Assembly (NCBI GenBank): GCA_963733195.1
Contig: CAVTCR010000066.1
Location: forward strand, 1-52,106
Source of the DNA: an uncultured delta proteobacterium
Lineage (GTDB): Bacteria; Desulfobacterota; Binatia; Bin18
DNA: 52,106 bases
Reading direction: 5' to 3'
In this document: positions 1 through 52,106 of the stretch, piece after piece
How positions within the stretch are numbered: position 1 is the first letter of the stretch
Layout of the letters: each line of letters begins with the position of its first letter
Program-made: the position numbers and the translations under genes
The notes under the pieces: model-generated
The model's database searches: none
What the model was told of the DNA's origin: nothing
What the model saw: only the letters and a program-made list of their open reading frames with translations

Positions 1-908
1 GCATCTCCATCGCTGAACAGTATTATCCTGTATCCCACTACCGCCCGATGCGGGATATCGATTTTCTGGTTGCAGAGTACTGACCTCCCGACAGTGGAAT
101 CTCTCCTCGGAAAGCTGGGAATACTTCCAGCCACAGAAGAGTTCTATCTTGCCTGGGTCTGGTCGGCATCACAGTAGCCCTCTTTCACTCGCGTCGGGGC
201 ATCTGGATTGAGGTTCATTGGGGACTGTTCTCGTCGCTGAGTATTTTCGCGACGGATCCGCTGTTTCACCCTGACCATGTCGCCACGCAGCTACGGCCCT
301 CCACGTCTTCAAGGGCGGCCGGTCACGCGCCTCAGTGCCGAACTGCAATTAATCTACATCACCGCCCATTGGTATCACCAATACAATATCCTTGCGGTTG
401 AGGGGGCGATGGTCGCCATGGTAGATCTCCTCGACTCACTGGAGAGCTGCAAGAGTATTCTGCACTGGGAGCAGATTCTGGAGGGGGTGCACGGCTCGGC
501 CGTCGCACTACCTCTGTCCCTCCTACTCACATACCTTCAGCGCCGTGATCTCATCGCGGTAGATGCCGAGATCCTCCGGGAGCTGCTTCCATGCAACCCT
601 CACTGGGACTTGAACGCACCCTCCTTCATAGTCTTATGGATCGGTACCTAGTCGATGGGAGACCCCCTGGACCACTACTGAGCGCAAGAACGCTGTCCAT
701 TCTTTGGCAGCGGCTTCTCTTCCCTAGCCCGTCGTGGAGCACTCTCCTGCTCCTCCCCTGGTACTTCTTACCCTCGCGCGTAGGGATACGAGCATGGCTC
801 TCCGGTCTCCATACTCGGCCAGACTCGAGCGATCAGGCCGCCGGGAGATGTAGGGGAGCAGTATGGCCATGCATACTATGCTCTCATCATTGGTCTCTTC
901 TGTCTTGA
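1..908 (+). CDS. Nucleotidyltransferase family protein (NTP_transf_5-like), 5' truncated by window edge, frameshifted
   Basis: Frame 3 from nt 3 reads ISIAEQYYPVSHYRPMRDIDFLV (RPMxDIDxLV motif), later IEVHWGLF; continues via ORFs 277..651 and 591..908 across indels. Confidence 0.6.
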
Positions 909-1514
909 AGTTCACGGTATATTCTGCAATCAACAAAGATCTCTTTGAGGAAGCGCAGAGCTTGCCTTGTATCTGTATCCTAACTATTCGGTTTCTTCAA
1001 GCCTGGCAAGGAAACTTCCTTCCGGGCTCCTGACTGTGCCGCTGGCCGCTGGAGACTTCTTAGACGCGATGTGATTGTCCCTGAGAAAGCGGGAAGCGCA
1101 GTGCAGATGGGGGCTACCGGAGCAACTCAAGGGGCTCGAATCGCCAGGAAATGAATAGAGAGGTGCAAAAGCTGGTGATTTGATGAAGTGGCGAAAACCG
1201 AAAAAGAGACTGCCGCAGGCTGGAAGGGTGTTGTTGAAGGACTTTCTCAATCCCGCGCATCCCGCGGTATCGGTTAACAAGGGTGGTGAACTGGGCAAAA
1301 TTTGAGCAGCAATTCGGGAAGTAAACTTCTACGCCACGGCCAGGCTGTCTAGCGCGATTGCTACTGGCAGTATCCTCACGAAGACGGAAAACGTCATGAG
1401 AACAGAGTAGCCAGTCGCATAAGGCTGAAGGCTGTCGGCTGTCGGCAAAGATGGGACAGCCCTTCAGTCTGCAGCCGTCTTCACGCGCTACGCACTCTTT
1501 GTGGTAGTGCTATC

Positions 1515-1971
1515 CTAGTAATGCTTTGCCCAGAGCGCCGCGCGTATTGGTGCCGAACGGATGATCCTCGGGATGAGTTTCTCGGCGACCTTCGGATCTT
1601 TGACGCGTGCACGGATCTTATTACGCACGAACTCGGCGAAGGTGTCGTTAGCCTTCTTGTTGGATAGGATATCGTGGAAATTGCCGATCCATTTTTTGAC
1701 CGGGCTCACCATATTCGCTCGTAGAAGGCTTGTCGCTCTTCCGGCGAACCACCTCACCTCCATCCCTACGCCACCAATTGAGCCCAACGTGCCACGCACC
1801 AGTTCCACCGGCTTGTTATCAAACATGAGGACTTCCCAGCCCTTGTCGTCATGATCGATCCGGGCTGCACGATCGCGATAGCGCGGGTCTAATGTAATTC
1901 TGCCAGGTGTCCGCAGGCTCAAGGATGTGGCCGTCGGCGTCGATCACCCATCCGATTTTTTCGTTCAGCAT
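1515..1971 (-). pseudogene. Chimeric remnant: amidohydrolase N-terminus joined to a Baeyer-Villiger monooxygenase internal fragment
   Basis: ATG at 1971 gives MLNEKIGWVIDADGHILEPADTWQNYI (amidohydrolase DxDxH); the reading then becomes WIGNFHDILSNKKANDTFAEFVRNKIRARVKDPKVAEKLIP-DHPFGT, typical of BVMOs. Confidence 0.6.
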
Positions 1972-2013
1972 TCTTCGGCTTCCTTTCTTTAGCATATCTC
2001 GTTAACTCGCCTG

Positions 2014-3233
2014 TTAGGCAACTGCTCTACGCATCGGCTCAAATCGCAACGGCAGAGTCTGCGGGCCACGCAAAAGAAATGCGGCAATGCGCGGTACCTG
2101 TTCATGCACCTGGGCAAATGGTGGACAGTCAAACAAGAGCGCTTCTAAACGCAACCCCACTTGAAAGTCGGGCTAACGGCGCGCCCAGGCAGTAATGGAT
2201 GCCATAACCAAACCCAACGTGGTCCGGAGGACTCCGCTCCACGTCAAACCGATCTGGGTCAGGAAATTTGCGCTCGTCGCGGTTGGCTGCGCCTAAGAGT
2301 ACCAAGACTGTCGCACCAGCCGGTAGTTTACCACCCCTAACACGAAGTCCTGGGTCGCCTGACGATACACGACCTGAACAGGCGAATCATAGCGCAACAC
2401 TTCCTCTACTAATGCCGGGATATTCGCACCATCCGCTCCGACTTTCGCCAGTTCCTCGGGATGGTCGAGCAAGGCGAGCACAGCATTGCCGATCAGATTG
2501 GTGGTCGTTTCATTGCCAGCCCCTAACAGCAACACCGTTAGTCCCAGAATCTCGATGAAGTAAGCGTTTGCCGTTCTTCTTCAGCCTGCACGAACGCCGT
2601 GATCAGATCATCGCCCGGCTCAGTCCGGCGTTTCTGAATCATGCGCTCAATGTAGCTACGAAATTCCGTATTGGTCTTCCGAATCCCTGCACGGACCGCT
2701 TCATCAGTGGGCCGATTGAGCGATTGCACCAACGCATCTGACCAGCGCCTGAAAACGGCGCGCCGTTCTAACTCAATCCCCAGCATCTCCGCAATCACGG
2801 TGATCGGCAACGGCACAGAAAGTGAGGAAAGCAGATCGATCTCTGCTTGCCCCTGCCAACGGCAGCACAAGTCCTGCACAATCGCCTGAGACACCAGGTT
2901 CCATCGCTCGAATGAGGCGTGGCGTGAAGCCTTTATTGGCCAACTTGCGCATGCGGGTATGGTCTGGTGGGTCCATCCACAGTAGTCCTGGCGCTTCTGG
3001 GACGGTGACCAGATCGCCTGAGGCAGCAGTATTCCACAAGGCCGAGGAAAAAGGCGGGGGTTACGGAGAATAAAATCGACATCCGCATAGCGACTCACGG
3101 CCCAGCGCTTGCATGGGCTCGATCCAGGCGACGGGAGCTTTATTGCGCAACTCCGTATAGTACGGATACGGATCGTCCTGCACTTCTGGTGACAATGGGT
3201 TGTAGTTCGAGGTCGTGTTTTCGTTAATGTCAT
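2014..3233 (-). CDS. Cytochrome P450 (multiple frameshifts)
   Basis: Motifs across frames: DPYPYY, MDPPDHTRMRKL, I-helix GAGNETTTNLIGN, EEVLRYDSPVQ (ExxR), heme motif GFGYGIHYCLGAPLARL near 2170-2220; stop at 2014. Confidence 0.9.
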
Positions 3234-3289
3234 GTGGCTAGATTTAGTGGCTATCTAAAAAACCTCTTAAGGGTGTATCCGAGGGCAAA

Positions 3290-3394
3290 AAATCTCCCCG
3301 CCAGCCGCTCCACGTCTGTCGGCCCCTCCTTCGACAAAGCTCAGGACGGGTTTTCGTAAAGGGGACGGCGAAGGCGCAGCCGAGCGGGGGATTT
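3290..3394. repeat. Intergenic REP-like palindromic element
   Basis: Terminal inverted repeat AAATCTCCCCGC...GCGGGGGATTT with internal CCCCT/AGGGG arms and an embedded CCTTCGACAAAGCTCAGG unit. Confidence 0.45.
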
Positions 3395-3556
3395 AAAGAG
3401 CAGACTAAAACTATCACTTGAAAGTTACATAGGTTCTAGCTCACTTTATTTTTCGAGTGTTTTTTTCACAACTCGTCTACCAAAGAAGAGAAAACCGGAC
3501 GGCTCCCCTCGATTGGTGCTTCAATACCACGTAAGGGGAGCATGGGTAAAGTCGAC

Positions 3557-4694
3557 TTAGTGCAAATTGTAGAACTGCATGGCGCTCTCAGCCAAAACCG
3601 TGCGCCTCTGGGCCTCTGGCAGTTTTTCGGCAATCTGGGCCGGGGCGCCGGGGAAAAAACCGTCCGGATGCGGATAGTCGGTCGCCCAGAGAATTTTGTG
3701 GGGGCCCACATAATCCACTAGATGGGTCAGGTTGCCTTCCACCGGTTCATAAGAAATCCAGCACTGGCGTTTGAAATACTCGCTGGGCGGCATGGTCAGC
3801 GAGGAATCGTTGAAGAGTGCTTTATCCTCAAAGTGGCGATCCATACGGTCGAGCCAAGGAGCCATCCACCCTCCGCCAGACTCCAGAAAACCGATGCGTA
3901 CTTTGGGAAAGCGTTCACACACGCCCCCCCAGATGATCGATAAAGCGGCCAACATCATTTCCATGGTGTGCGACACCATGTGCCGCGCGCCAAAACTCTC
4001 AAAGCGATCCACGCCGACGGCTGGCATCCCACCCGTCCCCTCGTGAATGCCGATCGAAAAATCGAGTTCCTGCGCTTCCGCCCAGAAGACATCGTAATCC
4101 GCATGGCCTAACATCCGGTTATTATACGGGTTGGGCCGCAGAAACCCGGCGCGCATGCCCAGTTCGTTGCGCGCATAGCGCATCTCTTCTATCGCCAGCT
4201 CAATCGATTGCATCGGCAGCATGGCCACGCCAAACAGTCGATCCGGGTACGGTCGACAGTACTCGGCCAGCCAGCGGTTGTAGGCGCGACTCGCGGCGGC
4301 GGCGAGCTGCGGGTCTTCGATCGCCCCAGCAAAGAGGCCCAGGCTGGGATAGAGAAAGGCCGCATCAATGCCGTCCAAATCCATATCCGGAATCCGGGCA
4401 TGCGGATCAAACCCGCCCTTGCGCCCCTGGGTGTATTCCATTCTAATCGGTACGTTCTTGGCGTGGATGCCACTTGCCGTCGATGTATTCGCGCACGCCA
4501 ATCGCCCCAATCAGTCCAAGTCCCGCTGGCGGGCCAATCAGCTTGCCTTCCACCAAAAAGCGATCTTTGCCTTTGTCATCAACGATGAGATCAGGCGCCC
4601 GATCGCGGTATTCCGGGTCAATATACTCCCGCCAAAAATGCCGCGGTTCCAACACATGGCCATCGGAATCAATAACATTATACGTGCGTCCCAT
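3557..4694 (-). CDS. Amidohydrolase family protein (Amidohydro_2), one frameshift near 4490
   Basis: IDSDGHVLEP at N-terminus (ORF 4443..4694); GIHEG, ESGGGW and WATDYPHPD in ORF 3557..4510. Confidence 0.9.
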
Positions 4695-4774
4695 GGTTTT
4701 CCTCCTTTTGCAGGTTGTTTTGTTACATTGCCATAGTGCCAGAGAACATTCAGTGGTCTCTCTTTCGGATTGCG

Positions 4775-5738
4775 TCAGTGGTGCAGCGCGCGCTTGAGGG
4801 CCTGATCGCGCTCGGCCTTGAACTGTTTCGACACCGCCGCAGACGGGGCAAGGAGATCAAAACCATGAAACGCCCCTGGATACACGTGGAGTTCGGTAGG
4901 CACGCCCGCCTGGATGAGACGCTGCGCGTACTCGATATTCTCGTCTATAAACAGATCGAGTGCGCCGACCGGAATGTACGCCGGCGGCAAGTTCGTCAGA
5001 TCGGTGGCCCGCGCCGCCGCTGCATATGGCGACACGTCGTCCCCACCACCATCCCGGCCCAGGTAGGCTTTCCAACCTAAGCGGTTGCTCTCGCGATGCC
5101 ACACGCGCGGGTCGGTAATCGCATAGCTGGCAGGGGTGACGTTACGGTCATCGATCATGGGATAGATGAGAAGTTGGAAAGCGACCTGCACTTCCCCCCG
5201 GTCGCGGGCCAGCAGAGCCAATCCGGCCGTCAGCCCGCCCCCGGCGCTGGCGCCGCCAATAGCGATGCGGGATGGATCAACGCCGAGTTCACCAGCATGG
5301 GCAAACAGCCACTTTAACCCGGCATAACAATCCTCGACCGGCGCGGGAAACGGATGTTCCGGCGCCAAGCGGTAGTCGACCGACACCGCCACGCATCCGA
5401 CTCTTTTGACCAGTTGCTTCATGAGTCTGTCGTCTTGCTCGATGTCCCCCATGACGTATCCGCCACCATGAATCCACAAGAGAGCCGGGAAGGATGCTCG
5501 GCCGATCGTTTGGCTGATAGATGCGGACCCGCACCGCCGGGTCGCCTTGTGGGCCAGGCACAGATTGATCCTGGCTAGTTACGCCCTCGACCGCGGGCAG
5601 TGTCGCTTGCATGGCAGTGAACAGCTTTCTCATCTTGGCCCGGGCTGCCGGAATGTTATTCAGGTTCACCGCCCCTTCAGTCGGGAAAGCCTCCAGCACG
5701 ACTCTCAGCTCAGGGTCTAATTGGTCCATGAAGTTCAT
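4775..5738 (-). CDS. Alpha/beta hydrolase, HSL-family esterase/lipase (frameshift near 5485)
   Basis: HGGG oxyanion motif, VDYRLAPEHPFPAPVED, GASAGG nucleophile elbow, HGF catalytic His. Confidence 0.92.
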
Positions 5739-6075
5739 CGTTCATCTCCTTTAGCAATACGCCACTGATATCCGCCGGGTACCAAAAGCTACTGGAATCG
5801 CTCCAAACCGCGCATGAGTAAACAGGGGGAAATTGCGTTTAATCTGATCCTCCCGCCATGACATGGTAGACACCCACGACGCAGACGAAAAAATCTGCGG
5901 GTTGCGGAGAGCAAAATCCACATCGGCAGAGCGACTGAGTGCCTACCCTTGCAGAGGTTCGATCCAGTGCACTGGGACATGCTCATGCAAATAGGCATAA
6001 TACGGATAAGGGTTTGCTCTCATTTCTTGGCGCAGGGGATTATAGTTCATTGTAGTGTCCTCCTTTGCTTGCCGC

Positions 6076-6456
6076 TTACGGCATCATCCGCGCCTCATCA
6101 ATGTAGACACGCTCTTCGCTCAGCTTCCCTGCTTCATCAAAGCAATAGACAATACACATTGGCACTTCCACCGGTTGTCCCTTCTTGTTGGTAAAGTGCA
6201 GCACATGTTCCGCAATCACGCTGTCGGCGCTAATGTGGCGTTGCGTCACCTCGAACCGGAAGTCCGGCAGCGCGTTGAGTCTGATCTCATACGAGCGGCG
6301 AATCTTGGCGTGGCCCATGGTGGGAATGCCATTATACAGGACCCCGACGTGGTCGCTGGTGCCGAACGTATCCATGACGACGTCCATATCGCGGGCATTT
6401 TCGCCACGGACGTGTTCCTCGACGGTCGCCAGTCGTGCTTGTTCTGCTGCAGTCAT
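6076..6456 (-). CDS. SnoaL/NTF2-like ester cyclase family protein
   Basis: EEHVRGENARDMDVVMDTF...ALPDFRFEV...EERVYID; likely start MTAAEQ at 6456 with RBS AAAGGAGG. Confidence 0.75.
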   Translation of the reverse strand: MTAAEQARLATVEEHVRGENARDMDVVMDTFGTSDHVGVLYNGIPTMGHAKIRRSYEIRLNALPDFRFEVTQRHISADSVIAEHVLHFTNKKGQPVEVPMCIVYCFDEAGKLSEERVYIDEARMMP

Positions 6457-6536
6457 GATCCAACCTCCTTTCTGATTGCTGCGCAGCCTTACGCCGCCGG
6501 GGTAGCGCTCAGCAGCGCGAGTGTCTCCTGCAACCA

Positions 6537-8111
6537 TTAGTGCGCTGCTGCGCTCCCACCGAGTATCTGGGGACGACGCATCAAAAACACCACCGGCGTC
6601 AAGAGAAAAAAGATGATCGCAATCAAACGAAAATCATCGACGAACGCCATCAATAAGGCTTGTCGCTGCACTTCGCCGTATATGAGCTGTAAAAACGTGT
6701 CAGCCTGGAGGCCGCTGCCCGCCAAGCTGGGAATGGCGCCGCTGTTCATCGCCATAAAACGTTGCACGAGTTCCTGGTTGTAAGGATGAATATGGGTCGT
6801 GAGGTAGGCTTGATGGGTCTGCGCCCCACGGCTTAAGAACGCAATCAGCAGTGCGATGCCGATGCCACCGCCAACCGTGCGCACCATGTTGTAGAGCGCT
6901 GAGGCGTTTCCCATTTGCTCTTTGGCAACCGCCGCCAACGTCAGCGTCGTCATCGGTACAAAGATCAACCCGGAACCGATCCCACGCAGAAAACCCGGCG
7001 CGGCGATTCCCCAGAAATCGATGTCAGGGTTGAAATGCGTCATATCCCAAGTCCCAATACCCGCGGATACACAGCCAAGGGCGACCAGCAGGCGCGGATC
7101 AAAATAATGAAAGAGCCGTCCCGCCAGCATAATCGAGACAAAGGTGCCAAAGCTCTGGATCGACAAGACCTGCCCAGCCAGAAACGGCGTGTAGCCGGAG
7201 ACGAGCTGACAGTAGAGGGGGATGAGAATATAGGTGCCATAGAGACCGAACATGACAATAGTCGTAAAGACCGTCCCGACCGCGAAGCTGCGGTTGCGCA
7301 ACACACGCAGGTCGATGATGGGCGTTGGGGTGCGGAGTTCGCGGAAGATGAAGAGGAGTAAACTGAGAACAGATATCACACTAAGAGTGATAATGAAACT
7401 GGAATCAAACCAGTCTAGGCGTTCGCCTTTGTCCAGGGCGACCTGCAGACATCCCATGCCGGTGACTAAGAGAGCGAGCCCGAACCAATCGATATGCGGC
7501 CGCACGCGTTTGATGTAATGGGGATCAACTAAGGTCACCGCCAGCAAGAGAAAGGCGATCCCCCCCATGGGAATATTGATGTAGAAAATCCAGCGCCAGC
7601 TATAGTTGTCGGTGATCCAGCCGCCGACAATCGGCCCCAAAATCGGTCCGAGCATCATGCCGAGCCCCCACACTGCCATCGCCATCGGTTGTTCCCTGGT
7701 AGAAAAGGTTTCCATCAGGATGGCTTGGGACAGCGGCATCATCACACCACCACTGAGTCCCTGAACCACGCGAAAGAAGACGAGCGACTCCAGGGTGGGC
7801 GCGGCGCCACAGAAAAGCGAACTGACAGTGAACATTGCAATACAGAAGAGAAAAAAGCGCTTGCGACCGAAGACGCTGCTCAACCACCCGGTCAGCGGAA
7901 TCACGATGGCGTTACCAATGATATACGAGGTCATCACCCAAGCGGCTTCATCGACCCCTGCTGAGAGGCTGCCACGGATATGATCCAACGCCACATTGGC
8001 GATGGTCATATCCAAGACCTCCAAGATCGTCGCTAACATCACCGCGACCGCGATCAGCCATTTATTGGCGGCTGGTGCGTGCGGAGCAGTCATTGCCGGC
8101 GTCTGTTCCAT
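6537..8111 (-). CDS. emrB: DHA2-family (EmrB/QacA) MFS efflux permease
   Basis: 524 aa, about 14 hydrophobic segments, LDMTIANVAL, FGRKR, GPILGPIVGG, WRWIFYINIP motifs. Confidence 0.93.
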   Translation of the reverse strand: MEQTPAMTAPHAPAANKWLIAVAVMLATILEVLDMTIANVALDHIRGSLSAGVDEAAWVMTSYIIGNAIVIPLTGWLSSVFGRKRFFLFCIAMFTVSSLFCGAAPTLESLVFFRVVQGLSGGVMMPLSQAILMETFSTREQPMAMAVWGLGMMLGPILGPIVGGWITDNYSWRWIFYINIPMGGIAFLLLAVTLVDPHYIKRVRPHIDWFGLALLVTGMGCLQVALDKGERLDWFDSSFIITLSVISVLSLLLFIFRELRTPTPIIDLRVLRNRSFAVGTVFTTIVMFGLYGTYILIPLYCQLVSGYTPFLAGQVLSIQSFGTFVSIMLAGRLFHYFDPRLLVALGCVSAGIGTWDMTHFNPDIDFWGIAAPGFLRGIGSGLIFVPMTTLTLAAVAKEQMGNASALYNMVRTVGGGIGIALLIAFLSRGAQTHQAYLTTHIHPYNQELVQRFMAMNSGAIPSLAGSGLQADTFLQLIYGEVQRQALLMAFVDDFRLIAIIFFLLTPVVFLMRRPQILGGSAAAH

Positions 8112-8118
8112 AACGCTC

Positions 8119-9393
8119 TTATTGTCTCACCCGAGCAACCTTACTGGGGGCAATCGTCAGGTCGGTCAGCTCCCAAGCATGTGCGTTACCAGGCGTCCCT
8201 TCTTTGCGCCCTTGCTCTTGTAAGAGCGAACTGAGTCGCGGCCCGTCTTGGCTACTAATGTTAATCGAGGCTTCGACGGAGAGTCCAACGCGCAGCGGTA
8301 AGTCTGGCGGCGGAGGTTCGCTGAGCGTAATTTTGACCGGCAAGCGTTGTACCACCTTGACCCAATTGCCGGTGGCGTTTTCCGGTGGGAGTAAAGAAAA
8401 CGCCGCACCAGTGCCGCCACTCAGGCTTTCGACGGTGCCATGATACACATGGTCGGGGTATACATCCGCCCGAATCTCTACTGGTTGCCCGACCCGCACA
8501 TGGGTCAGTTGCGTCTCTTTGTAATTGGCCTCGATATAGACTTTATGCAGTGGGAGAAGGGCCATGAGTGCTTGACCAGGTTGCACGCGTTGCCCGACTT
8601 CAATCGCTTTGCGGCTGACCATGCCTTCCATCGGTGCGACCAGCGTACAATAGCTGAGGTTCAACTCAGCCTCGTGGACCGCAGCCTCTGCCTGCTTTAC
8701 CAGAGAGTGTTCGGAGCGTTCGTCTGCAACGGTGTTTCCCAGCGCTGCCCGCGCATGGTCAGTTTCGCGCTTCCGGGTCGTCTCGTTCTGCTTCGCCTCT
8801 TCGAGTTGCTGTTGTTTGGCATGCAGACGAGAGCGAGCAGCATTGTATTGGGTCTTGGCCTGATCAAAGCGCTGGATGGGAATAATTTGCTCCTCGGACA
8901 ATTGGGTGGCGCGCTGCAAATCCAACTCTGCTTGGTGAAACTCCGCCTGCACAACCGCGACTTCTGCCTGCGCCGTCTGAATCTGCGACTGCGTCGCCCG
9001 CCGCCGTTCGTCTGCCACCGCCACTGCCGCGAAAAGTTGATCGACGGACTCGCGTGCCCGCGTCAGTGCTGCCTTGGCTTCGTTGAGTCGCACTTCATAA
9101 TCGCGCGTATCCAAACGCACGAGCACTTGCCCTGGTTTGACCCACCAGTTCTCGTGGATCAGAACGTCGATGACCGTGCCGTGCACACGGGGAGTGATTT
9201 GCGCCATATCCGCCTGCACATACGCGTTGTCGGTAGACACATGCGTAGCGGCATGCTTCCAGGCAACAAGGCCATAGTATCCTCCGACTAGCAGGCCGAT
9301 GAGCAGCAACAGCGCTACTAGCCACTTCTTCTTAGCCGAGCGTGGTTGCTCGTCGTACGATTGCTCTGACACGGGATTTTCCTCCTTCTGCAA
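8119..9393 (-). CDS. emrA: HlyD/EmrA membrane-fusion protein
   Basis: N-terminal TM, STDNAYV, coiled coil, FSLLPPENATGNWVKVVQRLPVKI; adjacent to emrB. Confidence 0.93.
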   Translation of the reverse strand: MQKEENPVSEQSYDEQPRSAKKKWLVALLLLIGLLVGGYYGLVAWKHAATHVSTDNAYVQADMAQITPRVHGTVIDVLIHENWWVKPGQVLVRLDTRDYEVRLNEAKAALTRARESVDQLFAAVAVADERRRATQSQIQTAQAEVAVVQAEFHQAELDLQRATQLSEEQIIPIQRFDQAKTQYNAARSRLHAKQQQLEEAKQNETTRKRETDHARAALGNTVADERSEHSLVKQAEAAVHEAELNLSYCTLVAPMEGMVSRKAIEVGQRVQPGQALMALLPLHKVYIEANYKETQLTHVRVGQPVEIRADVYPDHVYHGTVESLSGGTGAAFSLLPPENATGNWVKVVQRLPVKITLSEPPPPDLPLRVGLSVEASINISSQDGPRLSSLLQEQGRKEGTPGNAHAWELTDLTIAPSKVARVRQ

Positions 9394-10030
9394 GTCCGAT
9401 GTTCGAGTATTCCAGGGATGGAGTAAAGTTGCTCAGCCCATCCAGGAAAAGTTGGACGGCCAGCGGCGCCATAGTGTCGGGCGTATCATGGTCCCCGCGA
9501 TACAAGATGATTGACCGGAGCATGCCAAGATACATTTCGGTGACCAGCCGCATCTGTCCATTGGACAGCGCCTGCGCCGCCACACCTTTGCTCAAGATGT
9601 CGGCAAACACCCCAACAATGCTGTCACGGCGACGTTGCCAGTCGGCTTGTTCTTCGCCCTCAAGGTTATTTTCTAAACGGTGGACCAAGGTGACAAATTG
9701 GCGGCGGTGCCAGAAGTAGGACAGCACCTGGCGCGTCACATGCTCTAAAGTCTCATGCAGCGGCCCGTGTTGTTGTGCGACCGCTTCGAGTTCTTTCCCA
9801 AGTCGATCCCATCCCTCAAAGATAGTTGCGAAGTAGAGATCTTCTTTCGTCGGGAAATAGCGATACACCGTGCCTTTGCCGACATCGGCGCGCGCCGCCA
9901 CATCATCCATCAAGACTTGATGAAAATCTCGCTCGGTGAATAACTCCGCCGCCGCTTGTAAGATCCTGGCGTGCTTCGCCACACTGTTGTTGTCTTGTTC
10001 CCGCATACGCTTCCTCTTACGGTCGGGCAC
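9332..10030 (-). CDS. TetR/AcrR transcriptional regulator
   Basis: HTH: ILQAAAELF...DDVAARADVGKGTVYRYFPTKEDL; first gene of the efflux operon. Confidence 0.9.
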   Translation of the reverse strand: MPDRKRKRMREQDNNSVAKHARILQAAAELFTERDFHQVLMDDVAARADVGKGTVYRYFPTKEDLYFATIFEGWDRLGKELEAVAQQHGPLHETLEHVTRQVLSYFWHRRQFVTLVHRLENNLEGEEQADWQRRRDSIVGVFADILSKGVAAQALSNGQMRLVTEMYLGMLRSIILYRGDHDTPDTMAPLAVQLFLDGLSNFTPSLEYSNIGLAEGGKSRVRAIVRRATTLG

Positions 10031-10195
10031 AAATCAAAAGATGACGGACTGGTCAGTCCGTAGCGGATTGGCAAAAGAAAAGCAAGCCAGATGAGCACTC
10101 GGTAGTGGGTCATTTTGGCAGCAAAGCCACAGCAGTGTCATTCTGAGCCTCCCATAGCGCGGACGCTAAACATGGAGGTAGAAACTGGATGCGCG

Positions 10196-10274
10196 CTGGA
10201 TTCCGGGTCTCGCGGTGCTCGCCCGGAATGACGGGCATGTCGTCTGCGTCATTCCAGCGAAAGCTGGAATCCAG
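10196..10274. repeat. Pair of inverted REP-like units (dRS3-like GTCATTCC...GGAATCCAG)
   Basis: CTGGATTCCGGG...CCCGGAATGACG followed by CGTCATTCCAGCGAAAGCTGGAATCCAG (10247-10274); related copy at 16502. Confidence 0.7.
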
Positions 10275-10611
10275 GGGGCAGTGGGCGGAGCATTTTGTTT
10301 CTGAGCAGCCACAGCCGAGGCGAAGAATCTTCTGATACCAGAAAGCGATGATTCTTGTATTTCGTACGTGGGATTCACAACCCTTGCTAAGAGTAGAGCC
10401 GACTTAGCTATCTGTCGTCGTGCACGAGGCTGGAAGGTACCAGTGAGAGAAGAAGCGAGTTGGCACAGAGAAATAGCCGGATATACAGCGGTTTGCATTT
10501 GTTTGCTAATGAAGCGAGAGAAAGCAGGTAGGCCGAGATATTTAAGGGCAGTTTCGGAACGTTTCCAAGGCGTGGCCATGCCTAAGTGGCACCGGTCAAA
10601 TCGGCCTGGCG

Positions 10612-11601
10612 ATGGCCTTAATCCCGACGCTACCGGGGGTAACCGGTACTGTCTTCTCGCTCAAAGGAAAATCGTTGGAGAGAACGAATGCGGGCTTCAA
10701 AAAGGCAGCGACCATCATTGGACCAATCTCATTAGCTTCGATCGTACGCATTAACGAGTACACCCTGCGAGATGAAAATCCCAACGTGCCCTACAGCCCG
10801 GAGGAGATTGCCAACCAGGCCCTGGAGTGCTGGCGAGAGGGAGCGTCTATCCTCCATTACCATGCTCGTGATCCTAAGACTGGTGCGCCCTCCGCAGATG
10901 TCAAACTCTATGCCGAGGTCGCCCGACGGGTGAAAGAGAAGAGCGACATGCTCATTTTTCCAACCCTTGGCGCCTGGACACTGCCCTCTCCTGAAGCGCG
11001 CATTGCCCATATTGTCGAGATGGCCAAAGACCCCAAAACCAAGCCGGACATGGCGCCTCTTGATATGGGGACGAGCAATGTAGACATGTATGATGCCAAA
11101 GCCAAGCGTTTTAAGACGGAAGATCTCGTTTACATCAACACCACCAAAAACCTACGGTATTTTGCCGAGACCATGAATGCGGTTGGGGTGAAACCCATGC
11201 AGGGGCTATGGAACATTGCTTCCATCCGCACCACACGCGCCTTTGTTGAGATGGGCCTTTTTCAAGAGCCGCTCTACATGGAGATCGGCCTTACGGAAGG
11301 TGGTATCCTCGCTGGTCATCCGGGGACGGTCAAGGGTATGGAAGCCTTCCTCGATTTCCTGCCGAACAACCTGCGCTGCGAGTGGGGGGTGGTCTGTTAC
11401 GGCGGCAACTTACTTCCCCTGGTCGGCGCAGCCATTGAACGCGGGGGGCACATCGCTATTGGTCTGGGTGACTACCATTACCGGGAGATGGAAACTCCAA
11501 CCAATGCCCAGCTCATCTCTCGTGTCGCCCGCATGGCCAGAGAAATGGGGCGTCAAATTGCTACTCCAGAGGAAACGAGACAGGCACTGGGTCTTGTGTA
11601 A
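10612..11601 (+). CDS. BKACE / DUF849 beta-keto-acid cleavage family protein (true start probably about 10690-10720)
   Basis: NPNVPYSPEEIANQALECWREGASILHYHARD (HxH Zn motif), PDMAPLDMGT, GGHIAIGLGD...TNAQLI. Confidence 0.85.
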   Translation: MALIPTLPGVTGTVFSLKGKSLERTNAGFKKAATIIGPISLASIVRINEYTLRDENPNVPYSPEEIANQALECWREGASILHYHARDPKTGAPSADVKLYAEVARRVKEKSDMLIFPTLGAWTLPSPEARIAHIVEMAKDPKTKPDMAPLDMGTSNVDMYDAKAKRFKTEDLVYINTTKNLRYFAETMNAVGVKPMQGLWNIASIRTTRAFVEMGLFQEPLYMEIGLTEGGILAGHPGTVKGMEAFLDFLPNNLRCEWGVVCYGGNLLPLVGAAIERGGHIAIGLGDYHYREMETPTNAQLISRVARMAREMGRQIATPEETRQALGLV

Positions 11602-11813
11602 AATGCGCAGGATGAGACACTGCCGCCGAGGTGTCTGAGTGAAGGGGCAGTGAACGGGCATCTCGCGTTAAATGAGTGCTTATTTCCCTCTTGGGAAATG
11701 GCACTCACGTCCAGATCTTGTTGGCTCGTCTTCCCTGACTGTTCCCCTTCACTGTCTGTCATATCAACGCGAGATTGTCACACACGACATAACCTTTGGG
11801 GAAAGACATCTCC

Positions 11814-12575
11814 CTACTGCGCAACCATCCCCCCATCGACCGCCATCGGTAAGCCGGTCACGAAGGACGCCGCCTCAGAACAGAGCCACACCACTGCTTC
11901 GCCAATCTCTGCGGGTTGCGCTAAACGACCGACCGGCTCCACTGCCGCCGCGGCTTCGGCAAACTGCGGATTGTTGCCAAACACGCGTCTCACCATCGGG
12001 GTATCGACCCCGCCCGGACACACCGAATTGATGCGAATGCCTGACTTGGCGTATTCCAGCGCCGCGGTCTTGGTCAACCCATTGACTCCATGTTTGGCCG
12101 CCGTGTAGGCGGACAGCCCTTGCACTCCCACCAACCCTGCCGCCGACGCGGTATTCACAATCGCGCCACTGCCTTGCTTGAGCATCTGTGGGATTTCATA
12201 CTTCATGCACAGCCATACGCCTTTCAGATTGATACTGATGACTCGATCCCACATCGCTTCGTCATATTCACTCGTCGGCTGCAGTGCACCCTCAATGCCG
12301 GCGTTATTAAACGCGCAGTCCAGTCGACCATAGGTATCCACGGCTCTTTTGACCATCGCTTCGACCTCAGCGGGTCGCGAGACATCGGTTTTGACAAATA
12401 TCGCATCGCCACCCGCAGCCTTGATCAATCGCACGGTTTCCTCGCCGCCTTCGACAAGCACATCAGCCACGACCACCTTGGCGCCTTCGCGGGCAAAAAT
12501 CTGCGCGGTGGCTTGGCCTATGCCTGAACTGCCACCAGTCACTAAGGCAACTTTTCCGTCGAGTCGTCCTGCCAT
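11814..12575 (-). CDS. Short-chain dehydrogenase/reductase
   Basis: TGGSSGIG, NNAG, YTAAK, VCPGGVDT, VDGG. Confidence 0.95.
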   Translation of the reverse strand: MAGRLDGKVALVTGGSSGIGQATAQIFAREGAKVVVADVLVEGGEETVRLIKAAGGDAIFVKTDVSRPAEVEAMVKRAVDTYGRLDCAFNNAGIEGALQPTSEYDEAMWDRVISINLKGVWLCMKYEIPQMLKQGSGAIVNTASAAGLVGVQGLSAYTAAKHGVNGLTKTAALEYAKSGIRINSVCPGGVDTPMVRRVFGNNPQFAEAAAAVEPVGRLAQPAEIGEAVVWLCSEAASFVTGLPMAVDGGMVAQ

Positions 12576-12780
12576 GAGATTCCTCCTTTGCTTACGCTGT
12601 CCCGCTACTGATACAGAGCATGAGACTCAACATCACACTGTGAGTCGGACACTCAGTCTCTGCCTTCGAAACTGAAGATTACCAGATTGAGCGGACTAAC
12701 TCAGTATCAAGGTATGCTGTTCCCTTGATGATTCTCCTATTCTCGGCCTGTACGGCATAGCAGTCTCACCAGCCTCCCCT

Positions 12781-13686
12781 TTATGCACGTGTCGCATTTG
12801 CAGCCGGCATCTTATACGCCGCTAAGGAGGCTCTGATATCCACAGCCGTCGCCGGTTCACCTCCGGCCTTCTGAATCGCATTTACTGCCGCATCGACCAG
12901 CTCGATATTCTTGCGTGAAGAGTGGAACGGTGCGTCTTCCAGCCCAACCCGCACGTGTCCCCCTAACGCCACAATTGTCGGGATCAACGGCAGAACATCT
13001 ACTGCCAGACCCGCCGCCATCCACGGAGACCCAGGAGCTACGGACTCTAGCAATTTGACATACGCCTCCAACGCCCACGGTTGCGGGGGAAAACTAAAAG
13101 TGAAGGCCGAGGAGAACATGAAGCGATAAATCGGCACCGGCGCTGTTGGCTGTTTGCGGTGCAACGTTGCTCCCTGACGGACAAACCCCGGCTCATAGCA
13201 CGCATACGCCGGGTGATATTTATGCTTTGCCGCCAGTTCAATCCCTAACTCTAGCGCGCCGTTGGGATTGCTATACACTCCGCCATCACTACCGAACAAC
13301 GGCGGTGCACCGGTATCAGAGAGATAGAAGTTACACGATCCTGGATCGAGAAATCCCCATTCACACAATCCTCGCTTCACCAGTTCCACGGTCGTGGCGT
13401 AGCGGGCGTTCCACTCGTCCGGCAAGGGAATCGGTGCTGCGGTCGGGTAGACGATGGCATCGACCTGGGAGCGAATCCCACCGATAAAAGCGATGCAGTT
13501 TTCCAGGTTATTGTTTTGCTTGCCGGTATCGGGTTCCAGGGTATGGGCATGAATCACGCCTGCCCCGGCTTTGATACACGCCACCCCTTCGTTGATAATC
13601 TCCTGCGCAGTGACTGGAATGTTTGGTTGCAGCTTGCGGGTCCAGGCGCCGTTGAGCGCGACTTCAATCCAGGTTTTCTTCGCCAT
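12781..13686 (-). CDS. BKACE / DUF849 beta-keto-acid cleavage family protein
   Basis: EVALNG, AGAGVIHAH, GGHVRVGLED...NIELV. Confidence 0.88.
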   Translation of the reverse strand: MAKKTWIEVALNGAWTRKLQPNIPVTAQEIINEGVACIKAGAGVIHAHTLEPDTGKQNNNLENCIAFIGGIRSQVDAIVYPTAAPIPLPDEWNARYATTVELVKRGLCEWGFLDPGSCNFYLSDTGAPPLFGSDGGVYSNPNGALELGIELAAKHKYHPAYACYEPGFVRQGATLHRKQPTAPVPIYRFMFSSAFTFSFPPQPWALEAYVKLLESVAPGSPWMAAGLAVDVLPLIPTIVALGGHVRVGLEDAPFHSSRKNIELVDAAVNAIQKAGGEPATAVDIRASLAAYKMPAANATRA

Positions 13687-13699
13687 ACATGAGCCCTCC

Positions 13700-14195
13700 T
13701 TTCAACGTTGACGAACATGTTCTCCTCTTGCTATGCCGTTTGCGTCCGTTCTCTGAACTGGTCAGTTCCACGACTGTCGCGTCAGGATCTTCAAAACACA
13801 CGATGAGTGATTGTCCACCGCGGTATTTAATGGTCAACGGTTCAGAGTAGAACTCCACACCCTTGCTTTTCAGTTCCTCGTAATCTTTCCAAATGTTCTT
13901 GGAGTACAGGCAAACGCGAGCAATGCCGGTGTGGGTGAGACGCTCGTAAGGCTTCCCTTCCGTTTTCGGGTCCAGCCATTCAATCAAGTCGATATGACAC
14001 GAGCGGGGATCGTCTCCCTAGTTGTAGAAGCTTCCCCCGTCCGCGTGCGCCAGCGAGCTTCAGTCTTGCCATCTGTGGTCCTGAGCGCTCACCGAAATCA
14101 ACAACCTCTTTGAACCCCAGCATCTTGTAGAAGGCAAACGAACGCTCGAAGTTCGTACAGTTAATATTGATGTGGTAGATACTAGTGATGTTCAT
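13700..14195 (-). CDS. VOC/glyoxalase family protein (frameshifted; 3' end approximate)
   Basis: MNITSIYHININCTNFERSFAFYKMLGF ... IDLIEW ... TGIARVCL ... CFEDPDATVVEL. Confidence 0.75.
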
Positions 14196-14343
14196 CAAAA
14201 ACTCCTTTCCTCTCAACCTTGATACCGGCTCACGGCAGAAGGGCGGATGCTGAGAACTTTGCGATACAGTTGTTTCCGAAGTCCGCAGTACCCAGCGTAT
14301 GAAATGCGCAGCAGGCTCACTCACAAATGCCTACGACAGAACC

Positions 14344-15535
14344 TCACACCGTAATCACTGCACTCAGTACGCTTGTATGATATTGCACCGAATTCCTATT
14401 TGCTGTTGGAGTCAGTTTGATGATAAACCCGTCAGGTAACTCCCGCTTCCCTGCAATAAAGTCACCATTAATATCTGTCACCCATAGTGATCCATCAACC
14501 ACCAACATGCCAGCCGGATTGACGAAGCCGCTGGCCACAAGGTGTGGTTTTCCGTCGTCGCCCACGCGATACACTTTGCCATCGGTCTGCAGCGCTTGGG
14601 TCATTGGGACAGGCGCTTGGATATTCGCCACGTCTGCCACAAAGATCTGGCCTCCGTACGCTCCAAAACTAGCTGGGGCAATCATAATGCCTATAGGCTG
14701 TGAAAATCCCTGGACAACAGGTTTCTCATCAACTTTGCCGGTCAGACGAGACACGGACGATTATGCCACTGCCTTCGGTTGGCGGGTCGAGGATACCGCC
14801 TTTTTTGAGCGTGACCAGCATGGATTTTCCATCCGCGGAAAACGCGAGTGCCATGGGCGCACCTGTGACTGCCCCGTCAAACGTCACAAATGGCGAACAG
14901 GTATTGTCAGCAGTCACCTGGTAGATCGTGTTGTTAAACGCAGCAACCGCAAAAAAGCGATCGGCAAACTCGCTCCCAGCGGGACCGAACTGGGCATCCA
15001 CCCCAAAGCCACTCACACCTTTATTGGTTTTGCCCGTTTCCTTGAGCGTGCAGACAACCGTAGCATTACCCTGCGACTTGGGGTCGATCCGTTGAATCAC
15101 ATGATTCGCGGTTGCGCCTGGTGCTGCCACCTTAGCCTGAGCAATAGAGTAGATGTGGCCGGCAAATGCGCCGAAGCTGGCTGGCGCAACGTCATAGCCT
15201 GTGACCGGCAGTAGGCGTCCGAGACCAATTAACTCTGATATTTTTCCTTCTTTACTGATCGAAACAATACGACTGCCTTTTTCGCCTTCTTCTCCACCGT
15301 CATCGTTGAGCCATATCGAATCTCCCTGTAAGTGCAGCCACAGCGGGTCATAAAACTCGCCAGGAGGGACGAGCATGTCGGCGCGAAAGCCCTCCACAGT
15401 TTTGATAGTAGGTGCGGCCATCAAGCGCTCAAGCAGACCTTTCACCTCTTCCGCAGCAAAAACCTGCGTACTGAGCCCGCCCAACCCCAAAATCGTAGTA
15501 GCCAAACAGCACGCATGTCGTAGAAATTTTCTCAT
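14344..15535 (-). CDS. Secreted protein, probable beta-propeller (frameshift near 14745)
   Basis: Signal peptide (MRKFLRHA...VFA-AEE), repeated APASFGA segments, beta-rich repeats; ORFs 14729..15535 and 14344..14754 join. Confidence 0.6.
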
Positions 15536-15545
15536 GCTCTCCCTC

Positions 15546-16427
15546 TTACCGACGACGCAAGAATTCCACTATTTTCGCATTCACTTCTTTCGGACGCTCA
15601 AGATGTGGGAAATGGCCGGTTCCTGGCAGGATGACCTTTTCGAGCCCGGCGGCAAAAAACTCGTCCATCCGTTCGAACGCTTCAAGTCGCCCTGGGCGGT
15701 CTTTCGTCCCATGCAGCGCCAACGCTGGTACGGGCGTGGATGTCGTGGCAACTTGTTTTTGCAGAGCTGCCAAGGCGGGGTCGTGGTTCGCCGGGTTCAT
15801 GGTGTGGCGATAGTAAGTAATCGCTGCGGTAGCAACGCCCGGCTGACGGAACGTTTCCTTGACGCTTTCCATCACTTCATGTGGAATCTCGTACTCTGGC
15901 GACGCATCACGCCACCATCTCTCGATGAATTCGTAATCGTTCGCTGAAACTGCTTGCTCGGCAAAGGGCATCTGGAAGAAATAGGCATGCCATCCGCCTT
16001 TGATCATGTCATAGTTCGTTGCCAGCGCGCCTAGTAGGGTCGCAGGGTGAGCGGCGGCAATGGTCACAATGCTCCGTACGTGCTCAGGTGCCAACACGGC
16101 AGCGCCGTACGTCGCCAGCGCCCCCCAATCGTGTCCAACCACATCCGCCCTCTCCACACCAAGCGCGGCAATCAATGCCACGGCATCCTGGGCTAACAGG
16201 ACGGACTGATAACGTTCGTCCTTCGGGCGGCCAGTCGGCGTATAGCCACGCATGAACGGCGCGACGACGCGGAATCCTGCGTCGGCCAGCGCAGGGCCCA
16301 AGTAACGGTAGGTAAAGGCGTTATCTGGGAACCCATGTAAACAAAGAACAAGAGGCCCGGTTCCAATGTCGAGATAGTGAAAATCAATGCCGTTGGCTTG
16401 GATGTGACCTTGACGGAAGCCGTTCAT
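15546..16427 (-). CDS. Alpha/beta hydrolase, epoxide-hydrolase-like
   Basis: LHGFP, MRGY, GHDWG nucleophile Asp, GHFPHLE. Confidence 0.9.
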   Translation of the reverse strand: MNGFRQGHIQANGIDFHYLDIGTGPLVLCLHGFPDNAFTYRYLGPALADAGFRVVAPFMRGYTPTGRPKDERYQSVLLAQDAVALIAALGVERADVVGHDWGALATYGAAVLAPEHVRSIVTIAAAHPATLLGALATNYDMIKGGWHAYFFQMPFAEQAVSANDYEFIERWWRDASPEYEIPHEVMESVKETFRQPGVATAAITYYRHTMNPANHDPALAALQKQVATTSTPVPALALHGTKDRPGRLEAFERMDEFFAAGLEKVILPGTGHFPHLERPKEVNAKIVEFLRRR

Positions 16428-16501
16428 GCGCCCTCCCTTTTCACAATGCGTCCTGCTGCCTATTAGTTAGTCATGTTGATTCTGAGGGGTGGACGAGGTG
16501 G

Positions 16502-16616
16502 CGTCATTCCCGCGAAAGCGGGAATCCAGGGAGGTTCACATGCAGCTTCTGCTTGAAATTTCTGGATGCCCAGCTCCCCTGCGAGGCCCAGGCGCAAGCT
16601 GTCGCGGGCATGACGG
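16502..16616. repeat. Pair of inverted REP-like units
   Basis: CGTCATTCCCGCGAAAGCGGGAATCCAG (16502-16529) and opposing CTGGATGCCC...CGCGGGCATGACG. Confidence 0.7.
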
Positions 16617-16648
16617 AAACGAGCCCTCAAATTCAGAGTGGCTAACCA

Positions 16649-17836
16649 CTAGTGCGCTACGCGTTTCGCCTCGTCCGCCGCCGTAGGACCCGTCACTTTG
16701 TACAGCTTCTGCCCATTCCCCCACAGAATCTTGCGCCGTACCGATTCCTCACAATCTGACAGCCCACCCTTGATCCGCGCGTGCACTTCCTCCCCGTATA
16801 ACGAGGTCGGATGCGGAAAGTCCGTCTCAAACAGAATGTTGTCCACTCCCACCTTGTCAATCAGCCGCCGCGGCGCCGTCTGCTCAAACCAGTAACACGC
16901 ATACACGTTGCGCGCGAAGTACTCCGAGGGCAACAGGTCAAACTCCGGATGCTCCTCGGCCACATCATTGCCCCGGAACTGGTAATCCAACGCTTCAAGG
17001 ACAAACGGAATCCAGCCAATCCCACTCTCCACCGAGATGAACTTAATCTTCGGATAGCGGGCCAATACCCCCGACATAATCAAGTCATTCATCTGAATGC
17101 CGTTCCGCAGGAAGATATCCACCGACAACTCGGTAAACGCGGCCATCTTGCCATACGCAGCGATCTTGGTTTGCAATAATCCCATCTCCATATTGCCTGA
17201 GCCAATATGGAAGCTGATCGGCAGGTCAAGCTCGCAGGCTACCTCCCACAACGGATTCCACTGGGGATCACCCAGTAACGGCTGGCCAAAGGATTGGGGC
17301 TCGCCGGTGAACAGGATGCCCTTATGACCCTTAGCGGCACAGCGCCGTACTTCCTTTACTGCGGCTGCCACATCCCAAAACGGCAGCGAGGTGATCGGTA
17401 GTAAACGACGGGAATCGGCTGATGCCCACTCGGTTTGCCAATCGTTGTAGATTTGCACACAGGTCAGCATCAGTTCAGGGTCATTCAACTTCAGGAATTG
17501 CTGGGCGCCAAAGCCACCGACGTTGGGATACATGACCATCGCCCAGATACCCATTTTGTCCATGTATTTGAGGCGCGCCTTGGCGTCGTACGCCCCAGGG
17601 TGCATCTCCTCAAAGGTCTTAGGCGGATTCTTCATATTCCCCACCCCGGCAGTGGCGGTCAGCCCGGGACTGGCGATCAGGCCCCCTCCCCCTCCTACGA
17701 CCCACGATAGGCTCCCATCGCCCGTAGTTTCAATCCGCGGTACCTGGTCGCGCATCCGCGCTGGCGCGCGACTGGTCCACAGGTCTGGACTCTCGGTCAC
17801 ATGGGTATCGACATCAATGATTGTGTAGCCACTCAT
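16649..17836 (-). CDS. Amidohydrolase family protein (Amidohydro_2)
   Basis: IDVDTHVTE, SFHIG, ESGIGW, FETDFPHP. Confidence 0.92.
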   Translation of the reverse strand: MSGYTIIDVDTHVTESPDLWTSRAPARMRDQVPRIETTGDGSLSWVVGGGGGLIASPGLTATAGVGNMKNPPKTFEEMHPGAYDAKARLKYMDKMGIWAMVMYPNVGGFGAQQFLKLNDPELMLTCVQIYNDWQTEWASADSRRLLPITSLPFWDVAAAVKEVRRCAAKGHKGILFTGEPQSFGQPLLGDPQWNPLWEVACELDLPISFHIGSGNMEMGLLQTKIAAYGKMAAFTELSVDIFLRNGIQMNDLIMSGVLARYPKIKFISVESGIGWIPFVLEALDYQFRGNDVAEEHPEFDLLPSEYFARNVYACYWFEQTAPRRLIDKVGVDNILFETDFPHPTSLYGEEVHARIKGGLSDCEESVRRKILWGNGQKLYKVTGPTAADEAKRVAH

Positions 17837-18256
17837 ATCTGTAGTCCTCCTTACAATTGTTTATGGAATGTTAACTCTCTCACTGGCGGTGAAAATAATA
17901 ACTCGGCAATTCTTTCAATTTCATCCCACGCGTCGCAGGCGACCTCGCCCTTTTCCAGCGCATCATCGATCGAGTTGGGCTGGCTGTCAACCGCAAACCG
18001 CCACGGCACCGGCGTGAGGCAGAGCAAAAGCTCAAGAGGGGAGAAACAGGAAAACGAACCTTTCGGGGATTGGAATGAACCTGAAAGGCTACGGTCTCGG
18101 CGGCAACCCATGACGGCGAGTAGCGATATCCAAACAATGCCAACACGCAAATGGGAGTCTGTAAGATATTGAACAATCATGATATTCGGGTAAACCAGTC
18201 CAAGAGGAGTACTCTCATGATAGTACTCCTGTCAGGAGAATACAGAGAAGACTAGT

Positions 18257-19415
18257 ATGAAACTATCCGGGATTCGGGTACTTGATCTCTCGCGCTTCCT
18301 CCCTGGGCCGTACCTCACCATGCTGATGGCCGATCATGGGGCCGAGGTGATCAAGATCGAGAGCCACCAGGGCGAGCCAACCCGCCAGCTCGGCCCTCCG
18401 ATTGCCGGACACCCTGTTTATTTCCGTAACACGCAGCGCGGGAAGCTCAGCCTCACCCTCAATCTCAAACACGACGAGGGACGAGAAGATCTTCCTCCGT
18501 CTCGCCGCACAGTCCGACGTCCTTGTCGAGTCGTTCCGCCCGGGTGTCATGGACCGTCTCGGGCTTGGGTATCAGGCGGTGCAAGAGCAGGCGCCGGGCA
18601 TCATCTACTGTTCGCTGTCGGCGTTCGGGCAGACGGGCCCACTCAGCCAGCGACCCTCGCATGACCTTGGCGCTCAGGCCCTCACCGGTGTGCTGAGCCT
18701 CAGCCAGGCTCCTGGCGGTGCTCCTACCTTCCCGACTCTGCCCATGGCCGATATCGCCCTGGGATCAAGCGCGCTGATCGGCATTCTCATGGCGCTCCTC
18801 CGCCGCGAGCGAACGGGGCAGGGAGAGTACCTCGATGTGGCAATGACCGATGCGCTGCTGTCCTGGACCCCACACATTCTGAGCAGTGTGCTGGCTGAAG
18901 GTCGCCCCCCTGATCTGAGCCAGGAACGCCTCCACGGTGGCGCGGCCTTCTACAACATCTACCGGACGGCCGATGGCGGACACCTTGTCCTCTCGGGTGC
19001 AGAGATGAACTTTGTCGAGAACCTCTTGACGGCACTGGGGCGACCGGACCTTATTCCCCTCTGCCGGGAGCCCTGGGGTCCGGCCCAGGATCCGGTCAAG
19101 CACTTCTTGGCCGAGACCTTTGCGACGAGAACCCGGGACGAATGGGACGAATGGCTTGCCGAGAAAGGCGTGTGCTATGCGCCGGTCCTTGATCTCCAAG
19201 AGGCCTGGCAGGGGGAGCAGCTGCGCGCCCGCGAGATGATCGTGCGCGGGCCAGATGGCGTTGAGCATCTGGGCACCCCGGTGAAGTTCGTGAATGAACC
19301 CGGACGCCCGTCGGAGACCATCCCCCGGTTAGGGGAACATACGGAGCTGATCCTCGAACGCCTCGGCTATGACGAGGACGAACGCCAGCGCCTGAAGCGA
19401 GCCGGCGTGTGCTGA
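18257..19415 (+). CDS. Family III CoA-transferase (CaiB/BaiF), frameshift near 18485
   Basis: LSGIRVLDLSRFLPGPYLTMLMADHGAEVIKIE; ESFRPGVMDRLGLGY; SHD catalytic Asp; PRLGEHT. Confidence 0.92.
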
Positions 19416-19570
19416 GCAGATGGGAGTGCGATCCTAGTAGTGCTCTCGGGAAGTGCGGCGCGTCAAACGAGGTAACTTTAGAAAGTGTGGAGTGGAAACG
19501 TGAGCTGAGCGGCATATTCTCTTGGGTGACCATAATCGCCTGGACTGAATGCCCAGTTATGGAGGCTGGT

Positions 19571-19892
19571 ACCCAAAACCGTTGAGCGACTGGCGCATGA
19601 TTGGGAACGGCTGGTAACATTCTATCAGTTCCCCCACGAACACTGGGTACACTTGCGCACGAGCAATGTGATTGAATCCCCCTTCGCCACCGTACGGCTC
19701 CGCACCACGGCGGCCAAACGCTTCGAGAAGGTCGAGAATGCGATGGTGTTGATTTGGGAAATCCTATGTATGGCCGAGTCGACCTTCTGCAGACTCAAAG
19801 GAGCGGAGGTGCTGCCCGCCGTGTATGCCGGTGCGCTATATGTCAATGGTGTACCATGGATAGTAACAACTCAGCAGCGTCTTGCCGCCTGA
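19571..19892 (+). pseudogene. IS256-family transposase C-terminal fragment
   Basis: DWERLVTFYQFPHEHWVHLRTSNVIESPFATVRLRT, the IS256 C-terminal signature; no N-terminus. Confidence 0.8.
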
Positions 19893-19991
19893 GTCCAACG
19901 AAACTGCGTGTTCATTGCTCCGCCACGCCACGCCCGATACAGTGCCCTAGACACCGTCTGCGGCACAGGGAGAAGCAGCGAGGAATCCATT

Positions 19992-22900
19992 ATGAGGTTT
20001 TCCGACATCATTGAACAGGCCAAAGCACTACTCCAGCGGCAGGGCCGGATCACTTACCGCACCCTCAAGCGGGAGTTCGAGCTGGAGGACGAGGCGCTGG
20101 AAGACTTGAAGTTCGAACTCATCGAAGGGCAAGAGCTGGCGGTTGATAAAGACGGCAAAATGCTGGTGTGGAAGGGAGCTGAGGGGACTCCCTTAGCTCC
20201 GAGCAGCACGCCTTCACCCTCTCCAGCCTCCCGCTAGTTATACACCGCCTCACCTCGCCGAGCGCATTCGGGCTGAGCAGGCAGCGATGGAAGCACGTGG
20301 CACAACCGACGGTGAGCGCAAAACCATCACCGCCCTCTTTGCTGACCTCAAAGGCTCGACGGCATTGATTGAAGGACTTGATCCCGAAGAAGCCACGAGC
20401 GATTATTGATCCGGCACTCCAACTAATGATGGATGCCGTGCATCGCTATGAGGGCTATGTGGCGCAAGCACTGGGCGATGGCATCTTTGCCTTGTTCGGT
20501 GCGCCGATTGCGCATGAGGATCATCCCCAACGAGCGCTGTATGCAGCGCTGCGCATGCAAGACGAGATGCGCCGCTATGGCGATACGTTACGCCACAAAG
20601 GGTATCCGCCGCTGCTGATGCGGGTCGGGGTGAACACCGGGGAAGTGGTCGTGCGCTCGATTCGCAAAGATGATCTCCATACCGATTATGTTCCGGTGGG
20701 GCACTCCACTAATCTGGCGGCGCGCATGGAACAACTGGCCGCGCCGGGTTCCATTCTTGTCACCGCGCATACCCACCGACTGACGGATGGCTATTTTGCG
20801 TTCAAGGATTTGGGGCAGACCCAGATCAAAGGGGTCGAGGAGCCGCTCAAGGTCTACGAAGTGCTGGGGGCGGGGCCGCTGCGCACCAAACTGCAAGTCG
20901 CAATGCAGACGCGGTCTTACGCGCTTTGTCGGTCGCCAAAGCGAAATGGACCAGCTGCAGCGGGCGCTAGAGCACGCAAAGCCGGCCATGGCCAGATCGT
21001 GGGCGTGATGGGTGAGCCCGGGTTGGGCAAGTCCCGGCTCGTTCTATGAGTTCAAGCTGACCTCACAGAGCGGTTGCTTGGTCCTGGAAGCGTTTTCTGT
21101 TTCGCATGGCAAAGCCTCGCCCTATCTGCCGCTTATCGAACTGCTCAAGGGTTACTTTCAGATTCAGCCTCAGGATGAGGAACGGACACGCAAGGAGAAA
21201 ATGGCGGGGAAAGTGCTCACCCTCGACCGCAGCCTGGAAGACATCTTGCCCTATCTCTTTTCCCTGCTCGGGCATCGAAGATCCAGACTCGTCACTGCAA
21301 CAGATGGACGCGCAGATTCGGCGGCGCCGCACCTTGGAGGCGCTCAAGAAGCTGTTCCTGCGCGAGAGTCTCAACCAGCCGTTGATCCTCATCTTTGAAG
21401 ACTTGCATTGGATCGATAGCGAGACCCAAGGGTTTCTCGACACGCTGAGTGAGAGTGTCGCCAGCCAAACTCCTGCTGCTCGTGAACTATCGTCCCGAGT
21501 ATCGGCACGAGTGGGGACAGAAAACCTACTATACGCAGCTCCGCCTTGCCCCCTTAGGGAAAGCCGAAGCCGAAGAATTCTTGAGCGCTTCCTGTTGGGC
21601 GAATGACACACGCCTCTCAAGCCCTCAAGCAGCTGATCCTGGAGAAGACCGAAGGCACGCCGTTCTTTCATGGAAGAGGTGGTGCAGACATTAGTTGAGG
21701 AAGGGGTGCTCAGGGGCGAGCGTGGCCACTATCGCCTGGAGAGGACGCCGACCGCACTGCATATTTCCCCGACGGTCCAAGGGGTGTTAGCGGCCCGCAT
21801 CGATAGACTGGCGACGGACGAGAAAGAGCTCCTCCAACAGTTAGCGGTCATTGGGCGGGTATTTCCACTGAGCCTGGTGAAGCACGTCATCATTCGACCT
21901 GAGGAGGAGTTGTACAGGTTGTTATCTTCCCTGCAGCGCAAAGAGTTTCTCTACGAACAGCCCGCGTTGCCAGAGGTGGAGTATCTCTTCAAGCATGCCC
22001 TCACGCAGGAAGTGGCCTACGGCACGGTGCTCCACGACCGACGCAAGGAACTCCATGAGCGAACCGGCCAGGCGATCGAAGACTGTACACCGACGACCTA
22101 GAGGCCCATTACAGTGAGCTGGCGCATCATTATCAGCTGAGCGGGACTGCAGGGAAGGCAGTCGAATATCTGCATCTGGCTGGGCAACAAGCCATGCAGC
22201 GGGCGTCCTATGCCGAAGCTGTCCGTCACGAGACCGCCGCCTTAGAGCTGCTCAAGGGTCTACCCGACACGCCCGCGCGCCGCCAGCAAGAACTCACTCT
22301 GCAACTCGCGCTGGGCGTGCTGCTACGGACCGTAACGGCTTTGCCGCCCCCGAAGTGGAAAGAGCCTACACCCGGGCACGGGAGCTGTGCCGGCAGGGGG
22401 AGGAGACGCTCCAACTCGTTCTCGGCGCTGCAGGGGCTGTGGCAGTTTAATATTCTGCGGGCAGAGTTGCAGACGGCGCGTGAACTGGGAGAGCAGCTCC
22501 TCAGCCTCGCCCAGCGTGTCCAGGCGCCTGAGCTTTTCCCCGAAGCCCACCGGGCAGTGGGAGAAGCTTTGCTCTGGCTCGGCGACCTTCCCACGGCCCG
22601 CGCGCACTTGGAGCAGGGGATTGCCTGTTATGAGCCCCTGCAGGACCGCTCCCACCTCTTTCTCTACGGGCTCGACTCTGGCGTGACGTGCCGCGTCTTT
22701 GCGGCCCAGGCCTTATGGTTGCTGGGCTATCCCGACCAAGCGCTGCAGCGGATGCACGAGGCCCTGACGCTCGCTCAGGAGCTGGCTCATCCCCTCAGTA
22801 TGGTTTTCGCTCTGATCTTTGCGCCCTGGTCTGCGATACCCCGCCAGGAGGTGCAGCTGACCCAAGAGCGGGCAGAGGCAGCAATAGCGCTCTGCACGGA

Positions 22901-23460
22901 GCACGGGTTCGGTGAGTTCTGGTTGGCTCAGGCAAACGTCTGGCGAGGGCTGGGCACTGGCCGAGCAGGGACAGCAAGAGGAAGGGCATCTCCTGATGCG
23001 CCATGGCATGGCCGCTTTTCGTGCCGCGGGGGCAGAGATAGAGCGACAGTATTGGCTTGCCTTACTGGCCGAGGTGTATGCGAAAATGGGGCAGCACGAG
23101 CAGGGGCGTCACGCGCTCGCGGAGGCCGGGCTATAGTGGACAAAACTGGCGAACGCTTCTGGGAAGCTGAGCTCCACCGGCTGGAGGGGGAACTGACGCT
23201 GCAGTCCGAGAGCCAAGAGTCTAGAGTCTCGCATTCCAGAGGCCGAGGCATGTTTCCACAAGGCTATTGAGATTGCCCGCAAGCAGCAGGCGAAATCTCT
23301 GGAACTCCGCGCTGCGACGAGCCTTGCCCGGCTGTGGCAGCAGCAAGGCAAGCAGAAAGAAGCTCACCAGCTGTTATCCGAGATCTACAACTGGTTCACC
23401 GAAGGGTTTGACACCAAAGATTTGCAAGAGGCGAAGGCGTTGTTGGAGGAGTTGACCTGA
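19992..23460 (+). CDS. Class III adenylate/guanylate cyclase - AAA ATPase - TPR protein (many frameshifts)
   Basis: ERKTITALFADLKGST, LGDGIFALFGAP, NLAARME, Walker A GEPGLGKS, FEDLHWID, FKHALTQEVAY, C-terminal ELRAATSLARLW...FTEGFDTKDL. Confidence 0.88.
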
Positions 23461-23645
23461 AGCAGACCATTGTCATCCAAGAACATATCGCTGCCTGTTT
23501 CTTTTTCCACACCTATTGCAAAGGCCTCCGTCAAATCCCTGCTTGCTCAAGACGTTTTGCTGCTCTCTTTTCTTGCCAGCCTTATTTGGATAGCACCACC
23601 GAAAAATAGATAGTCGCCGGAGTGAAGGCCGCTACGCCAGCGTTG

Positions 23646-24431
23646 TTATAGCGCGGCATCAGACAATTGCTCACACTCCTGCAAAAAGTCCAGCACGACT
23701 CGGTTCCAGACTTCTGGTCTCTCGAAATAGGGCGAGTGTCCGCTCGCGGGAATCTTGACGAACTGGGCATGAGGAATCTGCCGCGCTACCCGCTCCACCA
23801 GCCGTGGGGGAATCAGGATGTCGCCTTCTCCGGTCAGAAATAAGGTTGGGATGTGCCACGCGACGATCGGCGCAGATGAATACGCCAGTTCGAGTTGCGC
23901 CCCGAGATTGGCCGGGCGACGGACGTTCCACGCTGTGATCTGTTGATAGAGGAAAGCGAGGGTGGGCTCGCGTTGAGGAAAGTCTGGGGCGTACGCACCC
24001 GCCCAAATCTGGCGCGGATGCCAAGTCTTGATTGCCTCAAAGTGGACGTCGAGTTCCGGATCTCTGATCCCTCCGGTTGAGTTGGCCAATACGAGGGCAC
24101 GCACGCGTTCGGGATATGCTTGCGCGACGCTCACGGCGGTCCAGCCACCCATCGACTGTCCGACAATGGCGGTCTTTTCGATCTCCAGATGATCCAACAA
24201 GCCCACCAGGTCCTGTCCGTAGGCTGCGGCACCGGGATCATCCCGCACGTCACGGGTATAGCCGTGGCCGCGATGATCAAAGATGATACACGTATACGTC
24301 TGAGCAAATGTGGGCACTTGCTGCCACCAACTCAGATGGTTGCCGCCGCCGGGATGCGCAAACACGACCGCTGGGCCACGCCCATGGACTTCGTAATACA
24401 GGGAGATGCCGTTGGTGTCGACAAAGGGCAT
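23646..24431 (-). CDS. Alpha/beta fold hydrolase
   Basis: DHRGHG, GQSMGG, GHSPYFE. Confidence 0.9.
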   Translation of the reverse strand: MPFVDTNGISLYYEVHGRGPAVVFAHPGGGNHLSWWQQVPTFAQTYTCIIFDHRGHGYTRDVRDDPGAAAYGQDLVGLLDHLEIEKTAIVGQSMGGWTAVSVAQAYPERVRALVLANSTGGIRDPELDVHFEAIKTWHPRQIWAGAYAPDFPQREPTLAFLYQQITAWNVRRPANLGAQLELAYSSAPIVAWHIPTLFLTGEGDILIPPRLVERVARQIPHAQFVKIPASGHSPYFERPEVWNRVVLDFLQECEQLSDAAL

Positions 24432-24594
24432 ACGTTCCTCACTCCTCTCCTCGTAGCGCGACGGGGACGGCTCCCTCCCAGACGCAGATTACGCCGCCGG
24501 TGTCCTCGCTTGCCCCACGAGAGATTTTGTCTTCACCTCTGGTCGGAGTGGCCGTCGCGGTATCGGAGCGCTGGGGCTCGCATTCCTACGTCAT

Positions 24595-25700
24595 TCAACG
24601 GTTCCGATGATCACGGGCGAGGCCCGGCTCCTTGGGGTGTGGATAGGGATGAGGGGTAGGAACTATTTCCCGGTGGAATGCTCGTGCGCGCGCCATCGCG
24701 TCCCGATAAATCGCCGCGAGGTGGTCTTCGGTCTCGTAATCGAACGCGTCCTGCAGGCGCTGTTCGATGTCGCCGCCGCGCTCGGGTTGATGCTCGACAT
24801 ACCAGCGTGCTGTGCGGCGCAGCGCCTCCTCAGGCGACAGCGGATCGCGGTAGCCGAGCTGCTGCTGAATGTGCTGGAGATCCATCAGCTTATGATGCGG
24901 TGTCACCTCAAGGCTGACGCCGCGCGCTGGGTAAGCGACCTCGGCGGGCAGACTGATGATCTCGAACTGATGATGCAGCTCGTCAGCGATAATCTCGACA
25001 ATCTGACGCAGAGTGAATTGGACGTCGTCGCCACAGTTGTAGACTTTGCCCAGCCGCGACCTCGGGCTTGTCCACCGCCAACAATACTGCATGGGCGAGA
25101 TTTCCAGCATAGCCATGCGTCATCAGCACAAGGCCGCCCTCAGCGAGGATAATGAACGGCCGCTTGTCAAGTGCACGCCGAATAATGCACCATTCCCGCG
25201 GCAACAGTTGATACGGCCCGTACACATACGGATACCGGTAGACGACCCCGCGCGGGTGAGCCGCCAACACCGCCTGTTCCGTGCTGGCAATCAGATAGGA
25301 AAAGCGGTGTTCCTGCTCGGTCTGCACGAGTCGGCGCCGTCTCGGGGACCGGCGTCGGCAAGCCGCTAGGAAAATTCACTGCAGGCGTGAAATAGCCCCG
25401 ATAGACAGGGACGCCGCCGATGGCGATGAACTGTCCGACTTTGCCTTCGAGTGCTTCCGCGATCATGCGAATGCGTCCGTACGTGGCGATCACGACATCG
25501 AACGTCCGCCCGGCGAGGGCGGCGTCGAAGGTCTCACGGAAATGGGGATCACCGTGAATATGCTCGACGTTGTCGGGAATTTCGGGAATCTCGTGGGTGC
25601 CGCGATGGAAGATCGTCACCGTGTAGCCGCGTTCCTGAAGACCAGTGACGAGAAACGGTCCGCTTGGGCCGGTGCCACCCACAACCAGAGCAGTTTTCAT
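24595..25700 (-). CDS. NAD-dependent epimerase/dehydratase (extended SDR), frameshifted
   Basis: MKTALVVGGTGPSG Rossmann motif, FHRG, RYPYVYGP, YNCGD across three ORFs. Confidence 0.82.
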
Positions 25701-26233
25701 GGACTTTGCCTCCGTCCTTTCGAAGAGCGAGTGCTGGCAGCGAGCAAAACGTGCTTGAGTGATGAGAGCGGGTTTCCCGCACTGCGGTAGGATTCCCACA
25801 GCCTGCCCGTGATCGAGCACCGACCCCTAGCCGCATCGACAGCAGTTGGCTCAGGCTCGATTCCGCGCCCTACGCAAACGACTCATCGTTCTCGTTCTCT
25901 TATGTTCTATACCAGGCAGTGTCAACTGAGCGAAACTGTGCTCATGTCGCGCCCGGGTAGTGTTATACATGGCATGCTCTCCGCGGGAGCATCCTGAAAA
26001 GTCCCCATCCGTTTGACTTCTCCCCTGCTCTCGCGCTACGGTCGGGCGCGTCATCAGGTACTGTCAGAAAGGAGTTTTTATGGCGGTATTCCATACCCGA
26101 AGATCGAGGAGCTTCCCGAAAAAATTCGCTCCCGCTCGGTTTTATGCAAAAATCAAGTAATTACACATCGATCAAAGTCCTTAACCCGGTTTTCGGTTCG
26201 TTTGCTCCCCAATACCCAACACCGAGGTCAAGA

Positions 26234-26794
26234 GTGACACAACAGCGATATGGGTATGTGAAGAGGCTCTGCTGGACTCTTTTGTGTCTGACTTGTCTTG
26301 TTACAGTCTCGGAAGCAAAGGTGTTCTCCTCCCGTCAAGAAGCCGTGAAGAACGCATTTCCTGAGGCAGACAAAGTGCAAACCCGTACTATTACCCTCAC
26401 GGATGACCAACAACAACAAATCGAGCGTCTCGCTACTGCCCCGCTCGACTCAAAGATCACCACTCTCTATACCCTCTACAAAGGAACGGACATCATTGGC
26501 TATAGCGTTATTGAGACACGGATCGTACGTACCCTGCCGGGGAGTTTTCTGGTGGCTCTTTTCCCGACTGGGGAAGTCAAGACGGTCATGACAGTTGCCT
26601 TTTATGAGCCGGAGGATTACCTCCCGACTGAACGCTGGCTACGGCAGTTTGATCATAAATCGCTGATGCCCGAGCTACAGGTGCAGAAGGACATTCAAGG
26701 CATTGCTGGAGCGACACTGTCATCACAGGCAGTGACGAATGCCGTCAGGTCTGCACTGGCTTTTTTTCAGGTGGTGGTGCGGGAGGGGAAGTGA
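26234..26794 (+). CDS. Secreted FMN-binding protein (ApbE substrate); start approximate
   Basis: Signal peptide, FYEPEDYLP..RWLRQF, flavinylation-type motif IQGIAGATLSS. Confidence 0.82.
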   Translation: MTQQRYGYVKRLCWTLLCLTCLVTVSEAKVFSSRQEAVKNAFPEADKVQTRTITLTDDQQQQIERLATAPLDSKITTLYTLYKGTDIIGYSVIETRIVRTLPGSFLVALFPTGEVKTVMTVAFYEPEDYLPTERWLRQFDHKSLMPELQVQKDIQGIAGATLSSQAVTNAVRSALAFFQVVVREGK

Positions 26795-26798
26795 CGGT

Positions 26799-27350
26799 AT
26801 GCGTTTTGTTATTACTGGTGAATGGTCGAAAAACCGGCTGTTGCAAACTATTATTGTCCTGTTCGTTGTCTACGTCGGGGTCTTATGGATTTCCAACGCA
26901 CTTCTTTACTTTCACAAAATGGACCTGACCTACACTTCAGTAGTCGAATATTACCTGGGGTCCGAAGAAAAATTTTTGCAACCGCGCAGCTACCAGGGCA
27001 TGTTGGAAATCTCGCATTTCCACTTTTTTGCAATGGGGATATTACTCCTCACCCTGACTCACCTAATGCTTTTTGTCCCACTCCCGCCTGCACGTAAGCC
27101 GTTCTTGATTGTCTGGCCCTTTGCTTCTGCCCTCCTCGATGAAGGCAGCAATTGGTTAGTCCGTTTCGTCCACCCCCTCTTCGCTTATCTGAAAATTGCC
27201 AGTTTTCTCTCCCTAGAAGTGAGCCTCGCCGTGCTGATGGGTTTGAGCCTGTGGGCAGTTTTTTATGGGAGCCAAGACACCTATAATAACACCACTGCTC
27301 AAGTTCAGTCCCGCCAACGACCGGAAGAGGATTTGGAGCCGATATCGTGA
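26799..27350 (+). CDS. Four-TM membrane protein with intramembrane His residues (possible cytochrome b-like)
   Basis: Four hydrophobic segments, LEISHFHFFAMG...LTLTHLM; lies between the FMN-binding gene and apbE, overlapping apbE start. Confidence 0.7.
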   Translation: MRFVITGEWSKNRLLQTIIVLFVVYVGVLWISNALLYFHKMDLTYTSVVEYYLGSEEKFLQPRSYQGMLEISHFHFFAMGILLLTLTHLMLFVPLPPARKPFLIVWPFASALLDEGSNWLVRFVHPLFAYLKIASFLSLEVSLAVLMGLSLWAVFYGSQDTYNNTTAQVQSRQRPEEDLEPIS

Positions 27351-28384
27351 CCTCCTCCTTTCCCATTGTCGATCGCCGAAAGCGCAGCCTTGCTTTTGGG
27401 GCACTGGTCTGGCTCGCGTGCACCCAGTTCGCTCTTGCCTCAGATTGCATCAGCAATGGGCGCTATGTTATGGGGACGGTTTTGGAAATCACTCTCTGTG
27501 TAGAACAGAATATCCCCACACAACAGACCTTCAATTCCCTATTTACCACCGCAACTTTTTTGGATTCGCTACTCACTACCTATAACTCCAATAGTCCAGT
27601 CAGCCGTCTGAATGCTCATGTCGGGCGTGGCCCATTTACACTTCCCAGGGAAGTCATCGATCTGCTTGTCCTTTCGCGTCAGTATTCACAGTTGACGCGG
27701 GGCACTTTTGACATCACAGTCGGTCCATTGATGGCTGTGTGGCAAGAAATGGCTCAACATCAGACCCTGCCTTCGCAAAGGGCGCTGCGACAAGCGCGGG
27801 GGACGGTTGGTAGCAACCACATTCGCCTTTCCTCCAATCAGAAGGTTACTCTGAGTCGACCAGGGATGTCGATTGATTTTGGCGGTATTGGGAAAGGCTA
27901 TGCTCTCGATCAACTCGTTGTCCAGGTTAAGCACCAACGTATTCGCCAGGCGCTCTTGGACTTTGGTCAAAGCAGTATCTGGGCAGTAGGCACCCCTCCG
28001 AACGGGACAGGGTGGCGAATCTTGGTGCAACAATCCGACGGCCATCCGGTTGGCGTACTCACTCTTCGCGATCAAGCCTTGTCTATCTCGGCAAGCATGG
28101 GACAATCGTTCGAGATTAGAGGCCGGCGTTACGGACACATTATTGACCCTCGGACCGGTTATCCCCTGCAACGAGATCTTCTCGCGTGCGTGATTGCTCC
28201 GACGGCAACACAAGCAGAGGCACTCAGTAAAGCTTTACTGGTTCTGAACGAGCGCGAAGGCCTCTCACTCTTGCAACGTTTGCCTGGCGTCGAAGGCATG
28301 CTCGTGGAAACGAACGGAGGGCGGTGGATGACTCCGGGCTGGCAACAGGCGGTGGCGTTTTCTTTATACGAGCCTACTCCTTAG
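27347..28384 (+). CDS. apbE: FAD:protein FMN transferase ApbE
   Basis: MGT, FDITVGPL, DFGGIGKGYALD, YGHIIDPRTG, AEALSKAL. Confidence 0.93.
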   Translation: MTSSFPIVDRRKRSLAFGALVWLACTQFALASDCISNGRYVMGTVLEITLCVEQNIPTQQTFNSLFTTATFLDSLLTTYNSNSPVSRLNAHVGRGPFTLPREVIDLLVLSRQYSQLTRGTFDITVGPLMAVWQEMAQHQTLPSQRALRQARGTVGSNHIRLSSNQKVTLSRPGMSIDFGGIGKGYALDQLVVQVKHQRIRQALLDFGQSSIWAVGTPPNGTGWRILVQQSDGHPVGVLTLRDQALSISASMGQSFEIRGRRYGHIIDPRTGYPLQRDLLACVIAPTATQAEALSKALLVLNEREGLSLLQRLPGVEGMLVETNGGRWMTPGWQQAVAFSLYEPTP

Positions 28385-28429
28385 GGGGGAAATTCCAAGC
28401 GTTGCGTCCACCGTTCAGTATGAGGCGGG

Positions 28430-28463
28430 TTGACAGATTTCATTGAAAATGATTATCAATCTC
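28430..28463 (+). promoter_or_regulatory. Sigma70 -35 box with a Fur box over the expected -10 region
   Basis: TTGACA at 28430-28435; GAAAATGATTATCAATCTC (28445-28463) matches the Fur consensus GATAATGATAATCATTATC at 15/19. Confidence 0.75.
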
Positions 28464-28502
28464 AACTGAATTTTTGCATAGAGGCCAGCGGTGTGAACCC
28501 CG

Positions 28503-28539
28503 AGCCCGCAAGAAGTTTTTTCTTCTTGCGGGCTTTTTT
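28503..28539 (+). terminator. Intrinsic terminator
   Basis: 13-bp perfect stem AGCCCGCAAGAAG/CTTCTTGCGGGCT, T6 loop, followed by a T-run. Confidence 0.8.
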
Positions 28540-28564
28540 GTGTCACTGCGAGTGAGGAGGAGCA

Positions 28565-28777
28565 ATGACAAAACAGACGGCAACCGTGTTTTCAAATCAG
28601 ACAGGTATCTCCACTCGTGTGTGTCCACGTGGCCATGTGTATCTTCAGGTCGGACACACCTGTCTCACCTTGCGCAAGTCGTGCGGGCGACAGCCCAACG
28701 TTTGTTGGTGGACCAACTCGCTCCACCACAGGAGACACGGTACTAACACCAACAGTGACAAACTAACAATCTCATAG
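28565..28777 (+). CDS. Small Cys/His-containing protein (alternative end at 28746 if frameshifted)
   Basis: Strong RBS GAGGAGG before ATG; VCPRGHVYLQVGHTCLTL. Confidence 0.45.
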   Translation: MTKQTATVFSNQTGISTRVCPRGHVYLQVGHTCLTLRKSCGRQPNVCWWTNSLHHRRHGTNTNSDKLTIS

Positions 28778-28799
28778 CAATTGGCAAGGAAAGGGGGAA

Positions 28800-30410
28800 A
28801 TGAGTATGGAACGACGGGTCTCTCTTGTAGGGATAGGGCTGCTCCTTGTATTCGCCGGACGAGCAGCAGCGCAAACCAGAACGATCAATACCGCGGAGAA
28901 GATCGAACAGCTCCAGCGGCAGATGCAGGAACAACAGCAGCAAATGCTGAACATGCAAAAAGAGCTGGAAGCGTTACGAGCCCAGCAGACAAAAGATTCC
29001 GAAGCAACGCAAAAACAACTGCAAGAGACCGTCCAGCAGGTGCAAACCGACCAAGAACGAAGCAGCGCTCAGACGCTCGACTTGCTAGAACGCGTCAAAA
29101 TTGGCGGCTATGGGTCAGTGCGCTATGAGAATAGTTCGCTTGATGATCTGCGTAGTACGTTTACCTTACGTCGCCTCGTACTCACGACTGCAGCGAAGAT
29201 TACTCCTCGGCTGCATTTTTATACAGAGGTAGAATACGAACGTTTCCGTAAGTTGGAACTCGAACGAAGCGTTGGGCCGGCGGATAATGGTCTACAGGTT
29301 GAGCAAGCGATCGAGGGAACCGACGGATCGGAAATCGCGCTCGAGCAAGCGTGGTTACAGTACGATCTCACTAAGTGGGTGAGTCTGCGTACTGGAGCGG
29401 TCCTGGTACCGCTCGGACGGTTTAATATCCGGCACGACGATAACATGTGGAATTTGCCGCGCCGCTCCCTGGTGGATAAAGGAGCCCCGGTCCTCCCTTC
29501 TGCCGCTGCTTGGGATGAACTTGGTGTTGGATTGGTCGGCAAGACTCCAATCGGAAAAGAGGGCCAGCTCGATTATCAATTCTACGTCGTCAATGGCATG
29601 AGTTTAGATGCCGAGATAGAAAATATTATTCTAAGCCGAGAGGACACACGGGGTAAGTTAGAGGCAGAGGTAGAATTGAGTCCTTCTACCGGCACTTTTA
29701 ACCTCGACAACAAGGAAGCGAAGAGTTTAACTGGCCGTCTGGCCTGGAGTCCGTTTGTCGGCCATGAGTTAGCAGGTTCATTTTACTGGGGTCGTTATAC
29801 ACCAGAGTACTTGAAAGGTGAAAATGTCTGGTCATTGGGATTCGATGGGCTGACCCATGTCGGCCCGATTGACCTGGAATGGCAATATATTTTTACTCGC
29901 TTTGAGGGACTCAAGAGCGTTGCTCGCAGTTTCGCGAAGGTTGTCAAGGATCAAGAAGTCGCCGTAGAAGAAGATGCGAGTCCAGATCTCGAGACTGAAC
30001 TGGAATTTGAGTTAGCAAACCTTTCCAAGACCAAACACGGCTACTGGTTGGAAGCGCGCTATCCATTTTGGCTCGAAATTCTGAACGACTCACTGTTAGG
30101 ACGCGGGTTTAGCAATCCACAATTTATCCCCACTCTTCGCATGGAACAGGTGTGGTTCCCCAGCCTTCTACAGGAAGCCGCGTTTGAGGATGGAAAACTG
30201 ACGGAGTACAACACTGCTAGCCGGTTTGTCCATCGTATTACTGCCGGTTTTGCTTACGTACCAACACCATTGGTACGCTTCACGTTAGCCTACGAGTACA
30301 CGTGGACGAACGATGGCAAAAGCTTAGCTGGCGTCACCAACTTCTTGCCGGCGAGAGACAACGAAGATCATGCGCATGGGCTCCTTGCTGGTGTATCGTT
30401 TGGGTTTTAG
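28800..30410 (+). CDS. Outer-membrane porin-like beta-barrel with N-terminal coiled coil
   Basis: Signal peptide, Q/E-rich coiled coil, KIGGYGSVRY, EQAWLQY, amphipathic strands, terminal Phe (GVSFGF). Confidence 0.82.
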   Translation: MSMERRVSLVGIGLLLVFAGRAAAQTRTINTAEKIEQLQRQMQEQQQQMLNMQKELEALRAQQTKDSEATQKQLQETVQQVQTDQERSSAQTLDLLERVKIGGYGSVRYENSSLDDLRSTFTLRRLVLTTAAKITPRLHFYTEVEYERFRKLELERSVGPADNGLQVEQAIEGTDGSEIALEQAWLQYDLTKWVSLRTGAVLVPLGRFNIRHDDNMWNLPRRSLVDKGAPVLPSAAAWDELGVGLVGKTPIGKEGQLDYQFYVVNGMSLDAEIENIILSREDTRGKLEAEVELSPSTGTFNLDNKEAKSLTGRLAWSPFVGHELAGSFYWGRYTPEYLKGENVWSLGFDGLTHVGPIDLEWQYIFTRFEGLKSVARSFAKVVKDQEVAVEEDASPDLETELEFELANLSKTKHGYWLEARYPFWLEILNDSLLGRGFSNPQFIPTLRMEQVWFPSLLQEAAFEDGKLTEYNTASRFVHRITAGFAYVPTPLVRFTLAYEYTWTNDGKSLAGVTNFLPARDNEDHAHGLLAGVSFGF

Positions 30411-30423
30411 GGAAGGAAAACGT

Positions 30424-32181
30424 ATGAGAAGCGTGTACTCGGCTTCACTCCATCGGCGGAGCGTGCTCGCTGCAGCTCTGTGGCTGCGCACATGTTGTAT
30501 TTTACTGTTAGTGATTTTAGGAGGGTTATTCTTCGTAGATCAGTTGTGGTTTTTAGGTGGTATTCTTGCCCTGCCGAAAACCTTCGCGGCTACGTCTTGC
30601 GAAGGGGAATTGCCTGAAGACGCCGACCCACCGCCGGTCGCGATCGGTGAACGGCTGTTTCTGGAAACTCGTTTTGCGCAGTTCTTCGCCGCCAACTCAC
30701 AAGGAAACGCGAATGCTGTTCTTGCTGTTGGCGATCCGGTGATGGACACGACGCAAACCACCGGTGACCCGTTCCCTGGGCCGTTTGCCGGACAGTCGAT
30801 GAATTGTCGTCAGTGCCATTTTGTCGATGAACATGCGACGACGCCGGGAGCGCCTGCCGGAGGGGTGAGGACCTACGCGGACTTCGCCCGCCGCAGTCCG
30901 GTGCCGCAACGCGAAGATGGCAAGCTGACAACGCCGCGCAATTCTCCGCCGCTCGTCAATGCTTCCTTGGTTCGGAAAGATGGTGTCCTTTTCCACTTTG
31001 ATGCCGAGTTTGCCACCATGAAAGACCTTATCAAAGCTACACTCACCGGTAGGAACTACGGATGGCTCCCAGGCGAAGAGCAGCAGGCAATCGCCCATAT
31101 TGTCCACATTATTCGTGACGACGACGGAACAGGCGATTTAGCACAGCAATCCGGCGGTGCGTACCGCGGAGTTTTCCAGGGCATGGACCCAAGTATTCCG
31201 CCGGAGTTTTGCTTGTCAGCTCCTCACCGTCTGGTGAACTTTAACACTGCGAGTGACGAAGAAATTTTTGATACGGTTGCTTCGCTCATTGCGATATACG
31301 TGCGCTCATTAACGTTTACACGCGATGAGGAACGTGCATTCAGTGCGTCACCGTTCGATCTGTTTCTCAGCAAAAACAACCTGCCCCGCAAACCCGAGGA
31401 CGAGACCGCTCTGGCCTATAGCCGCCGCTTACGCACGCTCATCGAGGGTCTCTCAACCCCACAGTTCGTGACACCAGCCGATGGGTCGTTTCAGTTCCAT
31501 GCGCAGGATTTCGTGTTCGGCGCAGAGGAACTTGCCGGCCTCAAACTGTTCCTCGCTGAGCCCGAAACTACGACCGGAAGCGCCGGGAACTGCATCGCTT
31601 GTCACCACGCACCGAACTTCACGGATTTCGCCTTTCACAACACTGGGGCCTCGCAGGAAGAGTATGATGCCATTCATGGACAGGGAACGTTTGCCGCGCT
31701 CACTATCCCTGACCTGGAGACGCGCAACGCGAACTTCGAGGCGTTCCTTCCTCCCACGGCGGCGCATCCTACCGCTTCCGGACGTTTTGTCTCCCCGCCG
31801 TTTGCTGACCAGCCAGGGTTAACCGATCTCGGGGTATGGAACATCTTCGTCAACCCGGATCATCCAAACCCGCAAGAAAAAATCGATGAGGTCTTGACCC
31901 GGCTGCACGGCGAATTACCGGAGAATGAATTACTTAGCAAAACGATCGCTGCCTTTAAAACTCCTGGATTGCGCGACCTAGGCCAATCTGCACCATATTT
32001 ACATACCGGCGGCAAAGACACTCTAAGTGATGTGATCCAGTTCTACATCAACATGGCCGATTTAGTGCGGACTGGGAAGCTGCGCAACCCCGATCCTGAG
32101 ATCGGACGCATTCGCTTGACGCCAGACGACATCACTCCACTACGATCGTTCTTACAATCGTTAAATGAAGACTACAGCTAA
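30424..32181 (+). CDS. Di-heme cytochrome c peroxidase/MauG superfamily protein
   Basis: CRQCH and CIACH, RNSPPL, FHNTG, FKTPGLRDL..SAPYLHTG; N-terminal TM. Confidence 0.88.
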   Translation: MRSVYSASLHRRSVLAAALWLRTCCILLLVILGGLFFVDQLWFLGGILALPKTFAATSCEGELPEDADPPPVAIGERLFLETRFAQFFAANSQGNANAVLAVGDPVMDTTQTTGDPFPGPFAGQSMNCRQCHFVDEHATTPGAPAGGVRTYADFARRSPVPQREDGKLTTPRNSPPLVNASLVRKDGVLFHFDAEFATMKDLIKATLTGRNYGWLPGEEQQAIAHIVHIIRDDDGTGDLAQQSGGAYRGVFQGMDPSIPPEFCLSAPHRLVNFNTASDEEIFDTVASLIAIYVRSLTFTRDEERAFSASPFDLFLSKNNLPRKPEDETALAYSRRLRTLIEGLSTPQFVTPADGSFQFHAQDFVFGAEELAGLKLFLAEPETTTGSAGNCIACHHAPNFTDFAFHNTGASQEEYDAIHGQGTFAALTIPDLETRNANFEAFLPPTAAHPTASGRFVSPPFADQPGLTDLGVWNIFVNPDHPNPQEKIDEVLTRLHGELPENELLSKTIAAFKTPGLRDLGQSAPYLHTGGKDTLSDVIQFYINMADLVRTGKLRNPDPEIGRIRLTPDDITPLRSFLQSLNEDYS

Positions 32182-32365
32182 AGGAGAAATTGCAATGTTC
32201 CGCGACCCACTCGTCCAGAAGATAGTGCTATCCAAGTAATGCTGACAAGCAATCGCTAATCTCTAACATGTCAGCCGATCAAGGCTTTTATATGAGACAC
32301 GACCGGCAGAGCATTACCTGTATAACACTACCCACTTTTGACCCTGAGTACTTGAGTCGCTTGGT

Positions 32366-33199
32366 TTACACCGACTTGTTAAGGTGCATGCCGAGCAGCT
32401 CATGTGCGATGTGGAACCCCAGATCCTCCACCAGCCGCCGCTTCCACTGCCGCCGCAGCACCGCACTGGTCATGCGTCGAATGGCGCGCGGCTTCTGCAT
32501 AATCTTCTCGGCAATCTCCCACGCCCGCGGCAGCAGACGGTCGAGCGGCAGCACCTCGTTGACCAGTCCCATCTCTTTGGCCATCTGCGCGTTGATCTTG
32601 TCACTGGTATACAGGAAGTACGCGGCGCGCTTCAGCCCCATCAATTCCTGGAACGTCAGCCCCTGGCCATCACCGGGAACCAGGTTAAACTTGAAGTGCG
32701 GATCGAACAGCTCCGCGTGCTCTGCGCACAGCGTAATGTCGCATAACAGGGCGAATTCCGTGTGCAAGCCCGAGCCGTTGATGCAGGCAATCGTGGGAAT
32801 GTCGATATTGAAGATGAACGCTTCCAGCAGCTTGGTCGCGTCCGCGTAGATCTGATCGTAGAACGCGTCCGCGGGCAACTCGTGTAAGGGCTGCTTGGCC
32901 ATTTCCGGGTCAAACCCGGCGATCCACTTGTCTCCCGTGCCGCCGAAGATCAGCACCTCGTTGTCGGGGTCGTTGCCGAGGTCGAGCCAGAGCTGGGACC
33001 AGGCGTTGTGAATGGGGAGGCCGTACATGACGGGTCCCCCCGTGGTGTGCATCTGCACTTGGAGAATGCCGTTGCGGCGCTCCATGTTAAAGTACGTGGC
33101 GTATTTCTCGCGATAGTCCTCGAACCGGGGCCGGCTCACGAAACCCATGCGTTGTTCCCTCGCTCGTGCGTTCGGCCGTTCGTCAGTGTGAGTACTCAT
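32366..33199 (-). CDS. Crotonase/enoyl-CoA hydratase superfamily (6-oxocamphor-hydrolase-like)
   Basis: DIPTIACING..HTEFALLCDI, DPHF..LVPGDG, GLVNEV. Confidence 0.85.
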   Translation of the reverse strand: MSTHTDERPNARAREQRMGFVSRPRFEDYREKYATYFNMERRNGILQVQMHTTGGPVMYGLPIHNAWSQLWLDLGNDPDNEVLIFGGTGDKWIAGFDPEMAKQPLHELPADAFYDQIYADATKLLEAFIFNIDIPTIACINGSGLHTEFALLCDITLCAEHAELFDPHFKFNLVPGDGQGLTFQELMGLKRAAYFLYTSDKINAQMAKEMGLVNEVLPLDRLLPRAWEIAEKIMQKPRAIRRMTSAVLRRQWKRRLVEDLGFHIAHELLGMHLNKSV

Positions 33200-33310
33200 G
33201 CGTATATCCTCCTCTGAAAATAAGCCCTGTCAGGCAGCGAAGACCTCGACAGGCGTTAAGGTGATATTGAAGCGGTTTCTCTAGTAATAGCATCTCTCGG
33301 ATTTCCTATA

Positions 33311-33912
33311 CTATCCCTTTCGCCTTGGGCAATGACAAAACCGGATCTTCTCGCCGCGGGGATGAGTAGGAAGTACATAGCGGATTTCTACTTCACCGTT
33401 GGTGACGAGCACACAGTCAATCAACAACTCCACCACGGTCCGTTTCTGCTCGAATCTCGCATTGGCTAAGCCAGCCGGGCCCCGTTGGCAAAAGTCGACA
33501 ATGGCGGTTGCCAGCCCTGCGGTCTCTGCACGGCGGTCAGCCTGGGCGTCTAGGTCGGGCCCGGGTCGCGAGTACATGCAGCTTGCGTTCTCAGTCTTGA
33601 TGGCGGCGCTGGGACTCGGGGCGCGACAGGATCGCGTGCAGGTAGGCGACGGTCAGTCGCTCGAGCGGTTGTTCCACTGACCGTCGCTTTCCGCCACCGT
33701 GGTGCGCCGAGCTTGCAGTTCTTGGGCAGCCAGGCTCCTCCCTGGGCGCGTGCTAACGTGAGGAGAAGGCTCTCCTGGGGAGTCAGCAGAGCACAGAGGT
33801 CGTGCCAGACCAGGGCATCTAATTGCGGGGCCGGACTATAGCCGCGTGACAGCGCTGATCCCGCTGCGAGTAGAGCGGCTGGACACTGCACCGACACATA
33901 TATATTCCCCAC
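33311..33912 (-). pseudogene. Large serine recombinase C-terminal remnant; marks the left edge of the accessory island
   Basis: LDALVWHDLCALL ... FEQKRTVVELLIDCVLVTNGEVEIRYVLP; catalytic N-terminus absent. Confidence 0.65.
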
Positions 33913-34024
33913 CGAATGGCGCCGGGGCGACGCTCACGTATACGGCATCATCGTGAAGAATGTTATAAGCTGAGCCCATTTCACTGGCATAGCTTGACTA
34001 CAGAAAGGTCAGCAACGCCACATC

Positions 34025-34220
34025 GATGAACGCAAGTTGCGTGGTGCTTACGCGGATTGACATCGCCGTGATTTTCACATCTGGTCTTCCTCGCTCTGTG
34101 CTGGCTTGGCAACGCCTATCGGAGCAGGTATGAATCATGACCTCCGTAAATACTGCGCCGTGGACGAAAAGGCCAGCGTCAAGGAGGTGAGTATGGGCGA
34201 ATTACGGAACGGATGCACCG
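34025..34220 (+). mobile_element. Decayed 5' end of a second IS91-like/integrase element, inverted relative to 43093-45708
   Basis: CCTCGCTC..GGCTTGGCAAC.CCTATC..TCATGACCTCC..TACTGCG..CAAGGAGGTGAGTATGGGCGAATTACG aligns with the reverse complement of about 45520-45700, including start codons MGELR. Confidence 0.7.
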
Positions 34221-34927
34221 GGTGGAACAGATGCTTTGTGGGTTTACGTTTTGGTCTACACCAAGACCTTGCATCCGGCCGTGGACCCGCTCTTGCACGA
34301 GGTGCTGGGAGGAGGTGTTTGAGCTGACCTAAGCCAGTACGAACGAGTGGCGGCAGCGCTCTATAACCTTGCCGGTGTCTCCGAGATAGCAGTGAGCAAA
34401 CCACGCGGGTGTGATGCCGGAACGAGCCGGGCGGCAGTTCGCGGCGGGCTTGGAACGGCGCAAGGGCTAGACTGCGGAGGTACAGGCTGATCGAGGGCGA
34501 CTGTGCGGCACCGCCATGCAGGCACGAAAAAGCGCTGCCAAGGCGCACAGGCCCTGCAACTCTACAGCGGAAAGATGAAGACGCACAATGACAAGAACGT
34601 TTGCTGATTGTTCGCCCATGCTCGAAGGGTGTGCTGGTTGACTTGGGTTAGTTAGGGCGCGAAATACTCCCTACTCCTTGAGCCCGACGTATGCGCGAAA
34701 AACCCATGACAAGAAAGTGGCGGACTGCGAACATTCTGATCTGTGTACCCCTGGCGCGCTAGTCTGGTCATAAGGACAGCGGGTTTCAATGGTATCGGTA
34801 CCTCCCACGTCCATGATCCTTACCAGCTCTCTCGCAAATTAAAAGCCTTCCGAGCGGGGCTCACCTTGAAGGCGTTCGTGAGAAACGCATGCATAATCTG
34901 GCTTCCTCTCGCAAAGCCTCGTCCAGC

Positions 34928-35044
34928 GTCCAACGTGCCATCACACGTGGTCAAACGAGCGACGGTGCGTCAAGGAAGGCCTGCGAGATCACACCGAACT
35001 CGTAGTGCTGGGCAGATCGTTGCCCCCCGTTGAGCGTATTAGCC
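34928..35044 (-). other. Degenerate attC site
   Basis: Minus strand GGCTAAT ... GTTGGAC with weak internal complementarity. Confidence 0.45.
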
Positions 35045-35232
35045 ACGGGGTTACACAATTTGCGTGTCCACGAGCGCAAGCGTCGGACCTGCGAGAATTA
35101 AACCCCAAACATCTGATCGCCGAAATCGGCTACGGCATCCTCTGTGAAGAATGGTTCAAGCTGAGCCCAGTTGTCACTGGCATACGCTTCGTCAAAGCGG
35201 CGGCATACGCCACAAACGCGGTAGGTCCCATA
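35045..35232 (-). pseudogene. SnoaL/NTF2-like cassette gene remnant
   Basis: Cassette start GTTAGGGAGAAAGTTATG; translation across an indel FVAYAAA-DEAYASDNWAQLEPFFTEDAV, then broken. Confidence 0.4.
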
Positions 35233-35239
35233 ACTTTCT

Positions 35240-35282
35240 CCCTAACAGAGAGTGCCTTAGAACCTGAACGGAATGGTTAGCC
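35240..35282 (-). other. Truncated attC after the TA cassette
   Basis: Minus strand GGCTAAC right after the hepT stop and GTTAGGG at the other end; only 43 bp, shorter than a normal attC. Confidence 0.45.
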
Positions 35283-35286
35283 GTAG

Positions 35287-35643
35287 CTACGGTTCACTTT
35301 CTTCTTCTTGACTCGCGCTCAACATCTTCTCAACCGCTTGCTTCAGCTCTGGAATATCCCGTTGAGTAATGTCCCAGACCATGTCCAGATCGATCCCGAG
35401 ATAATCATGGACCAAGATGTTCCGGAACGCCACAATCTTTCGCCATTCAACATCTGGCTGTGTTGCTTTCGTGGTCTCGGACAGCCGCTGTGTCGACTCG
35501 GCCATAACTTGTAAATTGCGTAACACAGCATCTTGTAGGGTATGCGATTCCATAAAGCGCTCGTGCCCTTCCACAATGTCTTCTGTAATCCGCCGAATGC
35601 ACTCTAGAACATGACGCAGATAGACGGTATCGTCTTTGTTCAT
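35287..35643 (-). CDS. HepT-like HEPN RNase toxin (DUF86)
   Basis: DAVLRNLQVMAES, FRNILVHDY (RxxxxH-Y); overlaps the MNT gene by 4 nt. Confidence 0.9.
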   Translation of the reverse strand: MNKDDTVYLRHVLECIRRITEDIVEGHERFMESHTLQDAVLRNLQVMAESTQRLSETTKATQPDVEWRKIVAFRNILVHDYLGIDLDMVWDITQRDIPELKQAVEKMLSASQEEESEP

Positions 35644-35933
35644 AAGGGAATGGCCTCGCGGAGCACGCGATTACGCAGGTATGGATTGAGGGCTTTCTCA
35701 GTGACAATCTCGACTCTCCGCCCTAACATCTCTTCGAGATCCAGCACCAAGCCTGCGGGGAACCAGGAGCTAGTCGTCGGGCCTTTCTCGATGAGCAAAT
35801 CAATATCGCTTTCGGGGCCAGCGTCCCCTCGTGCTACCGAACCGAAAACGCGGACATTGTAGGCCCCGTGTTTGGCTGCGATCCGTCGAATGTCCTCCTT
35901 CCTATCTTGCAAGAGCTTCAGTAGAGTCATCAT
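35640..35933 (-). CDS. MntA-like minimal nucleotidyltransferase antitoxin
   Basis: FGSVARGDAGPESDIDLL (GSx10DxD). Confidence 0.9.
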   Translation of the reverse strand: MMTLLKLLQDRKEDIRRIAAKHGAYNVRVFGSVARGDAGPESDIDLLIEKGPTTSSWFPAGLVLDLEEMLGRRVEIVTEKALNPYLRNRVLREAIPL

Positions 35934-35950
35934 TCACTCCTTGGACTCAT

Positions 35951-35979
35951 AGTATTAATGACTGTGGTCATTCGATCAA
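35951..35979 (-). promoter_or_regulatory. Cassette-internal promoter/operator of the MNT-HEPN TA
   Basis: Minus strand TTGATC-17 bp-AATACT with palindrome AATGAC-CACA-GTCATT (35957-35972) in the spacer. Confidence 0.5.
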
Positions 35980-35989
35980 GGCAACTGAT

Positions 35990-36085
35990 ACCTAACGCCG
36001 CGCGCGTGCCGCGCCGGGAATAACGCGGCGTATCCTTATTCACGCATCCCACGTTCCCGGTGTCGGCTCGAAGCGCTTGTTAGCC
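35990..36085 (-). other. attC site
   Basis: Minus strand R'' GGCTAAC 4 nt after the stop of the 352-aa gene, R' GTTAGGT, inverted arms CCGACACCGGGAA/TTCCCGGCGCGG. Confidence 0.82.
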
Positions 36086-36089
36086 CTCG

Positions 36090-37127
36090 TCAGCGTAGAA
36101 TGACGGGTATACCATCTTCATACTCGATATTAATATATTCCTCGTGCATTACCTCTTCAAACTCTCTTCGGTAACGAGGCTTCATATTCGCAAGCACCTG
36201 GGAGACTATGTCGTCTACCGCAGCTTTGATTTTCTGTAACTCTTCGATTCCAAGCTCGCTTATCGAGTTAGGGACGATTCCTTCGCGTACATCGTCTGGA
36301 CTTAGCAGAAACGTGAAGTCGTCATGGTAGACTACAGCCGTCCTCATGCTCTTTGTGACGTTGGCGTGGATAAAGTCATTCCTGGCGTTGACCAAGCGAT
36401 GGAAGTTTCGGAATACCTCGGTTGTATGGTCGATTGGCTTACCGGCGAAGCAATCACAGTAGATAGGTGCAAGTCGTAGCTTCACATCAATTTGCTCGCG
36501 AGCCAGCCGGTCAACAATTCGGTCCTCCCGCAGCTCTTCTTTGAGATAGATCTCGTAGACGAGATTCAACAGACCTTCTATTGCAGCGACAAACTGGAAG
36601 AAGGCGGCTCGACACAGGGTGTAGTGAGTGGACCAGTCTCCTAGCTTAACTGTTGCGGCAGATAGGTCGACATCCATTGTCCGAAGTTGCTCGGCGATCG
36701 TCAAGAGTTCCTCGGCAGTTTGATAATAAAGTGCGAAGGGGTTCTGGATGACTTGGCCAGGAGGGTCCTTTTTCAGGCTCGCAATTAGCGCTCGGTGCTT
36801 TATTGAGGCATGAGCCACCTGTCTTTCGAGTTCTTTAAGGAGACGTTCAGAGCGAACCTCATCCTTATTCTTTTCGTAGACATGAATGCTCCAGCTATCA
36901 AGCTTCCAATCATTGACCTCGATCAGAGCGTCCTCAGTCTTGATGAAGAAGACCCACTGCTGCTTGCTCTCGTCGAGATGCTCGGTATTGGGCTCTCCGA
37001 ACAGCGACTTGAGACCCAGGTACGCCTCTAGGGGAGAAAGCGTTGAAGGTCGTGCGAAACCAGTTCGATCGTTACTATCGACCGATAATTCTTCAGGCGT
37101 CGCGACGGAGAACTTGATCTTCGACAT
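36090..37127 (-). CDS. Cassette-borne hypothetical protein with C-terminal HEPN-like RNase motif
   Basis: Intact ORF between two attC sites; AAIEGLLN ... LVNARNDFIH (E + RxxxxH); likely ATG at 37127. Confidence 0.65.
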   Translation of the reverse strand: MSKIKFSVATPEELSVDSNDRTGFARPSTLSPLEAYLGLKSLFGEPNTEHLDESKQQWVFFIKTEDALIEVNDWKLDSWSIHVYEKNKDEVRSERLLKELERQVAHASIKHRALIASLKKDPPGQVIQNPFALYYQTAEELLTIAEQLRTMDVDLSAATVKLGDWSTHYTLCRAAFFQFVAAIEGLLNLVYEIYLKEELREDRIVDRLAREQIDVKLRLAPIYCDCFAGKPIDHTTEVFRNFHRLVNARNDFIHANVTKSMRTAVVYHDDFTFLLSPDDVREGIVPNSISELGIEELQKIKAAVDDIVSQVLANMKPRYRREFEEVMHEEYINIEYEDGIPVILR

Positions 37128-37142
37128 GACGATGATGTCGGG

Positions 37143-37291
37143 GTTCAACGGCTCGCCCAGATCAGCTGGCGCGCTGCCCTCAATCCGCCGGCGCCGCCGC
37201 CACCATCACGGCAGGCACCGGGTCCCATGATGGCATGAGCGGACGGCATAGCTCAAGCGAGAGGCACGTCAGCTCTATTGGCTTGTTAGAC
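37143..37291 (-). other. attC site of the retron cassette
   Basis: Minus strand GTCTAAC-AAGCCAATAGAGCTGAC ... CAGCTGAT...GTTGAAC, starting 6 nt after the repaired RT stop codon. Confidence 0.78.
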
Positions 37292-37297
37292 GGCATG

Positions 37298-39009
37298 CTA
37301 CACGTCGTGGAGAATTTGCTCGCGAATCCGCTGGAAAACCTGAAAGACAGGGACCAAACCCTCCGAAGTCAACGGCATCAAAGGGCTTCTCTCCAGCCGC
37401 AACGAGATCAAGAGAAAGCCGACTTACTAAGCGCTACGTTCTTCCTTGTAGCGATGTCGATGACCGTCTCAAGAATGACCGACTTCGAGTTGGGATAGGG
37501 GCAAGAGACATCATTCGTTGCGTGGGCACCGGTGGAAAGGTCAAACTCGGATCGCGCGAAGACGCGCCGTCCCTCGCTGTCGGCGGTCTTGAGGATTGAG
37601 TCTTCGTAGAGAAGCTCGACGCAGAGTGAGAAGGAAGGATTGCGATGAGGAGGTACTGGAAGCGCGAAGGAGTAGACGCCGTTCCCCCAGTTCTTGTAGG
37701 AGCCGGCGTCTTCGACCTGCGCGACGACTAGTGGGGAATCTCGGTCGAAGATGAAGACGCACGAAACCGCCTGGTGCGTTCCTGCGAGCATCTCGCATCG
37801 CTTGAGGAGGTCTTTGTCTCCCTTCGCGTGGTGAATCTGGAAGTCGAGGTCAATCTCCGGGAAGAGGCCATCTACACGGAGACGCTGCAGGGCGGTCCGA
37901 AGATGCGTGTAGTCGGTCTTGCCTTCGCAGAACACACGAAAGGGCATCTGCGGCCAGATGGACGGCCGGGTCGTAGGCTTGAAATCCGTGTCTAGAGCGG
38001 CGAGCCGCGTGGCGAGCCTACGATAAACCGGGTGATGCCAGCCTTTAACGGAGCCGAGATACTGGATCTTTCCTCGGACTACGTAGCGGAACTTCGGCAT
38101 CGACTTGGCCTGCGGACGATTCTTCCGATCTCCCTTCTTGAAACTGGCCTCGGCCGCAGCTTCTCCATGCTTTTCCCACACGTAGATGAGATTGCGGAGT
38201 GAACGGACGTACTTCTGGGGGACGTTTGGGAACTCATTGGCAACCAGACCGGTTACGAGCTGCCGCTGCGTGCGATTCCGCAGAACTGTCTTCGCAGCGT
38301 TTACGGTGAACCCGTGCTTCTCGACGATCTCCCGTAGCGCTTCACCAGCGACGACTGCACCAGTCTGCCGATCGGTAACGGCAAGGGACTGGGGAAACGC
38401 GCGACGACGAGTCGAAAAGACAAGATCGTCGCAGTAGCGCGTGTAGTAGCAGTAGTCCTTCCGGGCCTGGAGAGACAACGCTCGGTCAAGCCCACGGCAG
38501 ATGATGTTTGAGATCAGCGGTGAGGTCGGGGCTCCGTGGGGCAGTACGTTGTCGTGGCAGCAGATCTGCGCGAGCAGCGTGGCCACGTCGGGCATGTAGT
38601 TGAATGGCGGAGCCATGAACATTCCGCGCACGCGACCGAAGTTGATGGACGGGAAGAAATTCTCAAGATCAATGCGGAGAACCCACAACTGGCGCTTGTG
38701 CACCCTTGCGTTGGTCAGAATGCTTCGGGCACTGACGTACCCGTGAACGAAGGGAGGAGGCTTGTAAAACGACTTGAGTAGGGTAGCGAGTGTACGCTGG
38801 ATCTGCTTGATGGGAGCAATTGGAGCGTGGATGACCCGAGTACCCGTACCAGAGCGACGTTTGAGCTCGAACCGCTGGTAGCGATTCTTCGCGGGAAGCG
38901 CATAGAACCAGTAGTTGAGCTTCTTGAGCGGAAGACCGAGAGCGTTCGCAACCTGCGAGGTGGTGTACAGCGGTAACGGATGGTCGAAGGAAAGGGCGCC
39001 GTCTGACAT
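37298..39009 (-). CDS. Retron reverse transcriptase fused to C-terminal TOPRIM nuclease (Ec67/Eco2-like, type I-C)
   Basis: Region X NARVH, DLENFFPSI, LPHGAPTSP, YTRYCDDL, region Y LVTGL; TOPRIM CEGKTD and FDRD; C-terminus SKSAFSDLV...DFGGF.PVF recovered across indels to the stop at 37298; ATG at 39009 follows the ncRNA. Confidence 0.92.
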
Positions 39010-39019
39010 ACAGAGTATT

Positions 39020-39167
39020 CGGGGTGCGGCTCGGTTGTTCAACCTATCGCGGTACAGGGCTATGAACATGGAACCCTGGACATGCGCGCACGCAGCACGC
39101 TAAAGCAGAACGTCCGATAACCGTGGCGAGTACGCCGCGGAAAAGCAACCCATCGAGCCGCACCCCG
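39020..39167 (-). ncRNA. Retron msr-msd non-coding RNA
   Basis: Perfect 14-bp inverted repeat CGGGGTGCGGCTCG (39020-39033 / 39154-39167) enclosing hairpins CCGCGGCG-TACT-CGCCACGG, GGACGT...ATGTCC and a TGTTCA...TGAACA msd-type stem; ends 10 nt before the RT ATG. Confidence 0.85.
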
Positions 39168-39171
39168 CCAC

Positions 39172-39200
39172 ACCCTAGCACCTCATACACCGCCAGTCAT
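39172..39200 (-). promoter_or_regulatory. Cassette-internal promoter for the retron
   Basis: ATGACT (39200-39195), 17 bp, extended -10 TG-C-TAGGGT (39177-39172); predicted start site falls at the 5' repeat arm. Confidence 0.6.
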
Positions 39201-39206
39201 CATGCC

Positions 39207-39301
39207 GGCTAACGTCGCCGGTCACCTGCCGCCCACCGTGGCTGTTCGGCTTCAGCCAGATCCGCCAGCGGGCGGCGATGCGGTGCAGCGCCTGGTTCGT
39301 C
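39207..39301 (-). other. attC site
   Basis: Minus strand GACGAAC-CAGGCGCTGCACCG..GCCGCCC ... GGGCGGC..GGTGACCGGCGAC-GTTAGCC. Confidence 0.82.
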
Positions 39302-39361
39302 GTTCTTGCCGGACCAAGGGAACCCCTCCGGCGCGTCCCACTTGGTAATCAGCAGGGCCCA

Positions 39362-40299
39362 CTATTCGACATCGACGCGGCTCTCGGCAATCAGTTCATC
39401 GACCTTGGGGAGCGGCTCCGGCGAGTTGGGCAGGTTGGACCGGGTCATCGTGATGTCCAATCGGAAGGTGTTCGGCTCCATCTCGCCGTGTTCCCACTCC
39501 TTGTCCGTCTCCTCCCACGCCTCGTTGTCGATCAGCCCTAGCGCGTACCACTGCCTGTCGGGGACGACCACGCTCTTTTTCAAGTGGTCGTAGTAGCCCA
39601 GGGACACGTCTGTCTTCACGGTCTGGGCCACCCAATCCTCTCAACAGTGAAATGGAACTTGAGGCCTCCGACCATTAGCGATTGCCCGTGGTAGGACCAG
39701 CGCGGCTCGTGCCGGAACATACAGAGGAACCAAATCCTGTTGGCCATGTCGTGCTCCGAGGCCACGAGCTTCATCTTCTCGTTGATCCAGTGGATCACCG
39801 GGAGGCCGTCAAACAGCAGGTCCTCGACCTTCCACTTCTCCTCGATCTCGTGGGGGTGCCCGTCGAACGGGTAGAGGGAGGCCGTCTCGAAGGTCAGGGT
39901 CAGGCGCCGCGCGACCACCTCGCGGTGGACCCTGATCTTAATCGTATCGTCCTTCGCCTTCATCGCGGACGCCATCTCGATCCCGACCCGGTTGGCCTTC
40001 TTCAATGCATCCCGTGTGAAGCCCGAGTCACTGAACATGATCGCCCGGTCAGGCTTCAGGTCGCGGATCTTCGACTCGAACGCATCGATGAAGCCGATCC
40101 CGATGGGCCTAGCGTGGTCTTTGCACTCGACCAAGATGAAGTGCGGGACGCCGTTGAGCGTGCCCCGGACTTCCACGTCCATATCCCGCTCGCCGTCCGG
40201 CCCTGTGATCCACTGCTCCGTCTTCACGGCCGAGCCGGGGTCGAGGGCCACCATGACCGTCCCGACCAGCTCCCGGTACTCATCACCTGCTTTTGCCAT
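39362..40299 (-). CDS. Cassette-borne PD-(D/E)xK restriction-endonuclease-like (Mrr_cat type) protein, one frameshift near 39630
   Basis: RDMDVEV...ILVECKD, SGFTRDA; ORFs 39616..40299 and 39362..39631 join; no cognate methylase in the cassette. Confidence 0.78.
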
Positions 40300-40479
40300 A
40301 CCTCACGCCATATTAGTTAGAGACGAGCAGACACCTTCGCATCCGCCGCCTCTGCCGCCGAACGCCCAGACGTCGCCGGCGGGGCCGCCGGAGCGGCGAA
40401 GCCGCGGAGGCGGACCCGTCCGGTCAAGCGCGTTGTGTACGCCCGGCATGGGCGTGAGTGTGGGGGTGCAAGTCCCCTA

Positions 40480-41700
40480 ATGAAGTTTGACGATCAAAAT
40501 CGGTAATATAGAACCATCTCAGGCAGCTGGAGCAACGAGATGGCAATCCGACGAACATTGAGGCTAAAGACGCGGGAGCAACGAGAACTGGAACATTACC
40601 GGGATCATGATGCGCGGCCCTACGTGCGCGAGCGATGCAGCGCCTTGCTAAAGGTCGCGGCGGGTGAGGCACCGCATGCCGTGGCGCGCCAGGGAGTGCT
40701 GAAGCCGCGGGACCCAGACACCCTCTATGGCTGGTTGACAGTCTATGAAGAGGAAGGGGTGGCCGGGCTCGTGGCCCATCAACAGGGTGGGGACCGCCGG
40801 AGGTTGCTTCGAGGAGTGCGCAACCGTGAAAGAGGAACTGTTGGAGACCCTGCGCGCGGGGCCGGGTGAGGCCGCCCGCCGGGAAGTGGCAGTGACAAAG
40901 ACTGGCCCCGCCCCGAGCCGCTGGACGCTGCGCACGATTCGCGCGTCGGTGGACTGGCTGACGGACTACACGGTGAGTGGGGTGTGGCGGGTCCTGCAGG
41001 CCTGTGGGCTGGGGCTCCACGCCGCGTGCGCCCGCTTGTTTAGTCCCGATCCCGACTATCGCAGCAAGGTCCGGCGGCTGCACCGCTGTCTGCGCGACGC
41101 CGCGCGTCACCCCGATACTGTGGTCGCGCTGTTCTTGGACGAGTTTGGCTATCAGCGCTGGCCGGAAGTCGCGCCCACCTGGGGCTTGGAGGCGGCGGTC
41201 GCGCAACGCGCAGGCAACAACCAACAATGGCGCACCATTGGAACGCTCAATGCCCTGACTGGACAAGTGAACTACCTCGATGGGTACATCGTCGGGCGAC
41301 AACAAGTGATTCAGTTCTACTCCCAACTCGACCGTGCCTATCCCGAGGTGGATCCGATTTACGTGATCCAAGACAATTGGAACATTCATACCCATCCTGA
41401 GGTGTTGACTGCTCTGGCACGCTACCCCCGCATCACACCGGTGTGGCTGCCTACTTATGCTCCCTGGCTCAATCCCATTGAGAAGCTGTGGCGCTGGCTG
41501 CGCCAAGACATCCTCAAGATGCATCGCTGGGTGGAGGATTGGCCTCGGGTCAAACAGCGGGTCCACGATTTTCTCGATCAATTCGCGCATGGTTCTGCCG
41601 CTCTGCTCCGCTATGTCGGCTTGATCGGCAAAGGCAAACTCGCCACCGTGCTCAACTCCTCTTGATTACCTGATTACCGAACTTGCTTGTCAAACTTCAT
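40480..41700 (+). mobile_element. IS630-family insertion sequence inside the intron
   Basis: 28-bp imperfect terminal inverted repeats beginning ATGAAGTTTGAC, TA duplication (40478-79 / 41701-02). Confidence 0.92.
40540..41665 (+). CDS. IS630 transposase (HTH orfA + DDE orfB, frameshifted)
   Basis: FLDE, IQDNWNIH, WLPTYAPWLNPIEKLW. Confidence 0.92.
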
Positions 41701-42282
41701 TAGGAGGTTCACCTTCATGAATCGCAGGATACATGAAGCTAACTACAGTCCAAGGCAAGGGCGTCACCGCGAGGTGAGGTCTGAAGGAAGCCGGCGACGG
41801 TACGGCGAGGCGAGGAACACGAACGCTATAGAAGGCTCGTTTCCCTGGGACGAGTTGGCACAACACAACGAAGTCCTGTGAATCGGGGGATAGGGTAAAT
41901 GGCGCGCTTGTGCCGTAACCACTCACGGTCTTATCCGGGGAGATCTGCTCCGCGTCCTGGGAAGTGGCGTGCCACGGAAATTGACTGCGGGGAGGAGTAA
42001 TCCTCTCTGACCCGGAGCAGCAGTCAGCCGAGGTCATAGTAGCTCAACATCCTTCGGGGTGCCGAGTGAAGGACCGAACAGGGAGGACAAGGCGGAGGCA
42101 TGACCGCCTCGACGACGCCAGACCCGAACCAGGCGGCGGCTCCGCGGCGGAGGGTCATCGACCCAGCCTTGGGCGAGACTGTCTGACTTCCCATCCTGCC
42201 TGAACCGCCTAGTGCGGACCCGCATGCTAGGTGGTGTGGGGAGGGCGATCAGCGATGATCGCCCTTACCCGATTGGGCCGCG

Positions 42283-43040
42283 TCACAATCGCTCTGCGGC
42301 GGCAAGCTAGTCTGCAGAGATTCGACCGCCATGCGAGGCGCAACTGCACAACGGGCTCGCGCCATAGAATTTACTATGCTCCTGAATCTTGAGACTTCCC
42401 ACGGGGAACCAACACCGCGTTCGATTCCGGTCAGTGGCAGCTCAGTCGTTTTGCCCAACTACGCTTGCCACCCATGAATCGGCGGCACCCGCAATGCGCC
42501 ACTCGGCCTCATGGAGATGATCTGCGATCCGATGTAGGACAGCAAATCGAGCGCTCGTCGCAGACTGCGGTTATCGAAGAGTATCTGTCCAGTGGAAGAG
42601 ACGTGCAGCCCATTTAGCCTCGCGACGACCAAGATCTGGAACAGATGCTTCGAGAAGGCGGAGCCATGGCCAACGTATGCCACTCGATCTCCACCGAAAT
42701 CCTCGATCCACTTACGGGAAATGACTAGGCCATACTGTCCAAAGGTCACGGCATGCGCTGCTATCGATCGTCCATCCGGAACCTCCGTAAAACATAGCAT
42801 TGGAACCTTACCCTCAATGGTCCCGATTCCCGAAAACAGGATATTTCTCTTGACTGAAGATGTTTCCGAGACTTCGTTGTAGCGACGCCAGCTGCCGGTT
42901 CACGCATCGGCATGGCAAGCGGAAACTATCGCCGAACTGGGTCCTATCCGAGGTTGGTTTCAAAGCGAACCATGTGGTCCGTGACATGAGGCCGCTGGGC
43001 GACAGCTTGCTCGAGATATTCTGCTCGTGGCAGGCAATGT
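42283..43040 (-). CDS. AbiGi-like abortive-infection family protein (cassette gene; frameshifted, ends approximate)
   Basis: VPMLCFTEVP...AAHAVTFGQYGLVISRKW...GGDRVAYV resembles the AbiGi CFT...H...YG signature. Confidence 0.55.
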
Positions 43041-43092
43041 AAAAGCTTCACAACTCGTGCTCCCTCAAAGGGCAACTAGCTGGCAGTTAGCG

Positions 43093-43182
43093 GCCCAACG
43101 CAAAGGATTTAATCCGTCCTGCGGATAAAGCAAGAGGTGTACTTTTCTCCCTACCCAGCAGGACGCTTAAATCCTGTTGAAC
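43093..43182 (-). other. attC-like site closing the IS91-like element
   Basis: Minus strand GTTCAAC-AGGATTTAAGCGTCCTGC ... GCAGGACGGATTAAATCCT-TTGC-GTTGGGC. Confidence 0.75.
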
Positions 43183-43459
43183 GTAACCGCGGCTCTCAGA
43201 CCGTCGGCACTATGGGGATTCTATCGAGGCTGGCCCCTCCTGCCAATGGTGATACTGCCAGTGAGAGCATGAGGGAGGAGGTGGAGAAGGGGACGAACGA
43301 ACGCTGGCGGTGGGCAAGGCGGCTGCGGTTGGCTACTCGCAAGGTCCATGACGACTAGAGAGCCCGGCGATAGATACACGTGGGTCGTCTGCTGCATGAG
43401 GAAGATCACGAGTAGTGAAGGCGGAATGGTAGTTGATCGAGCCGGAACGGGGAAGCCTA

Positions 43460-44682
43460 TCATGGTGGTAGCCCTCGCTGCGGCAGGAGGCGGGCAATCC
43501 TGTGCCAGTGCGTGCCAGCACAGTGGGGGCAGGGAGCGGCGGCGGTAGGTGAGGGAGCCGGGTCGGTGGCTGGCACTGACCCGGGAGACAGGAGAGGAGT
43601 CGCGGCCACGAGCGCCAAGAGCTGGCGGGCGCGAGCGAGCTTGGCCTGCCGTGTGCGATTAGCCAGCAAGCCATAGTGGCGAATCCGTACGAACCCGGTG
43701 GGCACGACGTGGAGCAGGAAGCGGCGGAGGAATTCTGTAGCCTGCAGTTCCATGAGTTTCGTGCGGCCTTGGGTCGCATAGTCTTTATACTGAAAGCGCA
43801 CGACGCCGTCGCCGACAAAGACCAAACGTGAATTGGCGATGGCCACCCGATGGGTGTAGCGGCTGAGATACTTCAGCACCTGCTCGGGACTGCCCCAGGG
43901 CGGTTTGGCATAGACCACCCACGGGTTTGGCGTAGAGCTGGCTGCCGCAAGGAATTCCATGCGGCCTCCTCGGCCCACGCGGCACTCGCGCCGGCAAAGG
44001 TCAGCCGCTGCTGACTACGTAACCGCTCCAGCCCCGCGAGATACTTGCCCCGGAAGACTGCGCCCAGGGCTTTGACGGCAAACAGAAAGCGGCGGTGACA
44101 GGCGTGCCATTGCGTGCCGTCTGGACTCAGGCCTCCGCCCGTCACCACACAGTGCACGTGAATATGCTCGGTCAAGGTCTGGCCCCAGGTGTGGAGAACC
44201 GCCGTGATGCCGAGTTCGGCCCCGAGATGTTTGGGATCACGGGCAAACTCCTGCAAGGTCTGGGCGGCGGTTTGGAACAATAAGTCGTAGAGGGTCCGTT
44301 GGTTCACGCGAATCAGAGGATTGAGTTGATGGGGTAAGGTGAAGACAACGTGGAAGTAGGGCACCGGTAGCAGCAAGGCCTGCTCCGCAGCTAACCATTT
44401 GGCACGTGCACTCCCTTGGCACTTGGGGCAGTGCCGATTGCGACACGAGTCGTAACAGACCCGCTCCGTCCCGCAACTCACACATTGTTCGACATGCCCG
44501 CCTAACGCTGCTGTCCGACACTGCGCAATGGCCCGTAAGACGCGCGCTTGCTCGTGCGAGACCGCATGCGTGGCCCGAAACGCTGCGCCATACGCCCGCA
44601 CGATGTCGGCGACTTCAAAGGGCGGAGGCGAGGGATGAGCGAGAGCGGGAGGCGCTGTCGAAGGCAACGACAGCGGCAGCAT
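43460..44682 (-). CDS. IS91-family HUH (Y2) transposase with Zn-binding domain (frameshift near 43930)
   Basis: CRTAALGG...SCRNRHCPKC, HVVFTLP, LHTWG..EHIHVH (HUH), YLSRYTHR, EFLRRFLLHV..GFVRIRHYG. Confidence 0.93.
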
Positions 44683-44685
44683 CGG

Positions 44686-45535
44686 TTATCCCGCCGCCTC
44701 GACGTCCGGTAAGCTCTCCAAGGGTGACCCGTGCGCGGTCAGATGATGTTGCGCGAGGTGCACGTAGTGCATGGTGGTCGTCACACTCTCGTGGCCCAGC
44801 AACCGTTGCAGAGTTGCCAGATCCGCGCCGCCTTCCAACAAGTGGGTCGTAAACGCATGGCGCAACGCATGAATGCCGCCCGCTTTGGTAATGCCCGCGC
44901 GCTCCTTGGCTGCGTAATACATGCGTTGCGCTGTCTCGATGGGCATCGGCGCCGGCTTGCTTTGCCGGGGGAAGAGCCACGGTGGGGTCGGCCGATACAA
45001 CTGCCAGTAGCGGCGTAACTCGGCCACGAGGCGTGGGCCGAGCAAGCGTGTAGCGATCCTTGCGCCCTTTGCCTTGTTCGACGCGCAGCATGCCGCGCCC
45101 GGCGTCAATGTCACTGACTTGCAGGCGCACGACCTCACTGACGCGTAACCCACCGCCATAGGTGGTCATCAGCAGGGCACGCTGGCGCACGGTGGTCGTA
45201 CTGGCCAGCAACCGCGCCACCTCTTCGCGACTGAGCACTTCCGGCAACGTCTTGGTCCGCTTGGGTAAGGGCACATTCGGCCAGGGCCGACGGAGGGTCT
45301 GCGTGTAGAAAAACCGGATGCCCATGATGGCCACCCGCACGCTGCTGGCCGAGAGGTGGCGCTCTTCAATCAGGAACCGAATATACGTCTGGAGTTGCGC
45401 CTCACTGAGCGTGTCGGGCCGTTGGTGATAGTACTTGGCGATGCCCTGGACTGCCGTCAGATATGCTTCTTGCGTCCGGGGTGCCATCCCATGCAGAATC
45501 AGCGCCTGCTGCATCCGCTCGCGTAACTCGCCCAT
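44686..45535 (-). CDS. Tyrosine recombinase (IntI/Xer-related, no IntI-specific insertion), frameshift near 45045
   Basis: [37 protein letters not shown]...TTMHY; start MGELRERM with RBS AAGGAGG. Confidence 0.92.
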
Positions 45536-46629
45536 ACTGACCTCCTTGGCGTCCGTGGCCTCCACGACCACGACGCAGTAATTTGAGGAGGTCATGACGC
45601 ATAAGGATAGGAGTTGCCAAGCCTCGGAGCGAGGACACGATAGCAACAGAAGAAAATTTCACTGGAAGTTATGAACCGAGGAGCCGCCGCGCAGCGGTTT
45701 CGTTCAACTTTAATTCAACGGCAATGCTCCTGGCTATTAGCAGAAACATCTTCCTAGCAATAGCCAGAACGGTCTACCGGTAGACAGCTCTATACGTATA
45801 TTAGTAGGAACATTTATCTGGCTACATATGGGAAGTTTTCCAAAAGCCCTGCAAAAATACTGAAAGGGCATAGTCCTTTTTTGTCCGTTTAATCCTCACT
45901 TTCCGATCAGTTTGTGAGATCAATAAAAACAACCACTTGCCCGTCCGGTAAATCAGTCCGACATTCCGTACACAATTTCCAACAGCAAGCATCAACGTTT
46001 CCTCTATGATGCCGATACCGCCTCTGAAGCCACGTGTTTCTCCCAACGTCGCGTGGCTAGGGCACGGGGGATGGTCTCCCGTGCTCCTCCTGTACGCTCC
46101 TGCCACCACTCGCAGAAAACTTCAGAAAACAATTCTCTCCTCCGTGTTTTGGCTTGGTGAAAATGGGCGCTAGCAAGCGCGCAAACAGACACTCCTGGTG
46201 CGGCCTTTCGGGATCATTCACAAATTGTTTTTGATGCAAAGGAAATCAGGAGGTTAGAATAGGGCGAACTTGACATACGGGCCGCTTATCGGACATTGAC
46301 GGAGGTAGAGAAGTTTTTCAGGTCAAATTGAACGGAAAAAGCGAAAGCGACTTCCGCCAGGAGCAGAAATTGAGGCGAGAGAAGCTGAAGCCAAACGAAG
46401 AAAATGATGGAAATAGAGAGTGGCTCTAACGCACCTTACTAATTTCTAAATAGCTCCACACTCGATGGAAAGTGATAATCTATTGCGCATAACTGTAAAA
46501 CAAGCTCTACGCCGCTCTCTTGGCGGCAGAAGCTCATTCGTCTGTTGAGTGCCACATGTAGCACTTTCCGTCCAATGTGTTTCTATTTAGGTGAGCGATA
46601 ATGTATGAATGTGGAGTACTGAAGATAAT

Positions 46630-47569
46630 ATGATGGTAGGTGTACCAGAGCCGCACCCTTTGGACTACGACTGGCGTTTCGTAGCGGAAACGACAGTACG
46701 GGTGGCAAACCTTGTGCGGAGCATCAACCTGTCTTACTATAGGTGCGCCATCGGTAGCGCAATACCTTGAGCAAATAGGAGAGGATGTAACTTTAGTAGA
46801 CCGGCAGCCGCTTAGCTTGTGACAAAACATCGAATCCTGGACACCTGCGCGGCCCCACCCATTGAACCGCTTTTCAGTTTCGTCGTTGTGGACCCGCCAT
46901 GGTATCCTGAAATGTTCACTCGCTGGCTTTGCTGGGCTGCCAACTTTGCTTTCGCTAGCGCAACTCTCGTTTGCTCACTGTGGCCGAGAGTCAACTAGAC
47001 CCTCAGCAACAATGGAACGATCAGCTCTCATTGAGTGGCTTAACACCTGGGCGCAAGTGGAACTCGTGACCAATTTCTTCCGATATGAGATGCCACTGTT
47101 TGAACAGGTCGCTCCGGCGCCGCCGTCGTATTCGCTTAGTCGGAGGTCGCCGTCTTCCGGCGACATGCTTGTAATCCGCAAAATTATAACTCCAGCTCTG
47201 CCAGCTGTTTTGCATGGAGAAGTAGTCTGGCACCGATTTATATTTGACAACTACCAGATCGCTCTCCGCCAGCGCTCGTCCGATGAGGACGCTGTGACGA
47301 TTTACAAACACCCTAATGCGCGAGGGTGGATTTGGCCATTTGTAAGCCGGAGAGCTGCGGGGCGGGACAAGATAATTTGTGGAGTTCACGCAACGAGGTA
47401 GCTGTCGTTGAGGGGGGCACAGCTTCTACTCGACATGTTCCGCGAGTTAGGAAACACTGGACGTAACGGGCTGGGGAAAGGGCGACTTAGAGCACTAGCC
47501 CCCTTGCTGGAGTGGCACTTGGCGACATCCAACTTTAGGAGGGTACTAGAGTGGACTCACCGCGCGTAG
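46630..47569 (+). CDS. Putative SAM-dependent methyltransferase-like protein (frameshifted; mostly missed by the ORF track)
   Basis: Manual translation across indels: MMVGVPEPHPLDYDWRF ... IGAPSVAQYL..VTLVDRQP (motif I/II-like) ... FVVVDPPWYP (motif IV) ... TRPSA..ER ... VSRRAAGR..WSSRNEV ... EWTHRA-stop, overlapping the next gene. Confidence 0.6.
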
Positions 47570-49002
47570 CTCTGCGATTTCGGGATGCAATTCCTGATAT
47601 TGATACTATCGCTGAACATCGCACTATAATTGTTCGCGAAGGTGCTGCATGGTGGGGGTGGTGGAAAAAAGATTTCGAGCCACCCTACACTGATTTCCTG
47701 GATGAGTTGAGTGCATCCCCAGGGAACGTGATACTAATTGATCGTGCGAGCCGCCGATCTTTTGTCGCGCGGTTCTTGCGAGTCTTGCGCTCTGGAAAGG
47801 GCACCCCAGACGAAACAAGGATTCCGCCATACTACCGTAGGGCTGCCGATCAAGTCTCTGCTTGGTTCCTCTTGAGTGAGATTCATGACACGGAATATCG
47901 AGAGGATATCGGGCGCCGGCTCGGTGAGACCACCCTCCTTGTACTGGACACTGCTGAGCGGTCGCAAACAGCTGCAGGATCGACACCGGACTGGGTATCC
48001 ACTAGTGATCGGGACGTCGTACTGCACCTATCGGATCTTCACTTTGGGGATGACTTCGCATTCCAGTCACCAGGAGTGCGACAAAATATTGGAGACCAAC
48101 GCCAGAGTCTGACTAAATGTGTGGCTGAAGACCTAAAGAGAATTGGAATATTCGACAGCGTTGGAGCAATTCTGATTACCGGTGACTTCACAACCCGGGG
48201 GGACTGGAGTGACGGCACACGAGACAGATCTTGGACGAACTGTCGTTACTTGCTCAGGCGCTAAGAGTATCCTCAGGAGCACATTGTGGCTGTGCCGGGA
48301 AATCATGATGTTGTGCGATATCCGGCCGGAAAATCGATAGACCTCACTCAAGTTGCGGTTAACCAGCAAACCACCTACAAGCATGAACGGGATTTTCGCC
48401 TCTTCCTTGAGCAATTGACTGGTCGTCGTTGGAGCGAGCCGCTAAATAGAATCGCATCATACCGCCTAAAGGATGTTGACCTTCAACTGTGTATACTGAA
48501 CTCGTGCACGATTGTCGCTACTCAGTGGACTGAATACGGGTATGTCGGTCCATCAGGAATCGATGTACTTCAAGCCCTAGAGAATACTAATATTTCCCGT
48601 CCCACCTTCCGACGCATGGCGCTTCATCATCACCTTGTTCCTGTAAATCGAATCGAAGCTCCGAATGAGCAAGGCGTATCGCTCACGCTAGATGCCGTGG
48701 AATTACTCGACGTGGCGGACCGCTGCGGCATCCACCTTGCGGTGCATGGACACCAACACCTTCCGCGTATCATGCAATACACGAACTTGCCGCTGTCATC
48801 AGATAATGCATTTCGTAAGGGAATGTTTATTGTGGGTGCGGGAAGTACTGGTGCTATCGAGGCACGGAGACCGGTGGCTGAAAGAAATTCCTACTCTGCC
48901 TACAGATTTCGATCAAACGGTGTTCAGATGTGGATGAGGGAGCTTAAGAAGAACGGACGCGAAAGCTGGTGCGTCGTTGTTCAACAACAATCTGCCTATT
49001 AA
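47551..49002 (+). CDS. N-terminal WWGWW domain fused to a calcineurin-like metallophosphoesterase (frameshift near 48225)
   Basis: LHLSDLHFG, TGDFT, PGNHD, LHHH, HGHQH metal motifs; N-terminal ALRFRD..TIAEH..IIVREGAAWWGWWKK. Confidence 0.8.
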
Positions 49003-49180
49003 CCCCTTGTAGTCAACACGACTATAAAGTCCGCCTAACACCTATCAGGGGTATGACAACGAAATGCGTTAACCCTGTGTTTGGGTCAGTACGCTCTTTG
49101 GCTATTCTTACTATATAAATATCACTTTATGTGATAAACTTATTAAATAACTCTTGGTTGACAGACTGCCGTCCATTTTC

Positions 49181-49552
49181 TCATGGCTTCGCCAAACACG
49201 CCTTCCGCTTTTCCGACCTTGCCGCTCTGACAATTTGCGTTTGAAGTAGGATTCCCTTGGCGTTGCTTGATCCGATCGATTTCATCTTGATGGGGGCTGC
49301 GATACAGCAAACCGGGCGCGATGGTGATGTTTCTCGGGCAAACAAGAACAACGTATTGGGGAAGGCGGCGACGTCGGCGGGCAAGCGATAGCGCTTGATC
49401 AAGCGGTGGTCGAGTTTCTCATAGGGATACAGATAGTGATTCTGCGGACAGCGATACCGATCCTGCTTCCGGTCGTAGATGAAATCCCGGCCACTCAACT
49501 GGCCTTCGCCCAGGTGCTCTTTCACCTTGAATATAACCCCCAGACCCCCCAT
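49181..49552 (-). pseudogene. IS1182-like transposase fragment abutting a truncated secreted-protein start (49419-49700)
   Basis: DFIYDRKQDRYRCPQNHYL resembles IS1182-family transposases; fragment only. Confidence 0.55.
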
Positions 49553-50786
49553 TGGGGGTCAATCCTGTTCCGGCATCCAGTACGTAAAGATCATCCGTTA
49601 CGACTTGCGCTGCTATCCATCCGACAAATACACCAAGGTTCAAGCCGAGGAGAAAAAGTAAACAAAGTAAGAATTTATTAGGCACTATCGAGTTTTTCAC
49701 ATGAACCTCTCACATATGAGTAAGTTGGCTGCATCGTAGAGAAGCATTTTGAGTTTTTCTGACGAGTAAAATGAAAAATCCATACCCCATCATGCAAGAA
49801 AAAAATCAGCGTGGCAGATGGGAAAACCCTCTGTGAACAAAAACTACTATGGACTCCAATAAAAAGCCGGGTGCCTGGTGTGACTGAACAACAGTCACGC
49901 TGGCAACCCGGCCGAGCTTCTTTTTCCCCTCGTGTGCCTGATCCTAATTTAGGCGTTACCGCACCGCAGCACCTCTCCCCTCCCCTTCCTCGCTGACTCT
50001 GGTAGCAGTGTTGTGGGCGAAGTTCCGTCGGCTTTCCGTCGCCGGGTCACCCCGGGTTTGGCAAGTCCACTATCAGTGCGACTCCATAGCAGACACGTTC
50101 AGAAGAAAGCAAGGGATAGGACTTCACTGTGATGTCCCCTGTATGAAGAAGAAGTTTACACAAACCCTTCTCACTGAATTATTACGCGGAGAGTCACACA
50201 GGCAGTGAAATTTCAGACTCGCGGCGGTTTTTATGCCTTAAAAAGGCAAGTAGCGGGCGTAAACAAAAAGTCTTTTGTAAACACCAAATTATTACATATG
50301 CATTTGATGCAAAAGCAGCATCTTAATGGCATCTTTTTGATGCTCTTTTTCTCCCACGATCGCTTGCTCAAACATGAAGCGACCCGAGTTGCGGGCTTGC
50401 TTCGTAGACAATGGCTCACCATCCGAAAAGTCCGGGAGTACAGAAAGAGCAAAACAACGCCTTTATCGGGCTGGCAGATACTTTATGCGGCTTGGTACGC
50501 GATGCTGAGGAAGGAAATGCCTGGGCAGTGAATGCCGTACAGCGATTACAGCGAAATGGCTTGCTAGAAGCGTTATGAAGGCAAAAAAAGCCCCCGTGGT
50601 TAGGGGGGTCTCGCCTAGACTGCTTTCACAGTCATCCGCCATACGGTCGGGATTCGGCTTACCCAGAAAGAATATCACAAAGTGACAGCGACCTGAAGGT
50701 TAAAATGCAACGATGACATTAAAAAGATGCCTAAATAGCATCTTTTTTGTTCCTACGACTATTCTCTATAAAGGGCGAATTTTCTA

Positions 50787-50809
50787 CACTATAGCACTGG
50801 GTGCTATAG
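50787..50809. promoter_or_regulatory. Palindromic operator upstream of the RelE/XRE TA
   Basis: ACTATAGCAC-TGG-GTGCTATAGT, perfect 10-bp inverted repeat 23 nt before the toxin start. Confidence 0.7.
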
Positions 50810-50832
50810 TATATAAAGGTTGCGGAGGTGGG

Positions 50833-51221
50833 GTGCGGATTTTTAAGACAAAATGGTTTGGCCGTTTTGCGCGGAAAGAACGTATCAGTGACCGTCATCT
50901 CGCCGCAGCCGTGCGCGAGGTAGAACGAGGCCTGCATGACGGGGATCTCGGCGGCAACCTTGTAAAGAACGTCTGGCCCGTCAGGGTGAAGGAAAACGGG
51001 GTGGATACCGGACGATTCTTGTCTACCGCAGAGGCGACAGAGCGATATTTGTCTATGGATTCGCGAAGAGCGACCAGGCGAATTTGAGTCCTATGGAATT
51101 GCGGGAGTATCAGAAGTTGGCGCGCATCTATATGCGCTTCAGTGAGACCGATCTGGCGAAAGCTCTGAAAGGCGATGAATTACAGGAGATCAAGAACGAT
51201 GACGAAGAAATATCGCAGTGA
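50833..51221 (+). CDS. RelE/ParE-family toxin (DUF1044/HigB-like), one frameshift
   Basis: VRIFKTKWFGRFARKE...DLGGNLVK-RLAR.GEGKRGGYRTI...YGFAKSD. Confidence 0.85.
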
Positions 51222-51513
51222 CGCATTGGAAGCTTTGCACGAATCCGTGCAAGGGTTGCATCGCCTTGGCCTTGTGGATACCAGGACCATGCGGGAGTTC
51301 GATCGTCCTGCCTGACGCCGGTTGAACATTCACGCCCCGGCAGATCGCCCAGCTGCGAAAGCATACAGGAGTAAGTCAGGCGGTGTTTGCCAGCTATCTG
51401 AACGTCACGGCCGACTAGTTAGTAAATGGGAACGCGGTGAAAAACAACCGCAGGGTCCGTCCTTGAAGCGGCTTTCTCTCGTCCAGCGCAAAGGGTGGGA
51501 AGCCATTGCGTAA
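51199..51513 (+). CDS. XRE-HTH antitoxin (HigA-like), frameshifted
   Basis: MTKKYRSDALEALHE..LHRLGLVDTRTMREFD ... VSQAVFASYLNV...VSKWERGEKQPQGPSLK. Confidence 0.85.
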
Positions 51514-51593
51514 TCGTACTTGTCCTCAATAAGGAAACAAAAACTTCTCCAATTCAGCCATCCAAATGATCCCTTAATAGCATCGTTTGGATG

Positions 51594-51872
51594 TCAGTAG
51601 GATGCCTTCTCCAGTTTCTCGATAATCGCTTCCATAAGCCAGCGATGCCGGGAAGTCTTGATACGCTGGGATTTGACGCAAGCATCTATTTTTTGCAGCA
51701 GGGAAACCGGCAGGCGGAGTTTCACCTGCTGCTCGGCCTCTTCATTCTCGGCGGCCAGGTGGTCTTTCTGCAGGCGACGCCATGCCTTTAAAAATGACGG
51801 CTTTGATTTTGTCCTCTTGGGTTGATGGCTTGGCCCCCTGCCCGGTTTGGGTTTTCGGGTAATCGTACTCAT
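51594..51872 (-). CDS. Ribbon-helix-helix (CopG/ParG-like) protein
   Basis: VKLRLPVSLLQKIDACVK...SRHRWLMEAIIEKLE. Confidence 0.6.
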   Translation of the reverse strand: MSTITRKPKPGRGPSHQPKRTKSKPSFLKAWRRLQKDHLAAENEEAEQQVKLRLPVSLLQKIDACVKSQRIKTSRHRWLMEAIIEKLEKASY

Positions 51873-52106
51873 AGGAGTGTCGGTGATTTTTCTGCAGATC
51901 TTACGGTTGTCGTGATGCTGCTGAGGAAATTCAAGGGCTTACGAGAGTAAAACAAATTGTGAACTCTTTTACTTATTTCCGAAAAGGTCCTCGAGAAAAC
52001 TCCTTTAAATTCGCCTGGTTAGATTTCTCTGCCTACTGCCTTTTTCGTTAGCGTATTAAATTTCACAAAAAGCACCGACACTCCATGTCTGGCTCACCAC
52101 TAGTGC

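Follow-up and report, generated by a model that had tools for sequence, protein, structure and literature searches.

A probable integron gene cassette carrying a complete single-gene RT-TOPRIM retron in an uncultured delta proteobacterium

The window analysed here is the whole 52,106-nt contig CAVTCR010000066.1 of an uncultured, soil-dwelling delta proteobacterium. One locus in it raises the question of whether an entire retron, with its own promoter, ncRNA and RT-effector gene, is packaged as one integron cassette, as an earlier note on this DNA had proposed. We consider this likely: the unit at 39212-37149 on the minus strand (2064 nt) would be a complete single-gene RT-TOPRIM retron in the form of a single integron gene cassette. 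The evidence comes from the protein, the RNA upstream of it and the two ends of the unit. The gene has the following parts.

37298-39009, minus strand: RT-TOPRIM gene, ~569 aa after reading through two 1-nt insertions
~38970-37975, minus strand: RT domain, with the YCDD motif at 38436-38425
~37962-37301, minus strand: TOPRIM domain, with EGKTD at 37926-37912 and DRD at 37746-37738
37300-37298, minus strand: repaired stop codon, TAG

As assembled, the RT ORF runs from 39009 to 37411 (minus strand) and the protein ends at 37408. Comparison with the 92%-identical fragment P0026, which is encoded on a 3080-nt JGI contig and covers the 3′ half of the RT, placed two 1-nt insertions at 37410 and ~37354/37355, and reading through both restored the frame past 37411. 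Apart from these two late frameshifts the ORF is open, and the catalytic residues are all retained. The YCDD motif corresponds to residues 192-195; D194 and D195 were invariant in 61 sequences, as were the TOPRIM residues E362, G363, D366, D422 and D424 (EGxxD and DxD). A conserved protein tail (...F..F.P.F...) was found in homologues of 560-575 aa, and the AF2 model of the RT-TOPRIM protein had a pLDDT of 91.

Profile searches placed the protein among the retron RTs. The best 25 of the 58 PADLOC families matched were retron RT models throughout, and the 553-aa ORF scored 482 bits with RT-TIR_XII (E 4.8e-145) and 414 bits with RT-Toprim_I-C (E 2.8e-124). The RT domain by itself ranked XII (423 bits) above XI (393) and I-C (334), whereas the C-terminal 188 aa by themselves matched RT-Toprim_I-C best (73.7 bits, E 3.5e-21, vs 49.4 bits for RT-TIR_XII). 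The top NCBIfam match, Retron_TIR_antiphage (NF042941; 335.7 bits, cut-off 600), covered the RT part only (profile 3-329 of 464), and retron_Ec67_fus (NF038237) scored 323 bits, under its cut-off of 450. The C-terminal 183 aa contained no TIR Pfam domain at E<=10, the sole match being DUF3226 at E 0.1. The best solved relative was retron Eco2/Ec67 (PDB 9lm3/9i2f; 309.6 bits with a sequence profile), to which Foldseek aligned the full length of the protein over 554 columns (E 2.6e-32, ~24-25% identity). The 12 top distinct PDB sequences were retron RTs, as judged by name or entry title.

The assignment to an Eco2/Ec67-like type I-C in the earlier note held in part: the TOPRIM motifs, the C-terminal match and Eco2 as the best structure agree with it, but the RT domain lies nearer to XII and XI and the Ec67 cut-off was missed. 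Because of these last two results, we filed the protein as a clade 8 RT-TOPRIM rather than in the Ec67 family proper. Its sequence suggests a retron of the RT-TOPRIM kind within clade 8 of Mestre et al. 2020, type I-C in the wide sense. A search for a close RT in 400 other genomes of the phylum gave no match at E<=1e-80. In a plasmid collection, the best match was the RT of a Herpetosiphon plasmid, with 39% identity over the full length and no usable cassette context.

Two elements upstream of the gene would complete the retron.

39020-39167, minus strand: putative retron ncRNA (msr-msd), 148 nt, with a1 at 39167-39154 and a2 at 39033-39020
39172-39200, minus strand: candidate ncRNA promoter, with -35 ATGACT at 39200-39195, a 17-nt spacer, TG at 39180-39179 and -10 TAGGGT at 39177-39172

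On the minus strand, 148 nt are enclosed by a 14-bp inverted repeat without mismatch (arms CGGGGTGCGGCTCG at 39167-39154 and its complement at 39033-39020), and the end of a2 is 10 nt from the RT ATG. Among perfect inverted repeats spanning 130-190 nt, the longest measured 14 bp in the region upstream of the RT vs 7 and 6 bp in two windows of equal size inside the gene. The predicted fold of the RNA (-71.2 kcal/mol, z -4.33) was equalled by none of 200 shuffles; it contains an msr-like hairpin (CCGCGGCG/CGCCACGG) close to the 5′ end and, in the msd part, a hairpin TGTTCA...TGAACA. All of the 18 homologous loci that were examined likewise have an inverted repeat ahead of the RT, with a span of 140-193 nt (mostly 140-165), and a perfect one of at least 9 bp was present in 16/18 relatives vs 5/36 control windows. 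Compensatory changes affected 15 of the 24 predicted ncRNA pairs, the a1/a2 stem covaried among 13 relatives, and a TAGGTTGRA motif was conserved beside a2. These results confirm the 148-nt RNA with a perfect 14-bp repeat that had been described earlier, and a repeat of this layout is not confined to this locus, absence from homologues having been named as evidence against the proposal. Rfam gave no ncRNA match, not even at E<=10 for 38950-39320. The ncRNAs of the relatives were used to build a covariance model (R2, 13 sequences), which produced 17 window matches at E<=10 (best E 0.41), none of them at 39020-39167, so that homology between this RNA and those of the relatives is argued from layout only.

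The candidate promoter motif TGcTAGGGT (39180-39172, minus strand) stands 4 nt ahead of the 5′ repeat arm, with ATGACT 17 nt upstream. A TAnnnT hexamer ending 4-6 nt ahead of the 5′ repeat arm was counted by eye in 18/18 homologous loci. A consensus promoter scan of 36900-39400 returned 0 sites because the -10 hexamer fits the consensus at 3/6 positions only. The elements of the extended -10 promoter claimed previously are therefore present in the sequence, but they escape the scan; the promoter would be weak, and its activity is a prediction from these motifs.

The integron context was analysed over the whole genome. The 52-kb contig has no IntI; contig C33 of the same genome carries one at 20009-20953 that scored 477 bits, above a cut-off of 265 passed by 0/14 control genomes, and at least three IntI fragments occur besides this full IntI. 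The integrase gene is directed towards the array in 4/4 places, on the same strand as most cassette genes, an arrangement that we take to be the 'inverted' layout. A tyrosine recombinase in the window at 44615-45646 was rejected as an IntI, because its neighbour is an IS91 transposase and the segment specific to IntI is missing from it. It matched the IntI profile in two pieces (94.7 and 71.2 bits), with positions 164-239 unmatched. Simple R-box scans (RYYYAAC...GTTRRRY, with fold or arm-alignment scores) could not separate arrays from background and supplied only seeds for an attC family model. This covariance model (R1), constructed from 20 attC sites that lie elsewhere in the genome, on other contigs, gave 63 genome matches at E<=0.001. 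In the family alignment 91.4% of 360 cells pair, and the observed covariation score was reached by 0/500 shuffles. The longest ORF lay opposite the model strand in 16/23 inter-attC segments. Applied to 20 loci of RT relatives, R1 gave 0 matches at E<=1, which places those relatives outside the arrays of this attC family.

Around the retron, the following sites and cassettes were delimited.

39207-39301, minus strand: attC of the preceding cassette; top strand R'' GACGAAC at 39301-39295, R' GTTAGCC at 39213-39207
37149-37291, minus strand: putative, atypical attC of the retron cassette itself; R'' GTCTAAC at 37291-37285, ending at G 37149 of GTTGAAC
35990-37148, minus strand: next cassette, ORF352 and its attC, beginning G↓TTGAAC
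37127-36090, minus strand: ORF352, 345 aa
36085-35990, minus strand: attC of the ORF352 cassette

The upstream attC was matched by R1 at 39192-39315 (plus, bottom strand; 68.6 bits, E 8.1e-15) and in round 3 of nhmmer (E 1.7e-18). The retron cassette starts with TTAGCC, following G 39213, and its 5′ end adjoins the G↓TT crossover of a bona fide member of the genome's attC family. Paired with each other, the two ends of the cassette (GTTAGCCGGCATG, 39213-39201; CATGCCGTCTAAC, 37297-37285) match as complements at 12/13 positions, as is expected if one attC is split upon integration. Among 3408 cross-contig control pairs, 99 paired at 10 or more positions and none at 12; among 29 adjacent attC pairs, which bound real cassettes, 13 paired at 10 or more. 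The figure of 12/13 given earlier was thus reproduced, and the repaired stop does lie 6 nt from R'', with TAG at 37300-37298, CATGCC and then GTCTAAC at 37291-37285. The claim of a unit bounded by attC sites was sustained on its upstream side by the 68.6-bit match, but the downstream site was missed by R1 at E<=10.

Contig matches from one soil metagenome run (X1) break at 39213 and near 37134, which are both proposed junctions, each represented by one low-depth Logan contig. Record 8 of this run (332 nt) aligns to 39005-39213 (6 mismatches, 4 gaps), and its remaining 127 nt do not match the window. Record 4 (832 nt) aligns with ORF352 across 36792-37134 and then passes into sequence with a family attC start (...GGGGTCTAACGC...). 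In runs X1-X4, 37164-37287 was covered by short unrelated GC-rich pieces only, and none of the listed pieces spans 37300-37140; over 24 sequencing runs the shares were small (0.05-0.13).

The cassette's putative 3′ attC is atypical. It is 143-149 nt long vs ~95-105 nt for the genome's attC family, R1 gave no match to it (37291-37143) even at E<=10, and searches for relatives elsewhere in the genome by nhmmer and blastn returned only the site itself. Its first 24 bases agree with the R''-side of the next attC at 18 positions, and a possible L''/L' pair (AGCTGACGTGC/GCGCGCCAGCT) agrees at 9/11 positions, counted by hand. In the integrated form, the site folds into three local hairpins with the R boxes unpaired (z -0.30), and 67/200 shuffles were equally good. 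When the ends were joined, a 12-bp closing stem formed and z fell to ~-3.0 to -3.4 against mononucleotide shuffles, a value partly due to the stem itself. The fold is convincing only after end joining, and excision of the cassette is a prediction.

The next gene, ORF352, had no match in Pfam, PADLOC or NCBIfam. Its attC was detected by R1 (23.5 bits, E 8.4e-4) and folds as one hairpin with the R boxes as its closing pair (z -2.27). The ORF352 homologue in run X1, which differs at 24 positions over 343 nt, is preceded by a different, family-type attC at the retron/ORF352 junction. ORF352 is a cassette independent of the retron. As a partner of the retron it was rejected, having no homologue in any of the loci compared, the flanks (<=3 kb) of the RT homologues included, or elsewhere in the genome. 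The GC content is 0.51 in the ORF352 cassette vs 0.585 in the retron cassette; this contrast and the lack of a close match in the phylum counted for a horizontal origin of the retron. The window as a whole contains two model-detected attC sites and one atypical site, all in one shared orientation. Neighbouring cassettes carry conflict-type genes, namely an Mrr-like nuclease, an MNT-HepT pair and a possible HEPN protein. Within 6 kb of the retron there are also an IS630, an IS91 and a fragment of a group II intron, and Rfam at gathering score found two group II intron pieces and nothing else.

The same region could instead be a two-gene cassette that extends from the attC at 39207-39301 to that at 35990-36085 and contains both the retron and ORF352, with 37143-37291 as a spacer or dead attC remnant and the retron immobile on its own. 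No further full site in the window is detected by the attC model, and the putative spacer is unique in the genome and folds no better than its shuffles. We nevertheless hold this arrangement to be quite unlikely, as the X1 homologue of ORF352 directly follows a family attC at this junction, no ORF352 homologue accompanies the RT homologues within the <=3 kb of flank compared, and the retron and ORF352 units differ in GC content. Moreover, an R''-like heptamer lies 6 nt past the RT stop, 18/24 bases are common with the neighbouring attC, and the 12/13 end pairing was equalled by 0/3408 controls. The end pairing also weighs against the proposal that the retron arrived by a non-integron route and that the attC-core likeness of its ends is due to chance. 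Such a route would fit a contig without IntI, the three mobile elements within 6 kb and a 3′ site that fails the attC model, but with both ends coinciding exactly with G↓TT crossovers in an array of attC sites we regard it as very improbable.

Two other alternatives concern the protein. If the frameshifts in the last ~40 codons were real, the protein would end at 37408 and lose its C-terminal helix, and the retron would be a decayed, inactive system. The window sequence as assembled does carry both frameshifts, and the tail that would be lost is kept in homologues of 560-575 aa. However, the extra base at 37410 is absent from X1 and X4 contigs (the second frameshift has no such contradiction), both changes are the doubling of one base, and the remaining ORF is open with every catalytic residue in place. 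Decay is therefore unlikely in our view; errors in the long-read assembly are the most likely source of both frameshifts. Identity as a type XII (RT-TIR) retron is suggested by the top whole-protein PADLOC match, by the top NCBIfam match and by the RT domain alone (XII over I-C). This identity was rejected and appears extremely improbable: the NCBIfam match is limited to the RT part and below its cut-off, a TIR domain is absent at E<=10, the C-terminal domain favours RT-Toprim_I-C, EGxxD and DxD are invariant, and the Foldseek alignment to Eco2 extends over the full length. Our preferred reading is an intact RT-TOPRIM retron in a cassette of its own.

Retron-Eco2 (Ec67) is a type I-C1 RT-TOPRIM retron of E. 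coli (PDB 9lm3, 9i2f, 9s1f; PMC12916289, PMC7736814). Like Eco2, the window retron has a single gene with the ncRNA directly upstream, and its protein combines an RT with a C-terminal TOPRIM (EGxxD, DxD) and a conserved C-terminal helix. In contrast to Eco2, it has YCDD rather than YADD, is located in an integron cassette, has a GC content of 58%, and its ncRNA is without detectable similarity to any Rfam family. Clade 8 as tabulated by Mestre et al. 2020 comprises I-C1, I-C2 and I-C3 (TOPRIM), XI (protease) and XII (TIR), and the window retron resembles its members in having a clade 8 RT with a fused effector. The EGxxD and DxD pair fits I-C1 or I-C3 in Table 1 of that paper. The same table gives the ncRNA of I-C3, XI and XII as 'not determined', and the a1/a2 layout of the 18 relatives may fill this gap if the lineage is I-C3. 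As a tentative extension, which we consider possible but doubtful, the lineage would be I-C3 and the a1/a2-closed RNA of ~145-190 nt, with its fixed -10 box and TAGGTTGRA, its missing ncRNA family; the unit would further be an autonomous, self-promoted cassette with a non-canonical attC that is long, branched and provided with a 13-bp closing stem in the excised circle only.

Defence systems in integron cassettes have been described by Darracq et al. (10.1101/2024.07.02.601686) and Kieffer et al. (10.1101/2024.07.02.601719), and the window retron would, like their cassettes, be a small defence system of a single gene flanked by attC sites. The main texts of the two papers name no retron cassette, the per-type lists being placed in figures and supplements; the word 'retron' occurs 0 times in the text of Darracq et al. 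and twice in that of Kieffer et al., only in connection with phage escape mutants. That defence systems can take the form of cassettes has been published before, and the window retron is not an unprecedented example of it.

By analogy with Eco2, the ncRNA and the RT would be transcribed jointly, from a weak extended -10 promoter that the cassette itself supplies. The RT would prime from a guanosine just past a1 and reverse-transcribe the msd portion into a short msDNA. This synthesis is a prediction, and both the branching G and the end of the msDNA were guessed. As in Eco2, the complex of msDNA and RT-TOPRIM may hold the nuclease caged until a phage factor degrades or alters the msDNA. The freed TOPRIM might then cut tRNA or other RNA, which would stop translation and lead to abortive infection. 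IntI supplied in trans from contig C33 could excise and reinsert the retron cassette, possibly with an efficiency lowered by the atypical 3′ attC.

Taken together, the earlier observation is partly confirmed and its interpretation supported. A full retron, consisting of promoter, ncRNA and RT-effector fusion, would fit within 2.06 kb and within the size limit of an integron cassette, and the cassette would offer a route for shuffling retrons among soil bacteria without phages or plasmids. The analysis also provides an ncRNA layout with covariation support for a branch of RT-TOPRIM retrons without a characterised RNA, and a compact, high-GC RT-TOPRIM with defined ends as test material. The 3′ attC is a concrete substrate for studying the requirements of the integrase and, if the cassette is what it appears to be, would be a natural test of how far a recombinable attC may depart from the norm.

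The window spans a complete contig of 52,106 nt from a metagenome-assembled genome (MAG) of 6.9 Mb in 87 contigs, and all features of the proposed retron cassette lie on its minus strand. R1 in the list is the covariance model of this genome's attC family.

Retron, adjacent gene and attC sites in the window
39069-37408, minus strand: RT-TOPRIM open reading frame (ORF); the start is more likely ATG 39009, where homologues begin
36090-37127, minus strand: ORF352 (345 aa), directly downstream of the retron
39192-39315: upstream attC (R1, 68.6 bits, E = 8e-15)
35975-36099: next attC (R1, 23.5 bits, E = 8e-4)
18061-18095, minus strand: partial attC core, central loop of the family only (20 bits, E = 0.006)

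The 553-aa ORF matched Pfam RVT_1 (5.1e-17) and 58 PADLOC families, the best 25 of which were retron RT models throughout, placing the RT inside the retrons; RT-TIR_XII scored highest, with 482 bits, ahead of RT-Toprim_I-C with 414 bits. The NCBIfam models Retron_TIR_antiphage (335.7 bits, RT part only) and retron_Ec67_fus (323.3 bits) scored under their cut-offs of 600 and 450, respectively. When a 5.8-billion-protein collection was searched, 761 of 8000 scored candidates reached E ≤ 0.001, and full-length relatives were 560-575 aa long with at most 58% identity. Against P0026, a 293-aa fragment with 92% identity, the reading frame of the gene in the window proved to be interrupted at two places, each by one surplus base: one follows ...KSAFS (37410), the other ...DFGGF (37354/37355). 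The corrected protein ends in ...REQILHDV with the stop TAG at 37300-37298, and the R''-proximal sequence begins 6 nt past it, the spacing given in the earlier note. The extra base at 37410 was absent from contigs of two other metagenome runs, indicating that at least the first frame break is not common to relatives.

The two halves of the protein were also scored separately. The RT half favored type XII (423 bits) over XI (393) and I-C (334), and the C-terminal 188 aa matched RT-Toprim_I-C best (73.7 bits; one RT-TIR_XII model, 49.4 bits); at a threshold as loose as E ≤ 10, no TIR family matched the last 183 residues of the protein. Invariant across all 61 aligned sequences were the two RT aspartates of YCDD (D194 and D195) as well as E362, G363 and D366 of EGxxD and D422 and D424 of DxD. 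For type I-C1/I-C3 RT-TOPRIM retrons, Table 1 of Mestre et al. (PMC7736814) gives EGxxD as the signature of motif IV and DxD as that of motif V. Among solved structures, the alignment profile matched retron Ec67/Eco2 best (309.6 bits, mostly RT-derived), the TEGKTD motif and the C-terminal helix adding weak, collinear matches. An AlphaFold model (pLDDT 91.0, pTM 0.57) aligned with Eco2 over 551-554 columns (E about 1e-32) at a TM of 0.45, a low value, as would be expected if the two domains are oriented differently towards each other. We read the protein as an RT-TOPRIM retron that belongs to clade 8 in the scheme of Mestre et al. but lies outside the strict Ec67 family, with I-C3 as a possible subtype. 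The earlier description of an Ec67-like retron is supported, Eco2 being the best solved relative and the C-terminal half preferring I-C, with the caveats that the RT half prefers XII/XI and that the Ec67 cut-off was missed.

Upstream of the gene, a perfect 14-bp repeat (39167-39154 and 39033-39020) encloses a 148-nt stretch with a folding energy of -71.2 kcal/mol (z = -4.33), and its a2 arm ends 10 nt ahead of the RT start. In 18 relative loci (about 38-45% identity, gene start included; mostly cyanobacterial, plus metagenome contigs), a search allowing one mismatch per 10 bp found an inverted repeat upstream of the RT in 18/18, spanning 140-193 nt and mostly 140-165. Perfect repeats of at least 9 bp occurred in 16/18 upstream windows versus 5/36 control windows of equal size taken from within the RT gene, and those of at least 12 bp in 8/18 versus 0/36; several of the loci are near-duplicates, and the independent count is nearer ten. 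RNAalifold, run on 13 loci after near-duplicates and two long forms were dropped, predicted the stem of a1 with a2 together with a single msr hairpin, with compensatory changes in 15 of the 24 predicted pairs; the layout is kept across lineages while arm sequences vary. A TAnnnT hexamer, counted by eye, ends 4-6 nt upstream of a1 in 18/18 loci, and the window reads TGcTAGGGT at this position.

The only clear sequence similarity between these RNAs was a motif adjacent to a2 (TAGGTTGRAATA in the relatives, ATAGGTTGAACA in the window). Neither a covariance model of the relatives' ncRNA nor Rfam recovered the window RNA, indicating that it is new at the sequence level. The closed 148-nt RNA and its novelty in sequence agree with the earlier note, and an inverted repeat of similar layout is present upstream of the homologues. 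The hairpin TGTTCA...TGAACA of that note falls in the part predicted to be copied first; the msr/msd boundary, branching G and msDNA length are guesses. In the cyanobacterial relatives (loci L013-L035), the msr half is well conserved (GATTGATTCCCGCTGTTGATCCTGCGGCGG...) and the msd hairpin is variable, and these RNAs look like a coherent, undescribed retron ncRNA family without an Rfam model.

Four other contigs of the genome carry integron integrase sequences.

Integrase gene and fragments
C33, 20009-20953: full integron integrase (477 bits, cut-off 265; 0 of 14 control genomes passed)
C32, 15705-16079: fragment
C1, 40645-40977: fragment
C41, 10690-10938: fragment

In each of these four cases the integrase sequence faces nearby attC sites and shares its strand with the majority of cassette ORFs, an arrangement that we take to be 'inverted integrase' as opposed to the common divergent layout. 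An nhmmer profile seeded with five hairpin sites with CTAAC...GTTAG ends near integrase genes expanded to about 70 sites of ~100 nt on some 30 contigs, in same-orientation arrays with a spacing of 0.5-3.8 kb. The family is homogeneous (CTAAC...CACCGCG.GCCGCCC...TTCAGGTTCA..CAGAACCGCAA...GGGC.GCGATGCGGTG...GTTAG; e.g. C24:53178-65504, C55:2130-7586 and C34:1755-8642, on further contigs). R1, built from 20 sites all outside the window, had 18 pairs with 91.4% of cells paired and a covariation score reached by 0/500 shuffles, and found 63 sites genome-wide at E ≤ 0.001. Extrahelical bases mark the L'' side of attC. The model's extra unpaired bases were on the 3' arm and the longest ORF was on the strand opposite to R1 in 16 of 23 inter-site segments, indicating that the modelled strand is the recombining bottom strand. 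The arrays suggest that this Binatia MAG has a chromosomal integron that is either very large or fragmented.

Scanning the window with R1, filters off, established the retron's upstream boundary as a genuine attC, with the GTTAGCC named earlier as its R', and found nothing at 37143-37291, the proposed downstream attC. The latter is not a member of the genome's attC family, and no similar sequence was found elsewhere in the genome. As integrated DNA it formed three local hairpins (z = -0.30), and the neighboring site 35990-36085 formed one long hairpin closed by R boxes (z = -2.27). An attC-bounded unit was upheld at its upstream end and not, by R1 or integrated folding, at its downstream end. 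The partial core at 18061-18095 is probably a remnant, isolated from other sites.

The missing R1 match could mean that the 3' attC is dead and that the present mobile unit is the retron plus ORF352. Logan contigs from four runs, of soil or rhizosphere origin, were aligned to 35800-39500; each junction was covered by one low-depth contig from one run, X1. An 832-nt contig matched ORF352 to 37134 (24 differences in 343 nt) and then entered the start of a family attC (...GGGGTCTAACGC...), indicating that ORF352 is an independent cassette with its 5' junction at 37143-37149, where the earlier note had placed it. This ORF352 relative is directly preceded by a family attC, and we consider a dead 3' attC unlikely. 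A 332-nt contig matched the RT start and whole ncRNA (39005-39213; 6 mismatches, 4 gaps) and diverged from the window exactly at 39213, with 127 nt left over. The next attC begins 4 nt past the ORF352 stop, and 18 of the first 24 bases of the R''-proximal stretch equal its R''-side; the 9-mer common to both occurs just 25 times in the genome.

We then scored end pairing as the complementarity of a cassette's first 13 bases with the 13-nt stretch that ends in its own R''. Among 29 adjacent attC pairs of the genome, 13 scored at least 10 (maximum 12), versus 99 of 3408 cross-contig control pairings, of which 16 scored 11 and none 12. The retron unit scored 12, far above background and as claimed earlier. 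When its ends were joined in silico, both strands folded with a 12-bp closing stem at about -41 kcal/mol; relative to plain shuffles, z was between -3.0 and -3.4. The integrated form did not close (z = -0.1 to -0.6). The gain on joining owes partly to the 12-bp stem itself. Together, the X1 junction contigs, the R''-side likeness and the end pairing rescue the one-cassette reading, and 39212-37149 is quite probably a single cassette with a divergent, long attC.

Past 40.3 kb the cassette array is interrupted by mobile elements.

Neighboring cassettes and mobile elements
39362-40299, minus strand: upstream cassette; 227-aa Mrr_cat restriction-endonuclease-domain protein (E = 1.6e-5), overlapped by an 89-aa ORF that had no match
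35287-35933, minus strand: MNT-HepT toxin-antitoxin cassette, next downstream after ORF352; NTP_transf_2 nucleotidyltransferase and HepT-like RNase with overlapping ATGA stop/start
40745-41665, plus strand: IS630 transposase gene, just upstream of the group II intron pieces
41763-42074, plus strand: group II intron domain 1-4 RNA pieces (RF02001, 108 bits; RF01998, 48 bits)
43873-44682 and 43460-43978, minus strand: IS91-family transposase, split into two ORFs
44615-45646, minus strand: Xer-like tyrosine recombinase of the IS91 element, frameshift-split, without the integron-integrase insert

ORF352 had no Pfam, PADLOC or NCBIfam match, and its nearest protein-atlas clusters were unnamed hypothetical proteins (0.97), with HEPN families as weak leads (0.77-0.78). 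It contains RNDFIH, an Rx4H motif as in HEPN RNases, and could be a so far unrecognised cassette for a HEPN defence protein or toxin. Past the MNT-HepT stop lies a 43-nt mini-element (GGCTAAC, 35282-35276, to GTTAGGG, 35246-35240), which is below the length of a normal attC. A 29-nt direct repeat (33953-33981 and 35144-35172; 86% identical; minus strand ...GCTTATAACATTCTTCAC and ...GCTTGAACCATTCTTCAC) lies in non-coding stretches of the cassette-like region and may represent degenerate R''-side remnants. The intron pieces, on the strand opposite to the cassettes and followed by no plus-strand ORF of at least 110 aa, could be the remnant of an attC-targeting group IIC intron.

In Eco2, msDNA-linked RT-TOPRIM trimers are described as caging the nuclease until a phage nuclease degrades the msDNA, whereupon TOPRIM cuts tRNAs (PMC12916289). 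By analogy, the window RT-TOPRIM may act in the same way, in which case it would be caged by its msDNA and released on phage attack to cut RNA. A search of 400 other genomes from the phylum turned up no close homologue of the RT, an outcome that fits a horizontal arrival of the retron. Defence systems as integron cassettes are already published, with 783 known systems reported by Darracq et al. (10.1101/2024.07.02.601686); in running text, as distinct from the per-type lists of figures and supplements, we found no description of a retron as an integron cassette. For the probable retron cassette in this window, the idea of a defence cassette is known, and its predicted ncRNA is new at the level of sequence.

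Follow-up and report, generated by a model that had tools for sequence, protein, structure and literature searches.

An IS91-family element with a tyrosine recombinase gene in a cassette slot ahead of a co-oriented attC array

The integron integrase IntI acts on the bottom strand of attC sites, and XerCD integrates the folded single-stranded DNA of CTX phage and IMEX. A newly inserted cassette is expected to take the front place in an array. Many arrays have no integrase gene (CALINs); how they arise and are maintained lacks an explanation, as does the role of the recombinase in those IS91-family insertion sequences that carry a tyrosine recombinase gene (int). In ISfinder, some entries of the IS91 family, e.g., ISShvi3, have a phage-type integrase gene upstream of the transposase gene. 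For IS91, PMC13181058 describes a bottom-strand circle as the inserted form and an insertion that, in the canonical case, needs no recombinase. For the IS91-like element ISCR28 an attC was predicted at or right after the element, given by the authors as data not shown (PMC12772301). A link between int-carrying IS91 elements and integrons is hinted at and undescribed, and the data presented here tie the question of the CALINs to the int-carrying subgroup.

The window, a stretch of 52,106 nucleotides from contig CAVTCR010000066.1 of an uncultured delta proteobacterium, carries on its minus strand an IS91-family insertion sequence of the subgroup in which a Xer-like tyrosine recombinase gene (int) precedes the HUH transposase gene (tnp). 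The element starts with G/TT-GAAC at 45708-45702 (G 45708, TT 45707-45706, GAAC 45705-45702) and ends in a 90-nt hairpin site at 43182-43093 (GTTCAAC...GTTGGGC). These coordinates, re-read on the minus strand, agree with the first-pass annotation, as does the subgroup, since profile matches place a Zn_Tnp_IS91 and Y2_Tnp gene behind a tyrosine recombinase gene. In int (44686..45535, minus strand) the domains Phage_int_SAM_4 and Phage_integrase are spread over two frames, with the frameshift near 45043-45060. The tnp gene for the IS91-family HUH (Y2) transposase (43460..44682, minus strand), whose start overlaps the int stop, is frameshifted near 43922-43940, and its Zn_Tnp_IS91 and Y2_Tnp match is split at profile position 88. 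Among the window ORFs PF14319 matches with E 3.7e-32 and PF04986 in two pieces. Relatives from soil metagenomes have one base fewer than the window at 45043/45044 in int and at 43922-43940 in tnp. With both genes frameshifted as assembled, which had been missed at first, the window element is a dead copy.

A second full copy in the genome (C15) has 77% identity and likewise starts with GTT|GAACGAAACCGC. Of 160 relatives, 147 have int immediately before tnp, and in 11 of the other 13 this region is cut by the contig start. The metagenome contigs that match the element at 90-99% identity come from soil, and no circle junction was seen among them. An empty site was sought in 40 relatives and none was found; synteny was lacking and both flanks are themselves repeats, one a unit resembling a group II intron, the other an inverted-repeat element of 145 bp.

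An intact relative (L052) was used for classification of the proteins. Its transposase matches NF033538 with 428 bits (cut-off 125). Its Int reaches 223 bits with NF040815 (cut-off 220), 186 bits with the XerD model and 180 bits with the XerC model, both under their own cut-offs, and 194 bits with TIGR02249, below the IntI threshold of 265; it shows a 35-residue gap opposite the IntI-specific insertion. The two pieces of the window int score 94.8 and 69.8 bits on the IntI model. Judged by the full-length model match, Int is Xer/IntI-like and appears to be of the Xer type, not an integron integrase. The gap and the TIGR02249 score also bear out the earlier statement that this recombinase lacks the IntI insertion.

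The right end of the element is formed by an imperfect hairpin (43104..43175, minus strand) with an 18-bp stem, one mismatch, one bulge and a variable loop, which scores 85.4 bits with its own covariance model R1. Folded as single-stranded DNA, the 116-nt stretch reaches -23.8 kcal/mol (z -3.94), and none of 200 shuffles folds as well. An alignment of 15 family members shows 78.5% pairing across the 18-pair stem, compared with 35-52% in slid controls, and nine pairs are altered on both sides. The hairpin, with this covariation, is the conserved right end of the int+tnp IS91 subgroup and is found alongside tnp in many phyla. Behind it lies the right terminus (43093..43103, minus strand), made up of the spacer TTGC, the terminal GTT at 43099-43097 and GGGC, the first bases of the next unit. 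One soil contig is identical over 179 nt and departs after 43097. All seven hairpin copies in the genome end with ...GCGTT and then diverge, and an nhmmer search seeded with these local copies retrieved no further ones. Rfam has no family for the hairpin or for the type A repeat described below.

Abutting the 5' foot of the hairpin is a guide, GCGGTTACGTTCAAC (43176..43190, minus strand), which complements the left junction GTT|GAACGAAACCGC. Compared with the reverse complement of the hairpin 5' flank (CCGCGGTTACGTTCAAC), the left junction GTTGAACGAAACCGCTG matches at 15 of 17 positions, so that the complementarity between R'' and the element's start is real, but its extent is smaller than the 16/18 given before. 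With the R''-like GTTCAAC (43182-43176, minus strand), the R'-like GTTGGGC (43099-43093, minus strand) and the left junction GTTGAAC, the element shows the complementarity of R'' to the unit's own start that is found in cassettes. This match of the ends goes beyond chance, because the seven hairpin copies share the boundary, C15 starts alike and the stem pairs covary. In relatives the guide is kept as GCGGYTNNGTYCAAC, and in other subfamilies guide and junction covary as pairs (AAACG/CGTTT, AAGTC/GACTT and AAATC/GATTT). Between 3 and 8 bases are common to both junctions in 19 relative loci (GTTG in the window, GCGTT in C15); canonical IS1294-like copies have no such bases. At four loci (L051, L107, L079, L083) the right end lacks a shared motif. 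RRRY follows GTT in 12 of 25 relatives (chance 1/16). The same guide, hairpin and GTT end are present in an int-less relative (C47; intact, tnp ORF of 393 aa), and the copies C47, C65 and C18 are left-truncated with a constant right end.

At the left end, GAAC is followed by a GC-rich palindrome and CGGTTC (45673..45705, minus strand), a terIS type as in IS1294-like elements. For this comparison the boundaries of two near-identical IS1294-like copies (L131/L132) were used, which start as flank|GAACCACGGCAGCC...CCGGTTCG; the left ends of the window element and C15 are of the same type. The GTT at 45706..45708 (minus strand), a putative crossover or target trinucleotide, is common to the left flank and the right end of the element. 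Directly before the element ends a repeat that we call type A (45709..45844, minus strand; ~135 bp, 250 bp in the long form), with ...AATTAAAGTT as its last bases. nhmmer detected 10 strong genome copies of it, all of which stop at GTT and then diverge, and in C19 and C28 true cassettes come next. Type A was considered as an attC and rejected, because its fold is multibranched (z -2.05) and it has no match to our attC covariance model R2 (11 attCs, 13 pairs, training sites picked by our own grammar). Folds with z<-2 were found in 2 of 25 left flanks, compared with 20 of 25 element ends. Of 90 loci, four have an attC body immediately preceding the left end (L038 and L048 were inspected). R'' occurs in 5 of 16 left flanks with 2.7 expected, a count whose anchor, the last three shared bases, is partly misplaced; L048 is the sole exact match.

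The window element fills a cassette slot: it comes after a repeat ending in GTT, has an end GTT of its own and is followed by a co-oriented attC array. The array that had been proposed from the sequence is represented by three R2 attC sites downstream, all on the element's strand (minus). Site 1 (39207..39301, GACGAAC...GTTAGCC) scores 33.3 bits with E 1.2e-5 in the window; site 2 (37143..37291, GTCTAAC...GTTGAAC), after a reverse-transcriptase gene (RVT_1 ORF, 37408-39069), scores 22.5 bits with E 0.0036; and site 3 (35990..36085, GGCTAAC...GTTAGGT) scores 24.9 bits with E 0.001. Over the first 3.8 kb of the unit directly after the element no attC can be recognised, and the R'' expected for this unit, GCCCAAC, is absent on the element's strand for 3.7 kb. 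A 9/10 match, GCGGCCCAAT, at 42283-42274 adjoins the intron-like repeat and is a hint, with an estimated chance of ~0.09. The array was not revealed by a sliding fold profile. A crude attC grammar scan, superseded by R2, returned in the window the element's own hairpin and one other site, equal to the shuffled expectation, and nothing beside the intI of contig C33. The array had been called intI-less, which is true locally but not genome-wide, because C33 of the same genome carries an intact IntI (477 bits, cut-off 265); four IntI fragments lie elsewhere in the genome.

The association with arrays is found beyond the window. Of the nine genomic hairpin sites, six are followed within 4 kb by an attC match in the same orientation (chance ~0.015 each). 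Where relatives have enough downstream sequence, 5 of 15 are followed by a true cassette whose attC R'' reverse-complements the junction over 8-13 nt; the expectation was ~2 bare 7-mer matches in total. In the 160 related loci, 21 of 22 distinct attC-model sites are on the element's strand, and L048 is part of an integron whose divergent intI is 59% identical to the IntI of this genome. The cassette grammar first read from one element recurs in relatives, and the enrichment in arrays, which the first-pass annotation had proposed to look for, is seen in both sets (6/9 genome hairpins and 5/15 relatives in cassette context). Homologues without the hairpin or inserted at non-attC sites had been named as evidence to the contrary. 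The hairpin proved conserved, but an Acidobacterial CGTTT subfamily does use non-att sites, two of its copies, 100% identical to each other, being inserted in ordinary intergenic DNA, and insertion at non-att sites occurs in other subfamilies as well. One int+tnp IS91 subfamily keeps cassette boundaries, occurs in arrays in strong excess and in the orientation of their cassettes, and is frequently found at the array head.

The terminal hairpin itself is not a canonical attC. R2 gave no match at E<=5 on the window hairpin (43093-43190), and the geometry differs from that of the attCs aligned here: the 5' spacer separating AAC from the stem measures 0 instead of 6 nt, and the 3' spacer 4-5 instead of 7 nt. 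The extrahelical bases are not conserved in an alignment read by eye. Describing the hairpin as attC-like is justified by the boxes and the imperfect hairpin, but not by the spacer geometry or the attC model.

From these observations the following mechanism can be proposed. In intact members the HUH transposase would, by analogy with IS91, peel away a bottom-strand circle, beginning at the hairpin and finishing at GAAC. The strand logic fits, the inserted strand of IS91 (PMC13181058) being the bottom strand of the cassette orientation here. In the circle the ends would pair via the 15-nt guide, which would put the joint at the foot of an extended imperfect hairpin resembling a folded attC; the complementarity and covariation behind this pairing are observed. 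The circle would integrate at a short site copying the joint, GTT|RRRY for the window subfamily, with a strong preference for integron att sites, and the junctions and the att-site enrichment behind this step are observed, too. Strand exchange at GTT would most plausibly be carried out by a tyrosine recombinase, either the element's own Int or the host IntI in trans, and would resemble the integration of folded single strands by IntI or XerCD. That a tyrosine recombinase acts at GTT, in an IS91-type element in a cassette slot, we consider to be close to an even call, although slightly short of it. The int-less C47 with the same ends, the non-att insertions, the hairpin-poor left flanks and the loci L051, L107, L079 and L083 count against this reading, and so do the recombinase independence of canonical IS91 (PMC13181058), the spacer geometry of the hairpin and its missing R2 match, the absence of a circle junction among the soil contigs and the lack of a recognisable attC in the next unit. 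A tyrosine recombinase working on a HUH-made single-stranded circle would, if true, be a new two-enzyme mode of mobility and a new route for seeding or moving cassette arrays between genomes.

The HUH transposase might also do all of this alone by ordinary IS91 rolling-circle transposition, with the hairpin as oriIS, GAAC and the palindrome as terIS and GTT as target or ter rule. The guide would pick targets by base pairing, as in IS608, att sites would resemble the element's own end (hairpin, then GTT), and Int would be an accessory protein, like the orf121 of IS91 controlling termination, or a multimer resolver. We take this possibility seriously while leaning against it. The left end is homologous to the IS1294-like terIS, the right ends ...CCTATNCGTT are, read by eye, close to the canonical ...TTTCCTATACGT, C47 shares the architecture without int, Acidobacterial copies are inserted at non-att sites, and the left-truncated C47, C65 and C18 resemble products of a process that started at the hairpin and terminated early. 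Moreover, orf121 lies upstream of tnpA with overlapping stop and start like int, and is required for precise terIS cleavage (PMC13181058). However, the 3-8 bases common to both junctions have no counterpart in canonical copies, the array excess (5/15 and 6/9) is far beyond that expected from a 4-7 nt motif, and Int is retained in nearly all assessable members. Even if the HUH transposase does everything, the elements would still constitute a new class, one that targets att sites according to a guide-based rule.

A more passive role is that the element or its ancestor entered an array in the past and has since been moved about by the host IntI alone, which would read the hairpin as attC, the element's own genes being irrelevant to its position. 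An idea of this kind was put forward for ISCR28 (PMC12772301), and here the boundaries on both sides fall precisely at G/TT, an intact IntI is encoded in the genome and the element comes directly after a type A repeat, which heads arrays elsewhere. We regard it as improbable nevertheless, given a hairpin with different spacer geometry that the attC model does not match and that is conserved with tnp in many phyla, and the same ends in subfamilies outside arrays, where targets follow the element's own guide. Mere coincidence, with the hairpin as a terminator or unrelated palindrome and chance matches of GTT, could appeal to the shortness of GTT and to the window copy being a pseudogene pair, but it is hardly credible, being contradicted by the stem covariation, the seven identical boundaries, the guide/junction covariation and the cassette complementarity over 8-13 nt. 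Going further than recombination at GTT, the int+tnp IS91 elements may be the mobile founders of cassette arrays, although we think this unlikely. Int and hairpin would then serve as integrase and attachment site, cassettes would be recruited at the element's GTT, and the transposase would both provide the folded single strand and mobilise the platform. If true, this would account for why intI-less arrays (CALINs) are headed by the elements and by the type A repeat, and would provide an extant intermediate linking Xer-type recombinases to integron integrases.

Compared to known systems, the element shares with the IS91 family (IS91, IS801, IS1294) the NF033538 transposase with Zn_Tnp_IS91 and Y2_Tnp, the left end of GAAC and a subterminal palindrome, the subterminal palindrome on the right and an upstream ORF whose stop overlaps the tnp start. 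In contrast to these, the upstream ORF encodes a tyrosine recombinase of 300 aa in place of orf121, a 15-nt guide complements the left end, 3-8 bases are common to the junctions and the subfamily prefers integron att sites. IS91 members are expected to have no bases common to the junctions and a target tetranucleotide beside oriIS only, from which the window element departs. ISShvi3-type members have the same gene pair, whereas the guide/hairpin end, the joint complementarity and the position at the head of arrays are not described for them in the main texts of the literature searched. ISCR28 and other ISCRs resemble the element as IS91-like elements beside integron attC sites, but are without int, and PMC12772301 reports no joint or guide rule. 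The coupling had been thought undescribed; this holds for the guide/hairpin rule in the literature searched, but ISShvi3 and ISCR28 are partial precedents.

With integron cassettes the element has in common the RYYYAAC...GTTRRRY boxes, an imperfect hairpin with variable loop, the G/TT boundaries, the co-orientation with arrays and an R'' that complements the unit's own start. It differs in consisting of two genes over 2.6 kb, with its own recombinase and transposase, and in a hairpin that has no 5' AAC-stem spacer and no attC-model match. The IS1111-attC group and the group IIC-attC introns are likewise mobile and over-represented in cassette arrays, where they occupy fixed attC positions, but they interrupt the attC via DEDD transposases or reverse splicing, whereas the window element sits between units like a cassette and co-oriented. 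Finally, as for XerCD with CTX and IntI with attC, a recombinase of the Xer/IntI clade is found beside a system producing single-stranded DNA, with a forked hairpin joint containing the crossover; in the elements described here the single strand would come from a HUH transposase.

The IS91-family copy at 45708-43093 (-) begins directly after a repeat termed type A (45844-45709, -, 135 nt; listed span 45709-45957), whose end reads ...AATTAAAGTT; the left start of the element reads GAACGAAACCGCTGCGCGGCGGCTCCTCGGTTC. On the same strand follow the tyrosine recombinase gene int (45535-44686) and the IS91-type transposase gene tnp (44682-43460), the start of which overlaps the int stop. The stretch GCGGTTACGTTCAAC stands about 270 nt beyond tnp; next come an 18-bp imperfect hairpin, TTGC as a spacer, the terminal GTT (43099-43097) and then GGGC. 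The cassette-like ends pointed out in the first-pass annotation were confirmed, as the hairpin fold beats 200 of 200 shuffles (z -3.94) and the reverse complement of its 5' flank equals the left junction at 15 of 17 bases. Both int and tnp are split by a frameshift, and soil-metagenome relatives are one base shorter at exactly both places. The window copy is therefore either dead or misassembled at two points.

Relatives were searched with one genome per species, which gave more than 572 spread over many phyla; the locus set of 160 includes 80 added metagenome loci. Of these, 147 have int immediately in front of tnp; the remaining 13 include 11 in which the contig start cuts through the region. 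The encoded Int is Xer-like (NF040815, 223 bits), shares 31% identity with the IntI of this genome and does not have the IntI insertion. ISfinder lists an IS91 subgroup that carries int. Within the genome seven copies of the hairpin were found, four on diverged or deleted element copies (contigs C66, C15, C48 and C77), two on right-end fragments of 405-475 nt (C47, C65) and one alone amid ordinary genes (C18). The boundaries at G/TT are precise: likeness among these copies ends straight after GTT in all seven, and the only other full copy (C15) likewise starts GTT|GAAC. The element belongs to a family, and its ends are defined.

The end of this family is a conserved fold, with stem pairing in 78.5% of cells compared to 35-52% in slid controls and 9 of 18 stem pairs altered on both sides (covariation). 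In about 30 loci a 15-nt guide at the 5' foot of the hairpin is complementary to the left end, and 4-6 nt beyond the 3' arm stands a motif that repeats exactly the bases with which the left flank ends. Each subfamily has its own version of this motif, and motif and guide covary (GTT/AAC, CGTTT/AAACG, GACTT/AAGTC, GATTT/AAATC); four loci are exceptions to the motif rule (L051, L107, L079, L083). On an acidobacterial contig two 100% identical copies, CGTTTGAAC...AACGTTTT, have unrelated intergenic flanks. On a Kuenenia MAG contig (L059, ~2690-2800) one copy runs with its right end directly into the left end of another, ...CCTATACA|TTGAACTAAACCGC; this is either two copies in head-to-tail tandem or a joint that the assembly captured.

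Integron sites were searched with an attC covariance model trained on 11 attCs near relatives, found by eye and a grammar test; in its consensus a classical R box is followed by a spacer of 6-7 nt and an L box. Three matches follow in the window on the strand of the element (39301-39207, 37291-37143 and 36085-35990). The genome contains 51 clustered matches, and a co-oriented one lies within 4 kb downstream at six of nine hairpin sites located with a covariance model of the hairpin. The 160 related loci yield 22 distinct matches, of which 21 are co-oriented with the element; five of the loci with matches were not part of the training set. At locus L048, which has a divergent intI, the position of the element coincides exactly with the R' of a canonical attC, and the displaced AGAC comes after the GTT of the element. 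At L040, L064, L161 and L171 a cassette comes next, and the R'' of its attC is reverse-complementary to the junction over 8-13 nt; together with L048 this gives five of 15 loci with enough downstream sequence, where ~2 bare 7-mer matches would be expected in total. The closest relative (L038) sits right behind an attC. From the matches in window, genome and relatives, the position at the head of an array, as first proposed, holds and recurs. The description of the array as intI-less needs qualification, since the genome carries an intact IntI on C33 (20009-21097, -), besides four IntI fragments elsewhere. Near the intact gene the model found no attC match. Two fragments (C32:15705-16079, +; C1:40645-40977, -) point in the same direction as the arrays that lie downstream, as in 'inverted' integrons.

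Amid the attC sites of the window, one unit encodes a 553-aa reverse transcriptase (RVT_1; 37408-39069, -) and another a protein with an Mrr-type restriction endonuclease domain (39616-40299, -), a content that is defence-like. Cassettes adjoining related elements carry toxin-antitoxin pairs (L064, 5560-6160; L161, 2520-2960; L085, 2130-2700), which by eye from the translations are RelE/ParE-like, HicAB-like and DUF433+PIN-like. A 580-nt repeat at 41701-42282 (+), also present at C55:5186-5763, C56:71246-71832 and C6:101599-101936, matches group II intron D1-D4 (RF02001, 108 bits) and has no reverse-transcriptase ORF. It is opposite in orientation to the cassettes, its three other copies lie within ~40 nt of attC-model matches, and it resembles an attC-targeting group II intron that has no ORF. 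Beside it, GCGGCCCAAT at 42274-42283 (-) is reverse-complementary to the junction GTTGGGCCGC at 9 of 10 bases and may be what is left of the attC of the next cassette, which the intron would have split. The 145-nt element at 46446-46590, with 32-nt inverted arms, resembles a MITE, as eight copies with 84-88% identity occur in a relative genome (G010).

The type A repeat has ten strong copies, always ending in GTT, and the flank to its left has GTT or CTT as its last bases too. It is followed by true cassettes at C19:108547-108677 and C28:39296-39433, where the attC R'' complements the junction over 7 and 8 nt, by a 7-attC array at C24:50314-50449, and by IS91-like elements in the window, at C1:40218-40349 and at C47:68314-68470. 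Type A was rejected as an attC, since its fold is multibranched and the attC model does not match it; it may represent either an attI-like head of arrays or a miniature element whose junctions follow the same rule.

These counts show an excess of the elements in arrays and their co-orientation with them. Several results speak against a plain attC reading. The element's own hairpin has no match to the attC model at E<=5. Its AAC directly touches the stem, whereas attCs have a 6-nt spacer, and there is an intact int-less relative on C47 that shares guide, hairpin and the TATACGTT end. Furthermore, hairpins are rare in the left flanks of relatives (2/25), and only 4 of 90 left junctions lie behind an attC body. 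The unit after the window element shows no recognisable attC over 3.8 kb.

For IS91, PMC13181058 describes release of the bottom strand as a circle by the HUH enzyme. By analogy, the HUH enzyme would free the bottom strand of this element as a circle. The folded joint would then serve as substrate. That a tyrosine recombinase exchanges strands at GTT is our leading reading, although we give it somewhat short of an even chance. The transposase might instead do everything and choose its targets via the guide; we regard this as possible but somewhat less likely. Passive shuffling has been proposed for ISCR28, at which attC calls are reported (PMC12772301), and single-strand-dependent elements cluster in integrons according to PMC7923331. 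For the present element, passive shuffling by the host IntI appears improbable; the remaining probability falls to other explanations.

Searches of main texts gave no account of the guide/hairpin rule, of complementarity at the joint, or of such elements placed at the head of arrays. Two IS1294-like plasmid copies read flank|GAAC-palindrome...TTTCCTATACGT|CAAG or |GAAC. Their two junctions have no bases in common, whereas the junctions of the element do. From this comparison the left end of the element is of the terIS type, and its right end carries something extra.
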